From Candidatus Eiseniibacteriota bacterium (GTDB lineage Bacteria > Eisenbacteria > RBG-16-71-46), in assembly GCA_044222065.1 (NCBI GenBank), contig JBGAOA010000002.1, forward strand, positions 1-64,000: a stretch of DNA of 64,000 nt, read 5' to 3'. Each line of letters starts with the position of its first letter. Within the stretch, counting starts at the first letter, position 1. Made by a program: the position numbers and the translations under genes. Shown here piece after piece: positions 1 to 64,000 of this stretch. The notes under the pieces are model-generated. The model ran no database searches and was not told where the DNA came from. It saw nothing but the letters and a program-made list of their open reading frames with translations.

Positions 1-419
1 CGATCGTCGTCGTGGGCGCCGTCGCGGCGATCCTCGTCTTCGACCGCGCCGCCGGCGCCCGGACGGCGCTCACGATGCTCGCGACGCTCGCGCCCGTGAA
101 CCTGGTCGTCGAGACGACGAAGCGCCTCACGTTCCGGACCCGGCCCGACGGCGAGCGCAAGCGCTCGAACGCCTCGTTCCCGTCCAGCCACGCCGCGAAC
201 GCGTTCGCGATCGCGGTCGTACTGTCCCGGCGCTGGCGCCGGGTCGCACCGGCATTTCTTGCCGCCGCCGCGGTCGTGGCGTACTCGCGCGTGTACCTCA
301 ATCGCCACTACGTCTCGGACGTCGTCGTGGGCGCGCTCGTGGGCGTCGGCGGCGCGTTCCTCGGCGCGTGGATCGTCGCGCGATGGCGCGCGCGGCGCGA
401 GGTGCCACAAAGTCCGTGA
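1..419 (+). CDS. PAP2-family (type 2 phosphatidic acid phosphatase-like) membrane phosphatase, 5' truncated by the window edge
   Basis: Motifs K-x6-RP (KRLTFRTRP), SFPSSH and SRVYLNRHYVSDV; hydrophobic helices. Confidence 0.85.
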   Translation, partial: IVVVGAVAAILVFDRAAGARTALTMLATLAPVNLVVETTKRLTFRTRPDGERKRSNASFPSSHAANAFAIAVVLSRRWRRVAPAFLAAAAVVAYSRVYLNRHYVSDVVVGALVGVGGAFLGAWIVARWRARREVPQSP

Positions 420-471
420 GCCGCGTGCGCCGCTCTGTTACTGTGGCGACGCAGTTGGAGAGGAGCGAGCG

Positions 472-939
472 ATGTCGACGACCGTACTCCAGACGGTTCC
501 GGACACCTGGCTCTGCACTCCCGATCTCAAGGCGAAGAAGCGGGACAGCGCGCTGACGCAACTGGCCGACTGGGCGGTGCAGGCGGGTGTGGCGCGAGAA
601 GCGGGGCTCCTGGCCTCGACCCTCGCGCGGCGCGAGCGTTTTGCCTCCAGCGCGATCGGCAAGGGCGTCGCGCTGCCGCACGCGCGCTCGGTGTGCGTCC
701 GCGAAGCGCGCCTCGTCGTGGCGCGTGCGCCGCGCGGCATCGAGTGGGACGAAACCGCGGACGGCCCGGTGAATCTCGTCGTCGTGGCGCTCGCGCCGTC
801 GGAATTCGGCGAGCTCGCGTTCTACGATCTGATCGCGCGCGGCGCCGCTCTCGTGCGACTCCAGCGCCACCGCCAGCGGCTGCTGGAGACGGGCGACGCC
901 GTGGAGCGACTCGCGCTCGTGAAGGAGATCGAGGCGTGA
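472..939 (+). CDS. PTS IIA domain protein (EIIA-2 / PtsN-like)
   Basis: RRERFASSAIGKGVALPHAR signature with the phosphorylatable His; ATG at 472 after GGAGAGGAG. Confidence 0.85.
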   Translation: MSTTVLQTVPDTWLCTPDLKAKKRDSALTQLADWAVQAGVAREAGLLASTLARRERFASSAIGKGVALPHARSVCVREARLVVARAPRGIEWDETADGPVNLVVVALAPSEFGELAFYDLIARGAALVRLQRHRQRLLETGDAVERLALVKEIEA

Positions 940-1274
940 TCGGGAGCCCGGGCGTGATCGAACTCCACGAACTCGACCTCGTTGCCGACGAGGCGCAGCG
1001 GGACGACGTGCGCCAGCGGCGCCGCAAGCTCGGGCTCGGAGAACTCGACCTCGAGGCGATCGAGCGCCAGCGCGCGAAGGTCGTCGGCGCGCAAGAGCGC
1101 CGCTGGCTCGTGCCCTACGAGCGCGCGCGCCAGCGCTACGGCCGGGGCATGGCCACGGTTCGCGACCGCGTGTGCTCCGGCTGCTTCGTCACGCTGCCGC
1201 GCACGGCCGCGCCGGCCGACTCGCCCGGCCTCGGGCACTGCGAGTCCTGCGGGCGCCTCCTCTACTGGGGCTGA
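936..1274 (+). CDS. Short C4-type zinc-ribbon protein (zf-RING_7 / DUF164-like C-terminal domain)
   Basis: YERARQRYGRGMATVRDRVCSGCFVTLP...HCESCGRLLY; GTGA overlap with the PTS IIA stop. Confidence 0.8.
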   Translation: MIGSPGVIELHELDLVADEAQRDDVRQRRRKLGLGELDLEAIERQRAKVVGAQERRWLVPYERARQRYGRGMATVRDRVCSGCFVTLPRTAAPADSPGLGHCESCGRLLYWG

Positions 1275-1362
1275 GCACGCGGGTCGTTTCCGGGCCGCGA
1301 ATTGGGCTATTCTCGCGGCGGTTCGAACGACCGGGAACATCCCGACCGGCGGAGGAAGTGGT

Positions 1363-1779
1363 ATGACGGTTTTCCGTGGACTCCGGATCGCCGCGAGTCT
1401 CCTGTGTCTCGCGAGCACCGGGTGCACGACCCTTCGGGAGCTGCCTCGGAACCAGATCGCGGCACGCCCCGAACGGCAGCACGTCCGCATCAAGACGCTC
1501 GACGGTCTCGAGTACGAGTTCGATTTCGTGCGCGTCGCCTCCGACACGCTCGTCGGCTACCGGCAGCGTGACGTGGAGGGCCGCTTCACCGAATACGCGA
1601 CGCTCGAGTTCCCGCTCGACCGGCTCGACCGCGTCTCCGTGCGCGCGATCGAGTGGAAGCGGACCGGCTGGATCGTCGGCGGCATCCTCGCGGGTGTCGT
1701 GACGGCCGGGATCGCGACCAAGAACGACGGCAACGACACGCCGGGCACGAGCGGCGGCGGCCGCCCTTACAACCCGTAG
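1363..1779 (+). CDS. Hypothetical lipoprotein
   Basis: ATG after GGAGGAAG; signal peptide with lipobox-like LASTG-C; C-terminal hydrophobic segment; good GC3 codon bias. Confidence 0.65.
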   Translation: MTVFRGLRIAASLLCLASTGCTTLRELPRNQIAARPERQHVRIKTLDGLEYEFDFVRVASDTLVGYRQRDVEGRFTEYATLEFPLDRLDRVSVRAIEWKRTGWIVGGILAGVVTAGIATKNDGNDTPGTSGGGRPYNP

Positions 1780-1812
1780 CGCGGTGGCGGACGGGCGCGG
1801 CTCGGCCGGGCG

Positions 1813-2151
1813 TCAGCGGGTGATCGCGCGGACGAGAACGGCGCCGGCGAGCGCGCCGAGCGCGTCCGCCGCGAGGTCGGTCGGATCGAAGCGCGTCGAG
1901 CGGCCGTCGCGCCACTCCTTCGCGATGCCGAGCACCAGCGTTCCGGCCGCGCCGATCTCGGGTTCTCGCGTCGCGATGCCGGCCGACGTCGCGAGCGCAA
2001 AGCTCAGTCCCGCGTGCTGCAGTCGGTCGGGGGCGAGCAGGCCGACCTGCCAGGCGCGCGCGCGCGCATCCGGCAGCGGCGGCTCCGCCGCGCGCGCGGG
2101 CGCGGCCGCGGCCGCGAGCAGGAGGGCGCATGCGATCGTGGTTCGGCGCAC
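1813..2151 (-). CDS. YfiM/DUF2279-like small exported or membrane protein
   Basis: Signal peptide; DRLQHAGLS...KEWRD...FDPTDLAADALG resembles YfiM-type DK..H / KE..D / DL..D motifs. Confidence 0.6.
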   Translation of the reverse strand: MRRTTIACALLLAAAAAPARAAEPPLPDARARAWQVGLLAPDRLQHAGLSFALATSAGIATREPEIGAAGTLVLGIAKEWRDGRSTRFDPTDLAADALGALAGAVLVRAITR

Positions 2152-3557
2152 GGCGGGAGCCTAGCACGACGGCCGACCTCGAGGCCGACGCGCGCGCGCG
2201 GCTCTCGCGGCGCGACTGGCCCGAGCCACTGCTCGCGGCGCTCGCGCGGCTGCGCGAGGGCGGGCACCAGGCGTGGCTCGTCGGCGGCGCCGTGCGCGAC
2301 GCGCTGCTCGGTCGCGCGCCGTCCCGGCGTGGGACACGTCGCGACCGATCTGCGCCCCGAGGCGGTGCGCGAGCGTTCGCGCGCGTCGAGCCGATCGGCC
2401 TCGCTCACGGGACCGTGCTCGTGCTCGAGCCCGGCGTGGCGCTCGAAGTCACGACGTTCCGCCGCGAGGCGTACGCCGACGCGCGCCATCCGGACTCGGT
2501 CGAGTTCACGGACGATGCCCGCGCCGATCTCGCGCGGCGCGACCTGACGGTGAACGCGCTCGCGTTCGATCCCGCGAGCGGCGTGCTGCTCGATCCGCAC
2601 GGTGGGCTCTCGGATCGCGCTGGCCGCCTGCGCGCCGGTCGGCGATCCGGCGGCGCGCTTCGCCGAGGACGCGCTGCGTCCGCTCGGGTCGCCCGCTTCG
2701 CCGCGACGCTCGAGATGGCGCCCGAGCCCGCGACGCGCGCGGCGCTCGCGATCCCGCTCGAGCGCGCGTCGCGCGTCGCGTGGGAGCGCGTGCGCGACGA
2801 GCTCGTGCGTACGATGGCGGCGCGCACGCCGTCCACCGCGTGGTGGCTGCTGCGCGAGGCCGGATTGCTCGCGCGCTGGCTCCCGGAGCTCGACGCCTGC
2901 TTCGCGGTGCCGCAGAACCGCCATCACGCCTACGACGTGTTCGTCCACAGCCTCGAGACCTGCGACGCGGCGCCGGCGGACAAGCCGCGGGTGCGGTGGG
3001 CCGCACTGCTGCACGACGTCGGCAAGCCCGGCACCGCCGTGCTCCGCAAGGGGGACTGGACCTTCTACGGGCACGAGAAGCTCGGCGCCGAACTCGCGGA
3101 CCGCGCGCTCGAGAGGCTCCGCTTTCCGACGGCCGAGCGCGAGGCGGTCGTGCACCTCGTGCGCGAGCACATGTTCGACTACCGCGCGCACTGGTCCGAG
3201 GCCGCGATCCGCCGCTGGCTGCGGCGCGTCGGCGTCGAATCGGTCGCCGATCTGTTCGACCTGCGAATCGCCGACGCGCAGGGCAACGGACTCCGTCACG
3301 GCTGGCCCGGAGCGCTCGACGAGTTCCGCGACCGGATCGAGCGCGAACTCGCGCGGGCGAGCGCGCTCACGGTGCGCGATCTCGCGCTCGGCGGCGCGGA
3401 CGTGATGCGCGTGCTCGGCGTGCCGGCCGGCCGCGAGGTCGGCGAGGCGCTCGACGCGATGCTCGAGCGGGTGCTCGAACACCCCGAACTCAACACGCCC
3501 GAGGCGCTCGAGCGCGAGCTGTGCGCGTGGGGTCGCGAACGCCGTCGTGATGCTTGA
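2130..3557 (+). CDS. cca: CCA tRNA nucleotidyltransferase / poly(A) polymerase family with HD domain; compensating frameshifts; start uncertain
   Basis: LVGGAVRD, EVTTFRRE, DLARRDLTVNA, LLHDVGKP and FYGHE. The expected ATDLRPE and VGDPAARFAEDALR segments lie in other frames (about 2330-2380 and 2620-2690). Confidence 0.85.
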   Translation: MRSWFGARREPSTTADLEADARARLSRRDWPEPLLAALARLREGGHQAWLVGGAVRDALLGRAPSRRGTRRDRSAPRGGARAFARVEPIGLAHGTVLVLEPGVALEVTTFRREAYADARHPDSVEFTDDARADLARRDLTVNALAFDPASGVLLDPHGGLSDRAGRLRAGRRSGGALRRGRAASARVARFAATLEMAPEPATRAALAIPLERASRVAWERVRDELVRTMAARTPSTAWWLLREAGLLARWLPELDACFAVPQNRHHAYDVFVHSLETCDAAPADKPRVRWAALLHDVGKPGTAVLRKGDWTFYGHEKLGAELADRALERLRFPTAEREAVVHLVREHMFDYRAHWSEAAIRRWLRRVGVESVADLFDLRIADAQGNGLRHGWPGALDEFRDRIERELARASALTVRDLALGGADVMRVLGVPAGREVGEALDAMLERVLEHPELNTPEALERELCAWGRERRRDA

Positions 3558-3582
3558 CCTGACCTCGGCACCCCCGTATTCT
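3554..3582 (+). promoter_or_regulatory. Putative sigma70 promoter for the polyprenyl synthase-rsfS-argS-pfkB operon
   Basis: TTGACC-N17-TATTCT. Confidence 0.55.
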
Positions 3583-3641
3583 GCGCCGCGCTCTATTGGA
3601 AGGAGAGGGGTTCACGCCGGTCCGGCGGCCCCCGCGAGCCC

Positions 3642-4625
3642 ATGACCTCGATTGCGGTTGTCCAGAGGCCGGTGCGCCGCGAGCTCGAGCGGGTCATGAC
3701 CCAGCTGCGTGCCGCGTTCCGGACTCCGATCCCCATCCTGAACGAGATCGGCGGCCACGTCCTGGCGACGCGCGGCAAGAAGCTGCGTCCCACGATGTTG
3801 CTGCTCGTCTCGCGCCTGCGCGGCCACGCCGACACGGACGCCGTGGTGTGCGCGACCGTGGTCGAACTCGTGCACGCGGCCGCGCTCATCCACGACGACT
3901 CCGTGGACCGCAGCGACCTGCGCCGCGGCCTGCCGACCGTGAACGGCCTGTGGACCGACGAGATGGCGATCATCATGGGCGACTACCTGTATGCCCAGGC
4001 GATGAAGCTGCTCGTGGATCACAAGCTGAACGGCGCGATGGGCGTCATGGCCCGCACGGTGACCGAGATGTCCTGCGGCGAGGCGCTCGAGTTCCAGTAC
4101 GCGTACGACCTCGACGTGAAGGAGGAGCAGTACGAGGAACTGATCCGCAACAAGACCGGCTCGCTGTTCGGGGCGGCGACCGAGATCGGAGCGGGACTGA
4201 ACGGCGGCGGCCGCGATCCGCGGCGCCGGGAGCGGTTCCGCCGCTTCGGCGAGCAGGTCGGCGTCGCGTTCCAGATCGTGGACGACCTGTTCGACTACCT
4301 GGCGGATCGCGAGGTGACGGGAAAGCCCGTCAGTTACGACCTCGCCGAGGGCAAGGTGACGCTGCCGCTCATCGCGGCGCTTCGCACCGCGACGGAGGCG
4401 GACCGCCGGTCCCTGCGTGCCCTCGCCGGTCGCCGCCGCTGGACGCCGCGGCAGTGGGAGAAGCTCGTCCAGCTGATCGAACGCGCGGGCGGGTTCCGCT
4501 ACGCGCGCGAGCGGGCGGGAGCGCTCGCCGACGAGGCCGTCGCGCTGCTCCGCAACGAGGCGCCGGGCTCGGCGCGCCGCGGGCTCGAGCACGCGGTCGC
4601 CTACAGCATCCAGCGCGACCATTGA
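3642..4625 (+). CDS. Long-chain polyprenyl diphosphate synthase (IspB/HepT-like)
   Basis: GKKLRP, first Asp-rich motif LIHDDSVDRSDLRRG, NKTG, second motif FQIVDDLFD. Confidence 0.92.
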   Translation: MTSIAVVQRPVRRELERVMTQLRAAFRTPIPILNEIGGHVLATRGKKLRPTMLLLVSRLRGHADTDAVVCATVVELVHAAALIHDDSVDRSDLRRGLPTVNGLWTDEMAIIMGDYLYAQAMKLLVDHKLNGAMGVMARTVTEMSCGEALEFQYAYDLDVKEEQYEELIRNKTGSLFGAATEIGAGLNGGGRDPRRRERFRRFGEQVGVAFQIVDDLFDYLADREVTGKPVSYDLAEGKVTLPLIAALRTATEADRRSLRALAGRRRWTPRQWEKLVQLIERAGGFRYARERAGALADEAVALLRNEAPGSARRGLEHAVAYSIQRDH

Positions 4626-5047
4626 GCCTGCCGCCGTCCGATCCGAATGCGCGCGCGTCCCACGCGCGCCGCGATCCCGCCGCCTCGCGCGCCGCGGGGC
4701 CGCCGGCGCTCGACGTGCTGCGCATCGCCGCCCGCGCCGCCGTTTCGAAGAAGGCCTCGCACCCCGTGGCCCTCGACCTGCGCGACCTCGACGGCGTGTG
4801 CGACTACTTCCTGATCTGCTCCGCGAACAACGAGGTGCAGGTGAAGGCGATCTCGGAGGCGGTCGAGGAGAAGCTCCGCGAGGCCGGCGCGAAGCCCTGG
4901 CACGTCGAGGGACGCGAAGGCCGCCGGTGGGTGCTGCTCGACTACGTCGAGGTCGTCGTCCACGTCTTCCACGAGAAGACGCGCGAGTACTACATGCTCG
5001 ACCGCCTGTGGGGCGACGCGAGGAGCGTGGCGCTTGATCTGGAGTGA
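4622..5047 (+). CDS. rsfS: Ribosome silencing factor RsfS (start uncertain)
   Basis: DYFLICSANNEVQVKAI...EG...WVLLDYVEVVVHVFHEKTREYYMLDRLWGDA. Confidence 0.92.
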   Translation: MSLPPSDPNARASHARRDPAASRAAGPPALDVLRIAARAAVSKKASHPVALDLRDLDGVCDYFLICSANNEVQVKAISEAVEEKLREAGAKPWHVEGREGRRWVLLDYVEVVVHVFHEKTREYYMLDRLWGDARSVALDLE

Positions 5048-6701
5048 GCTGACCCGCGGACTCGAGCAGGCGCTCGACGCCGCCGGAGTCTCCGCGGAGG
5101 CCGGACGCCGCGTCGAACTCGCGATCCCGCGCGATCCGTCGCACGGCGACTGGACGACGAACGTCGCGATGCTGTCGGCGAAGGCCGCGGGGCGGCCGCC
5201 GCGCCAGCTCGCCGAGGCGCTGGCCGCGGCGTTTCCGCCCTCGCCGCTCGTCGAGGCGCCCGAGGTCGCGGGCCCGGGGTTCCTCAACTTCCGCTACCGC
5301 GACGACGTGCTCGCGCGCCTGCCGGGCGAAATCGTGCGCGCCGGCGAGCGCTTCGGGACGCACGATCACGCGCACGGCACGCGCGTGCTCGTGGAGTACG
5401 TCAGCGCGAATCCGACGGGGCCGCTGAACGTCGTGAGCGCGCGGGCCGCGGCGGTCGGCGCCGCGCTCGTGCGGCTGCTCGCGGCGACGGGGCACGAAGC
5501 GGACGGCGAGTTCTACGTGAACGACGCGGGCAACCAGACCGATCTGCTCGGGGAATCGCTCGCCGCGCGCTTCGCGGAGCGCGTCGGCGTCGAGCGCGCG
5601 CTGCCCGAAGAGGGCTACCAGGGCGACTACGTGCGCGAACTCGCGGCGACGCTCGATCCCGCGGCCGCCCGTGCGGCGCTTGCCGCGCCGGACGGCCGCG
5701 CGTGGTTCCGCGATCGCGCGCTCGAATCGATGCTCGCGTGGCAGCAGCGCGACCTGTCGCGCTACGGTGCCGAGTTCCGGCAGTGGTTCCGCGAATCGCG
5801 GCTGCACGCGAGCGGGGAAGTGACGCAGGCGCTGGAGGCGCTCGAGCGGGCCGGCGGGCTGTACGAGAAGGACGGCGCGCGCTGGCTCGCGAGCGAGCGG
5901 CACGGCGACTCCGAAGACCGCGTGATCGTGAAGAGCAACGGCGTGCCGACCTATCTGCTGCCCGACATCGCGTATCACCGCGACAAGCGCGCGCGCGGCT
6001 ACCGTCACGCGATCAACCTGTGGGGGCCCGACCACCACGGCTACATCGCCCGGCTGCGGGCGGCGATGCTCACGCTCGGACTCGAGCCGGATTTCCTCGA
6101 GGTCCTGATCGTCCAGCAGGTGAACCTGCTTTCGGGTGGGCAGCCCGTGAAGATGAGCAAGCGTGCGGGCGAGTTCATCACGCTCTCGGAACTCGTGGAA
6201 GACGTCGGCGCCGATTGCGCGAAGTTCTTCTTCCTGATGCGCTCGACGAACGCGCACCTCGACTTCGATCTCGACCTCGCGAAGCGGCAGAACGACGAGA
6301 ACCCGGCGTTCTACGTGCAGTACGCGCACGCGCGCATCGCGTCCGTGCTGCGATTCGCCGCCGAGAAGGGCCATGCGCCCGCGCCGGCGGATGCCCCGGG
6401 CGCGCCGATCTCGGCACCGGAGGAGCGCGCGCTCGTCCGCAAGCTCGCGGCGTTCCCCGAGGTCGTGCGCGGCGCGGCGTTCGCGCGCGAGCCGCACCGC
6501 CTGCCGGTGTACCTGCTCGAGACCGCGGCCGAGTTCCACCGCTTCTACCACGCGTGCCGCGTCGTGGGCGACGATGCCGCCACGACGCGCGCGCGCCTGC
6601 GGCTGTGCGAGGCGGCCCGCCTCGTGGTCGCGAACGGGCTCGCGCTGCTCGGCGTCTCGGCTCCGGAGCGCATGGAGCGCCCGGCGGAGGCCGAGGCATG
6701 A
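5034..6701 (+). CDS. argS: Arginyl-tRNA synthetase
   Basis: HGDWTTNVA, GPGFLNF, VEYVSANPTGPL, WGPDHHGY, KMSKRAG, YVQYAHARI, C-terminal APERM. Confidence 0.97.
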   Translation: MIWSELTRGLEQALDAAGVSAEAGRRVELAIPRDPSHGDWTTNVAMLSAKAAGRPPRQLAEALAAAFPPSPLVEAPEVAGPGFLNFRYRDDVLARLPGEIVRAGERFGTHDHAHGTRVLVEYVSANPTGPLNVVSARAAAVGAALVRLLAATGHEADGEFYVNDAGNQTDLLGESLAARFAERVGVERALPEEGYQGDYVRELAATLDPAAARAALAAPDGRAWFRDRALESMLAWQQRDLSRYGAEFRQWFRESRLHASGEVTQALEALERAGGLYEKDGARWLASERHGDSEDRVIVKSNGVPTYLLPDIAYHRDKRARGYRHAINLWGPDHHGYIARLRAAMLTLGLEPDFLEVLIVQQVNLLSGGQPVKMSKRAGEFITLSELVEDVGADCAKFFFLMRSTNAHLDFDLDLAKRQNDENPAFYVQYAHARIASVLRFAAEKGHAPAPADAPGAPISAPEERALVRKLAAFPEVVRGAAFAREPHRLPVYLLETAAEFHRFYHACRVVGDDAATTRARLRLCEAARLVVANGLALLGVSAPERMERPAEAEA

Positions 6702-7627
6702 GCGGGCGGAGCGAGATCCTGGTCGTCGGCTCCGTCGCGTACGACTCGATCCGCACGCCGTTCGGCGAGGTCGAGGACGCGCTCGGCGGATCGGCGTCGT
6801 ACTTCTCGTGCTCGGCGAGCCACTTCGCGCCGGTCAAGCTCGTGGCTGTCGTGGGCGAGGACTTCCGCCCCGAGCATCGTGCGGCCTTCGAAGGCCGCGG
6901 CGTGGACCTGAGCGGGCTCGAGACCGCCGCCGGTCGCACGTTCCGCTGGCGCGGCGAGTACGCCGCCGAACTCGGCCACGCCCACACGCTCGAGACCCAG
7001 CTCAACGTGTTCGCGAGCTTCCAGCCGCGACTCGCGCCGCAGCACCGGAACGTGCCGTTCGTGTTCCTCGCCAACATCGATCCCGACCTGCAGCTGCACG
7101 TGCTGTCGCAGATGAAGAAGCCGCGGCTCGTGCTGTCGGACACGATGAACTACTGGATCGCGCGCAAGCCCGACCGCGTGCTCGACGTGCTGCGCGCCGT
7201 GGACGTCGCACTCCTGAACGAGGAGGAAGCGCGCGCGCTCGCGGGCGAGACGCAGCTCGTGCGCGCGGCCGACCGGCTGCTCGAGCAGGGCGCCCGCTCC
7301 GTGATCGTCAAGAAGGGCGAGCACGGCGCGCTCTACCGCTCGCACGACGAGCGCTTCATCACGCCGGCGTTTCCGGTCGAGTCGCTCCGGGATCCGACCG
7401 GCGCCGGCGACTCGTTCGCGGGCGGCTTCCTCGGCTGGCTCGCGCGCTGCGGCCGCATGGACGGCGATGCGATCCGGCAGGCGCTCGCGTGCGGCACTGC
7501 GATGGCCTCGATCGCGATCGAGGGATTCAGCCCGCAAAGGCTCATCGAGACCGACCTGGAAGAGATTTCCGCGCGGGTTACGACCCTCCACCGAATGGTG
7601 AGCTTCGCGCTGGAACCCTTGATCTAG
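6698..7627 (+). CDS. PfkB-family carbohydrate/nucleoside kinase
   Basis: VVGSVAYD...LGGSA N-terminal motif and DPTGAGDSFAGGF signature; ATGA overlap with argS. Confidence 0.92.
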   Translation: MSGRSEILVVGSVAYDSIRTPFGEVEDALGGSASYFSCSASHFAPVKLVAVVGEDFRPEHRAAFEGRGVDLSGLETAAGRTFRWRGEYAAELGHAHTLETQLNVFASFQPRLAPQHRNVPFVFLANIDPDLQLHVLSQMKKPRLVLSDTMNYWIARKPDRVLDVLRAVDVALLNEEEARALAGETQLVRAADRLLEQGARSVIVKKGEHGALYRSHDERFITPAFPVESLRDPTGAGDSFAGGFLGWLARCGRMDGDAIRQALACGTAMASIAIEGFSPQRLIETDLEEISARVTTLHRMVSFALEPLI

Positions 7628-7653
7628 TCGTTTGTTCCGGGGATCGTTCGGTG

Positions 7654-7662
7654 TGCTAACAT
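7654..7662 (+). promoter_or_regulatory. Putative extended -10 promoter for the 7704-10034 module
   Basis: TG-c-TAACAT in the intergenic region after the pfkB stop. Confidence 0.45.
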
Positions 7663-7703
7663 TGCCGCCGTCGTGCGGTCCCGACTCAACCCCCGGAGGC
7701 GCG

Positions 7704-8489
7704 GTGGCACTCGATACGAGCCGACTGCCATGGAAAGAGCAGCTGGAGGCCGCGATCCGCAGCCTGCGTGACGTGAAGGCCGCCAGCGTGGTCGCGGACG
7801 GCGAGCACATTCGAGAAATCCACGTCGTGGCCGGTCCCGGCCGAGGCCCCAAGCACATCGTTCGCGACGTTCAGACCGTGGTCGTGGCGCGCTTCGGCCG
7901 CCCGTTCGACCACCGCGTGGTGTCCGTCGCGATCGCCGAGGACGAGCCTGCCTCGATTCCGGCCGCCGTTGCGCCCGTCGCGGCGCCGGCTCCCGCCGAA
8001 CGCCCCGCCACGCCCCCGGCGGAGCCGAACGGCCTCGTGCGCGTGGCACGAATCCGGTTCGTCAGCGTCAATCTGTACGTGTCGGGTCCGCGAGCCCAGG
8101 CGCAGGTCGAGCTGCGTTGGAAGGGCATTTCGCGAATGGGCAGTGCGACCGGGACCGCGACCCGGGAGGGCGCCTCTCAGCTCGTCGCCGCGGCGACCGT
8201 ATCCGCCTTGCAGGAATTCCTCGAGGACGGCTGGGGCCTCAGCGTCTCGGGCGTCCAGTTCGCGAGCGTCGGCCGCAAGGAAGTCGTGATCGTCGCATTG
8301 ACGCTGCTCGCGCACCGCCAGGAAAAGTCACTGGTGGGAAGCTGCACGATCGAGCAGGATGCGCACCAGGCGGTCGTGCTCGCCACGCTCGCGGCGCTCA
8401 ATCGCGTCGTCGGCGGACTTCCGACGCGCGAGCCGACCGAATACGTTTTGAGACCGACATCGACTCAGGAGGACAGCGAAGCGGTCTAG
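7704..8489 (+). CDS. Conserved hypothetical two-domain protein; C-terminal half resembles the LeuA (2-isopropylmalate synthase) allosteric domain
   Basis: GTG after GGAGG; N-domain EIHVVAG..RGPKHIVRDVQT..FDHRVVSVA; Pro/Ala linker; C-domain ending LVGSCTIEQDAHQAVVLATLAALNR. Confidence 0.75.
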   Translation: MALDTSRLPWKEQLEAAIRSLRDVKAASVVADGEHIREIHVVAGPGRGPKHIVRDVQTVVVARFGRPFDHRVVSVAIAEDEPASIPAAVAPVAAPAPAERPATPPAEPNGLVRVARIRFVSVNLYVSGPRAQAQVELRWKGISRMGSATGTATREGASQLVAAATVSALQEFLEDGWGLSVSGVQFASVGRKEVVIVALTLLAHRQEKSLVGSCTIEQDAHQAVVLATLAALNRVVGGLPTREPTEYVLRPTSTQEDSEAV

Positions 8490-8566
8490 CCTCGAACAGC
8501 GGAGCGGACGCACCTTTCGGATCACTCGATCCGATGAGGAATTCATCCTCGAAGGAGGTGACGTTC

Positions 8567-8605
8567 GTGGACATCCTCGTGCTGTTGGGCAAGGCGGGCT
8601 GGTAA
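8567..8605 (+). CDS. 12-aa micropeptide MDILVLLGKAGW (signal peptide or leader peptide)
   Basis: Perfect SD AAGGAGGTGA (8552-8561), 5-nt spacer, then GTG GAC ATC CTC GTG CTG TTG GGC AAG GCG GGC TGG TAA in an otherwise intergenic region. Confidence 0.6.
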   Translation: MDILVLLGKAGW

Positions 8606-8622
8606 TCTCCCGTAACGACGGA

Positions 8623-8663
8623 ACCGGCGCCGAACGCCGGTAGACATCTCCGGACGAGATGTC
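8623..8663 (+). promoter_or_regulatory. Tandem RNA hairpins between the micropeptide and the HD-GYP gene
   Basis: ACCGGCG-ccgaa-CGCCGGT (8623-8641) and GACATCTC-cggac-GAGATGTC (8643-8663), followed by a C/T-rich tract with no poly-U. Confidence 0.55.
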
Positions 8664-8717
8664 GGTCTCACTCTTACTCACCTCACGCAGGCGAGCCCCC
8701 GGCCACTCGACAGGGAC

Positions 8718-10034
8718 GTGAACCAGAGAACGGGCCACAAGCACACTTTCGCGTTCCGCCTGTACTACGGCGTTCTCGCGGCCAGCGCCGCGATGCTGCT
8801 GCTGTTCGGAACGCCCTGGGATTCGCCGCCTTCGCTCGCGCTGCTGCTCGGACTCGCGGCGCTCATGCTCGTCGCGGACCTGAACCCGGTGCGCCTCCCG
8901 AGCGGCGGGATCGCGACGGGCTCGGGCATCCTCGACCTTCCTGCGGTCGTGCTGTTCGGCCCCGCGTGGACCGCGTGGGTGAGCCTCCTCAGCACGGTGG
9001 TCACCGAGGGCTTCGTCGCGCGCCGGCCGACGGTTCGAGTCGTGCACAACCTCGGCTGCTACGCCGTCACGTACTTCGCGAGCGGCTGGGCGTTCCAGCG
9101 CGCGGGCGGGCGCTTCGGTGAACTGCGCTATCCCGACGACATCCCCGCGCTGCTCGCTTGCGGGCTGACGTACTTCCTCGCGAACTCCGTTCTCGTCTCG
9201 ACCGTGATCGGGCTCACGCAGGGCCCGGACCCGTGGCGCGTGTTCCAGAGCAACTTCCTGCGCGGGCTCTTCCACCACCTGTCGTTCGTCGCGCTCGGCA
9301 CGCTCGTCGCGGTCGTGTACTTCAGCACAGGACCGTGGGGCGTGATCCTCTTCGTGCTTCCGTACGTCGTCGCGCGCCACTCGTTCGCGCTCTTCATGGA
9401 GATCAAGTCCGACCTCAAGGACTTCGTGCGCGCGCTCACCGAAGTGCTCGAGGAAGTGGATCCCTACACGCGGCACCACTCCGTGCGCGTCGCGGAGTAC
9501 TCGGTTCGGCTCGGTCGCGGCCTCAAGCTGCCGGAGCACCACATCGAAGAGATCGAGTACGCGGCGCTCGTCCACGACCTCGGCAAGATCGCGCCCCAGC
9601 ACCAGCACATCCTCCAGAAGCCGGGCTCGCTGTCGCACGAGGAGCAGCGCACGCTTCGCGAGCATCCGGGGGCCGGGGCCGAGATCGTCGGCAAGGTGCG
9701 CGCGCTGCGGCGCGCGGCCGAGATCGTGCGCAGCCATCACGAGCGCCCCGACGGCAAGGGCTATCCGTACGGCCTGCGCTCCGAGGACGTGCCAGTCGGC
9801 GCGCGCATCCTGAACGTCGCCGACGCGTTCGACGCCATGACTTCGGACCGCCCGTACCGCCGCGCGTTGCCCGTGCCGGTCGCGATCGGCGAGCTGCAGC
9901 GAGGCGCCGGGACGCAGTTCGACCGCGCCGTCGTCGAGTGCCTCGTCGCGATGCACGGCGTCGGGCGGTTCCCGCTCATCCCGAGTCCGAGCAGCGAGGA
10001 CCTGCTCCACCTCCGCCTCCAGATGAGGGCGTGA
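8718..10034 (+). CDS. HD-GYP cyclic-dinucleotide phosphodiesterase with a multi-pass N-terminal membrane sensor (MASE9-like)
   Basis: About 7-8 hydrophobic segments, then DPYTRHHSVRV, LVHDLGKI, HHERPDGKGYPYGL and VADAFDAMTSDRPYR. Confidence 0.92.
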   Translation: MNQRTGHKHTFAFRLYYGVLAASAAMLLLFGTPWDSPPSLALLLGLAALMLVADLNPVRLPSGGIATGSGILDLPAVVLFGPAWTAWVSLLSTVVTEGFVARRPTVRVVHNLGCYAVTYFASGWAFQRAGGRFGELRYPDDIPALLACGLTYFLANSVLVSTVIGLTQGPDPWRVFQSNFLRGLFHHLSFVALGTLVAVVYFSTGPWGVILFVLPYVVARHSFALFMEIKSDLKDFVRALTEVLEEVDPYTRHHSVRVAEYSVRLGRGLKLPEHHIEEIEYAALVHDLGKIAPQHQHILQKPGSLSHEEQRTLREHPGAGAEIVGKVRALRRAAEIVRSHHERPDGKGYPYGLRSEDVPVGARILNVADAFDAMTSDRPYRRALPVPVAIGELQRGAGTQFDRAVVECLVAMHGVGRFPLIPSPSSEDLLHLRLQMRA

Positions 10035-11050
10035 TGCGCTACCGGGACGCGGGCGTCGACGTCGCGCGCGCCGATGCGCTCAAGGACGCGATCGGGCGCG
10101 CCGTGCGTTCGACGTGGCGCGATGACGTACGCCCGCTCGTCGGCGGATTCGCAGGCGTGATGCGCTTCCCGGGCGCGACGCCGCTGTTGGCGGCGACGAT
10201 GGACGGCGTCGGCACGAAGCTCCACGTCGCGCTCGCCGCCGGGCGCGTCGGCGATGCGGCGGCCGACCTCGTCTACCACGGGGCGAACGACCTGCTCGTT
10301 CACGGCGCGCGGCCGCTCGCGTTCCTCGACTACGTCGCGCAGTCGCGCCTCGACCCGGCGGTCGTGCTCGCGGTCGTGGAGGGGCTCGCGCGCGCCTGCC
10401 GCGAGGTCGGCGCGGTGCTGCTCGGCGGCGAGACGGCCGAGATGCCCGACACGTACCTCGACGGCGTCGTGGACGTGGCGGGCTGCATGCTCGGCGTCGC
10501 GGCGCCCGGCGCGCTGCTCGATGGCGCGCGGGTCCGGCCGGGCGACGTCGTGCTCGGCCTCGCCTCGGACGGGCTGCACACGAACGGCTTCTCGCTCGCG
10601 CGCCGCGTGCTCGCCGCGAGCGGCCTCGCGCTCTCGGATGCGCTGCCGGGCGGCGGCGGCGTGGCGGTCGGAGACGCGCTGCTCGCGCGCCATCGCGCGT
10701 ACGGCGCGGCGGTGTTCCCGGCGATCGAGCGCGGCGACCTGCACGCGCTCGCCCACGTGACCGGTGGCGGCATCGGGGGCAACCTCGTGCGCGTGCTGCC
10801 CGAGGGCGTGTGCGCGCGCGTGCGCGCCTCCGCGTGGGAGCGTCCGGCGCTGTTCCGCTGGCTCGTCCGCGCGGGCGACGTGCCCGAGGACGACGCGCGC
10901 GAAGCGCTCAACCTCGGGATCGGGCTCGTGGCGGTATGCGCGCCGTCCGTGGCGGACGCGCTCGCGCGCGAGTGGCGCGCCGCGGGCGAATCGGTGGCCG
11001 CGATCGGCGACGTCGTCGCTGGCGAGCGCGGCGTGGAGTGGATGACGTGA
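10034..11050 (+). CDS. purM: Phosphoribosylformylglycinamidine cyclo-ligase (AIR synthetase)
   Basis: [51 protein letters not shown] overlap with the HD-GYP gene. Confidence 0.95.
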
Positions 11051-11090
11051 ACGTCCCCCGGGTGGCGGTGGTGCGGAGGAGGAGCAGGGG

Positions 11091-12090
11091 ATGGAACGAA
11101 CGAAACACCGGGAGGTTCAGGCCCCCGAACTGATCGGCGAGTCGCCGGCGTGGATCGAGGTGCGCGGCCAGCTCGCGCGCGTCGCGGCGAGCGGACTGCC
11201 GGTGCTGTTGCTCGGCGAAACCGGCACGGGCAAGGAACTCGTCGCGAGAGCGATCCACGCGTTCTCGCCGCGGCGCACGCACGGCTTCGTCGCGCACAAC
11301 TGCGGCGCGACGCCGGACACGCTGATCGAGAGCGAACTGTTCGGACACAGCCGCGGCGCCTTCACCGGTGCCGTCGCGGATCGCGAGGGGCTGTTCGAGG
11401 CCGCCGACGGCGGCACGATCTTCCTCGACGAGATCGGCGATGCGAGCCCGCTGCTGCAGATGAAGCTGCTGCGCGTGCTGCAGGAGGGCGAGGCGAGGCG
11501 CGTCGGCGACACGCGGCTCCGGCGCATCGACGTGCGCGTCGTGTCGGCGACCCACCGGCCGCTCGACGAGCACGTCACGGCCTCCGGTTTCCGCGCCGAC
11601 CTCTACTACCGCCTGAACGCCGTCGTGCTGCGGCTGCCGCCGCTCCGCGAACGCAGGGCGCGACGCGCTGCTGCTCGCGCACGTTCCTCGCGCGCGCGCC
11701 GCCAGCGCAGGGCGACGCGCGCCGTCGCTCGACGACGGGCTCGCGGAGCACGTGCTGCGCTATCACTGGCCCGGCAACGTTCGCGAGCGCGCGAACGCGT
11801 GCGCCGTCGCGGTGCGCGGCGCGGGCGCGCGAGGCGTCGTGACGCTCGAACACTGGCCGCCGCCGAGCCTCGCGGGCGCCGCGGCCGAACGCGGGCTCCA
11901 CGGCGAGACGCGCGCGCTCGAGGAGCGCCGGCTGACGGAGGCGCTGCGTCGTTCGCGCGGAAACAAGTCGGCCGCGGCGCGCGCGCTCGGACTCTCGCGG
12001 CAGGGATTGCTCAAGAAGCTCCGTCGCTACGGGCTCGAATGCGAAGACGACGCGGCCGCGAACCTTGACCCGGTCGGAACCGGTCCCTAG
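11091..12090 (+). CDS. Sigma54-dependent Fis-family activator without an N-terminal sensor domain; frameshifted near 11655-11750
   Basis: [39 protein letters not shown]; the WPGNVRE and HTH ([14 protein letters not shown]) segments are in the 11752-12090 frame. Confidence 0.85.
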
Positions 12091-12093
12091 ACT
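12065..12093 (+). promoter_or_regulatory. Putative sigma70 promoter
   Basis: TTGACC-N17-TAGACT upstream of the Gfo/Idh/MocA gene. Confidence 0.55.
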
Positions 12094-12131
12094 GCGCCGC
12101 CGATTCCACCACCACACGAAAGGGAGCGAGC

Positions 12132-13145
12132 GTGGCGCGTAAGGACCTGCGTATCGGCCTCGTGGGCGTCGGGGCGGCCGCCCAGATCAATCACATCCCC
12201 GCGCTCAAGCGCACCGAAGGCGTGGAACTCGTCGCGCTCGTGGACCGCGATCCCGAGAAGGCGGCGCGCGTCGCCCAGAAGTTCGGAGTGCCGAAGGTGC
12301 ACGCGCGCGTGGACGACCTGCTCGCCGACGACGAGATCGACGCGGTGGACGTGCTGACGCCGAACTTCCTGCACGCTCCGGTGTCCATCGCGGCGCTCGA
12401 GGCGGGCAAGCACGTGCTGTGCGAGCGACCGCTCGCGCGCAGCGCCGAGGAAGCGGTCGCGATGCAGAAGGCCGCGAAGAAGGCCGACCGCCTCCTCATG
12501 TGCTGCGTGCAGCACCGCTTCCGCCCGGACGCGCAGCTGCTCCGGCGCTTCGTCGAGAAGGGCGACCTCGGCTCCGTGTTCTACGCGAAGGCCGGCTGGC
12601 TGCGGCTCAAGACCGAGTGGGACTCGGACGAGTGGCGCGCGCAGAAGCGCGCCTCGGGCGGCGGCGTCGTGATCGACCTCGGCTTCCAGATGCTCGACCT
12701 GTCGCTCTGGATCCTGGGCGGGAAGAAGGTGGAGTCGGTCACGGCGAGCGTCCATCGCGCGAAGAAGGGCGAAGTCGAGGACAGCGCGACCGCGTTCTTC
12801 CGGCTCGAGGACGGCTGCACGCTGACGCTCGAGCTGACGTGGGGCCTGCTCATGGAGAAGGACTTCGCGTACGTGAACCTGTTCGGCTCGGGCGGCGCGG
12901 CTCTGCTCAATCCGTTCCGCGTGCACAAGGGCATGCACGGTTCGCTCGTGAACGTGACGCCGACGCTCGAGACGCCGCGCAACATGTACAAGCAGTCCAT
13001 CGAATCGCAGATCTCGCACTTCGCGGACGTGCTGCGCCGCGGCGCGAAGCCGATGGGGCTCGCGGACGAGATCGTGCCGGTGATGGAGCTGCTCGACGCG
13101 GTCTACCGCTCCGCCGAACAGGGCAAGGAAGTCCGCGTCGGCTGA
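12132..13145 (+). CDS. Gfo/Idh/MocA-family NAD(P)-dependent oxidoreductase
   Basis: RIGLVGVG Rossmann start, TPNFLH, GKHVLCERP, SGGGVVIDLG. Confidence 0.9.
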   Translation: MARKDLRIGLVGVGAAAQINHIPALKRTEGVELVALVDRDPEKAARVAQKFGVPKVHARVDDLLADDEIDAVDVLTPNFLHAPVSIAALEAGKHVLCERPLARSAEEAVAMQKAAKKADRLLMCCVQHRFRPDAQLLRRFVEKGDLGSVFYAKAGWLRLKTEWDSDEWRAQKRASGGGVVIDLGFQMLDLSLWILGGKKVESVTASVHRAKKGEVEDSATAFFRLEDGCTLTLELTWGLLMEKDFAYVNLFGSGGAALLNPFRVHKGMHGSLVNVTPTLETPRNMYKQSIESQISHFADVLRRGAKPMGLADEIVPVMELLDAVYRSAEQGKEVRVG

Positions 13146-13173
13146 CGGGCCGGCGCGGCTTCGGGGCATCCGC

Positions 13174-14703
13174 GTGAGTCGGGGAGGGCCCGGAGCCGCG
13201 CGGCCCGTCGCGTCGTTCGGCGCCGGCCTCGCGCTCGCGGTCCCGTTCCTCGTTCCGGCGCTCGCGTTCGTCGCGTGGGCCGCGTACGTCCCGCTGCTGG
13301 ACGCCCTCGAGGAGCGCGTGCGCACGGGCGGGGGACCGCGCGCCTGGTTCGGCGCGGGCTACCGCTTCGGCCTCGCGTTCTTCCTCGTCTCGGTGCACTG
13401 GATCGCGCGGCTCTCGGACGTCGCGATCTCGATCCCGTGGCTCAAGTACCCCGCGTGGCTCGCCGGCGCCGCGTACCTCGCGCTGTTCCCGGGGCTCGTG
13501 ACGCTCGCCGCGGGCGCGCTGCGCGCGCGCGGCCGGGTGCCGCTCGCCGCGGGCTTCCCGCTCGCGCTCGTCGCGGTCGAATCCCTGCGCGGCGCCGGGG
13601 AGCTCGGCTTCCCGTGGTTCCAGCCCGGCTACTCGCAGGCCGCGTACGGCCCGGTGCTGCAGCTCGCCTCGCTCGGCGGCGTGACGCTGCTCACGGCCTG
13701 GGTCGCGTTCGTGAACGTGCTCGCGTGGCGCGCGCTCGCGGGCCGGCGGCGCGGGCTCGCGCGCGCGGGGCTGGGCCTGCTGGTCGCGTTCCCGTTCGCC
13801 TGGGGCACGTACGCCGTGCCGCGGGCGCCGCGCGCCGCGGGCGCGCCCGTCGCGCTCGTGCAGGGGAACATCGCGGGCGAGATCAAGTGGGCGGGCACGC
13901 ACCAGCGCGAGATCCTCGCGACGTTCCTGCGGCTCTCGGGCGAGGCGCTCGCGGCGTCGCCGCGTCCGACGTTGCTCGTGTGGCCCGAGACCGCCACGGG
14001 CAGCTACCTGCGCCGCCAGCCCGACCAGGCGATCGAGGTCGAGCGCTTCGCGCGCGACTCGGGCGTGCCGGTGTTCACGGGATACGCCGACTACGAGTTC
14101 GATGCGAACGGCAAGCCGCGCACGTACAACGCGGCCGGACTGTTCGGCGCCGGCGTGCCCGAGCGTTACGCGAAGCGCCACCTCGTGCCGTTCGGCGAGC
14201 GCATGCCGTTCCAGCACTGGCTGCCGTTCCTCGGCAAGCTCGAGCTCGGGCAAGCGGAATGGACGCCCGGCGACCGGCCGGTGCTGTTCCCGAGCGCGGC
14301 GGGGCCGTTCGGCTGCCTCGTGTGCTTCGAGTCCATCTTCCCCGACCTCGCGCGGCGCGACGTGCTGCGCGGCGCGACGTGGATCGCGATCGTGACGAAC
14401 GACGAGTGGTTCGGCGAGAGCGTCGCGATCCCGCAGCACGCGGCGATGGCGCGCGTGCGCGCGGTCGAGAACCGCGTCGCGATCGCGCGCTGCGCGAACA
14501 CCGGGCTCACCGAGGTGATCGACCCGTGGGGCCGGGTCACGGCGAAGGCGGCGCCGTTCCGCGCCGAGGTGCTGCACGGCACGCTGGTTCCGCCCGGACC
14601 CCGCACGCCGTTCACGCGCTTCGGCGACTGGCCCGCGATCGCCGCCGTCGCCGCGCTCGCGTTGTTGCTGGTCCGCACCGTGCTGTTCGGCCGCGCCCGT
14701 TGA
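13174..14703 (+). CDS. lnt: Apolipoprotein N-acyltransferase
   Basis: Transmembrane N-half, GFPW, VQGNI, WPETA, KRHLVPFGE, VCFESIF, TNDEWFG, RCANTG. Confidence 0.95.
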   Translation: MSRGGPGAARPVASFGAGLALAVPFLVPALAFVAWAAYVPLLDALEERVRTGGGPRAWFGAGYRFGLAFFLVSVHWIARLSDVAISIPWLKYPAWLAGAAYLALFPGLVTLAAGALRARGRVPLAAGFPLALVAVESLRGAGELGFPWFQPGYSQAAYGPVLQLASLGGVTLLTAWVAFVNVLAWRALAGRRRGLARAGLGLLVAFPFAWGTYAVPRAPRAAGAPVALVQGNIAGEIKWAGTHQREILATFLRLSGEALAASPRPTLLVWPETATGSYLRRQPDQAIEVERFARDSGVPVFTGYADYEFDANGKPRTYNAAGLFGAGVPERYAKRHLVPFGERMPFQHWLPFLGKLELGQAEWTPGDRPVLFPSAAGPFGCLVCFESIFPDLARRDVLRGATWIAIVTNDEWFGESVAIPQHAAMARVRAVENRVAIARCANTGLTEVIDPWGRVTAKAAPFRAEVLHGTLVPPGPRTPFTRFGDWPAIAAVAALALLLVRTVLFGRAR

Positions 14704-14729
14704 CACTCTTCGGGCCCGGTTCGTAGAGT
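14700..14729 (+). promoter_or_regulatory. Putative sigma70 promoter for the asd operon
   Basis: TTGACA-N18-TAGAGT. Confidence 0.55.
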
Positions 14730-14801
14730 GCCGCCTCACCGGTTCGCCGCCCTCTCCTTCGCACGGGAGCCCGACGAAGTGCCCCAGCACGGGACGCATC
14801 G

Positions 14802-15809
14802 ATGACCCGGCGTGTCGCCCTCCTCGGCGCCACCGGCCTCGTCGGACGCACCATGCTGCGGCTGCTCGAGCCGCGCGGCTGGTGCGATGACGCGCCGCGC
14901 CTGCTCGCGAGCGAAGGCGGCCGGACGCTCGAATTCCGCGGTCGCTCGCTGCCCGTCGAAGCGGTCTCGCCGCACGCGTTCGAGGGCGCGGACCTCGCGC
15001 TGTTCGCCGTCGCGAATCCGCTCGCGCTCGAGTGGGCGAAGGTCGCCGTCGCCTCGGGCGCGCTCGTCGTGGACAACAGCAGCGCGCACCGCTACGACCC
15101 CGACGTGCCGCTCGTCGTGCCCGAGGTGAACGGCGCGCTGCTCGACGCGCGTCCGCGGCTCGTCGCGAATCCGAACTGCTCGACCGCCGCGATCGTCGTC
15201 GCGCGCGCGCCGCCCGCGCGCGCGGCGCGGCTCGAGCGCGTCGTCGTCTCCACGTACCAGTCGGTGAGCGGCGCCGGCTCCGACGCGCTCGAGGACCTCG
15301 AGTCCGGCATCCGCGCCGGGCTCGAAGGCGATCCGCCTCAGCGCGCGGGCGGGCTCGCGCCGTTCGCGTACAACGTCGTGCCGCACATCGACCGCTTCGA
15401 GCCGAACGGCTACACGCGCGAAGAGATGAAGGTCGTGTGGGAGACGCGCAAGATTCTCGGCCTGCCCGAGCTTCCCCTCACGGCGACGGCCGTGCGCGTG
15501 CCGGTGCGCGTCGGACACTCCGCGGCGGTGAACGCGCAGTTCGACCGCGTGCTCGGGCCCGACGAAGCGCGGCGCCTGTGGCGCGCGTTTCCGGCGCTCG
15601 AGGTCGTGGACGATCCGGCCGCGCTCCGCTACCCGACGCCGCTCGCCGCGGCGGGCCGCGACCCGGTGCTCGTCGGCCGCGCGCGCGCCGACGTGTCGCA
15701 CCCGCGCGCCCTCGAGTTCTTCGTGAGTTCGGACAACCTGCTCAAGGGGGCGGCGCTCAACGCCGTGCAGATCGCCGAGCGCCTGTGCCCGGAGGCGAGC
15801 CGCGCATGA
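14802..15809 (+). CDS. asd: Aspartate-semialdehyde dehydrogenase
   Basis: GATGLVG, DNSSAHR, VPEVN, ANPNCST, STYQSVSGAG, VRVPVRVGHS, DNLLKGAALNAVQIAE. Confidence 0.96.
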   Translation: MTRRVALLGATGLVGRTMLRLLEPRGWCDDAPRLLASEGGRTLEFRGRSLPVEAVSPHAFEGADLALFAVANPLALEWAKVAVASGALVVDNSSAHRYDPDVPLVVPEVNGALLDARPRLVANPNCSTAAIVVARAPPARAARLERVVVSTYQSVSGAGSDALEDLESGIRAGLEGDPPQRAGGLAPFAYNVVPHIDRFEPNGYTREEMKVVWETRKILGLPELPLTATAVRVPVRVGHSAAVNAQFDRVLGPDEARRLWRAFPALEVVDDPAALRYPTPLAAAGRDPVLVGRARADVSHPRALEFFVSSDNLLKGAALNAVQIAERLCPEASRA

Positions 15810-16537
15810 CCGGCGCCGGCGGTGCGCGCGCCCATCCGCCGATCGTGCTCGGCGCGCTCGCCGGCGGCATGGTCGCCGGCCGGGCCGAAACCGTGCTCGG
15901 CTGCCTCGCCGTCGCGACGGCCGGCGCGCTCGCGAGCGGTGCGCGGCCCGATGCGCGCGCGCTCGGGCGGCTGTTCGCGGTCGCGGCGTTCGCGTTCGCG
16001 CTCAACCTGTGGCTCGTGCGCGGCACGCCGTGGCCCGCGGCGTCGTTCGGCCCGCTGCACGCGACGCGCGAGGGCGCGGCGCTCGGCGCGATCATGGCCG
16101 GGCGGCTCGTCACGGCGGCGGCGGCGATCGCGGCACTCAGGCGCCTGTGGCCGGGCGAGCGCGCCGCGGAGGAGGTCACGCAGCTGCTGATGCCGTTGCG
16201 CCGGCTCGGCGTTCCGGTGCTCGAAGCGCGCGCCGTGTTCGCGCTCGCGCTGCGCTTCGCGCCGCTCGTCGCCGAGGAGACGCGCCGCATCGCGCGCCAG
16301 CAGGACCTGCGCGCGGGACGCCCCGCCGCTTTGCCCGGCGAGCGCGTCCAGCGGTGGCGCGCGCGGCTCGTGCCCGCGCTCGCCTCGGCGCTCGAGCGCG
16401 CGGAAGCGGTCGCGCTCGCGCTCGAGGCGCGCTTCGACCGCGTCCGGCCGCTGCCCGCGTCGGCGCCCGCGCCGTGGGCCTCGGTCGCGGCGGGATGGCT
16501 GCTCGCGGGGGGCGCGGCGTTGTGGCGAGCGCGTTGA
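15806..16537 (+). CDS. Energy-coupling factor transporter transmembrane component (EcfT/CbiQ family)
   Basis: Transmembrane helices plus ALRFAPLVAEETRRIARQQDLR and LERAEAVALALEAR (the two Arg motifs). Confidence 0.8.
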   Translation: MTGAGGARAHPPIVLGALAGGMVAGRAETVLGCLAVATAGALASGARPDARALGRLFAVAAFAFALNLWLVRGTPWPAASFGPLHATREGAALGAIMAGRLVTAAAAIAALRRLWPGERAAEEVTQLLMPLRRLGVPVLEARAVFALALRFAPLVAEETRRIARQQDLRAGRPAALPGERVQRWRARLVPALASALERAEAVALALEARFDRVRPLPASAPAPWASVAAGWLLAGGAALWRAR

Positions 16538-17232
16538 AGACGTTCCGGCTCGTGATCGGCTACGACGGTACGGAGTTCCACGGCTGGCAGGTGCAACCGG
16601 GGGCGCGAACGGTGCAGGGAGAGATCGAACGCGTGTTGCAGGAACTGCTGCAGCTCGAGTCGCTCAGGATCCACGGCGCGGGCCGCACCGACGCCGGCGT
16701 GCACGCGCGCGGGCAGGTCGCGTCGTTCGAGTGCGAGACGGCGCTGCCGGCCGCGGCGATCGCGGCCGAGGCCCCCGCGGGGTACCAGGCGGGCCTTTCG
16801 GCGCGCGCGCGCTGCTACGCGTACCGCCTGCTCGAGCGCGACGACGTGCCGTGGCGGCGCTTCGCGTGGCGCCCGGCGCTGCGCTGGGACGCGGGCGGGC
16901 TCGCGCGCGCGACCGAGGCGCTCGAGGGCGAGCACGACTTCGCCGCGTTCGAATCCACGGGCTCTTCCGAGACGGTCACGCGCTGCGCGCTCCGGCGCGC
17001 GCGCTGGTCCGGCTGGGAGGGCGGGCTGCGCTTCGACGTCGAGGCGGACCACTTCCTCTATCACATGGTGCGGAACATCGTCGGCACCGCGCTGCAGCGC
17101 TCGTGCGATCCCGACCCCGCGGCCGCGATGCGCGACATCCTCGCGAGTGGCGACCGGCGGCGCGCGGGGCTCACCGCGCCCGCGTGCGGGCTGACGTTGG
17201 AACGGGTCGTCTATCCGGAGGACGCGTCGTGA
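16522..17232 (+). CDS. truA: tRNA pseudouridine(38-40) synthase; possible internal deletion near 16760
   Basis: IGYDGTEFHGWQ, AGRTDAGVHA, FLYHMVRNIVG, TAPACGL. Confidence 0.93.
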   Translation: MASALKTFRLVIGYDGTEFHGWQVQPGARTVQGEIERVLQELLQLESLRIHGAGRTDAGVHARGQVASFECETALPAAAIAAEAPAGYQAGLSARARCYAYRLLERDDVPWRRFAWRPALRWDAGGLARATEALEGEHDFAAFESTGSSETVTRCALRRARWSGWEGGLRFDVEADHFLYHMVRNIVGTALQRSCDPDPAAAMRDILASGDRRRAGLTAPACGLTLERVVYPEDAS

Positions 17233-18392
17233 GCATCAGGACCAAGATTTCGATCGGATTCGGCCTCGGGCTCGCGCTCGGCGTCGCGCTCGCGGGTCTC
17301 GCGTCGCGCTCGAACGCGGCGCGCGCCGCCTCGACCACGGCCTCGAAGTCGGTCTCGATCCCCGAATCGCGCCGCACGGCGATCGTCACCGCGGCACAGC
17401 GCGTGAGCCCCGCGGTCGTCACCGTGAGCGTCGTCCAGACCCGGGTCGTTCGCACCGATCCGTTCGGCGGAATGTTCCACGACGAGTTCTTCGACCGCTT
17501 CTTCCCGCCGAGCGAGTACCGCCAGCGCGTCTCGGGGCTCGGCTCGGGCGTCATCGTGGACGACGACGGCACCGTGCTGACGAACGAGCACGTCGTGCGC
17601 GACGCGGAGAAGATCACGGTGTCGCTCCCCGACGGCCGGCAGTTCCCGGCAAAGCTGCTCGGGGCGACCGCGACCTACGACCTCGCGGTGCTGAAGGTGG
17701 ACGCTCCCGGCCTGCCGGCGGCGCCGCTCGGCGACAGCGATGCGCTCGTCGTGGGCGAGTGGGCGATCGCGATCGGAAATCCGTTCGGCTACCTGCTCAA
17801 CGACTCGCAGCCGACCGTCACCGCCGGCGTCGTGAGCGCGACGCGCCGCGACATCAAGTCGGAGGCGACCGACAGCGGCATGTACAAGAACATGATCCAG
17901 ACCGATGCGGCCATCAATCCGGGCAACAGCGGCGGCCCGCTCGTGAACGGCGACGGCGAGGTGATCGGGGTCAACACGTTCATCTTCACGCGCGGCGGCG
18001 GTTCGATCGGACTCGGCTTCGCGATCCCGATCAACCTCGCGCGCCGCGTGCTCGACGAGATCCGGCGCTACGGGCGCGTGCGCGTCGCCTACCCCGGCAT
18101 GCAGGTGCAGCAGGTGGACGAGGCCCTCGCCGCGCGCCTCGGCTGGAAGGAGGCGGGCGGGCTCGTCGTGACGCGCGTGGACGCGAACGGACCCGCGGGC
18201 CGCGCGGGCCTCAAGGTCGAGGACCGGATCCGCTCGGTGAACGGGCAGAAGATCGTGACGCTCGAGGACGCCCAGCGCGGCATCTACGGCGCCGGCGTCG
18301 GAGACGACGTCACGCTCGGTGTCGAGCGCGACGGGCGCACGCTGACGCTGCGCTTCACGCTCGCCGAAGCGCCGGGGGGCCCGCGACCGTGA
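17229..18392 (+). CDS. HtrA/DegP-family serine protease with one PDZ domain
   Basis: N-terminal anchor, GSGVI, TNEHVV, QTDAAINPGNSGGPL, C-terminal PDZ. Confidence 0.93.
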   Translation: MSIRTKISIGFGLGLALGVALAGLASRSNAARAASTTASKSVSIPESRRTAIVTAAQRVSPAVVTVSVVQTRVVRTDPFGGMFHDEFFDRFFPPSEYRQRVSGLGSGVIVDDDGTVLTNEHVVRDAEKITVSLPDGRQFPAKLLGATATYDLAVLKVDAPGLPAAPLGDSDALVVGEWAIAIGNPFGYLLNDSQPTVTAGVVSATRRDIKSEATDSGMYKNMIQTDAAINPGNSGGPLVNGDGEVIGVNTFIFTRGGGSIGLGFAIPINLARRVLDEIRRYGRVRVAYPGMQVQQVDEALAARLGWKEAGGLVVTRVDANGPAGRAGLKVEDRIRSVNGQKIVTLEDAQRGIYGAGVGDDVTLGVERDGRTLTLRFTLAEAPGGPRP

Positions 18393-19690
18393 TCCCGCGC
18401 TACGCCCGGGCGGAGATGAGCGCGGTCTGGAGCGACGCGCGCCGGCTCCAGCTGTGGCTCGACGTCGAACTCGCGGCGAGCGAGGCGCGCGAGCGCCGCG
18501 GCGAGGTGCCGGCCGGCACGTGCGCGCGCATCCGCGAACACGCGCGCATCGACGTCGAGCGCATGGATGCGATCGAGGCCGAGGTGCGGCACGACGTGAT
18601 CGCGTTCCTCTCGATGGTCGCCGAGAGCGTCGGCGACGACGCGCGACACCTGCACGCCGGCATGACGTCCTCGGACCTCGTGGACACCGCGCTCGCGCTC
18701 CAGATCGGACAGGCGCTCGCCGTGCTGAGGCCCGCCGTGCGCCGCCTGCGCGCGGCGACGTGGACGCTCGCGCAGCGCCACCGGCGGACGCCGATGATCG
18801 GGCGCACGCACGGCATGCACGCGGAGCCGATCACGTTCGGGCTCAAGCTGCTCGTGTGGGCCGAGGAGCTGCGGCGCGGCGACGCGCGGCTCGCCGCGAC
18901 CGGGGCCGATTGCGCGGTCGGAAAGTATTCCGGCGCGGTCGGGACGCTCGTCCACCTCGACCGCGACCTCGAGGAGTCGGCGCTCGCGGCGCTCGGACTC
19001 CGGCCCGAGCCGGTCGCGAACCAGGTCGTGCAGCGCGACCGGCACGCCGCGCTGCTGTGCGCGATCGCCGTGCTCGGCGGCACGCTCGACAAGATGGCGA
19101 CCGAGATCCGCCACCTGCAGCGCAGCGAGGTGCGCGAGGCGGCGGAACCGTTCTCGATCGGGCAGAAGGGATCGTCCGCGATGCCGCACAAGCGCAACCC
19201 GGTGCGCGCCGAGCGCGTCTCGGGGCTCGCGCGGCTGCTGCGCGGCTACGCGGTCGCCGGGCTCGAGAACCAGCCGCTCTGGCACGAGCGCGACATCTCG
19301 CATTCGTCGGCCGAGCGCGTGATCCTGCCGGACGCGTTCCTCGCCGCGGACTTCATGGTCGCGGAGCTGACGGCGATCCTCGAGCACCTGCACGTGGACG
19401 CCGCGCAAATGCGCCGCAACCTCGAGTCCGGCGGCGGGCTCGCGTATTCGCAGCGCGTGCTGCTGCGGCTCACCGAGGCGGGGCTGTCGCGCGACGAGGC
19501 CTACCGCATCGTGCAGGAGCACGCGCTCGCGGCGCTCGACGGAAGGCGGCCGTTCCGCGACGGACTCGCCGCGGACCCGCGCGTGAGCGCGCGCCTCGAC
19601 GCCGCCTCACTCGCCGCGTGCTTCGACGAGCAGGAGTACCTGAAGAGCGTGGACGCGCTGTTCGCGCGTGCCGCGGGGCCGGACGCGTGA
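18389..19690 (+). CDS. purB: Adenylosuccinate lyase
   Basis: IPRY start, RHDVIAF, GRTHGMHAEP, GSSAMPHKRNP, WHERDISHSS. Confidence 0.97.
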   Translation: MIPRYARAEMSAVWSDARRLQLWLDVELAASEARERRGEVPAGTCARIREHARIDVERMDAIEAEVRHDVIAFLSMVAESVGDDARHLHAGMTSSDLVDTALALQIGQALAVLRPAVRRLRAATWTLAQRHRRTPMIGRTHGMHAEPITFGLKLLVWAEELRRGDARLAATGADCAVGKYSGAVGTLVHLDRDLEESALAALGLRPEPVANQVVQRDRHAALLCAIAVLGGTLDKMATEIRHLQRSEVREAAEPFSIGQKGSSAMPHKRNPVRAERVSGLARLLRGYAVAGLENQPLWHERDISHSSAERVILPDAFLAADFMVAELTAILEHLHVDAAQMRRNLESGGGLAYSQRVLLRLTEAGLSRDEAYRIVQEHALAALDGRRPFRDGLAADPRVSARLDAASLAACFDEQEYLKSVDALFARAAGPDA

Positions 19691-22044
19691 GCACCACCCT
19701 CTCGGCGCCGCCCGCCTGGACGAAGGCGGAAGCGAAGCACCCCGAGCGCGTCGCCGCGCGGTTACTCGAGCGCGGCGTGAAGCTCGAGGCCGAGGAGGTG
19801 ACGCTGCTGCAGAACCTGCTCGAGCGGCCGCCGACGTTTCCCGAGGCCGTGCTGTTCGGGATCCTGTGGAGCGAGCACTGCTCGTACAAGTCCACGCGGC
19901 ACCTGCTCAAGCGGCTGCCGACGCGCGCGCCGCAGGTCGTGCTCGGCCCGGGCGAGGACGCGGGCGTGGTCGCGCTGCCCGCGCCGTGCGCGGACCTGGC
20001 GCTCGTGCTCGGACACGAGAGCCACAACCACCCGAGCCAGGTGCTGCCGGTCGAGGGCGCGGCCACGGGCGTCGGCGGCATCGTGCGCGACATCGGCTGC
20101 ATGGGCGCGGAGGTCGTCGGAGTGCTCGACGCGCTGCGCTTCGGGGAGCCCGCGGGCGGGGTCGCGGCGCGCGACATCGTGCGCGGCGTCGTGCGCGGCA
20201 TCGCGGAGTACGGGAACGCGCTCGGCGTCCCGAACCTCGGCGGTGACGTCGCGTTCGATCCGGGCTTCGACCAGAACTGCCTCGTGAACGTGATGTCGCT
20301 CGGCCTGGCACCCGCGGACGGAATCCTGCGGAGCCGCGTGCCCGAGGGCCCGGGGCCGTGGGTGTTCGTGCTCGTCGGGAAGCCGACCGACGAGAGCGGC
20401 TTCGGCGGCGCCGCGTTCGCGTCGGGCGAGCTCGGCGAGGACGAGGATTCGCGCGGCGCCGTGCAGCTGCCCGATCCGTTCCTCAAGCGCGTGCTTCACG
20501 TCGCGAACGCCGAGGCGTTCCGGAGGATCCGCGAGCGCGGCCTGCCCGCGGGCTTCAAGGACCTCGGCGCGGGCGGCGTCGCGTGCGCGACGAGCGAGCT
20601 CGCGGCCGCGGGCGGCCGTGGCGCGCACATCACGCTCGACCGGCTCCACCGCGTCGCGCGCGAACTGCCTGCCGAGGTGCTGCTGTGCGCCGAAACGCAG
20701 GAACGCTTCTGCTGGGTCGTTGCCGAGAGCTTCGCCGACGAGTTGTGCTCGATCTACAACGAGACCTTCGCGCTCGGCGAGGTGTCGCCCGGAGCCGGCG
20801 CGCGCGTCATTGGACGCGCGCTCGAACAGCCGCTCTACCGCGTGACGTGGAACGAGGAGCTGCTCGTGGACTGCGCGGTGGACGCGATCACGACCGGCCG
20901 CGTCGCGAAGCGGCCCTCCGAGCGGCGGCCGCCGAGCGCGCCGTTCGCGGCGCGCCGGCTCGAGGCCCCCGAGCCGCGGGCGGCGCTGCTGCGGCTGCTC
21001 GGCGGCTTCGCGCTGTGTTCGCGCGAGTACCTGTTCCGCCACTACGACTCCGAGGTGCAGGGCCGCACCTGCCAGCGCCCGGGCGAGGGCGACGCCGCGG
21101 TGATCCGCGCGCACCCCGAGCGCGCGCTCGGGATCGCGACCGCGGTCGCGGGAAATCCGTGGTGGTGCGCGGCGGATCCCGACCTCGGCGCGCGGCACGC
21201 CGTGGCGGAGGCGGCGCGCAATTGCGCGGTCGCGGGCGCGCGTCCGTGGGCGCTCACGGACTGCCTCAACTTCGGCCATCCCGAGGAGCCGCGCGTGATG
21301 GGCGACCTGGAATCCGTACTCGAGGGATTGTCGGTCGCGGCCGAAGCGCTCGGCGGACTCGCGCACCGGGGCGCCCCTCTGCCGTTCGTGAGCGGGAACG
21401 TGAGCCTGTACAACCAGGTCGGCAGCGCCGCGATCCCGCCGAGCCCGATCGTGATGTGCGCGGGGGTGATCGCCGACGTGTCGTGCGCGATCGGCCTCGG
21501 TGCGCGGCGCGCGGGGGACTTCCTCGTCTTCGTCGGCGAACCGCGCTCGGACCTGACCGGCTCGGCGTACGTTCGCGAAGTGCTCGGGCGGGACGCCGGC
21601 GCGCCGCCGCCGCTCGATCTATCGAGCGAAGCCCGGCTCCAGGAACTCGCGGTGCTCGCGGCCGAGGGCCGATGGGTGCGCGCCGCGCACGACGTCTCGG
21701 ACGGCGGGCTCGTCGTCGCGCTCGCCGAGATGCTGCTCGCCTCGCCGCCCGACCGCGGGCTCGGCTTCGAGGTGGACTTCTCGGCGCTCGAGGCCGACAC
21801 CGCGTGCGCGCTGTTCTGCGAGCGGCCCGGGATCGTCTTCGAAGTGAGCCCCGAGCGCGCGGCGCGCCTGTTCCAGTCCGCGCGCGAACGCTCGTTGCTC
21901 GCCTGGCCGATCGGCACCGTGGCCGACCACGGGAACTTCCACGCGCGCCTTCCCGACGAGGACGAGGTGACGTGGTCGGTCGAAGAGCTGCGCGCGGCCG
22001 CGGCCGCGCCGCTCGCGCGGCTCTGGAACGAGGAACTCGAATGA
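19687..22044 (+). CDS. purL: FGAM synthase subunit PurL (small type)
   Basis: WSEHCSYKS, ESHNHPS, GAATGVGGIVRDI, DCLNFG, VSGNVSLYN, HDVSDGGL. Confidence 0.96.
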   Translation: MSTTLSAPPAWTKAEAKHPERVAARLLERGVKLEAEEVTLLQNLLERPPTFPEAVLFGILWSEHCSYKSTRHLLKRLPTRAPQVVLGPGEDAGVVALPAPCADLALVLGHESHNHPSQVLPVEGAATGVGGIVRDIGCMGAEVVGVLDALRFGEPAGGVAARDIVRGVVRGIAEYGNALGVPNLGGDVAFDPGFDQNCLVNVMSLGLAPADGILRSRVPEGPGPWVFVLVGKPTDESGFGGAAFASGELGEDEDSRGAVQLPDPFLKRVLHVANAEAFRRIRERGLPAGFKDLGAGGVACATSELAAAGGRGAHITLDRLHRVARELPAEVLLCAETQERFCWVVAESFADELCSIYNETFALGEVSPGAGARVIGRALEQPLYRVTWNEELLVDCAVDAITTGRVAKRPSERRPPSAPFAARRLEAPEPRAALLRLLGGFALCSREYLFRHYDSEVQGRTCQRPGEGDAAVIRAHPERALGIATAVAGNPWWCAADPDLGARHAVAEAARNCAVAGARPWALTDCLNFGHPEEPRVMGDLESVLEGLSVAAEALGGLAHRGAPLPFVSGNVSLYNQVGSAAIPPSPIVMCAGVIADVSCAIGLGARRAGDFLVFVGEPRSDLTGSAYVREVLGRDAGAPPPLDLSSEARLQELAVLAAEGRWVRAAHDVSDGGLVVALAEMLLASPPDRGLGFEVDFSALEADTACALFCERPGIVFEVSPERAARLFQSARERSLLAWPIGTVADHGNFHARLPDEDEVTWSVEELRAAAAAPLARLWNEELE

Positions 22045-22859
22045 GCGCGCGCGTCGCCGTCGTGCAGTTCCCGGGCGTCAACTGCGAAGCCGAGAGCGTG
22101 CGCGCGCTCGAACGCGCGGGGCTCGAGGCCGAGGTGTTCCGCTGGACGCGGACGCCGGGCGACCTCGCGCGCTTCGACGCCTACGTGCTCCCGGGGGGCT
22201 TCTCGTACCAGGACCGCGTGCGGGCCGGCGCGATCGCCGCGAAGGCGCCGCTGCTCGACGTCCTCGCGGGCGAGGCCGCGCACGGCAAACCCGTGCTCGG
22301 CATCTGCAACGGGGCGCAGGTGCTCGTCGAGGCGGGGCTCGTTCCGGGCGAGCACGGCATCGAGGTCGCGCTCGCGCGCAACCGCTCGCCCGAGCGTGGC
22401 GGCTACTTCGCGCGCTGGGTGCACCTCAAGGTCGAGGCGTCGCCGTGCGTGTTCACGCGCGCGCTCAAGCCGGGCACCGTGCTGCCGCTGCCGATCGCCC
22501 ACGGCGAGGGGCGCTTCACGTCGCGCGACGCGGGCGCCGTGCAGGCGCTGGCGCGGCGCGGACTCGCGCCGCTGCGCTACGCGAGCGCGCGCGGCACGAT
22601 CGCCCGCGGCTGGCCGGACAATCCGAACGGCGCCGACGCGTCGGTCGCCGCGCTCTGCAACCCGGGCGGGAACGTGCTCGCGATGATGCCGCACCCCGAG
22701 CGGGCGCTGGACCTCGTGGCGCTCGCGCGCGGCATCGGCGGCGAGTGGGGGGAGCGGCGCGAGCGCGCGCTCGAGCACGAGGGCGCCGCCGCGCTCGCGG
22801 CGGCCGGACCGGGGCTCGCGTTCTTCTCCGGGCTCGCCCGGCACTTCGCGGAGGCGTGA
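22041..22859 (+). CDS. purQ: FGAM synthase glutaminase subunit PurQ
   Basis: FPGVNC, PGGFSYQD, GICNG, PIAHGEG, NPNG, MMPHPER. Confidence 0.96.
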   Translation: MSARVAVVQFPGVNCEAESVRALERAGLEAEVFRWTRTPGDLARFDAYVLPGGFSYQDRVRAGAIAAKAPLLDVLAGEAAHGKPVLGICNGAQVLVEAGLVPGEHGIEVALARNRSPERGGYFARWVHLKVEASPCVFTRALKPGTVLPLPIAHGEGRFTSRDAGAVQALARRGLAPLRYASARGTIARGWPDNPNGADASVAALCNPGGNVLAMMPHPERALDLVALARGIGGEWGERRERALEHEGAAALAAAGPGLAFFSGLARHFAEA

Positions 22860-23434
22860 TGGCGCGGACCCACGGCAGGAAGTCGACGGTGCAGGCGTGG
22901 ATCGTGCTGAATGCCGACGATCCCGAATCGGCGTCGGCGTTCGCGATCGCCCGCGCGCAGCTCGAAGGCGGAGCGGCGCTCGAGGGGCTGCGGCGCGTGC
23001 GGGTGTTCGAGCTGTCGGGGCCGCTGCCGTCGCTTCGCGACGTCGAGGCGCTGCTGCACCGCTCGACGCAGTTCTACAATCCGCACAAGGAGCGCTGCTT
23101 CGTCCGCACGAGCGGCGGCGATCCCGCGCCGCTCGTCGAGGACGAGCGCGCGGCAATCGTGTGGGAGCGGGGCGGCGACCGGCGCGCGGCGGCCGAACGC
23201 TGGTGGCTGCACGAAACCGGGAAGAAGATCGAGGTCCGAGAGGGCGCGGCGTGGCTCGCACGCTTCGCGCCCGAGGCTTCGCAGTCGGCCGCACTCGAGG
23301 CGCTCGTGCAGGTGCGCGATCGCCGTCACGGGTTGCTCTGCAACCCGCATTCGCAGGACTACCGGGTCGCCGGGGACGAGATCCCGCTGCCGTGGTGGAC
23401 GGGAGTGGCGGCCGACGAGGAGGGACGCCCGTGA
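22859..23434 (+). CDS. Divergent tandem PurS-like protein (two PurS-like repeats)
   Basis: Located between purQ and purF. Repeat 1: IVLNADDPES..RRVRVFEL..FYNPHKE. Repeat 2: ..IEVREG..LLCNPHSQDYRV. Confidence 0.6.
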   Translation: MARTHGRKSTVQAWIVLNADDPESASAFAIARAQLEGGAALEGLRRVRVFELSGPLPSLRDVEALLHRSTQFYNPHKERCFVRTSGGDPAPLVEDERAAIVWERGGDRRAAAERWWLHETGKKIEVREGAAWLARFAPEASQSAALEALVQVRDRRHGLLCNPHSQDYRVAGDEIPLPWWTGVAADEEGRP

Positions 23435-24873
23435 GAGGCTGGAGTCCGGACAAGGCGTGGAACGAGGAGTGCGGCGTATTCGCGGCGATCGGTGTTCCGA
23501 ACGCCGCCGAGGTCGTGGCGCTCGGACTGCACGCGCTGCAGCACCGCGGCCAGGAGGCGGCCGGGATCGTGTCCACCGACGATACGGGACAGTTCCACGT
23601 CCACAAAGGGCTGGGGCTCGTGTCCGAGATCTTCGGCGGCGGCGCGGTCTCGCGGCTCCCCGGGGAACTCGCGATCGGACACAACCGCTACTCCACGACG
23701 GGCAGCGTCACGCGCGAGAACACGCAGCCGCTCACCGTCGTCTATCGCGGCGGCCCGCTCGCGCTCGCCCACAACGGGAACCTCGTGAACGCCGCCGAGG
23801 TGCGGCGCACGCTCGAGGGCTCGGGATCGATCTTCCAGACGACGCTCGACACCGAGATCGTGCTGCACCTCATGGCGATCTCGGGCCTCGACGATCCCGA
23901 GGCGGCGCTCGTGCGCGCGGCCGGGCAGGTGCGCGGCGCGTACTCGCTCGTCGTGCTCGCGCGCGACGCGGTGTTCGCGCTGCGCGATCCGCTCGGCTTC
24001 CGGCCGCTGTGCATCGGGCGGCTCGGCGACGGCTACGTGGTCGCGAGCGAGTCGTGCGCGCTCGACCTCGTCGCCGCCGAATACCTGCGCGACGTCGAGG
24101 CCGGGGAACTCGTGCGGATCGATCCGCAGGGCATGCGGTCGCGGCGCCTCGCGGAGCCGCAGCGTCCGTTGCGGCAGTGCGTGTTCGAGCACATCTACTT
24201 CTCGCGTCCCGACAGCCGCGTGTTCGGCGTCACGGTGGACCGCGTGCGCCGGAAGATCGGCCACCGGCTCGCGGCCGAACACCCGGTCGAGGCGGACTTC
24301 GTCATCTCGGTGCCGGACTCGAGCAACTCGATCGCGCTCGGGTACAGCGAGGCGACCGGCATCCCGTTCGAGCTCGGGCTGATCCGCAACCACTACGTCG
24401 GGCGAACGTTCATCCAGCCCCAGCAGTCGGGGCGCGACTCGAGCGTGCGGGTCAAGTTCAACCCGGTGCGCGAGGTGCTCGCGGGCAAGCGCATCGTGCT
24501 CGTGGACGATTCGATCGTGCGCGGCACGACGTCGCGAAAGCTCGTGCGCATGCTGCGCCGCAACGGCGCGGCCGAGGTGCACTTCCGCGTCGGTTCGCCG
24601 CCCGTCACGCACCCGTGCTTCTACGGCATCGACACGCCGAGCCGCCGCGAGTTGATCGGCGCGGTCAAGACGCCCGAAGAGATCCGCGAGTTCCTCGGCG
24701 CCGATTCGATCGGCTACGTATCGCTGCCGGGGCTGCTCGAGTGCGAGCGCGACGGCGACGCGTTCTGCCACGCCTGCTTCAGCGGCGAGTACGCGGTGCC
24801 CGTGGACCCGAACTCCGGGAAGCTCGTGCTCGAACAGCTGCACCGGATCGAGGCGACCCCGGTGACGCGCTGA
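23431..24873 (+). CDS. purF: Amidophosphoribosyltransferase
   Basis: Propeptide then EECGVF, LQHRGQE, GHNRYST, AHNGNL, VDDSIVRGTTS, CFYGID, FCHACF (Fe-S type). Confidence 0.97.
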   Translation: MRGWSPDKAWNEECGVFAAIGVPNAAEVVALGLHALQHRGQEAAGIVSTDDTGQFHVHKGLGLVSEIFGGGAVSRLPGELAIGHNRYSTTGSVTRENTQPLTVVYRGGPLALAHNGNLVNAAEVRRTLEGSGSIFQTTLDTEIVLHLMAISGLDDPEAALVRAAGQVRGAYSLVVLARDAVFALRDPLGFRPLCIGRLGDGYVVASESCALDLVAAEYLRDVEAGELVRIDPQGMRSRRLAEPQRPLRQCVFEHIYFSRPDSRVFGVTVDRVRRKIGHRLAAEHPVEADFVISVPDSSNSIALGYSEATGIPFELGLIRNHYVGRTFIQPQQSGRDSSVRVKFNPVREVLAGKRIVLVDDSIVRGTTSRKLVRMLRRNGAAEVHFRVGSPPVTHPCFYGIDTPSRRELIGAVKTPEEIREFLGADSIGYVSLPGLLECERDGDAFCHACFSGEYAVPVDPNSGKLVLEQLHRIEATPVTR

Positions 24874-24884
24874 GCGCGCGATTC

Positions 24885-24914
24885 TTGACACGCTTCTTTC
24901 GCGCTCCCTAGATT
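24885..24914 (+). promoter_or_regulatory. Putative sigma70 promoter for lysS
   Basis: TTGACA-N18-TAGATT in the purF-lysS intergenic region. Confidence 0.6.
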
Positions 24915-24969
24915 GCCGCGTTTCCACGTTCCCGCGCGTGCGGGAGCGGGCACCGGCCCCGGAGCGCCC

Positions 24970-26493
24970 ATGGCCCTCGACGAGTTCATCGAACAGCGGC
25001 GGCAGAAGCTCGCCCAGTGGCGCGCGATCGGCGTCGAGCCCTACGCCTACCGCTACGACGCGACGCACCGGGCCGCGGACTGCCTCGCGCTCGGCGACGC
25101 CGTCACGGAGGAGCCGGGGGCGCGGGTGCGGGTCGCCGGGCGCGTGATGAGCCTGCGCGGCCACGGGAAGGCCGGGTTCGCGCACGTGCTCGACGATTCG
25201 GGCCGGCTCCAGGCGTACTTCCGCAAGGATCAGCTCGGCGACGCGTTCGCGCGTTACGAGCTGCTCGACGTCGGCGACTGGATCGGGATCGAGGGCCCGC
25301 TGTTCCGCACCCGCACGGGCGAGATCACGGTGCGCGTGGACGCGGTCGAGCTGCTCGCGAAGGCGCTCCGGCCGATGCCCGAGAAGTGGCACGGCCTCAA
25401 GGACCCGCAGACGCGCTTCCGCCAGCGCTACGCCGACCTGTTCATGAATCCGCACGTGCGCGAGACGTTCCGCCAGCGGAGCCGCATGATCGCCGGCCTG
25501 CGCGAGACGCTCGTCGCGCACCGCTTCCTCGAGGTCGAGACCCCGGTGCTGCAGCCGCTCTACGGCGGCGCGTTCGCCCGCCCGTTCGTGACGCGGCACC
25601 ACTCGCTCGACATGGAGCTGTACCTGCGCATCTCGGACGAGCTCTACCTGAAGCGGCTCATCGTCGGCGGACTCGACCGCGTGTTCGAGTTCTCGCGCAA
25701 CTTCCGCAACGAGGGCATGGACCGCTCGCACAATCCCGAGTTCACGATCCTCGAGTTCTACCAGGCGTTCGCCGACGTGTTCGACATGATGGACCTCACG
25801 CAGGAGATGGTGTCGAACGCGGTGCGCGGCGCGCGCGGCACGCTCGCGCCCGAGTACCAGGGCGAGGTGCTCGACTTCACGCCGCCGTGGCCGCGCGTCT
25901 CGATGCTCGAGTCCGTCAGCGCGAAGGTGGGGGAGAGCGTGCACGCGCTCGATGCCGCGCAGCTCGCGCGCCTCACGAAGGCGCGCGGCATCGCGACGCG
26001 CCCCGGCACGGGCGCCGGCGGGCTGCTCGACGCGCTGTTCAGCGAACTCGTGCAGCCCGAGCTGCGCCGGCCGACGTTCGTCGTGGACTTCCCGGTCGAG
26101 ACCTCGCCGCTCGCGCGCGTGAGCCGCGAGAACCCGAAGGTCGTCGAGCGTTTCGAACTGTTCGTGGCCGGCATGGAGATCGCGAACGCGTTCTCGGAGC
26201 AGAACGACGCCGACGCCCAGCGCCGTGCGTTCGAAGCGCAGATGACGCTGCGCGCCGGCGGCGACGAGGAAGCGCAGGTCATGGACCACGACTACGTGCG
26301 GGCGCTCGAGTACGGCATGCCCCCGACGGGCGGCGTCGGCATCGGCATCGACCGCCTCGCGATGCTCGTCACCGATTCGCGGTCCATCCGCGACGTGCTG
26401 CTGTTCCCGCAGCTCAGGCCGGAGGAAGGGCGCGACGAGCCCGGTGCGGACGACGAAGACGCTCCGAACGGGCCGGACGCTCCCGCGCGTTGA
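24970..26493 (+). CDS. lysS: Lysyl-tRNA synthetase (class II)
   Basis: RQRYADL, EVETPVLQ, GGAFARPF, FRNEGMD, ERFELF, YGMPPTGGVGIGIDRL. Confidence 0.97.
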   Translation: MALDEFIEQRRQKLAQWRAIGVEPYAYRYDATHRAADCLALGDAVTEEPGARVRVAGRVMSLRGHGKAGFAHVLDDSGRLQAYFRKDQLGDAFARYELLDVGDWIGIEGPLFRTRTGEITVRVDAVELLAKALRPMPEKWHGLKDPQTRFRQRYADLFMNPHVRETFRQRSRMIAGLRETLVAHRFLEVETPVLQPLYGGAFARPFVTRHHSLDMELYLRISDELYLKRLIVGGLDRVFEFSRNFRNEGMDRSHNPEFTILEFYQAFADVFDMMDLTQEMVSNAVRGARGTLAPEYQGEVLDFTPPWPRVSMLESVSAKVGESVHALDAAQLARLTKARGIATRPGTGAGGLLDALFSELVQPELRRPTFVVDFPVETSPLARVSRENPKVVERFELFVAGMEIANAFSEQNDADAQRRAFEAQMTLRAGGDEEAQVMDHDYVRALEYGMPPTGGVGIGIDRLAMLVTDSRSIRDVLLFPQLRPEEGRDEPGADDEDAPNGPDAPAR

Positions 26494-27728
26494 AACTCTC
26501 TTTCTGGATCGCCTCCCGCTACCTGCGCACCCGCCGCCACAGCGGCTTCATCACGCTGCTGACCGGCATCTCGATCGGGGGCGTGGCGGTCGGCGTGACC
26601 GCGCTGCTCACGGTGCTCGCCGTGATGAACGGCTTCGAGAACGAGGTGCAGTCGCGCATCGCGGGCACGGACGCCCACGTCGTGCTGCTGGGTGAGAACG
26701 CGGGCGCCGTGCTCGAGTACGAGCGGCTCGCGTCCGAAGTCCGGAAGGACGCCGGGGTCGCGGGCGTCGCGCCGTTCACGTACGCGAAGACGATGGTCTT
26801 TCGCGAAGGCCTCACGGAAGGCATGGTCGTGAAGGGCGTGGACCTCGCCGCCGAGCGCGAGGTCACGACGATCGGTCGCAACATCGCGCCGCCGCTCGAT
26901 TCGATTCCGCGCATCACGGCGGACGGGATCCCCGGCATCGTCCTCGGCGCGGAACTCGCGCGCCATCTCGACGCCCAGGTCGGCGACACCGTGCTGCTCG
27001 CCTCGCTCACGGGCGCGCGCCAGAGCGCGCTCGGCTGGACGCCGAAGCTTCGGGCGTTCCGCGTCGTCGGGCTCTTCACGTCGGGGCTCTACACGTACGA
27101 CTCGAGCTTCGGCTTCATCGCGATCCCGGCGGCGCAGGAGTTCTTCGGCCTCGGCGCCGGCGTGACCGGGCTCGAGGTGCGCCTCCGCGACATGTTCGAG
27201 GCGCCGCAGGCGTCCGCACGCCTCATGCGCGCGCTCGGCGATCCGCGCCTCTCGGCGAACAACTGGATCGAGCTGAACCGGAACCTGTTCACGTGGATGA
27301 AGCTCGAGAAGGCCGTGATGTTCGTGATCCTCGCGCTGATCGTGCTCGTCGCGGCGTTCAACATCGTGAGCACGCTGTTCATGGTCGTGCTCGAGAAGCA
27401 GCGAGACATCGGCGTGCTGAAGACGCTCGGCGCCGATTCGGGAGTCGTGCTGCGCGTCTTCCTGCTCGAGGGCCTGCTGATCGGCGGACTCGGCACCGCG
27501 CTCGGCGCGGCGCTCGGCGGGCTGCTGATCGCGGTGCTGCAGCGCTACCCGTTCGTGCGGCTGCCCGGGGACGTGTACTTCATCGAGCGGCTGCCGGTGC
27601 GCCCCGAGGCGGGCGATTTCGTCGCCGTCATATTGGCCGCTCTCGGCCTGTGTTTGGCCGCCGCGGTGTATCCGGCCTGGCGCGCCTCGCGGCTCGATCC
27701 GGTCGAGAGCATCCGGCGCCAGGGATGA
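26490..27728 (+). CDS. Lipoprotein-releasing ABC transporter permease LolC/E
   Basis: IASRYLR..GFITLLTGISIGG, VMNGFE, MKLEKAVM, VAAFNIVSTL, YPAWRASRLDP. Confidence 0.92.
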   Translation: MKLSFWIASRYLRTRRHSGFITLLTGISIGGVAVGVTALLTVLAVMNGFENEVQSRIAGTDAHVVLLGENAGAVLEYERLASEVRKDAGVAGVAPFTYAKTMVFREGLTEGMVVKGVDLAAEREVTTIGRNIAPPLDSIPRITADGIPGIVLGAELARHLDAQVGDTVLLASLTGARQSALGWTPKLRAFRVVGLFTSGLYTYDSSFGFIAIPAAQEFFGLGAGVTGLEVRLRDMFEAPQASARLMRALGDPRLSANNWIELNRNLFTWMKLEKAVMFVILALIVLVAAFNIVSTLFMVVLEKQRDIGVLKTLGADSGVVLRVFLLEGLLIGGLGTALGAALGGLLIAVLQRYPFVRLPGDVYFIERLPVRPEAGDFVAVILAALGLCLAAAVYPAWRASRLDPVESIRRQG

Positions 27729-27757
27729 CGGCCGGGTTGAAGGAGCCCTCGTAACGC

Positions 27758-28462
27758 ATGGCGAATGGGTCGGTTCACTCCGCGGACGTGATCCTCGAGG
27801 CGAGCGGTCTATCGAAGGCCTATCCGTCGCCGAAGGGCCGACTCGACGTGCTCACGTCGGTCGATCTCGAGGTCAGACGTGGCACAATTCTCGCAGTCGT
27901 CGGTGCCTCCGGCGCGGGCAAGAGCACGCTGCTGAACATTCTCGGAACACTGGATCGCCCGGACGGCGGAACTTTGTCCATTCGCGGACGGCAGGTCGGG
28001 CATCTGAGCGCGCGCGAACTCGCCGCGTTCCGCGCCCGCCACCTGGGCTTCGTCTTCCAGTTCCATCATCTGCTGCCCGAGTTCAGCGCCGAGGAGAACG
28101 TGATGATGCCCCTCTTGATCGGTGGTGCGGCGGCGGACGCGGCGCGCACCCGCGCGCGCGCGGCGCTGCGCGACGTCGGGCTCGAGGAGCGCTGGGAGCA
28201 CCGTCCCGCGGAGCTGTCGGGGGGCGAGGCGCAGCGCGTCGCGGTCGCGCGCGCGCTCGTCGCGGAGCCGGAACTCGTGCTCGCGGACGAGCCTTCGGGA
28301 AATCTCGACGGCGCCTCGGCCGACGGGCTGCACGCGCTCGTCGAGCGTCTCGCGCGCGAGCGCGGCCAGGCGTTTGTCGTCGTGACGCACAATGATAGGC
28401 TCGCCGCGCGAGCCGATCGTGTGCTCGTGCTGGAGGGCGGGCGGCTGCGCCCGCGTTCGTGA
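27758..28462 (+). CDS. lolD: Lipoprotein-releasing ABC ATPase
   Basis: GASGAGKSTLL, GFVFQFHHLLPEF, LSGGEAQR, LADEPSGNLD; adjacent to lolC/E. Confidence 0.9.
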   Translation: MANGSVHSADVILEASGLSKAYPSPKGRLDVLTSVDLEVRRGTILAVVGASGAGKSTLLNILGTLDRPDGGTLSIRGRQVGHLSARELAAFRARHLGFVFQFHHLLPEFSAEENVMMPLLIGGAAADAARTRARAALRDVGLEERWEHRPAELSGGEAQRVAVARALVAEPELVLADEPSGNLDGASADGLHALVERLARERGQAFVVVTHNDRLAARADRVLVLEGGRLRPRS

Positions 28463-29001
28463 CGATGCCGATGCTCTGCCAGATCTGCGGCAAGAACCCG
28501 GGGACGGTGCACATCACCGAGATCCAGGACAACCGCATGACCGAGATCCACCTGTGCGAACACTGCGCGCAAGAGAAGGGCGTGCCGTCGGTCTCGCAGA
28601 AGCCGAAGTTCGAACTCGGCGACCTCGTCGCGGGCATGGTGGACGACGTCACGCGCAGCGAGTCCGAGCGCGTCGGACAGGTGCAGTGCCCGCGCTGCGG
28701 CATGCACTACTCGGCGTTCAAGGAGACGGGCCGGCTCGGGTGCGCCGAGTGCTACACCGCGTTCCAGTTCCAGCTCCGACCGCTCCTGCGGCGGCTGCAC
28801 GGCGACACGCGCCACAAGGGCAAGGTGCCGATCCGCGATGGCGAGGGCGCCGCGCGATCGCGCCAGCTCCAGCGCTTGCACGACGAGATGCAGCGCGCGG
28901 TCGAGCGCGAGGAGTTCGAGCGCGCCGCCGGACTGCGCGACGAGATCAAGAAGCTCGAGGCCGAAGTCGCGGCCGCGCGCACGAGCGAGGGGCGGACGTG
29001 A
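28459..29001 (+). CDS. mcsA: McsA (CxxC motifs plus UVR domain), arginine kinase activator
   Basis: CQIC, HLCEHC, CPRC, LGCAECY, HKGKVP, EEFERAAGLRDEI. Confidence 0.93.
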   Translation: MTMPMLCQICGKNPGTVHITEIQDNRMTEIHLCEHCAQEKGVPSVSQKPKFELGDLVAGMVDDVTRSESERVGQVQCPRCGMHYSAFKETGRLGCAECYTAFQFQLRPLLRRLHGDTRHKGKVPIRDGEGAARSRQLQRLHDEMQRAVEREEFERAAGLRDEIKKLEAEVAAARTSEGRT

Positions 29002-30086
29002 GCGGCGCGCCTTCGTCGTTCGACGACCTGCTGTCGCGTCCGAGCCCGTGGCTCGGCGGCGACGGGCCGCACTCGGACCTCGTGCTCTCCACGCGCGTGC
29101 GGCTCGCCCGCAACCTGCGCGGCGTGCCGTTCACGCACCGCGCGCGCGAGGAGCAGCTGCTCGGCGTGCTTTCGGGCGTGTCCTCGGCGGCGTTGCGCTC
29201 GCCGCGCTTCCGCGACGCGCTCGTGCTGCGCATGAGCGATCTCTCGCCGGTCGAACGCCAGGTGCTCGTCGAGCGCCACCTCGTCTCGCACGAACTGTCG
29301 GACGCGACGCGGCCGCGCGGGCTCGTCGTCGCGACCGACGCGCGGCTGTCGATCATGATCAACGAGGAGGACCACCTGCGACTGCAGGCGCTCGCGCCGG
29401 GCTTCCAGATGGCCGAGGTCTGGGCGCTCGCTGACGAGGCGGACGACGATCTCACGACCATGCTCGACTTCGCGTTCACGGACGAAATCGGCTTCCTGAC
29501 GTCGTGCCCGACGAACGCCGGAACCGGACTGCGCGCCTCGGTGCTGATGCACCTGCCGGCGCTCGTGCTCATCGACGAGATGAAGCGCGTCATCAAGAGC
29601 ATCGACCAGGTCGGGCTGAGCTGCCGCGGGCTCTACGGGGAACACAGCAAGGTGATGGGCAACCTGTTCCAGATCTCAAACCAGACGACGCTCGGGACGA
29701 GCGAGCGCGATTCGATCGAATCGGTCGAGCGCGTCGCGCGCCACATCATCGAGAGCGAGGAGCAGGCGCGCGACCGGCTGCTGCGCGACGCGCGGCTCCA
29801 GATCGAGGACAAGGTCTGGCAGGCGTACGGGCTGCTGCGCTACTGCCGGCTGATCGAGACCGAGAAGCTCATCGAGCTGTGCTCGGCGGTCCGGTTCGGC
29901 ATCGCGCTCGGGTTCTCGGGGCTGCCGCCGCTGAGCGTCGTGGACGAGGTCATCATCCTCGCGCAGCCTGCGCACCTGCAGCGCCTCGCGGGGGAGCCGC
30001 TCGGGGCGGAGGAACGCAACGTGACGCGCGCGCGGCTCGTGCGCGAGAAGCTGGCCGCGGCCGAGCGGTCGTCGGAGATCGGATAG
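28998..30086 (+). CDS. mcsB: Protein arginine kinase McsB
   Basis: STRVRLARNL, INEEDHLR, TSCPTNAGTGLRASVLMHLP, FQISNQTTLG. Confidence 0.95.
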   Translation: MSGAPSSFDDLLSRPSPWLGGDGPHSDLVLSTRVRLARNLRGVPFTHRAREEQLLGVLSGVSSAALRSPRFRDALVLRMSDLSPVERQVLVERHLVSHELSDATRPRGLVVATDARLSIMINEEDHLRLQALAPGFQMAEVWALADEADDDLTTMLDFAFTDEIGFLTSCPTNAGTGLRASVLMHLPALVLIDEMKRVIKSIDQVGLSCRGLYGEHSKVMGNLFQISNQTTLGTSERDSIESVERVARHIIESEEQARDRLLRDARLQIEDKVWQAYGLLRYCRLIETEKLIELCSAVRFGIALGFSGLPPLSVVDEVIILAQPAHLQRLAGEPLGAEERNVTRARLVREKLAAAERSSEIG

Positions 30087-30217
30087 TGTCGAGTGAACGC
30101 GGGGCCGGAAGGCCCTGAACCGGACGCGTGAGCCGGACGCCCGGCCGTAACCGGGCGGACGGAACACGCGAACAACCGGCGGGTGGTGCCGAGCCCGCGT
30201 GATCAGGAAGGGACGCC

Positions 30218-32707
30218 ATGCACGACAAATTCACCGAACGGGTCCGCAAAGTCATCTACCTCGCCCGCGAGGAAGCGGCGCGCCTCCAGCACGACTACAT
30301 CGGCACCGAGCACCTGCTGCTCGGCGTCATTCGAGAGGGCGAAGGCATCGCCGCGACGGTGCTGAACAACCTCGGCCTGGACCTCGACCGCATCCGCCAG
30401 GAAGTCGAGAACATGGTGAGTGCCTCCGGCGGCACGATGACGATCGGCGAGATCCCGTTCACGCCGCGCGCGAAGCGCGTGCTCGAGCTCGCGGTCGAAG
30501 AGGCGCGCTCGCTCGGCCACAACTACGTCGGCACCGAGCACCTGCTGCTCGGACTGATCCGCGAGGGCGAGGGGGTCGCCGCGAAGGTGCTGCTCGAGCT
30601 GGGCGTGGACCGCAAGCGCGTGCGCGAGGAGACGCTCAAGCTGCTCGGCGGCACGCCGTCCTCGAGCAGCTCGAGCGGCGAGCGCGAGGAGCGCCCCGAG
30701 ACGCCGGCCCTGAATCAGTTCGGACGCGACCTCACGCAGCTCGCGCGCGACGGCAAGCTCGACCCGGTCATCGGGCGCGAGAAGGAGATCGAGCGCGTCA
30801 TCCAGGTGCTGTCGCGCCGCAAGAAGAACAACCCCGTGCTGATCGGCGAGCCCGGCGTCGGCAAGACCGCGATCGCGGAAGGCCTCGCGCAGCGCATCGT
30901 CACGGGCCAGGTGCCCGAGAGTCTCAAGAACAAGCGCATCGTGACGCTCGATCTCGCGGCCGTCGTCGCGGGCACGAAGTACCGCGGCCAGTTCGAGGAG
31001 CGGCTCAAGACCGTGATGAACGAAATCCGGGAGTCCAAGGACACCGTGATCTTCATCGACGAGCTGCACACGATCGTCGGCGCCGGCGGCGCCGAGGGCG
31101 CGATCGACGCCTCGAACATGCTCAAGCCGGCGCTCGCGCGCGGCGAGCTGCAGTGCATCGGCGCGACGACGCTGGACGAGTACCGCAAGTACATCGAGAA
31201 GGACGGGGCGCTCGAGCGCCGCTTCCAGCCCGTGATGGTGGACCAGCCGAGCATCTCGGACACGATCCAGATCCTCATGGGACTGCGCGACAAGTACGAG
31301 GCGCACCACGGGGTGAAGATCACCGACTCCGCCGTCGAGCAGGCGGTGAAGCTCTCGGACCGCTACATGACCGACCGCTTCTTCCCGGACAAGGCGATCG
31401 ACGTGATCGACGAGGCGTGTGCGCGCGCACGCCTGTCGGTGAGCACCGTGCCGTCCGAGATCCACGAACTCGAAAAGAAGCTCGAGGAAGTCGTGAAGGA
31501 GAAGGAGGCGGCGATCCGCGGGCAGGAGTACGAGAAGGCGGCGCGACTGCGCGACCGCGAGAAGGAGCTGCGCGCACGCCGCAACGAACTCAAGAAGTCG
31601 TGGAGCGAGTCCACGCGCGGCAAGGACGTGCAGGTGGACGACGACCTGATCGCCGCCGTGCTCTCGACCATGACGGGGATCCCCGTCGTGAAGCTGGCGG
31701 AGGAGGAGACCCAGAAGCTGCTGCGCATGGAGGACGGACTGCGCGGCCGCGTGGTGGGGCAGGACGAGGCCGTCGCCGCCGTCTCTCGCGCCGTGCGCCG
31801 CAACCGGGTCGGCCTTCGCGACCCCAAACGTCCGATCGGCTCGTTCATCTTCCTCGGGCCCACGGGCGTCGGAAAGACCGAGCTGGCGCGCGCGCTGGCC
31901 GAGTTCCTGTTCGACGACGAGGACGCCCTGATCCGCATCGACATGTCCGAGTACATGGAGAAGTTCTCGGTTTCGCGACTCGTGGGAGCGCCCCCGGGGT
32001 ATGTGGGGTACGAGGAGGGCGGGCAGCTCACCGAGAAGGTCCGTCGCAAGCCCTATTCGGTCGTGCTCCTCGACGAGATTGAAAAAGCGCACCCGGATGT
32101 GTTCAATGTGCTGCTTCAGGTGCTGGACGACGGCGTCCTCACCGACAGTTCGCGCCGCCGCGTGGACTTCAAGAACACCGTCATCATCATGACGTCCAAT
32201 TTGGGCGGACGTCAGATCGTGAGCGGCGGACGCAACCTGGGATTCAAACAGGCGGACGGCTCCGCCCAGCAATTCCAGGCCATCAAGAGCACGGTTCAGG
32301 ACGAACTCAAGCGGGCGTTCAATCCCGAGTTCCTGAACCGGATCGACGACGTCATCGTGTTCCACGCGCTCACGCGCGACAACATGCGCGACATCGTCGG
32401 AATCCTGCTCGGACAGGTCAAGGAGCGACTGAGTGCCCAAGAAATCACCCTCGACATCTCTGCCGAGGCCGTGGAACTGCTCATCGAGCGCGGATTCGAT
32501 CCGTCGCTCGGAGCGCGACCGCTCAAGCGGGCGATCCAGCGGCTGCTGGAAGATCCGCTTTCCGAGTTCATCCTTCGAGGCCAGCTCAAGGGCGGGGGCG
32601 CGATCCACGTCTCCCGTGACAACGAAGGCCTGCACTTCGAACCGGCCGCTGCCGGCAGCGCCGCCCCGGCCGCCGAGGCTCCGGAGGCTCCCGCGACTCG
32701 CGGCTAG
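30218..32707 (+). CDS. clpC: ATP-dependent Clp protease ATP-binding subunit ClpC
   Basis: Two Clp_N repeats (GTEHLLLG), [11 protein letters not shown] motif [26 protein letters not shown]. Confidence 0.97.
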
Positions 32708-35090
32708 CGCCGCGTTCCTCGCCCTGCTGTCGTTCACGACGCCGGCGGCGGCCCAGCCGCCGGCGTCCGCGTCTTCGGACACGCTGCGCGTCCCGACGAT
32801 CGAGGTGCCCTCGATCGTGCGCGTGGGCCGCGTCTCGGTGCGCGGCAATTCCTACACGGACAGCGCGCGAGTCCTGCGCACGTTCGAGATCCCGTCGGGA
32901 AGCGAGTACACCGACGAGGCGGTGCGCCGCGGCATCCGGAAGCTCTACGCGCTGGGCTTGTTCGACGACATCCACGTCGAACAGGTGGACCGCGGGGACG
33001 GCGTTCGCGACCTCGTCGTGCACGTGAAGGAGCGCCCGCGCATCGCGAAGATCGAGTTCGCGGGCAACCAGAAGCGCGAGACGAGCGAGCTCGAGAAGAA
33101 ACTGTTCCTGCGCGCGGGCGAGACGTACAGCGCGACGTCGGTCTCGAGCCAGGTCGACTCGCTGCTCCAGTACTACCGTGACGAAGGCTTCGCGCAGGCG
33201 CAGATCGAGGCCGTGCGCGACACGACCGACGGCGGCATCGCGATCCGCTTCCAGGTCGCCGAGGGCCAGAAGGTCCGCATCGAGCGCGTCGAGTTCACGG
33301 GCGCGACGGCGTTCCCCGACGCGAAGCTGCGCAAGAAGATGAAGACGAAGGCGCACGGCTTCCTCGGCGGCGGCGAGATCAAGAGCGAGAACGAGACCGA
33401 GGACCGCGAGAAGCTCGAGATGTGGTACCGGAGCCGCGGCTACCGCGACATGCGTTACGTCGGGCAGACGCTCAAGCCCGGTTCGCGGCCCGACCGGCTC
33501 GTGCTGTCCGTCGAGGTGGATGAGGGCCCGCGCTACCGGCTCGGCGACGTGCGGTGGGAGGGCAACAAGATCGTGTCCTCCGCCGACCTGCAGAAGATGT
33601 GGCCGAAGGCGAAAAACGACCTCTACGACCTGTCGCGGATCGAGAAGGCGCAGGGACTCGCGTACGCCGAGTACGCCGAGCGCGGCTACCTCTACCTGTC
33701 GGTCGAGCCGCGCGAGACGGTGCGCGATTCCGTCGTGGACCTGACCTACGCCATCACCGAAGGGCAGCCCTCGCACGTCCGCTTCATCGAGATCAAGGGC
33801 AACAAGGGCACGCGCGAGAAGGTGATCCGGCGCGAGATCGCGATCCACGAAGGCGACCTGTTCCGTCGTTCGGCGCTGATGCGCTCGCGCGACGACATCA
33901 TGCGGCTCGGCATCTTCGAAGAAGCGATGCCCGACTTCACGCCGGCCGACAGCACCGACGTGGACCTCGTGTTCAAGATCAAGGAGAAGCAGGTCGGCAC
34001 CGCATCGGCGGGCGCGGGGTACACGGAGCAGGCGGGACTCACGGGCTTCCTCGATCTCGGGCACAACAACGTGCTCGGGAACGGGCAGGCGCTGCAGCTC
34101 CATCTCGAGCGCGGCTCGAAGCGCGAGGACTACTCGCTGAGCTTCACGGAGCCGTGGTTCCGCGACACGCCGACGCTGCTCGGCTTCTCGCTGTTCAACA
34201 GCCAGCGCGATCTCGACCTGTACGAAGAGAAGCGCGTCGGCGCCTCCGGACGCATCGGACGGCCGCTGCCCTGGCCCGACTACTCGCGCGGTTCGATCTC
34301 GTACCGCATCGAGGACGTGACGATCACGTCGCTCGGGGCGACGCTCAGCGCGGCGGATTCCGCCGTGCTCGCCGGCGTGCGCGTCGGCGACGCGGTCCGG
34401 ACGAGCAGCCTCGAGATCAACTTCCTGCGCAACTCGACGGACAATCCGTTCTATCCGACGAAGGGCACGCGCCTCACCTGGAACACCGAACTCGCGGGCG
34501 GTCCGTTCGGCGGCTCGGTCAACTTCCACAAGCACCGCGTCGAGGGCCGCATCTACCTGCCGTCGGTGCGCAAGAGCCTCACGACGATGATCCGCGCGCG
34601 CTTCGGAATGGTGGGGGAGTACGCCGACCAGAACCGCTCCGTGCCGCCCTACGAGCGCTTCCGGCTCGGCGGCGGCACGACCGTGGATCCGCTGCGCGGC
34701 TACGACGACTACCAGGTGGTCCCGAGCAAGTACATCCGCGACGTCGTCGTCGGCTACGACACGACCTCGACCGGCCCCGACAGCGGCAAAGTGACGCCGC
34801 TCACGGTGAAGGTGCGCTACCCGGGCGGACGGTTCCTCTCGCTGCTCACGATCGAGCAGCAGTTTCCGATTGTTCATCCGCTCCACGGTGTGCTTTTCTT
34901 CGACGCTGGTAACACGTGGGACCGGTGGGGCGAGATCCGGCCCTTCGATCTGCGCAAGAGCGTCGGCGCCGGCCTGCGCATGGAGATTCCGCTGCTCGGC
35001 AACATCGGCTTCGATTACGGCTACGGCTTCGATCGAGACGACGGACCCAAAGCGATGGGGCACTTCCTCATCGGAAACGTGAGTTTCTAG
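32616..35090 (+). CDS. bamA: Outer-membrane protein assembly factor BamA (start uncertain, overlaps the clpC 3' end)
   Basis: Signal peptide [24 protein letters not shown] repeats (IEFAGN, IEIKGNKGTREKVIRRE), FTEPWF, PLRGY, FFDAGN, terminal Phe. Confidence 0.93.
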   Translation: MTTKACTSNRPLPAAPPRPPRLRRLPRLAASAAFLALLSFTTPAAAQPPASASSDTLRVPTIEVPSIVRVGRVSVRGNSYTDSARVLRTFEIPSGSEYTDEAVRRGIRKLYALGLFDDIHVEQVDRGDGVRDLVVHVKERPRIAKIEFAGNQKRETSELEKKLFLRAGETYSATSVSSQVDSLLQYYRDEGFAQAQIEAVRDTTDGGIAIRFQVAEGQKVRIERVEFTGATAFPDAKLRKKMKTKAHGFLGGGEIKSENETEDREKLEMWYRSRGYRDMRYVGQTLKPGSRPDRLVLSVEVDEGPRYRLGDVRWEGNKIVSSADLQKMWPKAKNDLYDLSRIEKAQGLAYAEYAERGYLYLSVEPRETVRDSVVDLTYAITEGQPSHVRFIEIKGNKGTREKVIRREIAIHEGDLFRRSALMRSRDDIMRLGIFEEAMPDFTPADSTDVDLVFKIKEKQVGTASAGAGYTEQAGLTGFLDLGHNNVLGNGQALQLHLERGSKREDYSLSFTEPWFRDTPTLLGFSLFNSQRDLDLYEEKRVGASGRIGRPLPWPDYSRGSISYRIEDVTITSLGATLSAADSAVLAGVRVGDAVRTSSLEINFLRNSTDNPFYPTKGTRLTWNTELAGGPFGGSVNFHKHRVEGRIYLPSVRKSLTTMIRARFGMVGEYADQNRSVPPYERFRLGGGTTVDPLRGYDDYQVVPSKYIRDVVVGYDTTSTGPDSGKVTPLTVKVRYPGGRFLSLLTIEQQFPIVHPLHGVLFFDAGNTWDRWGEIRPFDLRKSVGAGLRMEIPLLGNIGFDYGYGFDRDDGPKAMGHFLIGNVSF

Positions 35091-35092
35091 CC

Positions 35093-35653
35093 ATGTTCCC
35101 CTCGACGCATCGCCGGGCACGCTTCGCCCCGCTCGCCGTGCTCGCGCTCGCGCTCGCGGTCGCTCCGGCGAGCGCGCTGGATGCGAAGCTCGGCTACGTG
35201 GACTCCGCGCGCATCTTCCAGGAGTTCAAGCTCGCGCAGGAGGCGCAGCAGCAGTTCGACCGCCAGGTGCAGAGCTGGCGCGCCGAGTCCGGCGAGAAGG
35301 AGAAGCTCGTCACGCAGTTGCGCACCGAGATGCGCGACCAGGGCCCCATGCTGTCCGCCGCGCGGCGCCAGGAGAAGGAAGAGGCGCTGCAGCGCGCGAT
35401 CAGCGATTACGAGCGGTTCGTCCAGGACATCTGGGGACCGCAGGGGCGCGCGGTTCAGGAGAACGAGCGCGCGACCGCCGAAGTCGTTTCGCAGATCCGC
35501 GGCGCGGTCGAGAAGGTCGCGAGCGACAAGGGGCTCGACCTCGTGCTCGACGCCGCCGGCGGCTACCTCGTGTACGCGAGCAAGACGCTCGACCTCACGG
35601 ACGACGTCCTCACCGAACTCGTCAATCGCACGCAGTCCTCCACGCCGCACTAG
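35093..35653 (+). CDS. skp: OmpH/Skp periplasmic chaperone
   Basis: Signal peptide, KLGYVD, coiled-coil body, DLVLD..DLTDDVL; located between bamA and lpxD. Confidence 0.9.
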   Translation: MFPSTHRRARFAPLAVLALALAVAPASALDAKLGYVDSARIFQEFKLAQEAQQQFDRQVQSWRAESGEKEKLVTQLRTEMRDQGPMLSAARRQEKEEALQRAISDYERFVQDIWGPQGRAVQENERATAEVVSQIRGAVEKVASDKGLDLVLDAAGGYLVYASKTLDLTDDVLTELVNRTQSSTPH

Positions 35654-35721
35654 GACGGCGCCGGCGGCGCGGCGCGATCGGTTCCGCGGCGCCGGAGGCA
35701 GGCAGGGAAGGCGGTGACGTC

Positions 35722-36768
35722 ATGATCAGGACTCTCGGCGAGCTGGCCGCCGAACTCGGCGGCGTCGTGGTGGGCGATCCCGACGTTCGCATCAAGGGAG
35801 TCGCGGGAATCCGCGAGGCGCTGCCCGGCGACATCACGTTCCTCGCGAACGCGCGCTATCGCGCGTACCTGTCCGAGACGGCCGCATCGGCGGTGCTCGT
35901 CGGCCGCGACGAGACGAGCGCGCCCGTCGCGCTCGTGCAGGTGGACAATCCCTACCTCGCGTTCCAGCGCGTCGTCCGCATCTTCCGGCCGGACCCGTAC
36001 CGTCCGGAGCCGGGCGTGCATCCGACCGCCGTCGTGCATCCCGAGGCGACGCTCGGCGAGGGCGTCTCGATCGGTCCGTGGTGCGTGATCGAGCGCGGCG
36101 CGCGCGTCGGCGACCGCACGGTGATCATGGCGCACGGGTACGTCGGCGCGCTCGCGTCGGTCGGCGACGACGGACTCCTGTATCCGAACGTGGTCGTGCG
36201 CGAGGAGTGCGTGCTCGGCGCGCGCGCGATCCTGCACAGCGGCGTCGTGATCGGGAGCGACGGGTTCGGCTTCGCGCTCGACCACGGGCGCTACCACAAG
36301 GTGCCGCAGGTCGGGAACGTGATCGTCGGCGACGACGTCGAGATCGGCGCGAACACGACCGTGGATCGCGCGACGACCGACGCGACGCGCATCGGCGACG
36401 GCACGAAGATCGACAACCTCGTCCAGATCGGCCACAACGTCGTGATCGGCAAGCACTGCATCGTCGTCGCGCAGGTGGGCATCTCGGGCAGCACGCACCT
36501 CGAGGATTTCGTGACGCTCGGCGGCCAGGCGGGCCTCGTCGGGCACATCCGCGTCGGCACGCGCGCGATGGTCGGCGCGAAGACGGGCGTCAGCAAGTCC
36601 GTCGGCGCGGGCCAGGTCGTCGCCGGCTACCCGGCACTGCCGCACAACATCTGGAAGCGCGCGCAGGCGTACATCTCGAAACTGCCCCAGCTCTTCCAGC
36701 GCACGAAGTCGCTCGAGGAGCGGCTCGAGAAGCTCGAATCGCAGCGTGAACGGGAGGAAGTTCGGTGA
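35722..36768 (+). CDS. lpxD: UDP-3-O-acylglucosamine N-acyltransferase
   Basis: ITFLAN, NPYLAF, hexapeptide repeats, GSDGFGF, KIDNLVQIGHNV. Confidence 0.96.
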   Translation: MIRTLGELAAELGGVVVGDPDVRIKGVAGIREALPGDITFLANARYRAYLSETAASAVLVGRDETSAPVALVQVDNPYLAFQRVVRIFRPDPYRPEPGVHPTAVVHPEATLGEGVSIGPWCVIERGARVGDRTVIMAHGYVGALASVGDDGLLYPNVVVREECVLGARAILHSGVVIGSDGFGFALDHGRYHKVPQVGNVIVGDDVEIGANTTVDRATTDATRIGDGTKIDNLVQIGHNVVIGKHCIVVAQVGISGSTHLEDFVTLGGQAGLVGHIRVGTRAMVGAKTGVSKSVGAGQVVAGYPALPHNIWKRAQAYISKLPQLFQRTKSLEERLEKLESQREREEVR

Positions 36769-38090
36769 TCGGTCGTCGTCAGAGGACGCTGTCCCGCGCG
36801 GCGGGTTTCGAAGGCGTGGGCCTCCACACGGGGGAGATCGGCACGGTGACGTTCCGGCCCGCCGAGCCCGGCACGGGCGTGCGCTTCGTGCGCACCGACC
36901 TGCCCGGGCGTCCCGAGGTGAAGGTGCGTCCCGAGAACGCGCACTTCGATCCGCGCGCCGGCCGCCGCACGATCCTCCAGGAGGGCGGCGTCCAGATCCA
37001 CACGATGGAGCACCTGCTCGCCGCGGTCGCGGGCCTCGGCATCGACAACCTGATCGTCGAGACGAGCACGATGGAGATCGCGGAGCCGGCCGACGGCAGC
37101 GCGCTGCAGATCGCGCGCGTGCTCAAGGAAGGCGGCATCGTCGAGCAGGACCGTCCGAAGCGTCACTACAAGATCGCGAAGCCGACGACGTGGAGCGAGG
37201 GCAACGTCTCGCTCACGGCCGTGCCGTACGCGGGCTTCCGCATCACGTTCACGATCGCCTACGACCACAAGCTCGTCGGGACGCAGACGGTGTCGTTCGA
37301 CATCAACGAAGACACGTTCATGAACGAGATCGCCGGCGCGCGCACGTTCGTGCTCGAGCGCGACCTCGAACTGCTGCGGCAGGCCGGCTGGATCAAGGGC
37401 GGCCGGCTCGAGAGCGCCGTCGTCGTCGGCGACGACGAGCTGCGCAACCCGGACCCGCTCCGCTGGCCGGACGAGTTCGCGCGCCACAAGGTGCTCGACC
37501 TGCTCGGCGACCTGTCGCTGCTCGGCGGTCCGCTGCTCGGCCACATCAGCGCGGTCCGCGCCGGCCACCAGAGCCACGTCGCGTTCGTGAAGCACCTGCG
37601 CGAGACGCAGCCGTTCCCGGGCCGCCGCCTCGGCGGGCCGCCCGAAGAGTGGGACATCACGGCGGTCATGGACATCATGCCGCACCGCTATCCGCTGCTG
37701 CTCGTGGACCGCATCACGAACATCGAGGAAGGCCACCGCATCGAGGGCTACAAGAACGTCACGATCAACGAGCCGTTCTTCGTCGGGCACTTCCCGGGAC
37801 ACCCGATCATGCCGGCGGTGCTGATCGTCGAAGCGATGGCGCAGGTCGGCGGACTGCTGCTGCTCAACTCCGTGGACGATCCGAACGACAAGCTGATGTA
37901 CTTCATGGGCATCGACGCCGCGAAGTTCCGCCGCCCGGTCGTTCCGGGCGACCAGCTGCGCTTCGTGCTGACGCTGCTCAAGCACAAGGGCCGGACGAGC
38001 AAGATGCGCGGCGAGGCGTACGTGGACGGCCAGCTCGTCGCCGAGGCCGAACTGCTCGCGACGGTGGTGGACCGGCGGGGGCAGGCGTGA
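36765..38090 (+). CDS. lpxC-fabZ: Bifunctional LpxC deacetylase / FabZ dehydratase
   Basis: GVGLHTG, TMEHLLA, ARTF, RHKVLDLLGDL, followed by MPHRYPLLLVDRI and GHFPGHPIMPAVLIVEAMAQ. Confidence 0.95.
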   Translation: MIGRRQRTLSRAAGFEGVGLHTGEIGTVTFRPAEPGTGVRFVRTDLPGRPEVKVRPENAHFDPRAGRRTILQEGGVQIHTMEHLLAAVAGLGIDNLIVETSTMEIAEPADGSALQIARVLKEGGIVEQDRPKRHYKIAKPTTWSEGNVSLTAVPYAGFRITFTIAYDHKLVGTQTVSFDINEDTFMNEIAGARTFVLERDLELLRQAGWIKGGRLESAVVVGDDELRNPDPLRWPDEFARHKVLDLLGDLSLLGGPLLGHISAVRAGHQSHVAFVKHLRETQPFPGRRLGGPPEEWDITAVMDIMPHRYPLLLVDRITNIEEGHRIEGYKNVTINEPFFVGHFPGHPIMPAVLIVEAMAQVGGLLLLNSVDDPNDKLMYFMGIDAAKFRRPVVPGDQLRFVLTLLKHKGRTSKMRGEAYVDGQLVAEAELLATVVDRRGQA

Positions 38091-38866
38091 GCGCGACGCT
38101 CGTGCACCCGGGCGCGTTCGTGGACGAGCGCGCGCGGCTCGGGCTGCGCGTCACGATCGGGCCCGGCGCCGTCATCGGACCGGACGTCGAGATCGGCGAC
38201 GGCACGTCGGTCGGCAGCCACGCGCTCGTCACGGGCTGGACGAAGGTCGGCCGCGACTGCCGGCTGCACCACGGCGCCGTCGTCGGCAGTCCGCCGCAGG
38301 ACCTCAAGTACTCGGGCGAGCCGTCGCACCTCGAAGTCGGCGACCGCACCGAGATCCGCGAGTACGCGACGCTCAACCTCGCGACCGAGCCGGGCGCGAC
38401 GACGCGCGTCGGCAGCGACTGCCTGCTCATGGCGTACTCGCACGTCGCCCACAACTGTCAGGTCGGCGACCACGTGATCCTCGCGAACGCGGTGCAGATG
38501 GCCGGCTACGTGCAGGTCGAGGACTGGGCGATCGTCGGGGGCGGCACCGTCGTGCACCAGTTCGCGCGCATCGGCGCGCACGCGATGATCGGCGGCGGGT
38601 CGCGCATCTCGCAGGACGTCGCACCGTTCATCAAGACCGCCGGCAGCCCGCCGCGGAACGCCGGCATCAACTCGATCGGTCTCGAACGCCGCGGTTTCTC
38701 GAAGGCCGCGATCGAAGCGCTCGAGCGCGCCTACCGGGCGCTGTTCCGCGAGGGTCTGGGCGCCGCAGACGCGTGCGCCCGGATGCGCGCGGACAGCCCG
38801 GACGTGCCCGAGGTCGAGCGCCTCGCGCGCTTCGTCGAGACCTCGGCTCGCGGCATCACCCGCTAG
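38087..38866 (+). CDS. lpxA: Acyl-ACP--UDP-N-acetylglucosamine O-acyltransferase
   Basis: PQDLKY, IREYAT, MAYSHVAHNC, VHQFARIG, INSIGLERRGF. Confidence 0.96.
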   Translation: MSATLVHPGAFVDERARLGLRVTIGPGAVIGPDVEIGDGTSVGSHALVTGWTKVGRDCRLHHGAVVGSPPQDLKYSGEPSHLEVGDRTEIREYATLNLATEPGATTRVGSDCLLMAYSHVAHNCQVGDHVILANAVQMAGYVQVEDWAIVGGGTVVHQFARIGAHAMIGGGSRISQDVAPFIKTAGSPPRNAGINSIGLERRGFSKAAIEALERAYRALFREGLGAADACARMRADSPDVPEVERLARFVETSARGITR

Positions 38867-38875
38867 GAGGTTCCC

Positions 38876-39874
38876 GTGCGGCCGGTTCGCGTCGGAGTCT
38901 GGGGCGTCGGAGTGTGGGGGGAGAAGCACGCGCGTGTGTACTCGTCGCTCGAGGGCGCATCGCTCGCGGGCGTCTTCGATCGCGATCGCGCGCGCGCCGA
39001 GAAGGTGGCGTCGGACTACGGCACGCGCGTGTTCGATCATCCGGATGCGCTGCTCGAGGCCGTGGAGGCGGTGTCCATCGCGGTGCCGACCGTCGCGCAC
39101 CGCGAGGCCGTCGAGCGCGCGTGCGCCGCGGGCCGTCACGCGCTCGTCGAGAAGCCGATGGCGGTCACGGTCGCCGAGGCGGATGCCATGTGCGCGGCGG
39201 CCGAGCGCGCGGGCGTCGTGCTGCAGGTCGGGCAGGTCGAGCGCTTCAATCCGGCGCTGCTCGCGGCGCGGCCGTTCGTCGAGAAGCCCAAGTTCGTCGA
39301 GGCGCACCGGCTCGCGCTGTTCCAGCCGCGTTCGCTCGACATCGACGTCGTGTTCGACCTCATGATCCACGACCTGGACGCGGTGCTGCACGTCGTCGGC
39401 AAGACGCCGACGTCGCTGTCCGCCGTCGGCGTGGCGGTGCTGTCCGAGAACGAGGACATCGCGAACGCGCGGCTCGAGTTCGACGACGGCTGCGTCGCGA
39501 ACCTCACGGCGAGCCGCGTGTCGCAGGACCGGCTGCGGCGCATCCGCTTCTTCACGGCGAACGCCTACGTGTCCGTGGACCTATTCGAGAAGTCCGGCGA
39601 GGCGTTCGTGATCCAGGATCCCGGTTCGTTCCGCCCCGGCAAGGTGGATCCGTTCGCGCTGCTGTCGGGCATCCGGCGCACGAAGATCACGCCCGACGGC
39701 GGCGAGCCGCTCGCGCTCGAACTCGCCGCCTTCCTGCGCTCGCTGCGCGACGGCGGTCCGGGCGCCGCGACCGCGGCCGAGGGACGGGAAGCGCTGCGCG
39801 TCGCGGAGGCGGTGCGCTCCGCGATGAAGCAGCGCGCGACGCAGTGGGCGCTGTCCGCGAACGCCGGTTCCTGA
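38876..39874 (+). CDS. Gfo/Idh/MocA oxidoreductase, GnnA-like (UDP-GlcNAc 3-dehydrogenase)
   Basis: VEKPMA, VGQVERFNPA, DVVFDLMIHDLD, ANARLEF, NLTASRVS; located between lpxA and lpxB. Confidence 0.75.
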   Translation: MRPVRVGVWGVGVWGEKHARVYSSLEGASLAGVFDRDRARAEKVASDYGTRVFDHPDALLEAVEAVSIAVPTVAHREAVERACAAGRHALVEKPMAVTVAEADAMCAAAERAGVVLQVGQVERFNPALLAARPFVEKPKFVEAHRLALFQPRSLDIDVVFDLMIHDLDAVLHVVGKTPTSLSAVGVAVLSENEDIANARLEFDDGCVANLTASRVSQDRLRRIRFFTANAYVSVDLFEKSGEAFVIQDPGSFRPGKVDPFALLSGIRRTKITPDGGEPLALELAAFLRSLRDGGPGAATAAEGREALRVAEAVRSAMKQRATQWALSANAGS

Positions 39875-40980
39875 TCGTCGCCGGGGAGCCGTCGGGGGAC
39901 GCGCACGCCGCGCGTCTCGTGAAGGCGCTCCGCGAGCTCGGGAACGTCTCGGTGCGCGGCGTCGCGGGCCCCGCGATGCGCGCGGCCGGGGTCGAGTGCC
40001 TCGTGCCGATGGAGCGCCTCGCGGTGCTCGGTTTCGCCGAGATCGTCGCGAAGCTGCCCGTGCTGTTCGGGACGCGCGACACGCTGCTGCGCTCGCTCGA
40101 GCGCGAACGCCCCGACGCGGTCGTGCTCGTGGACTATCCGGGATTCAACCTGCGCTTCGGACCGCTCGCGCGCGCGCGCGGCGCGAAGGTCTTCTACTAC
40201 ATCGCGCCGCAGGTCTGGGCGTGGCATCCCGAGCGCGCCGCCGCGATGGCGCGCTGGGTGGACGCGCTCGCCGTCGTGTTCGCGTTCGAGGAGCCGCTGT
40301 TCCGGGACGCGGGCGTGAACGCGCGCTGGGTCGGGCATCCGCTGCTCGACGACCTCGCGCCGGAGTGCGACGCGGCGGCGCTGCGCGCCGAACTCGGCCT
40401 CGCGGCGGACGCTCCGCTGCTCGGCCTCTTGCCCGGGAGCCGCGCCCAGGAGATCTCGCGCCTGCTCGCGCCGCTGCTCGCGGTCGCCGCGCGGGTGAGC
40501 GCCGCGGATCCGCGCGTGACCGCGGTCGTCGCGGCCGCCGCGGGCCTCGAGCCCGGCGCGTACGCCGCGGCCGAGCGCGCGGGCGTGCGCGTCGTGCGCG
40601 GCCGGACGCACGCGGTGCAGGCGCACGCGACGGCGTGCGTCGTCGCCTCGGGCACGGCGACGCTCGAGACCGCGCTGTTCGGCACGCCGCTCGCGATCGT
40701 GTACCGCGTCGGCGCGCTCAACTACGCGATCGCCCGGCGGCTCGTCACGCTCGAGCGGATCGGGCTGCCGAACATCGTCGCGCGCGAGGACGTGGCCCCC
40801 GAGTTCGTGCAGGGCGCGTTCGATCCGGAACGCGTCGCGGCGGCAGTGGGGCCCTGGCTCGCGGACCCGGCGGCGCGCGCCGCGGCGTCCGCGAAGCTCG
40901 GCGCCGTGCGGCGCGCGCTCGGCGAGCCGGGCGCATCGCGTCGGGCGGCGGAGGCGCTGTGGGCGCTCGCGGACTCGTGA
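39844..40980 (+). CDS. lpxB: Lipid-A-disaccharide synthase
   Basis: IVAGEPSGD, VDYPGFNL, YIAPQVWAW, LLPGSR, ASGTATLE, GLPNI. Confidence 0.95.
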   Translation: MGAVRERRFLIVAGEPSGDAHAARLVKALRELGNVSVRGVAGPAMRAAGVECLVPMERLAVLGFAEIVAKLPVLFGTRDTLLRSLERERPDAVVLVDYPGFNLRFGPLARARGAKVFYYIAPQVWAWHPERAAAMARWVDALAVVFAFEEPLFRDAGVNARWVGHPLLDDLAPECDAAALRAELGLAADAPLLGLLPGSRAQEISRLLAPLLAVAARVSAADPRVTAVVAAAAGLEPGAYAAAERAGVRVVRGRTHAVQAHATACVVASGTATLETALFGTPLAIVYRVGALNYAIARRLVTLERIGLPNIVAREDVAPEFVQGAFDPERVAAAVGPWLADPAARAAASAKLGAVRRALGEPGASRRAAEALWALADS

Positions 40981-41631
40981 CGCGCTATCCGTGGTGGCTC
41001 GAGCCCGCCGCGTTCCTCGGCGCGGCGCTGCTGCGGCGGCGCGACGTGGCGGCTCGCGACGTGCGGCCTCGCGGCGCTGCACGCCCGCGAGGCCAGCGGC
41101 GAACGGTTCGTGCTCGCGCTCTGGCATTCGTGCCTGCTCGCCCCGATCTACAGCCACCGCGGTCGGGGGGTGGCGATCCTGGTTTCGCGCCACCGCGACG
41201 GCGAGGTGATCACGCGCATCATCGAGCGGCTCGGCTTCGAGACGGCGCGGGGCTCGAGCACGCGCGGCGGGGTGGAGGGAGCGCGCGAGATGCTCGAGCT
41301 CGCGCGCGAGGGGCGCACGCTCGGGATCACGCCGGACGGCCCGCGCGGGCCGGCGGAGCGACTCAAGCCGGGTGTGGTCGTGATCGCGAGCCGGTCGGGA
41401 CTCCCGATCGTGCCGCTCGCGAGCGCGTCTTCGTCGTGCTGGGTGATGCGCTCGTGGGACCGATTCCGGGTCCCGAAGCCGTTCGCACGCGTCGTCGTCG
41501 CCTATGGCGAGCCGATCGCCGTGCCGCGCGACCTGAGCGACGCCGACCTGGAGTCGTGGCGGGACCGGGTCGAGCGCGCGATCGCGGAGCACTCGGCGGC
41601 GGTGCGCGAACGGGCGGGAGAGCCGTCGTGA
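40977..41631 (+). CDS. DUF374-family lysophospholipid acyltransferase (LpxJ-like late acyltransferase); frameshift near 41040-41100
   Basis: ALWH, SRHRDGE, RGSSTRGG, TPDGPRGP, SWDRFRVPKPF; the N-terminus MTRYPWWLEP is in another frame. Confidence 0.82.
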
Positions 41632-42882
41632 GCCTCGCGTGGCGCGTCTACCGCGCGGTCGTCCCCGTCCTCGGCGGCGTCGCGCCTCACGCCCGCGTGT
41701 TCGCGGGGCCGAAGGAGCGCCCGCTGTGGAGCGAGCGCATGGGCGAGGTGCGGCGCGAGGGCGGCGTCCACGCGTGGTGCACGGCGCGCGTCGCTCGGCG
41801 AGGCGAACGCCGTGCTGCCGCTCGTGCGCGAGCTCGTCGCGCTGCAGCGCGACGCCGCGCTGCACCTCACCGCAACGACGCGCACGGGACGCGCGCGCCT
41901 CGCCGAGAGCGGGCATCCCGCGACGCTCGCGCCGGTCGACGCGCCGCAGGCGGTCGCGCGGTTCTTCGACGGCGTCGCGCCGCGCCGCGTGTTCATCGTC
42001 GAGACCGAGCTGTGGCCGCACTGGCTGCTCGCGGCGCGGGCGCGCGAGATCCCGGTCGCGCTCGCGAGCGCGCGGCTGTCGGAGAACTCGGTCGAGAAGT
42101 ACGAACTGTTCGGCGCGCCGTTCCGCGAACTCGTCGCGGGTCTCGCGGCGGTGCTGTGCCAGTCCCCGGAGGACGCGGGGCGCTGGGTCGCGATCGGCGC
42201 GCGTCCGGACCGGGTCGCGGTCGTCGGCAACCTGAAGAACGACGCGCTGCCCGAGCCGGCCGAGAGCCGCGAACGCGAGCGCCTCGCGCTCGGGTTCGAT
42301 CCCGCGCGGCCGCTGTTCGTCGCGGGGAGCCTTCGTCCCGGGGAGGCGCGCGTGCTCGCCCAGGCGTGGCGACGGCTGCCCGAGGCGGTGCGCGCGGCGT
42401 GGCAGGTCGTCGTCGTGCCGCGCCACGGCCGCGCGACGGCGGAATTGCGGTCGGAACTGCGCGAGGCCGGCGTCGCTTCGTCCGCATCGCCGCAGGCGGA
42501 CCCCGGCGCGTTCGGATTCGACGATCGCGCGGGCGTGCTCGTCGGCTACTATCGCGCCGCGGACGCGGCGCTCGTCGGCGGCAGCCTTCAGCCTTACGGC
42601 GGACACAATCCGCTCGAGCCCGCGGCGTGCGGGTGCGCGGTGGTCGTCGGCGTCCACACCGAGCACCAGCGCGAGGCGGTCCGGGCGCTCGAGCAGGGGG
42701 AGGGCGTGGCGATCGTGGACGGTGCGGGGGCGCTCGCGGCGGCGCTCGGTGCCCTGCTCGAGGATGCGGAAGCGCGCGAGCGCGCGGCCGCGGCGGCGCT
42801 CGCGGTGACGCGCGCGCTGCGCGGCGGTGCGAAACGCGCGGCGGTGAGGCTCGCGGCCGCCGGATTGTGGCCGGTCGCGTGA
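41628..42882 (+). CDS. waaA: Kdo transferase; frameshift near 41775-41790
   Basis: Reconstructed W(V)HGASLGE, ETELWP, GNLKND, VPRH, GGHNPLEPA. Confidence 0.9.
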
Positions 42883-43838
42883 GCGGCGCGCCCCTGGCCG
42901 CGGCGGCGGAGCGGCTGTACGAAGCCGCGTGGGAGTTCCGGCGCCTGCTCTACGCGCGCGGCGTGCGGCGGCCCGAGCGCGTCCGCGCGCGCGTCGTGAG
43001 CCTCGGCAATCTCTCGGTCGGCGGCACCGGGAAGACGACTCTCGCGCTGCACCTCGCCGCGCGCGCGAGCGAACGCGGAACGGCGTGCGCGGTCGTGTGC
43101 CGCCGCTACCGGCCGGGCCCCGGCGATGCGGGCGACGAGGAATTGCTGCTGCGCGAGCGCCTGCCCGGGACGCCGGTGTTCGCGGGCGACTCGAAGCGCG
43201 AACTCGCGCGCGCGGCCGCCGCTTCCGGCGCGGCGCTCGTGCTCGTGGACGACGCGTTCTCGCACTGGCGGCTCGCCCGCGATTGCGACCTCGTGCTCGT
43301 GGACGGCGCGGATCCGCTCGGAGGCGGCCGGCTGCTGCCCGCGGGGCGGCTGCGCGAGCCGCTGCGCGCGCTGCAGCGCGCGGACGCCGTGATCGTCACG
43401 CGCCTCGCGCCCGGCGCCGCGCCCGACGACGCGTTCGCGACGGTCGCGCCCTACGCTCCGGCGGCCCTGCTCGCCGCGGGCCGGCACGAGATCGTCGGCG
43501 CGTTCGACTCGCACGGCGCGCCGCTGCCGGCGGGCGCGCCGGTCTTCGTCGTCACCGCGACGGGCAACCCCGGCGCCGTGCGCGCATCGGCGGCCGAAGC
43601 GGGGCTCGACGTGCGTGGCGCGCGGACGTTCCGCGACCACCACTGGTTCTCGGCCGGCGAGGTTCGCGAAGTGCTCGCGGCGGCGCGGCCGCTCGGCGCG
43701 CGCGTGCTGCTGACGGCGAAGGACGCGGTGCGCTGGCCGCGCGCCGCACGGGAGGACGCGGCGGTGCTCGAAGTGCGCTGGCGCTGGGTCGCCAGCGGCG
43801 AGGCGGTGGAACGCCTCGCGTTCGGAGGGGCGGCGTGA
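42879..43838 (+). CDS. lpxK: Tetraacyldisaccharide 4'-kinase
   Basis: SLGNLSVGGTGKT, GDE, DDAFSHWRLARD, LPAGRLREP, FRDHH, TAKDAV. Confidence 0.92.
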   Translation: MSGAPLAAAAERLYEAAWEFRRLLYARGVRRPERVRARVVSLGNLSVGGTGKTTLALHLAARASERGTACAVVCRRYRPGPGDAGDEELLLRERLPGTPVFAGDSKRELARAAAASGAALVLVDDAFSHWRLARDCDLVLVDGADPLGGGRLLPAGRLREPLRALQRADAVIVTRLAPGAAPDDAFATVAPYAPAALLAAGRHEIVGAFDSHGAPLPAGAPVFVVTATGNPGAVRASAAEAGLDVRGARTFRDHHWFSAGEVREVLAAARPLGARVLLTAKDAVRWPRAAREDAAVLEVRWRWVASGEAVERLAFGGAA

Positions 43839-45466
43839 TGCACGCGGACGTGCTCGTGCTCGGAAGCGGCATCGCGGGGCTGTCGCTCGCGCTCGAAGCG
43901 GCGCGCGATGCGGACGTGCTCGTGCTCACGAAGAAGGCCGCGCACGAGGCGAACACGAACTACGCGCAGGGCGGGATCGCGGCCGTGTTCGACGAGGCCG
44001 ACTCGTTCGAGAACCACTACCGGGACACGCTGCGCGCGGGCGCGGGGCTGTGTCGCGAGCCGGTCGTGCGGCAGGTCGTGCAGGAGGCGCCGGAGCGCGT
44101 GCGCGCGCTCGCGGGCCTCGGCGTGCGATTCAACCGCGAGGCGCTGGGCTTCGCGCTCGGGATGGAGGGCGGACACACGCACCGGCGCATCGTGCACGCG
44201 AGCGACTTCACGGGCCGCGAGATCGAGTCGGTGCTCATCCGCCGGGTGCGGCGCCATCCGCGCATCCGCATGGTCGAGAACCGTCTCGCCGTGGACCTGC
44301 TGCTCGAGTCGCGGATCCGCGGCCGGCGCTCGGCGGCGCGCGACGCGTGCTGGGGCGCCTACGTGATGGACGAGCAGACCGGCCGCATCGAACCGCTCGT
44401 CGCGCGCGTCACCGTACTCGCGACCGGCGGCTGCGGCAAGGCCTACCTGTACACGACCAATCCCGACGTCGCGACGGGCGACGGGCTCGCGATGGCGTAC
44501 CGCGCGGGCGCGCCGGTCGCGAACCTCGAGTTCATGCAGTTCCATCCGACCTGTCTCTACCACCCGCAGGTGAAGTCCTTCCTGCTCACCGAGGCGCTGC
44601 GCGGCGAGGGCGCCGTGCTGCGCACGCTCGACGGCGCGCGCTTCATGCCGCGCTACGACCGCCGCGCCGAACTCGCGCCGCGCGACATCGTCGCGCGCGC
44701 GATCGACCGCGAGATGAAGCGGCGCGGCGAATCGCACGTCCTGCTCGACATCACGCACCGCAAGGCGGCCGACGTGCGCCGGCGCTTCCCGAACATCGTG
44801 GCGCAGCTCCTCGCGGTCGGGCTCGACCTCGCGCGCGAACCGATCCCCGTCGTGCCCGCGGCTCACTACATGTGCGGCGGCGTGCGTGCGACGCTCGGCG
44901 GCCGCACGCCGATCGCCGGGCTGCTCGCGATCGGCGAGGTCGCGTGCACGGGCCTCCACGGCGCGAACCGGCTCGCGAGCAACTCGCTGCTCGAGGCGCT
45001 CGTGTCGGCGCACCACGCGGTCGCCGAGGTGCGCGCGCGGCTCCACGACGCGGGTCGCGCGCCGCGGCCCGAGCCGTGGCACGCGGGGGAGGCGCGTCCG
45101 CCGCTCGAGACCGTGCTGTTCGACCACCACTGGGACGCCGTGCGCCGCGTCATGTGGGACCTCGTCGGAATCGTGCGCACGGACGAACGCCTCGCGCTCG
45201 CGGCGCGCCGGCTCGCGGACCTGCGCCGCGAGATCGAGCGCGACTACCGCCGCTTCCGCCTCTCGACCGACCTCGTGGAGCTGCGCAACCTGGCGCTCGT
45301 CGCGCAGCTCATCGTCGGGTGCGCGCGGCGGCGCAGGGAGAGCCGAGGGCTGCACTTCAACCTCGACCATCCGCACGCGGTCCCGGCGCTCGCGCGCCGC
45401 GACACGGTGCTGCGGCTCACGAGTGCGCGCGGCGCGGTTGCCGTGCGTTCCGGCCGCGGCCTATAG
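43838..45466 (+). CDS. nadB: L-aspartate oxidase
   Basis: GSGIAGL, YAQGGIAA, EGGHTHRRIVH, QFHPT, TEALRGEG, PAAHYMCGG, GLHGANRLASNSLLE, ESRGLH. Confidence 0.96.
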   Translation: MHADVLVLGSGIAGLSLALEAARDADVLVLTKKAAHEANTNYAQGGIAAVFDEADSFENHYRDTLRAGAGLCREPVVRQVVQEAPERVRALAGLGVRFNREALGFALGMEGGHTHRRIVHASDFTGREIESVLIRRVRRHPRIRMVENRLAVDLLLESRIRGRRSAARDACWGAYVMDEQTGRIEPLVARVTVLATGGCGKAYLYTTNPDVATGDGLAMAYRAGAPVANLEFMQFHPTCLYHPQVKSFLLTEALRGEGAVLRTLDGARFMPRYDRRAELAPRDIVARAIDREMKRRGESHVLLDITHRKAADVRRRFPNIVAQLLAVGLDLAREPIPVVPAAHYMCGGVRATLGGRTPIAGLLAIGEVACTGLHGANRLASNSLLEALVSAHHAVAEVRARLHDAGRAPRPEPWHAGEARPPLETVLFDHHWDAVRRVMWDLVGIVRTDERLALAARRLADLRREIERDYRRFRLSTDLVELRNLALVAQLIVGCARRRRESRGLHFNLDHPHAVPALARRDTVLRLTSARGAVAVRSGRGL

Positions 45467-45467
45467 T
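45438..45467 (+). promoter_or_regulatory. Putative sigma70 promoter overlapping the nadB 3' end
   Basis: TTGCCG-N18-TATAGT. Confidence 0.45.
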
Positions 45468-45484
45468 CGGCGCGGCATGACCGC

Positions 45485-45895
45485 ATGACGACGCCCGAAC
45501 ACGCATTCTGGGCCACCGTGGACGCGATCCGCGAGCGCGACCCCCGCTACCGGCGGGAGGCGTACGCGTTCGTGATGCGGTCGCTCGCGGCCGTGGCGCG
45601 CACGCTACCGCCCGAACGGGCGCAGGACCCGGTCCGGCGGCACCTCTCGGGCGGCGAGCTGCTGCGCGGAGCGCTCGTGATCGCACGACAGGAGTTCGGC
45701 GTGCTCGCGCCGACCGTGCTGCGCGAGTGGGGGCTCCTCAGCGGGCTCGACTTCGGACGCATCGTCTTCCAGCTCGTCGAGGCCGGCGAGCTGAGCGCGC
45801 GGCCGGAAGACTCGCTCGACGACTTCCGCGGCATGGACGACCTGCCGACGGCGGTGAGCGCGGCGCCCGGCGCCCGCGGAACGCGGCCCCGCTGA
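45485..45895 (+). CDS. Minf_1886-family (Verrucomicrobia/Planctomycetes-type) conserved hypothetical protein
   Basis: DPRYRREAYAFV..RHLSGGELL..FGVLAPTVLREWG..DFGRIVFQLVEAG..EDSLDDF, recognised from memory of the family. Confidence 0.75.
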   Translation: MTTPEHAFWATVDAIRERDPRYRREAYAFVMRSLAAVARTLPPERAQDPVRRHLSGGELLRGALVIARQEFGVLAPTVLREWGLLSGLDFGRIVFQLVEAGELSARPEDSLDDFRGMDDLPTAVSAAPGARGTRPR

Positions 45896-45897
45896 TC

Positions 45898-47727
45898 GTG
45901 CGCGTCTACCTTCGACTGCTCGGATACCTGCGACCCTACCGGGGCCGCCTCGCGGCCGCGATCGCGTGCATGGTCCTGTACGCCGCGATGTCGGCGATCT
46001 CGCTCGGACTCGTCGCGCCGTTCATGAAGGTGCTGTTCGAGCGCGCCGGGAGCGCGGACCCCGCGCCCGGATCCGCCGCATCCGCGGACCGCCTCGCCGG
46101 CTGGCCGGCGCCGCTCCAGGCGATCGCCGAACGCACACTGCTCGACGCCCGGCCGATCGTCGCGCTCGAACGCCTGTGCGTGTTCATACTGATCGCGCTC
46201 CTGCTCAAGAACCTCGCGGACTACCTGCAGGCGTTCCTCATGGTGTCGGTGGAGCAGGCCGCGATCCGCGACCTGCGGAGCGCCCTCTACGCGCACCTGC
46301 AGCGGCTGTCGCTCGACTTCTATCACGCGCGCCGCGCGGGCACGCTCGTTTCGCGGCTCACGAATGACGTCGAGTACCTGCGCGCCTCGCTCGCGTCCGG
46401 CATCAGCAACCTGATCAAGGATTCGCTGACGCTCGCGGGCTGCCTCGCGTGGGTGTTCTTCGCCTCGTGGCGGCTCGCGTTGCTGTCGCTCGTCGTGCTG
46501 CCGCCGGTCGCGTTCGCGCTCGTCCAGATCGGGCGGCGCATGCGGCGGCGCTCCGAGCGCGCGCAGGAGCGCATGGGCGACGTGACGAGCATCCTGCAGG
46601 AGACGATCTTCGGCGCGCGCGTCGTGAAAGCGTTCTCGATGGAGCGCTTCGAACGCGCGCGCTTCGACGAGGCGAACCACCGCTACTACGGGGCGTTCGT
46701 CCACCTGCGGCGCATCTCGGCGGCGGCCCGCCCCGTGAGCGAATACGCGATCGTGCTCGTCGCGGTCGCGATGCTGTGGTTCGGCGGCCGCGAGATCTTC
46801 GAGCGCCACTCGCTCGAGCCGCAGCAGTTCGTGCTGTTCGTCACGGCGCTCCTCAGCATGATCTCGCCGCTCAAGAGCCTGTCCGAGGTGAACTCGAACG
46901 TGCAGCAGGGCGTCGCGGCGGCGAGCCGCGCATTCGAGCTGCTCGACACCCCGCCGAGCGTCGCCGACCGTCCCGATGCGCGCGTGCTGCCCGGCTTCCG
47001 CGAGGCGATCCGCTACGAGGGCGTGTCGTTCGCCTACGCGGGCGGCGAGCGCGTGCTCGACGGCGTGGACCTCGAGATCCGCCGCGGCGAGGTCGTCGCG
47101 ATCGTCGGCGCGAGCGGCGCGGGCAAGAGCACCACGATGGATCTGCTGCCGCGCTTCTACGATCCGACCGCGGGCCGCCTCACGATCGACGGGGTGGACC
47201 TGCGCGACGTGACGCTGGACTCGCTGCGCGCCCAGTTCGGAATCGTCACGCAGGAGACGATCCTGTTCCACGATACCGTGCGCAACAACATCGCCTACGG
47301 TGCGACCGCGACGGCCGCGGCCGACGTCGAGGCGGCGGCGCGCGCGGCGAACGCGCACGACTTCATCGCGCGCATGCCGCAGGGCTACGACACCGTCGTC
47401 GGGGACCGCGGCGTACGGCTCTCGGGCGGCGAACGCCAGCGGCTCGCGATCGCGCGCGCGCTGCTCAAGAACCCGCCGATCCTGCTGCTCGACGAGGCGA
47501 CGTCGGCGCTGGACGTCGAGAGCGAACGGCTCGTTCAGGAGGCGCTCGAGCGGCTCATGAAGGACCGCACCGTGCTCGTGATCGCGCACCGGCTCTCGAC
47601 CGTGCAGCACGCCGACCGCATCGTCGTGCTGGACGGCGGCCGCGTCGCGGGCTTCGGCACGCACGGGGAGCTGATGGCCCGCGAGGGCCCGTACCGCCGC
47701 CTGTACGAGATGCAGTTCGTCGCGTGA
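45898..47727 (+). CDS. msbA: Lipid A flippase-type ABC exporter (MsbA-like)
   Basis: Transmembrane domain plus GASGAGKST, RFYDP, LSGGERQRLAIARA, LDEATSALD; LPS cluster context. Confidence 0.85.
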   Translation: MRVYLRLLGYLRPYRGRLAAAIACMVLYAAMSAISLGLVAPFMKVLFERAGSADPAPGSAASADRLAGWPAPLQAIAERTLLDARPIVALERLCVFILIALLLKNLADYLQAFLMVSVEQAAIRDLRSALYAHLQRLSLDFYHARRAGTLVSRLTNDVEYLRASLASGISNLIKDSLTLAGCLAWVFFASWRLALLSLVVLPPVAFALVQIGRRMRRRSERAQERMGDVTSILQETIFGARVVKAFSMERFERARFDEANHRYYGAFVHLRRISAAARPVSEYAIVLVAVAMLWFGGREIFERHSLEPQQFVLFVTALLSMISPLKSLSEVNSNVQQGVAAASRAFELLDTPPSVADRPDARVLPGFREAIRYEGVSFAYAGGERVLDGVDLEIRRGEVVAIVGASGAGKSTTMDLLPRFYDPTAGRLTIDGVDLRDVTLDSLRAQFGIVTQETILFHDTVRNNIAYGATATAAADVEAAARAANAHDFIARMPQGYDTVVGDRGVRLSGGERQRLAIARALLKNPPILLLDEATSALDVESERLVQEALERLMKDRTVLVIAHRLSTVQHADRIVVLDGGRVAGFGTHGELMAREGPYRRLYEMQFVA

Positions 47728-48791
47728 GTCCGCGGGCGCCGAAGCCGGTGGCCGTACCGGGCGGGGGCTTTCGCGACATCGCGGTGCTGCGGTTGTCGTC
47801 GCTCGGCGACGTGATCCTGACGCTGCCGGTCGTGCAGGCGCTGCGCGCGGCGTTCCCGTCGGCGCGAATCACGTACTGGATCAAGGAGGAGTTCGCGGAC
47901 GCGGTGCGCTTCGATCCCGCGCTCTCGCACGTGCGCGTGCTCGAACGCGACGCGCGCCGGCTCGAGGACCTCGTGTCGATGAGCGCGGAGCTCGAGGCTT
48001 GCGACCTGATTGTGGACCTGCACGCGAACGCCCGCACGCGCCTGCTCGCGTTCCGCCAGCGGGCGCCCGTGCTGCGCGTGCGTACTCACCGGATCGCGCG
48101 CGCGCGCTGGGTGCACGCGCGCTGGAGCGCGCCGCCGCGGCTCCCGGGCGCGCTCGCTCGCTACGCGTCGGCGCTCGCGCCGATCGGGCTCGAGGCCGCA
48201 GACGTCCCGCGGGTCGCCGCAGGCGAGGAGGCCGAGGCGTGGGCCGATGCGCAACTCTCGGCATGGGGGTGGGGCGAGGCCCCGCTCGTGCTCTGCCCGG
48301 CGGCGCAGCACGCGACCAAGCGCTGGCCCGAGCGGCACTGGCTCGCGCTCGACGAAGCGCTCGCTGCCGCGGGACGTGCGCGGCTCTACTTCTCGCTCGC
48401 GCGTGAGCGCGCTTCGTTCCCGGCGCTCGCGGCACGGATCGAGCGCGAGCCGCGGGCGCGCTGGATCTCGGAGCCGCTGCCGCGCATCGCGGCGCTGATG
48501 TCCCGCGGCGCCGCCGCGGTCGCGGGCGACACCGGCCTCATGCACCTCGCGGCCGCGCGCGGATTGCGCGTCGTCGCGCTCTTCGGCAGCACGTCCCCCG
48601 TGCTCGGCTTCGCGCCGGCGGGCGAGGGGCACGTCGTGCTGTGCCGCGACGAACCGTGTCAGCCTTGCACACTGCACGGTCGCGAGACCTGCCCGCTCGG
48701 ACACTTCCGCTGCATGATCGGGATCGAGCCCGGCGCCGTCCTCGCGGCGCTCGAGACGATCGCCACGCGCGCGGCGGGCGCCGGCGCTTGA
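47724..48791 (+). CDS. GT9 heptosyltransferase-family protein
   Basis: LRLSSLGDVILT, DLH, TKRWP, GDTGLMHLAAA, LFGST, CQPC. Confidence 0.9.
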   Translation: MSPRAPKPVAVPGGGFRDIAVLRLSSLGDVILTLPVVQALRAAFPSARITYWIKEEFADAVRFDPALSHVRVLERDARRLEDLVSMSAELEACDLIVDLHANARTRLLAFRQRAPVLRVRTHRIARARWVHARWSAPPRLPGALARYASALAPIGLEAADVPRVAAGEEAEAWADAQLSAWGWGEAPLVLCPAAQHATKRWPERHWLALDEALAAAGRARLYFSLARERASFPALAARIEREPRARWISEPLPRIAALMSRGAAAVAGDTGLMHLAAARGLRVVALFGSTSPVLGFAPAGEGHVVLCRDEPCQPCTLHGRETCPLGHFRCMIGIEPGAVLAALETIATRAAGAGA

Positions 48792-48817
48792 GGGGCCGCG
48801 CGAGCCGCCCCTATACT
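48788..48817 (+). promoter_or_regulatory. Putative sigma70 promoter for proS
   Basis: TTGAGG-N18-TATACT. Confidence 0.5.
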
Positions 48818-48879
48818 GCGCCCCCTTCACCTTCACGCCGCACGCGCGGGCCGAACCGCGACACCGCACCGGAGACGCC

Positions 48880-50303
48880 GTGAGCGAGACCCAGGAAAAG
48901 AAGCAGTTCGTCGAAGACCTGACCGACCAGTCCGACGACTTTTCGCGCTGGTACAACGAGGTCGTCCGCAAGGCGCAGCTCGCCGACTACTGGTGATCCG
49001 ACCCTACGGCTTCGGTTTGTGGGAGAACATGCAGGCGCGACTCGACCGCCGCATCAAGGACACGGGGCACCAGAACGCCTACTTCCCGCTCCTGATCCCG
49101 GAGAGCCTGCTCGCGCTCGAGGCCGAACACGTCGAAGGCTTCGCGCCGCAGGTCGCGTGGGTGACGCACGGCGGCACCGAGAAGCTCGAGGAGCGCTACT
49201 GCATCCGCCCGACGAGCGAGGCGATCATCGGCCACATGTACTCGAAGTGGATCGAGTCGTACCGCGACCTTCCGATCCTGATCAACCAGTGGGCGAACGT
49301 GATGCGCTGGGAAAAGGTCACGCGCCTGTTCCTTCGCACGGCCGAGTTCCTGTGGCAGGAGGGGCACACCGCGCACGCCGACGAGAAGGAAGCGATGGAG
49401 GAAGTGCTGCGGATGCTCGAGGTCTACCGGGACTTCGTCGAGAACGACCTCGCGCTGCCCGTGTGGCCGGGCCGGAAGAGCGACGCCGAGAAGTTCGCCG
49501 GCGCTTCCGCGACCTATTCCATCGAGGCGCTGATGCGCGACGGCAAGGCGCTGCAGGCCGGAACGTCGCACTACCTCGGCCAGCACTTCGCGAAGGTGTT
49601 CGACATCACGTTTCAGGACGAGAAGGGCGTACGCCAGCACGTCCATCAGACGTCGTGGGGCGTCTCGACGCGGCTCGTCGGCGGCATCGTCATGACGCAC
49701 GGCGACGACCACGGCCTCAAGCTGCCGCCGGTCGTGGCGCCGATCCAGGCGGTCGTCGTGCCGATCTGGCGCAAGGACGAGGATCGCGCGCAGGTGCTCG
49801 AGTTCGTGGGCAAGGTGCGCGAGGCGCTGCACGGCCGCGTGCGTCTGTTCGTGGACGACCGCGACCAGTACACGCCGGGCTGGAAGTACAACGAGTACGA
49901 ACTCCGCGGCGTTCCGGTGCGGCTCGAAGTCGGTCCGAAGGACGTCGCGAACCGCGCGGTGATGAGCGTGCGTCGCGACAGCCGCGCGAAGGAGTCCATT
50001 CCGCTCGACGCTCTCGCCACGCGGCTGCCGGCGCTGCTCGACGACCTGCAGCGTTCGCTGTTCGAGCAGGCGAAGGCGTTCCGCGACGAGAGCACCGTGT
50101 GGGCCGAGTCGCTGCCCGAGATCGAGGCGCACTTCGCCGAGAAGCGCGGCTACGTCGCGACGCCGTGGGACGGCGACGGCGGGTTCGAGGCCGAGGTGAA
50201 GGCGCGCACGATGGCGACGCTGCGCTGCGTGCCGCTCGACCAGTCCCGCTTCGCGGATCGCGCGCAGGGCCGGCCGTGGGCGCTGTTCGCGCGCGCGTAC
50301 TAG
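48880..50303 (+). CDS. proS: Prolyl-tRNA synthetase, archaeal/eukaryotic type; frameshifting deletion near 48990
   Basis: N-terminus DFSRWYNEVVRKAQLADY (48880 frame) joins VIRPYG (48993 frame); EAEHVEGFAPQ, RPTSE, QWANVMRWE, EFLWQEGHT, QAGTSH, terminal FARAY. Confidence 0.95.
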
Positions 50304-50316
50304 GAGCGTTCCGGGC

Positions 50317-51330
50317 GTGATCGCGGAGCGCGCGGCGTCGCAAGTCCCGCCGCCCGCGCTCGCCCGCGTGATCGTGCGCCTGCCGAACTGGCTCGGCGAC
50401 GCGCTGCTTGCCCGGCCGCTGCTGCACGCGCTGCGCGCCGCCCAGCCCGCGGCCGAGATCCACGCGCTCGTTCCGCCCGCGGTCGCGGCGCTGCTCGCGG
50501 GAGACGGCGTGTGGACCGCGTCGCACGCGCCGAAGCCCGATCCGGCGCCGGCGGCGCTGCACGGCGCCGACCTCGCGCTCGTGCTGCCGCCGTCGTTCTC
50601 GAGCGCGTGGCAGGCGTTGCGGCTCGGCGCCCGGGTGCGCGTCGGCTACGCGCACGAAGGCCGCTCGCCGCTGCTCACGCGCGCGCTGCGCCGCCCGCGC
50701 CGCGGGGACCTGCACCTGTCGCGCGAGTACGCGGCGCTCGGGAGCTGCGCGGGCGTGCCCGCGTCGCCGCCGATCCCTCCGCCGCTCGCGTTGGACGCTT
50801 CCGTGCGCGAGCGCGCCGGGGCGTGGCTCGAGGCGCGCGGCCTCGCGGGACGCCCGCTCGCGCTGCTCGGCCCCGGCGCCGTCTACGGACCTTCGAAGCG
50901 CTGGCCCGCGGAGCGCTTCGCCGAACTCGGCCGGCGGCTCGCCGCGCGCGGCCACGCGGTGCTCGCTTGCGGCACGGCGGCCGAGCGCGAGGCGTGCGAA
51001 CGCGTCGCCTCGGCGATTCCGGGCGCTCGCAGCGGCGCGGGCGACACCGACCTCGTGCTGCAGGCGGCGCTGTGCGGCCGCGCGGCGGTCGCCGTGTGCA
51101 ACGACTCGGGACTCGCGCACCTCGCAGCGGCGGCCGGCGCGCCGACCGTCGCGATCTTCGGGTCCACGAGCAGCGCGTGGACGGCGCCCGTCGGCGGCCG
51201 CGTGCGGGTCGTGCAGCGGCCGCCGGTCTGCTCGCCGTGCTTCCGGCGCACGTGCGCGATCGGATTCGAGTGCCTGACGCGCGTCGAGGTCGAACGCGTG
51301 GACGCGGCCTGCCGGGAGCTCGCCGCGTGA
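50317..51330 (+). CDS. waaF: Lipopolysaccharide heptosyltransferase II (GT9)
   Basis: RLPNWLGDA, LPPSFSSA, GPGAVYGPSKRWP, NDSGLAHLAAA, IFGST, CSPCFRRTC. Confidence 0.85.
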   Translation: MIAERAASQVPPPALARVIVRLPNWLGDALLARPLLHALRAAQPAAEIHALVPPAVAALLAGDGVWTASHAPKPDPAPAALHGADLALVLPPSFSSAWQALRLGARVRVGYAHEGRSPLLTRALRRPRRGDLHLSREYAALGSCAGVPASPPIPPPLALDASVRERAGAWLEARGLAGRPLALLGPGAVYGPSKRWPAERFAELGRRLAARGHAVLACGTAAEREACERVASAIPGARSGAGDTDLVLQAALCGRAAVAVCNDSGLAHLAAAAGAPTVAIFGSTSSAWTAPVGGRVRVVQRPPVCSPCFRRTCAIGFECLTRVEVERVDAACRELAA

Positions 51331-52403
51331 GGCTGCTCGTCGCCGAGGGCGCGGGGCTCGCGCCGCGACTGGAGCGCGCCGCGCTCGCGCTCGCGCGTCG
51401 CGGCCACCTCGTCCACTGGTTCGGCCGCTCGGCGGCGCGCCACGCGACGCGCGTGCCCGGCGTGCGCCCCGTCCGCCGCCGCTTCGACGTCGCCGGGCTC
51501 GACGTGGACGCCGTCGTCGCGGACGCGGCGCACCCCGCCGGCGCCGCGCTCCTCGCCTGGCTCGCGCGCGCGGGCGTCCTGATGCTCGACGTGCGCGCGG
51601 CGCGGCTCGCGCGCTGGAACGCGCTCGACCACTGGGCGTGGGGCATGGCCTACAGCGTCGCGCTCGTGACGCCGGACGATGCGGAGGCCGTGCGCGGCGG
51701 GCCGCACGGTCTGCCGCTCGATCGTTTCGGGCTCTGGCCGGACGCGGAGTCGGACGCCGAGGACCCGGCCGGGGACGACGCGGAAGTTCTCGAGCGCGCG
51801 CTCGAACGCGCGCTCGCGAGACGGCGCGGACGCGCGCCGCGGCCGGCGGCGTTCTTCGACCGTGACGGAACGCTGATCGTCGAGCGCGGCTACCTGTCCG
51901 ACCCGGCCGACGTGGAACTGGTGCCGGGTGCGGCCGAGGCGCTTCGCGAACTGCGGGCCGGCGGCTACGCGCTCGTCGTCGTCTCGAACCAGTCCGGGGT
52001 CGGCCGAGGTTACTTCACGGCCGGCGACGTCCACGCCGCGATGGCGCGGCTTCGCGAGGTGCTGCGGGCCGAGGGCGTGGAACTCGACGCGATCTACTTC
52101 TGCCCGCACGCGCCCGAGGCCGGCTGCGCGTGCCGCAAGCCCGGCACGGCGCTGCTCGAGCGCGCGTCCGAAGACCTCGTGCTCGACCTGACTCGCTCGG
52201 TCATGACGGGGGACAAGCGCATCGACGCCGAGTGCGGACAACGCGCGGGCGGCCGCGGCCTGCTGCTGCGCTCGGGGTACGGCCGCGAAGAAGAGCAGCG
52301 CGCGGCCGGGAGCGAGGGGCTCGCGCCCGACGCGGTGTGCGACGACCTCGCGGCGGCGGCGGCGTGGATGCTCGACGCGCTCGCGGCGCGTTCGCGCGAC
52401 TGA
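51327..52403 (+). CDS. gmhB: D-glycero-D-manno-heptose 1,7-bisphosphate phosphatase with an extra N-terminal domain of about 170 aa
   Basis: FFDRDGTL, VSNQSGVGRG, FCPHAPEAGCACRKPG, GDKRID. Confidence 0.88.
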   Translation: MRLLVAEGAGLAPRLERAALALARRGHLVHWFGRSAARHATRVPGVRPVRRRFDVAGLDVDAVVADAAHPAGAALLAWLARAGVLMLDVRAARLARWNALDHWAWGMAYSVALVTPDDAEAVRGGPHGLPLDRFGLWPDAESDAEDPAGDDAEVLERALERALARRRGRAPRPAAFFDRDGTLIVERGYLSDPADVELVPGAAEALRELRAGGYALVVVSNQSGVGRGYFTAGDVHAAMARLREVLRAEGVELDAIYFCPHAPEAGCACRKPGTALLERASEDLVLDLTRSVMTGDKRIDAECGQRAGGRGLLLRSGYGREEEQRAAGSEGLAPDAVCDDLAAAAAWMLDALAARSRD

Positions 52404-53489
52404 CTAGCGGGCGGGCTCGAGCCGCAGCTCGAAGCCCGAGCCGTCCGCGGCGCGGTGGTACGTGAGCGCGTAGCCCGCGAGGGCGGTCTGGCGGCGTTCG
52501 ATCCAGCGCTCCTCGACGAGCTCGTCGAGGTTCCGCGGGTAGCTTCCGCGGTCGCGGCGGAACAGCTCGATCGCCGTGCGCAGGTCGCGTTCGGCCGCGA
52601 CCGCGAACACGTCGCCGGCCGGCGGCGCGAGCGAGGCGCGATCCACCGCGCCCGAGACGAGCCGCAGCGCGAGGACGATTCCGACGCACGCAGCGCCCAT
52701 GACGACCTCGCGCCACCACGGTCGCTGCTCCGCGGGGTGCAGCGCCGGCGCCTGCTCTTCCTCGACGATCTGCACGCCGGGGTCGCGGCGCCCCGTGATC
52801 TCGATCCACTGCGCTTCGAGCATGCGGTGGAGCGCTTCGTAGGTTTCGTACTCCGACATGGTCGAGTCCGCGGCGATCTGCTCGACCGTGTGCTGGCCGT
52901 CGATCAGACCGAACAGCTCGCGCTCCTCCTCGGAGAGCGGGTCGTTCGGGTCGGGGAGGTCGCGGACGCCGAGCAGCTGGTACGGGTCGCGGAAGACGGT
53001 GACGAAGCGCTTCTGTTCGTCCACGCGCCGCGCCGCTTCGATCAGCGCGCCCTCGATGCTGAGCCGCAGGAGCGGCGGATTCGGCCAGCGCGCGTTGGGA
53101 TCGAAGCGGTACGCGCCGTCCTCCCAGCGCACGATGCGCGACAGGTCGTCGAGCACCTGGCGCTCCGCGAACGCGGCGAGTTCGTCGGCCTCGAGGTAGC
53201 GTCCGTTCACGAGCAGGTCCTCGAGATCGCGACCGGATTCGCGATGGATCGTCGTGAGGCCGCGATGCTGCTCGTCCGAGAGGCGGTTGACCTTCAAGAG
53301 GAACTTGAGCAGCGGATCGTCCTTCGACATGCCCGGGTTACGAGTCGAGACGATGCGGCCTTCGATCACGTACACGACCGCGTGCTCGCTGTTCCACTCG
53401 AGCAGGAGGCAGCCGGTCTTCTTCTGCGAGCCGAGCAGCTGCAGGATTTCGGTGGCGGAGAAGTCGCGGAGATTGCCCTGGAGCGCCAT
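52404..53489 (-). CDS. DUF4388 (PatA-N-like) protein with a transmembrane helix and a C-terminal GspG/pseudopilin-like domain
   Basis: MALQGNLRDFSATEILQLLGSQKKTGCL, WEDGAYRF, IEAARRVDE; C-terminus LRTAIELFRRDRGSYPRNLDELV. Confidence 0.8.
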   Translation of the reverse strand: MALQGNLRDFSATEILQLLGSQKKTGCLLLEWNSEHAVVYVIEGRIVSTRNPGMSKDDPLLKFLLKVNRLSDEQHRGLTTIHRESGRDLEDLLVNGRYLEADELAAFAERQVLDDLSRIVRWEDGAYRFDPNARWPNPPLLRLSIEGALIEAARRVDEQKRFVTVFRDPYQLLGVRDLPDPNDPLSEEERELFGLIDGQHTVEQIAADSTMSEYETYEALHRMLEAQWIEITGRRDPGVQIVEEEQAPALHPAEQRPWWREVVMGAACVGIVLALRLVSGAVDRASLAPPAGDVFAVAAERDLRTAIELFRRDRGSYPRNLDELVEERWIERRQTALAGYALTYHRAADGSGFELRLEPAR

Positions 53490-53498
53490 CGTGAGGTC

Positions 53499-55487
53499 CT
53501 AGGCGGCGGCCGAAGGAACGTGCCGCGACGCCTGGACGGCGCGGCTGCGGGTCGGGGCCTGGAGCATCGCTTCCTGCGCGCGCTTCCGGCCGAGGCGGTG
53601 GAAGTAGCCCGTGATCGAGACGAGGTAGACGAACGCCCACAGAGCCGCGAGCACGGGCAGGGGCAGGAGGGAGTCGGCGAGCGCGAGGCGCGGTTCGTAC
53701 GCGAACGGCGCGCGGAAGCCGATCCAGCCCGCGACGAGCGTCGAGACGAGCGTCAGCAGGAACGTCGCGCCGAACACGCGTCCGAAGGACAGCAGGCCGA
53801 CGCCCGGCACGAGCGTCGCGAACGTCGTGCGAAGGAGGTGCGTGCGGCCTTCGACGCGGCGGCGGTGCTGGAGCAGGAGCACGCGCGCGAACTCGGGGCT
53901 CTCGGCGCGCGACTCGACGGCCGCGCACGCCGAGCACAACGCGATCTCGCGGCGCCGCTGCGCGCAGCGCCGGCACAGCACGGCGTCGCAGTTGCTGCAG
54001 CGCCGCAGCGGCAGCAGCTGGTGCATCCGGCGGCCGACCACGAGGCCGCCGATGGCGAGGAGCAGGGCCGCGACCGCGAACGGCCAGCCGGCGCCCTCGA
54101 TGCGCACGCGCCACCACGGCGGCAGTGCGCGCGAGGGGTCGCCGCTCGCGCGCACCTCGCCGATCGCGGACCAGAAGGTCTCGGGGGCGAGCCACTGGTC
54201 GGCGAGCGCGAGGCCGCCGTCGTCGGTGCCCTGCGACTGGTAGGTGCGGACGAGTTCGAAGTCGAGCGCGCTCGCACGCGTGAGCGCATCGCTCGCGGGC
54301 TTGTAGTCGAAGCGCTGCGTGTAGATTTGCGAGGCATTGAAGAAGGCCGCGGCATTCGCGGGGTTGATTTTCTGCGCTTTTTCGTACAGCGGCAGCGCGT
54401 CGCCGGCGCGGCCCTGCGCGGCGAGCAGGTTGCCGAGGTTGTTCAGGATCCGGTCGTCCTGCGGCCGCAGTTCGAGCGCGCGCCGATACTCCGCCTCGGC
54501 GAGCGGGAGATGTCCGCCCCGCCGGGCCGTCCAGGCGAGCCCGAAGTGCAGGTACGGGTTGTCCTCGTGCTCCCGGACGAGCTGTCGCAGCCGGGCCTCG
54601 CGCGCCTCGGAGTACGGTTCGTTCTCGACCATCGTGACGCCGTAGAAGGGACCGCGCCCCTCGTTGAGCGGCGTGACGAGCCGGTCGAGTCCGATCGCGA
54701 CGAACGGCGACGCGACGCAGGCGAGCGTGAGCACGACGAACACGAAGCGCTCGCGCGGACGCAGCTCGTGCCACAGCCATCCGAGGATGAACAGCGTGGG
54801 GAGCACGGGGCCGAGACCGGCGAAGTAGGGGAGGACGACGACGGCCCACGCCCACCAGCGCGACGTGTCCGCCCGCAGCCATCCCGAAAGGCGCTCGTGC
54901 ACGACGTGGTGGATCTCGCGTGCGTGAACGACGGCGAGAACGAACGCCGCCGCGAACAGGCCGAGGAAGATGGACTGAAGGCCGAGGTAGAGGACGTTCG
55001 CGAGCAGCGCGTGCTGCAGCGTGAAGTTGCGCCGCGCGAGTTCGATCACGTTCGCGTACTGGACGAGCGCCTGCCCGGGCTCGCTGAGGAGCGTCCACGA
55101 GGCGAGCGTCAGGTGCGGCGCGACGAACGTGGGATCGAGTTCGGCGGCGCCGCGCAGGTAACGCACGGCCTGGTCGCCCGCGCCGGCTTCGTGCGCGACG
55201 AGCCCGCGGCGGTAGTAGAGGCGCGCTTCCTGAGGAAGCGAGGCGATATGGTGCCGGACTCGGTAGTCGAGCCACGCCTCGAGGTCGCGAAGGTCCGCCG
55301 GCGGGGCGTCGGCGGGAGTCGCGCTCGCGGGCGCCGTGGCGTGCGCGGCGGTCTCGGGGGAGGCCGTTGCCTCCGACTGCGCGCGCGAAGGCGCCGGCGC
55401 GAGCGCGCACGCGAGGAGAACGGCGAGCGTCACGAGGAGGTGCGCATTCCATCTGGCGCGCACACGATCATCCTGGATTCGCGTCAT
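53499..55487 (-). CDS. Multi-pass membrane TPR protein with a Cys-rich (Zn-finger-like) C-terminal region
   Basis: Signal peptide, TPRs ([21 protein letters not shown]), transmembrane segments, [12 protein letters not shown]...LCSAC. Confidence 0.8.
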
Positions 55488-55501
55488 GGCGTGGCCATCC
55501 C

Positions 55502-55531
55502 TTGACAGTGCGCGGGAACGGCTCCTAACGT
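55502..55531 (+). promoter_or_regulatory. Putative sigma70 promoter for asnS
   Basis: TTGACA-N18-TAACGT. Confidence 0.55.
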
Positions 55532-55677
55532 CCCGTTCGCCCGCCGGAGTTGTCGGCCCGCCGCGCCCCGTTCTTCATCGGTTTCGCGTGCGAGGGGTCG
55601 CCTTCGGCCCGAAATCCCGGCCTTTCCGGGGGATTTCGAAGCCTCACGTACCCCGAGCCCGAGCTTCCGGAGCGCAC

Positions 55678-56985
55678 ATGACCGGTCCCGCCGTTCCCTG
55701 GATTCGCATCGCCGACGGCCCCGCGCACGTCGGTCAGTCCGTCGAGATCCGCGGTTGGATTTCGCACCGCCGGTCGAGTGGCAAGGTCGCCTTCCTCGTC
55801 GTGCGGGACGGGAGCGGCGTGATGCAGTGCGTCGCGGGGGTGAAGGATGTGCCCGCGGAGCAATGGGAGACGATCGCCGCGCTCGGTCAGGAAGCCGCGA
55901 TCATCGTGACGGGGGCGCTCCGCGCCGATGCCCGTTCGCCGGGCGGCGTCGAACTCGGCATCCAGTCGCTTCGGCTCGTCGGACCTTCGGTGGACTACCC
56001 GATCTCGCCGAAGGAGCACGGCACGGACTTCCTCATGGACCACCGCCACCTGTGGCTGCGCTCGAGCCGCCAGCACGCGATCCTGCGCGTGCGCGCGGAG
56101 ATCATCTCGGCGTTCCGGGACTTCATGGACGGCGAGGGTTTCCTGCTCGTGGACGCGCCGATCTTCACGCCGGCCGCGTGCGAGGGCACGACGACGCTGT
56201 TCGAGACGCAGTACTTCGAGGACAAGGCCTACCTGACGCAGAGCGGCCAACTCTACAGCGAGGCGGCGGCCATGGCGTTCGGCCGCGTGTACTGCTTCGG
56301 CCCCGCTTTCCGCGCCGAGAAGAGCAAGACGCGCCGGCACCTGATCGAGTTCTGGATGATGGAGCCCGAGTGGGCGTGGGCGTCGCTCGACGACGTCATC
56401 GACCTCGAGGAGCGGCTGCTGCTCTACACGATCGGGCGAGTGCTCGACCGGCGGCGGTCCGAACTCGCGACGATCGAACGCGACGTGACGAAGCTCGAGC
56501 GGATTCGCGGGCCGTTCCCGCGCATCGAGTACAACGAGGCCGTGGACTTCCTGCACTCGAAGGGCATGGCGTTCGAGTGGGGCAACGACTTCGGCGCTCC
56601 CGACGAGACCGCGATCTCGGAGCAGTACGAGACGCCGGTGTTCGTGAAGCACTACCCGGCCGCGGTGAAGGCGTTCTACATGGAGCCGCACCCCGAGGAC
56701 GAGCGGCTCTGCCTGTCGTGCGATTGCCTCGCCCCCGAGGGCTACGGGGAAATCGTCGGCGGCGGCCAGCGCATGACGTCGCTCGACCTGCTCAATCGCC
56801 GCATCGACGAGCACGGTCTGCCGCACGAGGCGTTCGAGTGGTACAAGGACCTGCGCCGTTACGGTTCCGTGCCGCACTCGGGCTTCGGCATCGGCGTCGA
56901 GCGCACACTCGCGTGGCTGTGCGGGCTCGAACACGTGCGCGAGTCGATTCCGTTCCCGCGCATGCTGTACCGCCTGCGTCCGTGA
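55678..56985 (+). CDS. asnS: Asparaginyl-tRNA synthetase
   Basis: [62 protein letters not shown]. Confidence 0.96.
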
Positions 56986-57003
56986 TCGGCGGGCGCCGCG
57001 CGC

Positions 57004-58521
57004 TCAGCGCCGGCGCCAGATCTGCAACTCGGCTTCGCCGCCGCCGCCGCGAACGCGCTCGTACTCGCCGAGCACTTCGTCGCGCTCGGCGAGAGAGCGG
57101 AACGGCGCGCCGCGCCCCGCGAAGGCCTCGCCCGACTCGAGCACGGAGCCGCGCAGGACGAGCCAGCGCGGACGGCGTTCACGCACGACGTCCGTGTACC
57201 AGCCCGGGCCCTGCATGCGTCGCCGCGCGATCTCGGGCGTGACGAGTCCGACTTCGTCGAGCACGCGCACGGGCGCGAGCCAGCCGACGAAGCCGATCGG
57301 TTCGAGCAGCACGGCGTCGCCGGGCGTGGCGTTCGCGGCGAGGTAGCGGCCCGCGCTCGCGAACGACGAGTACTCGGCCTGGGCACGGCCGACGTAGAGC
57401 GGCACCGCCACGAACCACACGCCGAGCACGAACGCCGCGGTCGCGATGCGCAATGCGCGCGAGGAGGCGATCACGCCGAACCCGAGCGCGGCCCAGAGCG
57501 CGAGCGCCGCGAGCGGCAGCGCGAGATACCAGTAGAAGTACGCGACACCGAGCAGCGCGTAACCGAGCCACACGGCGACACCGCCTGCGATCGCGGCGGC
57601 GAGCGGGGTCGAGCGGAGCGGCAGGAGCCGCGGCAGTCCCACGACGAGCGAGGCGGCGAACGGAATCGAGAGCGAGACGAGCAGCTGAGTCTCGGCGAGC
57701 CGCGGCCAGCCGGCGAACGGGAACGGCACGATCCAGTCCCACCAGTGTCGGCCGAGCCACGGGCCCGGGGTGCCGTAGAGCTGCGACTTGGCGATGAGAC
57801 TCTGCGGCACGGGCGATCCGAACGCCCACGCGAGCCCGGCGAGGCCGACGGCGACGATCGCGAGCGCGACGAGTCGCTCGCGCCAGCCGGCCCACAGCGC
57901 CACCACGCACGCCGCCACGACGCCCTCGGGACGCCAGAGGGCGAGGAGCGCGAGCGCCGGGCCTCCCGCGGGATGCCGCGCGTGCGCGAGCAGGGCGGCG
58001 ACGAGCAGCAGGGCGATCATCGGCGAGTTCTCCATCCCCGACATCGCCACGGCGGGGAAGAGCGGCCAGGCCGCGTAGAAGAGCGTGAACGCCCAGGCGC
58101 ACCGGGCATCGACGTGGCGCTCGAGCAGCCGGCCCGCGATCAGGATCGTCGCGAAGTCCGCGATCAGCGCGGTCGCGCGCGCGAGCGCGAGCGGTGCGTG
58201 CAGGAGCGCTTCACCCGCCGCCATCCAGAGCGTCCACGGCGGCGACGTGAAGCCGAACACCGGAGCGCCGGGATTGAAGACGAATCCGTGACCTGCGGCG
58301 AGGTTCCTCGCGAATCGAAACGTGATGTACGCGTCTTCGGAGGCGTACGGCAGCACGATCCACAGCGCGACACGCGCAACCAGCGCGAGCGCCAGCGGCA
58401 GCAGGTAGGGTCCGCGCACGTCGAGCGCGCGAGTGACGGAGGGAAGCGATCCGCCGGCCGAGTTCGGGCGAGCGACGGCGGGATCGGATGAGGCGGACGA
58501 GAGGCGCGAGCGGCGGGACAT
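57004..58521 (-). CDS. Integral-membrane GT-C-type glycosyltransferase (polyprenol-phosphate-sugar dependent)
   Basis: EDAYITFRFARNLAAGHG..FNPG..GFTSP, SGMEN, RPEG; many transmembrane helices. Confidence 0.75.
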   Translation of the reverse strand: MSRRSRLSSASSDPAVARPNSAGGSLPSVTRALDVRGPYLLPLALALVARVALWIVLPYASEDAYITFRFARNLAAGHGFVFNPGAPVFGFTSPPWTLWMAAGEALLHAPLALARATALIADFATILIAGRLLERHVDARCAWAFTLFYAAWPLFPAVAMSGMENSPMIALLLVAALLAHARHPAGGPALALLALWRPEGVVAACVVALWAGWRERLVALAIVAVGLAGLAWAFGSPVPQSLIAKSQLYGTPGPWLGRHWWDWIVPFPFAGWPRLAETQLLVSLSIPFAASLVVGLPRLLPLRSTPLAAAIAGGVAVWLGYALLGVAYFYWYLALPLAALALWAALGFGVIASSRALRIATAAFVLGVWFVAVPLYVGRAQAEYSSFASAGRYLAANATPGDAVLLEPIGFVGWLAPVRVLDEVGLVTPEIARRRMQGPGWYTDVVRERRPRWLVLRGSVLESGEAFAGRGAPFRSLAERDEVLGEYERVRGGGGEAELQIWRRR

Positions 58522-58530
58522 GGGGCGCGG

Positions 58531-58560
58531 AGTCTAGGAAGAGGCTCTCGGGTCCGGCAA
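58531..58560 (-). promoter_or_regulatory. Putative sigma70 promoter for the GT-C gene (very short leader)
   Basis: Minus strand reads TTGCCG-N18-TAGACT, 9 nt before the ATG. Confidence 0.5.
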
Positions 58561-58575
58561 GCGGGATCGCGGTTC

Positions 58576-58604
58576 TTGACACCCCTTGAACCGGTCACTA
58601 ACGT
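58576..58604 (+). promoter_or_regulatory. Putative sigma70 promoter for the PstS-like/TPR/STAS/exb operon
   Basis: TTGACA-N17-TAACGT; a second candidate TTGACT-N18-TAAAAT lies at 58652-58681. Confidence 0.55.
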
Positions 58605-58656
58605 CGCGCCTCCGTTCGTCTCCTTGAGGCACAGGAAGCTCAGATCGGACATTGAC

Positions 58657-59622
58657 TTGAAGCTCTCGGCCTTCCTAAAATCCCAGCTCTTCGTTGCACT
58701 CCGGGCGGGCGCCGGTTCGCGGGCCCTCCAGGGCGGGGTCCTCCTGTTGCTCCTGCTGGCCGGCGGCTGCTCCTCACGGTCGGCGGCTCCGCCGAAGGAA
58801 GAATCCCTCACCAGCGGGCGTATTCGAGTCGTCTGTCCACCGGAAGTCCGGGCGCTGGTGGATCGGCAGAAGGGCGAATTCGAGCGGTTGTATCCGGACG
58901 CACAAATCGAGTTGGCGAGCGGCGAGTCGCGTGAAGCGGTTCGTGCGCTGTTCGCGGCGGAAGCCGATCTCGCGGTGCTGGCGCGGGAACTCTCCGCCGC
59001 CGAACGCGAGGCGGCGATGAAAGGCGGGCTCCCGCTCCAGGGTTACCGTTTCGCGCGCGAAGCGATCGTCGTGATCGTTCACGCGTCGAATGCTGTCGAG
59101 AACGTCACGCTCGACGATCTGCGTCGGGTGTATCAGGGCGAGTTCACGGAGTGGTCGGATTTGGGCGGAACGCGCACGTCGATCGAGCGCGTCGTCCAGG
59201 AACCCGAGAGCGACCTCATGGCCTACTGGCGAGAAGACGTGCTGAAAGACCAGCCGATCGTGGGCGCGGCGCTGACCGCGGGCTCCGATTCCGCGGTGAT
59301 CGCGGCCGTCGCCGCGCGACCCGGCGCGATCGGATTCGTCGGCTCGAGCGCTCGCCTCGACGGCGTTCGGCCGCTGCGGCTCGCCGCGATGACGGGACTC
59401 CCGTACCACTCGCCGGACGCGGAACTCGTCTACAAGGGCGACTACCCGCTGATGCGGCAGTTCAGCTTCTACGCGCGGGCCAAGGGCCCGCTGCTCGCGA
59501 ACGGACTCATCACGTTCGCGACCAGCATGGATGGACAGCGACTCGTCAGCGAGTCCGGTCTCGTGCCGACATCGGTTCCAGTTCGTTTCGTTCGGCGCTC
59601 CCCGATGCTTCAAACCCACTGA
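58657..59622 (+). CDS. PstS-like periplasmic substrate-binding lipoprotein (PBP_like_2); start uncertain
   Basis: Lipobox LLLAGG-C, FAREAIVVIVHASN, LRRVYQGEFTEWSDLGG, GAIGFV, GDYPLMR. Confidence 0.8.
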   Translation: MKLSAFLKSQLFVALRAGAGSRALQGGVLLLLLLAGGCSSRSAAPPKEESLTSGRIRVVCPPEVRALVDRQKGEFERLYPDAQIELASGESREAVRALFAAEADLAVLARELSAAEREAAMKGGLPLQGYRFAREAIVVIVHASNAVENVTLDDLRRVYQGEFTEWSDLGGTRTSIERVVQEPESDLMAYWREDVLKDQPIVGAALTAGSDSAVIAAVAARPGAIGFVGSSARLDGVRPLRLAAMTGLPYHSPDAELVYKGDYPLMRQFSFYARAKGPLLANGLITFATSMDGQRLVSESGLVPTSVPVRFVRRSPMLQTH

Positions 59623-59642
59623 AGGAGATCAACGCACACGCC

Positions 59643-61412
59643 ATGATCCGACTTCCCTACCTTCGCGCACTCGGCGCCGTCGCGATCCTCATCGGTATCG
59701 CGCTCGTGGTTCCTCCGCTCCACGCGGACGATCTGAAGGATGGTCGCGCGGCGCTCGCCGCCGGTCAGTACGACCAGGCGCTTGCGTCGTTCGAGAAGGC
59801 GGCTTCACAGGGCCTCGCCGAGGGGCGCGCCGGCGTCGGGCAGGTCTGGCTCAAGCGGCGCCAGCTCGCGAAAGCGTTCGAGGCGTTCGAGACGGCGCAG
59901 AAGATGGACGGCAACCTGGCCCTGTCGCACTGGGGGCAGGGCGAGGTCTTCCGGCGCCAGGAGCAGTGGGACAAGGCGCTGCCCCTGCTGCGCCGCGCGG
60001 TCGAGCTCGACAAGAAGTTCCCCGACGCCCAGATGGCGCTCGGCGACGTGCTCGTGAAGCTCAAGCAGATTCCCGAGGCGATCGAGGTGCTCACGCAGGG
60101 CACGCGATGGGGTCCGAAGTGGCGCCCGCGCTTCCTCGTCGCGCTCGGCGACGCGGAACTCGCGCGCGATTCGCTGCGCTCGGCGAGCGTCTACTACACG
60201 CAGGCGCGTGAAGAGGCTCCGACTGATCCGCTGCCGCGCCGCGCGCTCGGCGACTTCTACCTGCTGAAGCGCGGCATCGGCGACCTCGCGGTGCCCGAGT
60301 ACGAGGCGGCGGTGGCGCTCGACTCGACCGACGTCGAGCTGCGTTACTCGTACGCCCAGGGACTCTTCTACGCGCAGCGCTACTCCGAGGCGCTGACGCA
60401 ATACCGGTGGGTGGTCGAGCGCGATCCCGAGTTCCCGGCCGGTCAGCTCGGACTCGGCAATTTGCTCTACCTGGCCGGCGCGAAGGACCCCGCGCGTTAC
60501 GCGGAAGCGCGCGCGCCGCTCGAGCGGTACACGCAGATGATGCCGAACGACGCGAAGGGTTGGAGCCTGCTCGGGCGCACCCTCTTCTACCTGAAGGAGC
60601 GCGACGCGGCGCTCGAGGCGCTGTCGAAGTCGGTCTCGATGGGCTACGAGAGCAAGGAGACCTACACGATCCTCGGCCGGCTTCACGCGGAGCGGAAGGA
60701 ATACGACAAGGCTGCCGCGGCGTTCGACAAGGGCGAACCCACCGGGCGCGATCTGCTGATCCTCGCGCAGGTCTACGTGTTCGCCGGTCAGGCGGCGCGA
60801 GCGGAGTCGCTCTACAACTCGATCATCGAGAAGGACTCGACGGCGAACGACGCGAAGTTCTCGGCGCTCCAGCTCGGGATGATCACGTACCGCGCGCGCA
60901 ACTATCCGGAGGCGGTGACCCGCTTCCAGCGACGGATCGCGCTTGACCCGGCCTGCGGTGAATGTTTTTACTATCTTGGCCTTTCTTACAAGGAATTGAA
61001 GCAGTACCCGGATGCACTCGGGGCGCTGAAGCAGTCCGCGATGCTCGAGGACGCGAAGTCGGATCGCCACTTCTGGGTCGGGATCCTGTACGCCCAGATG
61101 GACTCGATCGCGGCCGCGAAGCTCGAGCTCGGGCGCGCCCTGGATCTCGACTCCACCGGCACGTTCGCCGGCGTCGCGAATCGTCAGCTCGGCTTCTACA
61201 AGCTGCTCGACAAGGACTATTCGGAGGCGATTCGCTTCCTCGACAGCGCGGTGAAGCTGAACGACAAGGACACCCAGGCGTGGGTGTGGCTGGGACAGGC
61301 GAATCAAAACAGCGGCAATCGCACGCGGGCCATCGAGTGCTACCGCCGTGTGCTGCAACTCGATCCGAATCAGAACGACGCGATGAAGGGAATCCAGAGC
61401 CTCGGCGGCTGA
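59643..61412 (+). CDS. Exported tetratricopeptide-repeat protein
   Basis: Signal peptide (..VPPLHA-DD) and many TPR units to the C-terminus. Confidence 0.88.
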   Translation: MIRLPYLRALGAVAILIGIALVVPPLHADDLKDGRAALAAGQYDQALASFEKAASQGLAEGRAGVGQVWLKRRQLAKAFEAFETAQKMDGNLALSHWGQGEVFRRQEQWDKALPLLRRAVELDKKFPDAQMALGDVLVKLKQIPEAIEVLTQGTRWGPKWRPRFLVALGDAELARDSLRSASVYYTQAREEAPTDPLPRRALGDFYLLKRGIGDLAVPEYEAAVALDSTDVELRYSYAQGLFYAQRYSEALTQYRWVVERDPEFPAGQLGLGNLLYLAGAKDPARYAEARAPLERYTQMMPNDAKGWSLLGRTLFYLKERDAALEALSKSVSMGYESKETYTILGRLHAERKEYDKAAAAFDKGEPTGRDLLILAQVYVFAGQAARAESLYNSIIEKDSTANDAKFSALQLGMITYRARNYPEAVTRFQRRIALDPACGECFYYLGLSYKELKQYPDALGALKQSAMLEDAKSDRHFWVGILYAQMDSIAAAKLELGRALDLDSTGTFAGVANRQLGFYKLLDKDYSEAIRFLDSAVKLNDKDTQAWVWLGQANQNSGNRTRAIECYRRVLQLDPNQNDAMKGIQSLGG

Positions 61413-61435
61413 GTGCCGCTTTAGGGAGGAGCAGC

Positions 61436-61777
61436 ATGCGCGAAAGAACGGTCGGGACGATCACCATCCTGGCGCCGAAGGGCTACCTGACGGGCGGCGA
61501 CGAAACCGACGAACTCGAACAGAAGATCAAGGCGTTGAGCGAGGCGGGCAACAAGCACCTCGTCATCAACCTGTCCGAGACGCAGCATCTGAACTCGACG
61601 GCTCTGGGCGTTCTGATCTCGGCTCATTCGAACTACGTGCGCCGCGGCGGACAGATGAAGCTGTGCGCCGTCGACAAGCGCATCGAGAACATCTTCGTGA
61701 TCACGAAGCTGTCGATGGTGTTCGATTCGTACGCGACGGAGGAACTGGCGATCGCGAGCTTCGCGGAGAAGGGCTGA
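61436..61777 (+). CDS. STAS-domain anti-sigma-factor antagonist
   Basis: RBS GGAGG; LVINLSETQHLNSTALGVL with the phospho-Ser; GGQMKL, IFVITKL. Confidence 0.9.
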   Translation: MRERTVGTITILAPKGYLTGGDETDELEQKIKALSEAGNKHLVINLSETQHLNSTALGVLISAHSNYVRRGGQMKLCAVDKRIENIFVITKLSMVFDSYATEELAIASFAEKG

Positions 61778-61794
61778 TCCCGGACGGGACCTCG

Positions 61795-62136
61795 ATGGCG
61801 ATCGCGCGGCGGCAGGAGGGAAGCGTCACGGTGCTGAGCCCGAACGGCAGCTACTTCGGGGACGGCGAAACGGACGACCTGCAGCGCGCGATTCTGGCCG
61901 AGGCGGGGGCCGGCAATCAGCGGCTCGTCTTGAATCTCACCGAGTGCGAGACGATGAATTCGATCGCGATCGGCGTCTTGATGAGAGCGTTCACGAATTA
62001 CCGGAGCCGTCAGGGCGACATCCGCCTGTGCGGAATGTCGCAGCGGCTCGTGGAACTGTTCACGATGACCAAGCTCGTGCACGTGTTTGGTCATTACGAG
62101 ACCGAAGCCGAGGCCATCGCCTCGTTCGCGTCTTAG
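61795..62136 (+). CDS. STAS-domain anti-sigma-factor antagonist (paralog)
   Basis: LVLNLTECETMNSIAIGVL, QGDIRL, LFTMTKL. Confidence 0.88.
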   Translation: MAIARRQEGSVTVLSPNGSYFGDGETDDLQRAILAEAGAGNQRLVLNLTECETMNSIAIGVLMRAFTNYRSRQGDIRLCGMSQRLVELFTMTKLVHVFGHYETEAEAIASFAS

Positions 62137-62301
62137 CAACCAACCCCGGCGACCGGGTCGGGGCAAAGGGGTCATCAGGCAGGCGCGGCGCCGAGCCCCA
62201 CCAGGGCGTGGTGGCCGGCGGCTCCGCCCGGCGGCCTCGAGGCTTCACGAACCGTTCGGTACGAGGCAGCGCCGAGGCCGGACACGGAGGACAACCTCGC
62301 A

Positions 62302-63042
62302 ATGAGCCGTTTCATCGTTCCGATTGGTTTCGTGGCTGCAGCCGTCGTGTCCTACCTGATCTGGCAGTTCCTGCCGGTGATCGGTGAGGTCGGGAAGAAC
62401 GTCCAGCAGGGCGGTCCGCTCGTCGCCGCGCTCATCATGCTGATCATCCTGCAAACCGCGTTCATCATCGAGCGCGTGTGGAGCCTCAAGAAGGCGAACG
62501 GCGCGCGCCCGATGTCGATGTTCCTCAGCGACGTGCGCAAGCGCCTCCACCAGTCCGACGTCGAAGGCGCCATCAAGGCCTGCGCCGCGCAGCGCGGCTC
62601 CGCGGCGAACGTGATCCGCGCCGGCCTCGAGCGCTACCTGCAGCTCAAGCACGAGGGTGCGACGAAGGAGAAGATCGTCGCCGAGACGCAGACCGCGATC
62701 CAGGAAGCGAACGGTCTCGAAGTGCCGCTCCTCGAGCGCAACCTGACCGCGCTGTCCACGATCGCCTCGATCTCGACGATGGTCGGCCTGCTCGGAACCG
62801 TCATCGGCATGATCCGTTCGTTCGCGGCCCTCGGCCACACGGGCGCCGTGGACGCGACGAAGCTCGCCATCGGCATCTCGGAAGCGCTCATCAACACCGC
62901 TGGCGGACTCATTTGCGCGATCGCCGGCATCGTGGCCTACAACGTGTTCGTGACGCGCGTCGACGCCTTCAACTACATGATGGACGAAGCGTCGTACGAG
63001 GCGGTCCAGCTGCTCGCGGCGTCCACGGGCGACAAGAAGTAA
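62302..63042 (+). CDS. exbB: MotA/TolQ/ExbB proton channel
   Basis: LSTIASISTMVGLLGTVIGMIRSF, GISEALINTA. Confidence 0.9.
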   Translation: MSRFIVPIGFVAAAVVSYLIWQFLPVIGEVGKNVQQGGPLVAALIMLIILQTAFIIERVWSLKKANGARPMSMFLSDVRKRLHQSDVEGAIKACAAQRGSAANVIRAGLERYLQLKHEGATKEKIVAETQTAIQEANGLEVPLLERNLTALSTIASISTMVGLLGTVIGMIRSFAALGHTGAVDATKLAIGISEALINTAGGLICAIAGIVAYNVFVTRVDAFNYMMDEASYEAVQLLAASTGDKK

Positions 63043-63060
63043 ACGAGGGGAGCTCCCGAC

Positions 63061-63558
63061 ATGCTTAAGAAGATGCGCCGCATCGGCATCGCCATCGACA
63101 TGACGCCGATGGTCGATGTGGCGTTCCTGCTCCTCATCTTTTTCATGTGTACGACTCAGTTCAAGCCGCCCGAGGCGGACAAGATCTCGCTTCCGGAGTC
63201 GAACTCGGAGGCGAAGTCGCCCGAGTCGGACATCATCACGATCTCGGTCACGAAGCCGAAGCCCGAGAACGGGAACGTCTCGCTCGTGCACGTGATCTAC
63301 CGTCAGGCCGGACAGGAAGTGAAGCGCGAGCTGCTTCCGCCGCAGATCGCCACCGATCTCGGAACGGTCCTGAGCAACGCACGTGCGGCCAACCCGGCGG
63401 CGCGCGTCATCGTCAAAATGGACAAGGACGCGGAGTACGGCGTCATGGCCGACATGATGGGCGCGCTGCAGGAGGCGAAGGCTTCGCGTTTCAACGTGCA
63501 GACCGATCTCGAAGGTTCCGGAAACATCTTCGGGAAGAAACCTGGCGCCGAAAAGTAG
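63061..63558 (+). CDS. exbD: ExbD/TolR biopolymer transport protein
   Basis: IDMTPMVDVAFLLLIFFM, VIVKMDKDAEYG. Confidence 0.9.
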   Translation: MLKKMRRIGIAIDMTPMVDVAFLLLIFFMCTTQFKPPEADKISLPESNSEAKSPESDIITISVTKPKPENGNVSLVHVIYRQAGQEVKRELLPPQIATDLGTVLSNARAANPAARVIVKMDKDAEYGVMADMMGALQEAKASRFNVQTDLEGSGNIFGKKPGAEK

Positions 63559-63574
63559 AGGGGGGTGAGACTCC

Positions 63575-64000
63575 ATGGGCGCGGTAGACACTCCACAACG
63601 AGAAAAAAAGGGCGGGAAGAAGGGCAAATCGTTCCGCCGTCCGAAGCGTCGCGTCGGTGTTCGAATCGACATGACGCCGATGGTGGACGTCGCGTTCCTC
63701 CTGCTGATCTTCTTCATGGTCACGACCGTGTTCCGCACGCCGCAGGCGTTGGAGATCAACCTCCCGCCGGACAAGGACGTCGAGATCCAGGTTGCCGAGT
63801 CCAAGGTCATGTCGCTTCGCGTCATGGGCGAGGATCTCGTGTACTGGAAGCGCGGCGGCAAGGAAGTGCCGTGGGCGCGCACGGACATCAAGGGGCTCGA
63901 GGACGTCTTCAAGCCGTTCAAGGGAAGCAAGGACCTCGTGGTCGTCGTGAAGATCGACCCGAAGGCGAAGTTCCACTGCATGGTCGACGTCATTGATGAA
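63575..64000 (+). CDS. exbD: Second ExbD/TolR protein, 3' truncated by the window edge; not in the ORF track
   Basis: ATG at 63575: MGAVDTPQREKKGGKKG..RIDMTPMVDVAFLLLIFFMVTTVFRTPQALEINLP..KIDPKAKFHCMVDVIDE. Confidence 0.88.
   Translation, partial: MGAVDTPQREKKGGKKGKSFRRPKRRVGVRIDMTPMVDVAFLLLIFFMVTTVFRTPQALEINLPPDKDVEIQVAESKVMSLRVMGEDLVYWKRGGKEVPWARTDIKGLEDVFKPFKGSKDLVVVVKIDPKAKFHCMVDVIDE

Follow-up and report, generated by a model that had tools for sequence, protein, structure and literature searches.

A micropeptide gene within a structured RNA beside a MASE9-like HD-GYP gene shares its C-terminal end with HFS-tailed proteins of the same genome

The window, a 64,000-nucleotide stretch of a contig of Candidatus Eiseniibacteriota bacterium (JBGAOA010000002.1), contains a very short open reading frame (ORF) enclosed by a folded RNA and located between a gene designated here as X and a gene encoding a MASE9-like membrane domain with an HD-GYP domain. 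Judging from its conservation in related genomes, this ORF is a real, previously unannotated gene, and it belongs to an undescribed cassette of peptide, RNA and sensor. The peptide ends with the residues KAGW, and so do two MAIN/ZU5-like proteins encoded in the same genome, at least one of them a lipoprotein; this link is new, and the shared end suggests that micropeptide and lipoproteins alike signal to a membrane sensor with control over c-di-GMP. The sequence comparisons make it moderately probable that MASE9 recognises the KAGW end as its ligand, delivered either as a micropeptide or as the tail of a self-cleaved protein, and that X gates translation of the peptide via AGCG repeats. The features of the locus in the window are as follows:

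7704-8489, forward strand: gene X, an alpha-beta-beta-alpha-beta N-terminal domain and a LeuA/citramalate-synthase regulatory-like domain; candidate RNA-binding regulator
8449-8461, forward strand: 5' arm of helix P1 (MFE fold), overlapping the last codons of X here and lying after the X stop codon in other loci
8475-8483, forward strand: AGCG repeat 1, AGCGAAGCG, candidate X binding site, in invariant columns of the alignment
8498-8506, forward strand: AGCG repeat 2, AGCGGAGCG, which extends as far as the anti-SD strand and overlaps it, invariant in the alignment
8504-8519, forward strand: anti-SD strand, pairing with the Shine-Dalgarno (SD) site and the start codon (MFE fold)
8552-8561, forward strand: SD site AAGGAGGTGA, within which AGGAGGTG is invariant in 29 aligned loci
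8567-8605, forward strand: micropeptide gene MDILVLLGKAGW; relatives mostly of 16-17 aa, range 8-50 aa
8658-8670, forward strand: 3' arm of helix P1 (MFE fold, pair changes)
8718-10034, forward strand: MASE9-like membrane domain and HD-GYP c-di-GMP phosphodiesterase (HD_5 E-value 1.4e-36; HD and GYP motifs intact)

The preliminary description had read an SD site, a short spacer, a GTG start, 12 codons and TAA at this place, and each coordinate was reproduced from the sequence: the GTG at 8567 follows the SD site after a 5-nt spacer, the 12 codons include the start, and TAA ends at 8605. The ORF list also bears out that this ORF appears only as the tail of a 162-aa frame (8117-8605), which is ruled out as a gene, since it overlaps X out of frame. 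The suggested 23-aa form starting from ATG 8534 did not hold; it is in frame, but no SD site precedes it and it is not kept in relatives. The 10-mer AAGGAGGTGA has eight copies in the 4.2-Mb genome (72% GC). Among 1002 SD-led starts of ORFs of 7-60 codons in this genome, five pass a loose filter for a W ending, and only the window micropeptide ends with KAGW; frames ending exactly with KAGW and a stop codon number three among 75,736 stop-to-stop frames of the genome, namely the micropeptide and two proteins with an HFS-containing tail. NCBIfam has no name for such peptides. Elsewhere in the window, a sigma-54 activator gene (11091-12090), a CCA-enzyme-like gene (2130-3557) and a truA-like gene (16500-17232) look frameshifted or incomplete, which is likely due to assembly errors.

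Among 61 genomes of the class, 56 have a match to X, and 50 of those 56 loci, the window's own included, were examined; the tallies over 61 genomes (X and DUF5317) and over 81 genomes (relatives of the KAGW proteins) include the unpublished genome G038, and related genomes are non-independent observations. At the same position, 46/50 loci have an ORF that is preceded by an SD site and ends with [KRQH]x[GSHW]W, so a chance origin of the ORF is not the explanation, and a loss of the ORF and SD site in relatives, the outcome that would have spoken against the gene, is not what these loci show. The other four have their own circumstances: two contigs end early (L038 and L045), and the genomes of L197 and L201 carry the peptide elsewhere beside a MASE9 gene. 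In the last five codons of 27 peptides of 16-19 aa, the majority base has a frequency of 0.90, 0.90 and 0.73 at codon positions 1, 2 and 3, respectively. All three stop codons are used (TAA in 26, TAG in 17 and TGA in 3 of 46 peptides). The comparison of orthologous regions thus gave the synonymous variation and the conserved terminal Trp that had been proposed as a check, and the codon pattern indicates that the peptide is under coding selection.

The length of the peptide varies from 8 to 50 aa, and the window's peptide, with 12 residues, falls short of the usual 16. Gly before Lys/Arg is missing in the peptides of eight loci, and most peptides contain a single Trp codon. The core is present in three tandem copies in five loci (GKxGW in L028, L044, L048 and L049; GGHAWW in L033). 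The conservation of the end against this variation in length, together with the tripling of the core, points to the C-terminal end as the signal, and we infer that [KR]AGW would be its sole carrier. The N-terminus of the class peptides is acidic and amphipathic, while the 8-aa peptide of L023 lacks a helix; a signal peptide was found on none of the micropeptides of the class. The triple-core peptides have short, mostly acidic spacers between the copies and resemble multi-copy pheromone precursors.

The ORF is enclosed by P1, a 13-bp helix; the fold has a z-score of -3.79, and none of 200 shuffled sequences was as stable. In 29 aligned sequences, 7 of 14 P1 pairs show changes on both sides, and the structure as a whole has 88.5% of cells paired against 41-51% for slid partners, in a test biased in favour of the structure because it was derived from the same 29 sequences. 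The anti-SD helix has 87% of cells paired, with both-sided changes in only one of seven pairs. Two invariant repeats of the form AGCG[AGT]AGCG precede the ORF; the motif is found in 46/46 close leaders, where 1.4 are expected, and the leaders contain about four AGCG each (expectation 1.2-1.4). The ribosome-binding site (RBS) is more paired than with a shuffled upstream sequence in 42/46 loci, and when the AGCG sites are forced open, its pairing falls more than with random sites in 36/46 close loci but in only 24/61 distant ones, so that this folding test favours a switch in the close relatives and not in the distant loci. By its conservation, this is a small structured mRNA closed by P1 that encodes the peptide and keeps its ribosome site paired. 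Rfam contains no corresponding family (a single chance snoRNA match at an E-value of 3, and only cspA and tRNAs in 12 of the 80 cross-phylum loci described below), and the structured RNA is undescribed. The earlier reading of the region had recognised the peptide gene and had overlooked the conserved RNA structure and the link to gene X.

Neither a sigma-70 promoter nor an intrinsic terminator was found in 7500-8800; U-rich tracts follow P1 in many loci. In L051, the stretch from X to the RNA element contains a sigma-70-like promoter (TTGAAT, 17 nt, TATAAT; found by eye), so in this locus the RNA may be transcribed separately from X. Contigs from RNA libraries (metatranscriptomes) cover most or all of the ORF without mismatch in 4/4 studies, and in one run a contig spanning 8458-8671 has a depth of 45 versus 2.4 for the adjoining contig. 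The agreement of this contig with the P1-bounded unit is only a hint at a discrete, abundant RNA, since contigs cannot show ends, strand or level, the material may be DNA, and the runs were picked for containing part of the region; stretches of the window that such contigs leave uncovered were given no evidential weight. GCGNAGC is a mark of single-stranded DNA mini-hairpins. Such a hairpin was considered for the repeats and dropped, as the G-U pairs on the forward strand and the many AGCG(G/A) variants fit RNA better. In eight leaders, mostly from Coriobacteriia/Actinomycetota (L090, L097, L101, L103, L117, L126, L128 and L129), a hairpin with an AGCG loop and a helix covering the RBS appear by eye to use the same strand; these are the clearest candidates for a two-state switch.

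Gene X has no match above the cut-off in Pfam or NCBIfam; its family comprises 3810 clusters at 50% identity. The predicted structure (pLDDT 87) matches LeuA in a Foldseek search (E-value 4e-6), and a VIA comparison with the LiCMS regulatory domain gave a Z-score of 9.8; residues ~6-81 resemble the C-terminal domain of CDF (VIA Z 8.7) and a BolA-type protein (Z 7.4). No conserved GxxG of the KH type was found in the alignments. The co-occurrence of X with the motif and the likeness of its fold lead us to infer that X binds the AGCG repeats; it would thereby set the amount of peptide, with a small ligand at the LeuA-like domain as a possible input. Across five Bacillota genomes, the genome-wide counts of the 9-mer point to no clear regulon (71 against 47, 30 against 19, 16 against 19, 1 against 2 and 9 against 5).

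A cross-phylum scan seeded with distant members of the X family yielded 590 confirmed loci, the best 80 of which belong to Bacillota, Actinomycetota and Armatimonadota, with a few from Eisenbacteria; the gene order of X, RNA, peptide and MASE9-like HD-GYP recurs in the first three of these phyla. Among these best 80 of 590 loci, 69 contain a complete peptide ORF (nine found by eye), and the other 11 comprise six cut by contig ends or Ns, one without room for the ORF and four lacking both the peptide and the HD-GYP gene. An HD-GYP gene lies within 1.3 kb downstream in 64/80, and the AGCG motif precedes 60 of the 68 scorable peptides, 1.7 being expected. The longest long-range helix has a mean length of 12.7 bp in 68 distant and 13.4 bp in 46 close loci versus ~9.6 bp in shuffled sequences; in 35/68 distant and 29/46 close loci it is longer than in 19 of 20 shuffles. 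Outside Eisenbacteria the peptides, as judged by eye, are signal-peptide-like with a short tail (LAGGA followed by NFKW and similar), and some end with F, L, M or I instead of W. Cultured carriers of the cassette include strains of Thermoanaerobacter, Thermoanaerobacterium and Desulfosporosinus, which makes the cassette directly testable. Four peptides (L056, L057, L060 and L065; three labelled Armatimonadales and one under another name) have a lipobox-like I-[TSA]-G-C where the others have LAGG, which may point to lipid modification or to cutting of the signal peptidase II type.

Twenty actinobacterial loci, chosen by DUF5317 and not by X, indicate what travels with what. The AGCG motif is present in 7/7 peptide leaders of X-bearing loci, including those with divergently transcribed X, and in 0/8 leaders of X-less loci; three X-bearing and three other loci yielded no peptide. 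Seven loci without X have the peptide beside MASE9 genes, and 5/7 source genomes of X-less loci, which may be incomplete, have no X match. It follows that the RNA motif goes with X, and the peptide goes with MASE9. The two split loci of the window's class show the same partners: in L197 a gene is inserted after X and the peptide stays beside MASE9-HD-GYP, and in L201 the peptide is on another contig, beside a MASE9 kinase. In L041, X, the RNA and the peptide are kept without a MASE9-HD-GYP gene.

Of the best 80 of 590 X loci, 40 have a gene for the candidate peptidase DUF5317 in their flank (one spurious match removed). D138, D155, G86, N90 and G161 are invariant in 37 DUF5317 sequences, the spacing of the Asp residues is LspA-like, and both of them align with LspA of the window's genome. 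The direct comparison with LspA is weak (hhalign probability 2%, E-value 0.025; Foldseek E-value about 6); VIA gave two matches with Z-scores of 5.2 and 5.0, some 92 residues superposed at an rmsd of 3.2-3.6 and the top identity of the list, which we take to be LspA. No description of DUF5317 was found in a literature search that excluded subscription journals. In Bacillota and Actinomycetota, the peptide may be a signal-peptide-like precursor (LAGGA, then xxW) that is perhaps cut by DUF5317. DUF5317 was found in 0/61 genomes of the window's class, nor did a relaxed profile scan of the window's genome reveal it, and a search for an export route of the class peptides found neither a signal peptide nor this gene. 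Beside the peptide in the window there is also no gene that would fit a radical-SAM Lys-Trp RiPP. A second, divergent signal peptidase II-like gene (L169; G000:C76:44129-44518, reverse strand) is situated at the end of a contig, next to an integrase-like ORF; no link between it and the cassette was found.

The membrane domain encoded at 8718-10034 scores under the Pfam MASE9 (PF20972) cut-off, and its Atlas neighbours are MASE9 (0.90-0.92); the cut-off is passed by the same-position gene of L074 and by a paralogue (E-value 2e-18 to the profile of the window's protein). A complex prediction for the 30-aa peptide of L029 with its own MASE9 gave a score of 0.05 against a mark of 0.32, and has no weight either way. 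An alignment of 167 MASE9 domains contains a conserved acidic residue and two conserved Asn in membrane segments, which are candidate contacts for the Lys/Arg and the backbone of the peptide. Two further arrangements are worth recording: a stand-alone MASE9 gene following a gene that by eye resembles a proton-dependent oligopeptide transporter (L238, G031:C215), and a single MASE9 gene preceded by two almost identical peptide genes whose leaders are duplicated as well (L174, G176:C13).

The two other proteins of the genome that end exactly with KAGW are encoded by the following genes:

G000:C75:21800-22384, reverse strand: lipobox protein of 194 aa with an HFS-x-KAGW end (L131/L206), directly before a stand-alone MASE9 gene
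G000:C89:~112700-113206, forward strand: KAGW-ending HFS-type protein (L203), similar to the C75 protein

The HFS motif is located 10-15 residues before the end in both. The MASE9 gene behind the C75 protein has no output domain; the C89 gene lies behind a large gene that by eye looks OmpA-like, with no MASE9 within 13 kb. Relatives of these proteins were found in 43/81 genomes. A [KR][AS]GW end is present in 31 of 33 HFS-tail ORFs from 32 loci (one of the two non-matching ORFs, L229, is from the unpublished genome G038), and in 52 of 87 database homologues, all within the best 58, with a small bias since the query included the KAGW tail. MASE9 is directly behind in 14/32 loci, and 18/32 have none within the flank (mostly 1.5 kb, sometimes shorter). 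The pairing is not strict: among 20 other MASE9 genes of the class, three have a MAIN-like neighbour and none has the micropeptide.

MAIN domains cleave at HF|S (Brogan and Rudner, 10.64898/2026.05.12.724683). In 28 sequences of the KAGW lipoproteins, F and S of the HFS motif are invariant and H is present in at least 90%; an HX(S/T) motif is present before the last strand, and Pfam ZU5 matches weakly (2/28, best E-value 0.014), with no sequence match in the PDB. On the HFS motif and these weak Pfam matches, the lipoproteins resemble MAIN/ZU5 domains and probably self-cleave. They have an N-terminal lipobox, no cargo and, in most, a tail of 7-15 residues; as the spacer between HFS and the KAGW motif varies, the fold does not include the motif as a fixed strand. 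A distant MAIN-like clade known from metagenome loci (L256-L335) ends with HFSxYA[IV]AW; these 80 loci form one close group and are counted as one observation. MASE9 is found in none of the 80, and an HD-GYP gene is behind in 60, TPR-fused in L256, the sole one scanned. It is a hint that HFS tails feed c-di-GMP enzymes via more than one sensor, and the clade is possibly a second module from tail to c-di-GMP, with a Rap-like sensor.

The preliminary description had proposed a ligand or pheromone-like peptide for the downstream membrane sensor. A ligand is still the best reading, given the same C-terminus on lipoproteins beside MASE9, and the pheromone part, with export and spread, found no support in the class, where neither signal peptides nor DUF5317 were found. 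According to the preferred reading, [KR]AGW would bind MASE9 from the outer face or within the membrane and change HD-GYP activity, and so the level of c-di-GMP, and the lipoproteins, if cut at HF|S, would free a KAGW tail that is the same ligand acting in trans. A more specific version, in which MASE9 is a peptide receptor reading [KR]AGW both from the RNA-gated micropeptide and from a Stachel-like agonist provided in trans by a self-cut lipoprotein, is put forward tentatively, as we consider it possible and yet doubtful.

Several other explanations start from the same observations. The main rival, which we regard as unlikely, is that the peptide is neither cut nor exported and serves as an amphipathic accessory subunit binding MASE9 from the cytoplasmic leaflet, in parallel to MgrB and SafA, which act on PhoQ. 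The acidic amphipathic N-terminus without a signal peptide, the failure to find DUF5317 in the class and the binding within the membrane predicted for MASE9 (10.1101/2021.11.05.467447) agree with such a subunit; against it, lipobox-bearing proteins on the outer side carry the same end, the triple-core peptides look like precursors, and the L023 form has no helix. A small chance is given to an intracellular receptor of the peptide or tail (a TPR protein, or X through its LeuA-like domain, in the manner of Phr/Rap), which the peptide would meet by remaining inside the cell or by entering it again, MASE9 being merely co-regulated. X does have a fold of the ligand-binding regulatory type, L041 retains X and the peptide without MASE9-HD-GYP, and a TPR-HD-GYP follows the distant HFS-tail clade, but peptides are found beside MASE9 in genomes without an X match, and where the cassette splits it is MASE9 that the peptide accompanies.

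The remaining two explanations place the function in the RNA. The position of the ORF inside P1, the U-rich tracts, the Trp codon adjoining the stop and the sequestered RBS would suit a leader peptide acting in cis, with a ribosome at the Trp codon or stop toggling P1 and read-through into HD-GYP and the peptide itself inert. This attenuator is highly improbable, because the amino-acid motif also ends unrelated lipoproteins of ~200 aa, distant peptides are signal-peptide-like and do not all end with W, peptide genes without the RNA motif still adjoin MASE9, and the window has no canonical terminator. Alternatively, the RNA might be the main product, a CsrB-like decoy whose AGCG sites titrate X, and the peptide secondary (a dual-function RNA). 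The excess of AGCG in the leaders and the deep RNA-library contig coinciding with the P1-bounded unit are in line with a decoy; the 9-mer, however, has no clear genome-wide excess that would mark an X regulon, and the peptide shows coding selection, which leaves the decoy scarcely credible.

No description of the cassette was found in the literature searched, which excluded subscription journals and the supplements of both preprints cited here. Small precursor genes beside a sensor, with the active part at the C-terminus, are known from Phr/Rap (RRNPP) and Agr, and the cassette shares these two features, as well as a signal-peptide-like leader in Bacillota. It differs from them in that the sensor is MASE9, the output is c-di-GMP and the control is apparently exerted on RNA; it has no AgrB or RRNPP gene, and no cytoplasmic TPR receptor is adjacent to the micropeptide, whose neighbours are X and MASE9-HD-GYP. 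In RNAIII/delta-toxin and type I toxin mRNAs, a small ORF is embedded in long-range 5'-3' pairing with the RBS sequestered, and the same general plan is seen in the window; unlike in those RNAs, the conserved part is an end of 4-5 residues, the peptides are as short as 8 aa, and no antisense antitoxin was seen. Amino-acid attenuators, with their run of one codon, competing terminator and antiterminator folds and biosynthetic genes downstream, differ from the cassette as well, which in most loci has a single Trp codon, has no terminator in the window and is followed by an HD-GYP gene.

MASE9-HD-GYP phosphodiesterases, including T. maritima TM1467 and S. venezuelae HdgA, have been described by Galperin and Chou (10.1101/2021.11.05.467447), who predicted ligand binding within the membrane; the window's gene likewise combines a membrane domain with an intact HD-GYP domain. 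The main text of that preprint does not contain the word 'peptide', and the text consulted here does not mention an RNA element, X or a lipoprotein partner. MAIN domains and the bacterial ZU5 autopeptidases (Zhang et al., PMC3482391) have an exported beta domain ending with HFS and a last strand, as the KAGW lipoproteins probably do. The published MAIN proteins are large, with the order of cargo, MAIN and anchor, a C-terminal wall anchor and release of the N-terminal cargo, and their authors state, in the text consulted here, that no signalling by the C-terminal fragment is known (10.64898/2026.05.12.724683). In the KAGW lipoproteins, by contrast, the anchor is N-terminal, cargo is absent, and the fragment would be a short conserved peptide encoded beside a receptor gene.

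There is also a likeness to the GAIN domain and Stachel of adhesion GPCRs, where the protein cuts itself and so presents a short peptide to a multi-pass receptor (10.64898/2026.05.12.724683). Unlike Stachel, the putative agonist would be the C-terminus of another protein, the receptor would be MASE9, and a free micropeptide gene gives the same end. If true, the tentative receptor model would give prokaryotes an equivalent of adhesion-GPCR signalling that feeds straight into c-di-GMP. It would also offer a first candidate answer to the question, raised in the same preprint, of whether bacterial GAIN-like domains signal through their C-terminal fragment. The comparison also provides a concrete, synthesisable ligand candidate for an orphan sensor domain present in several phyla, and adds to it a structured RNA that is new, as well as X, which represents a large family without prior characterisation and is a likely RNA-binding regulator.
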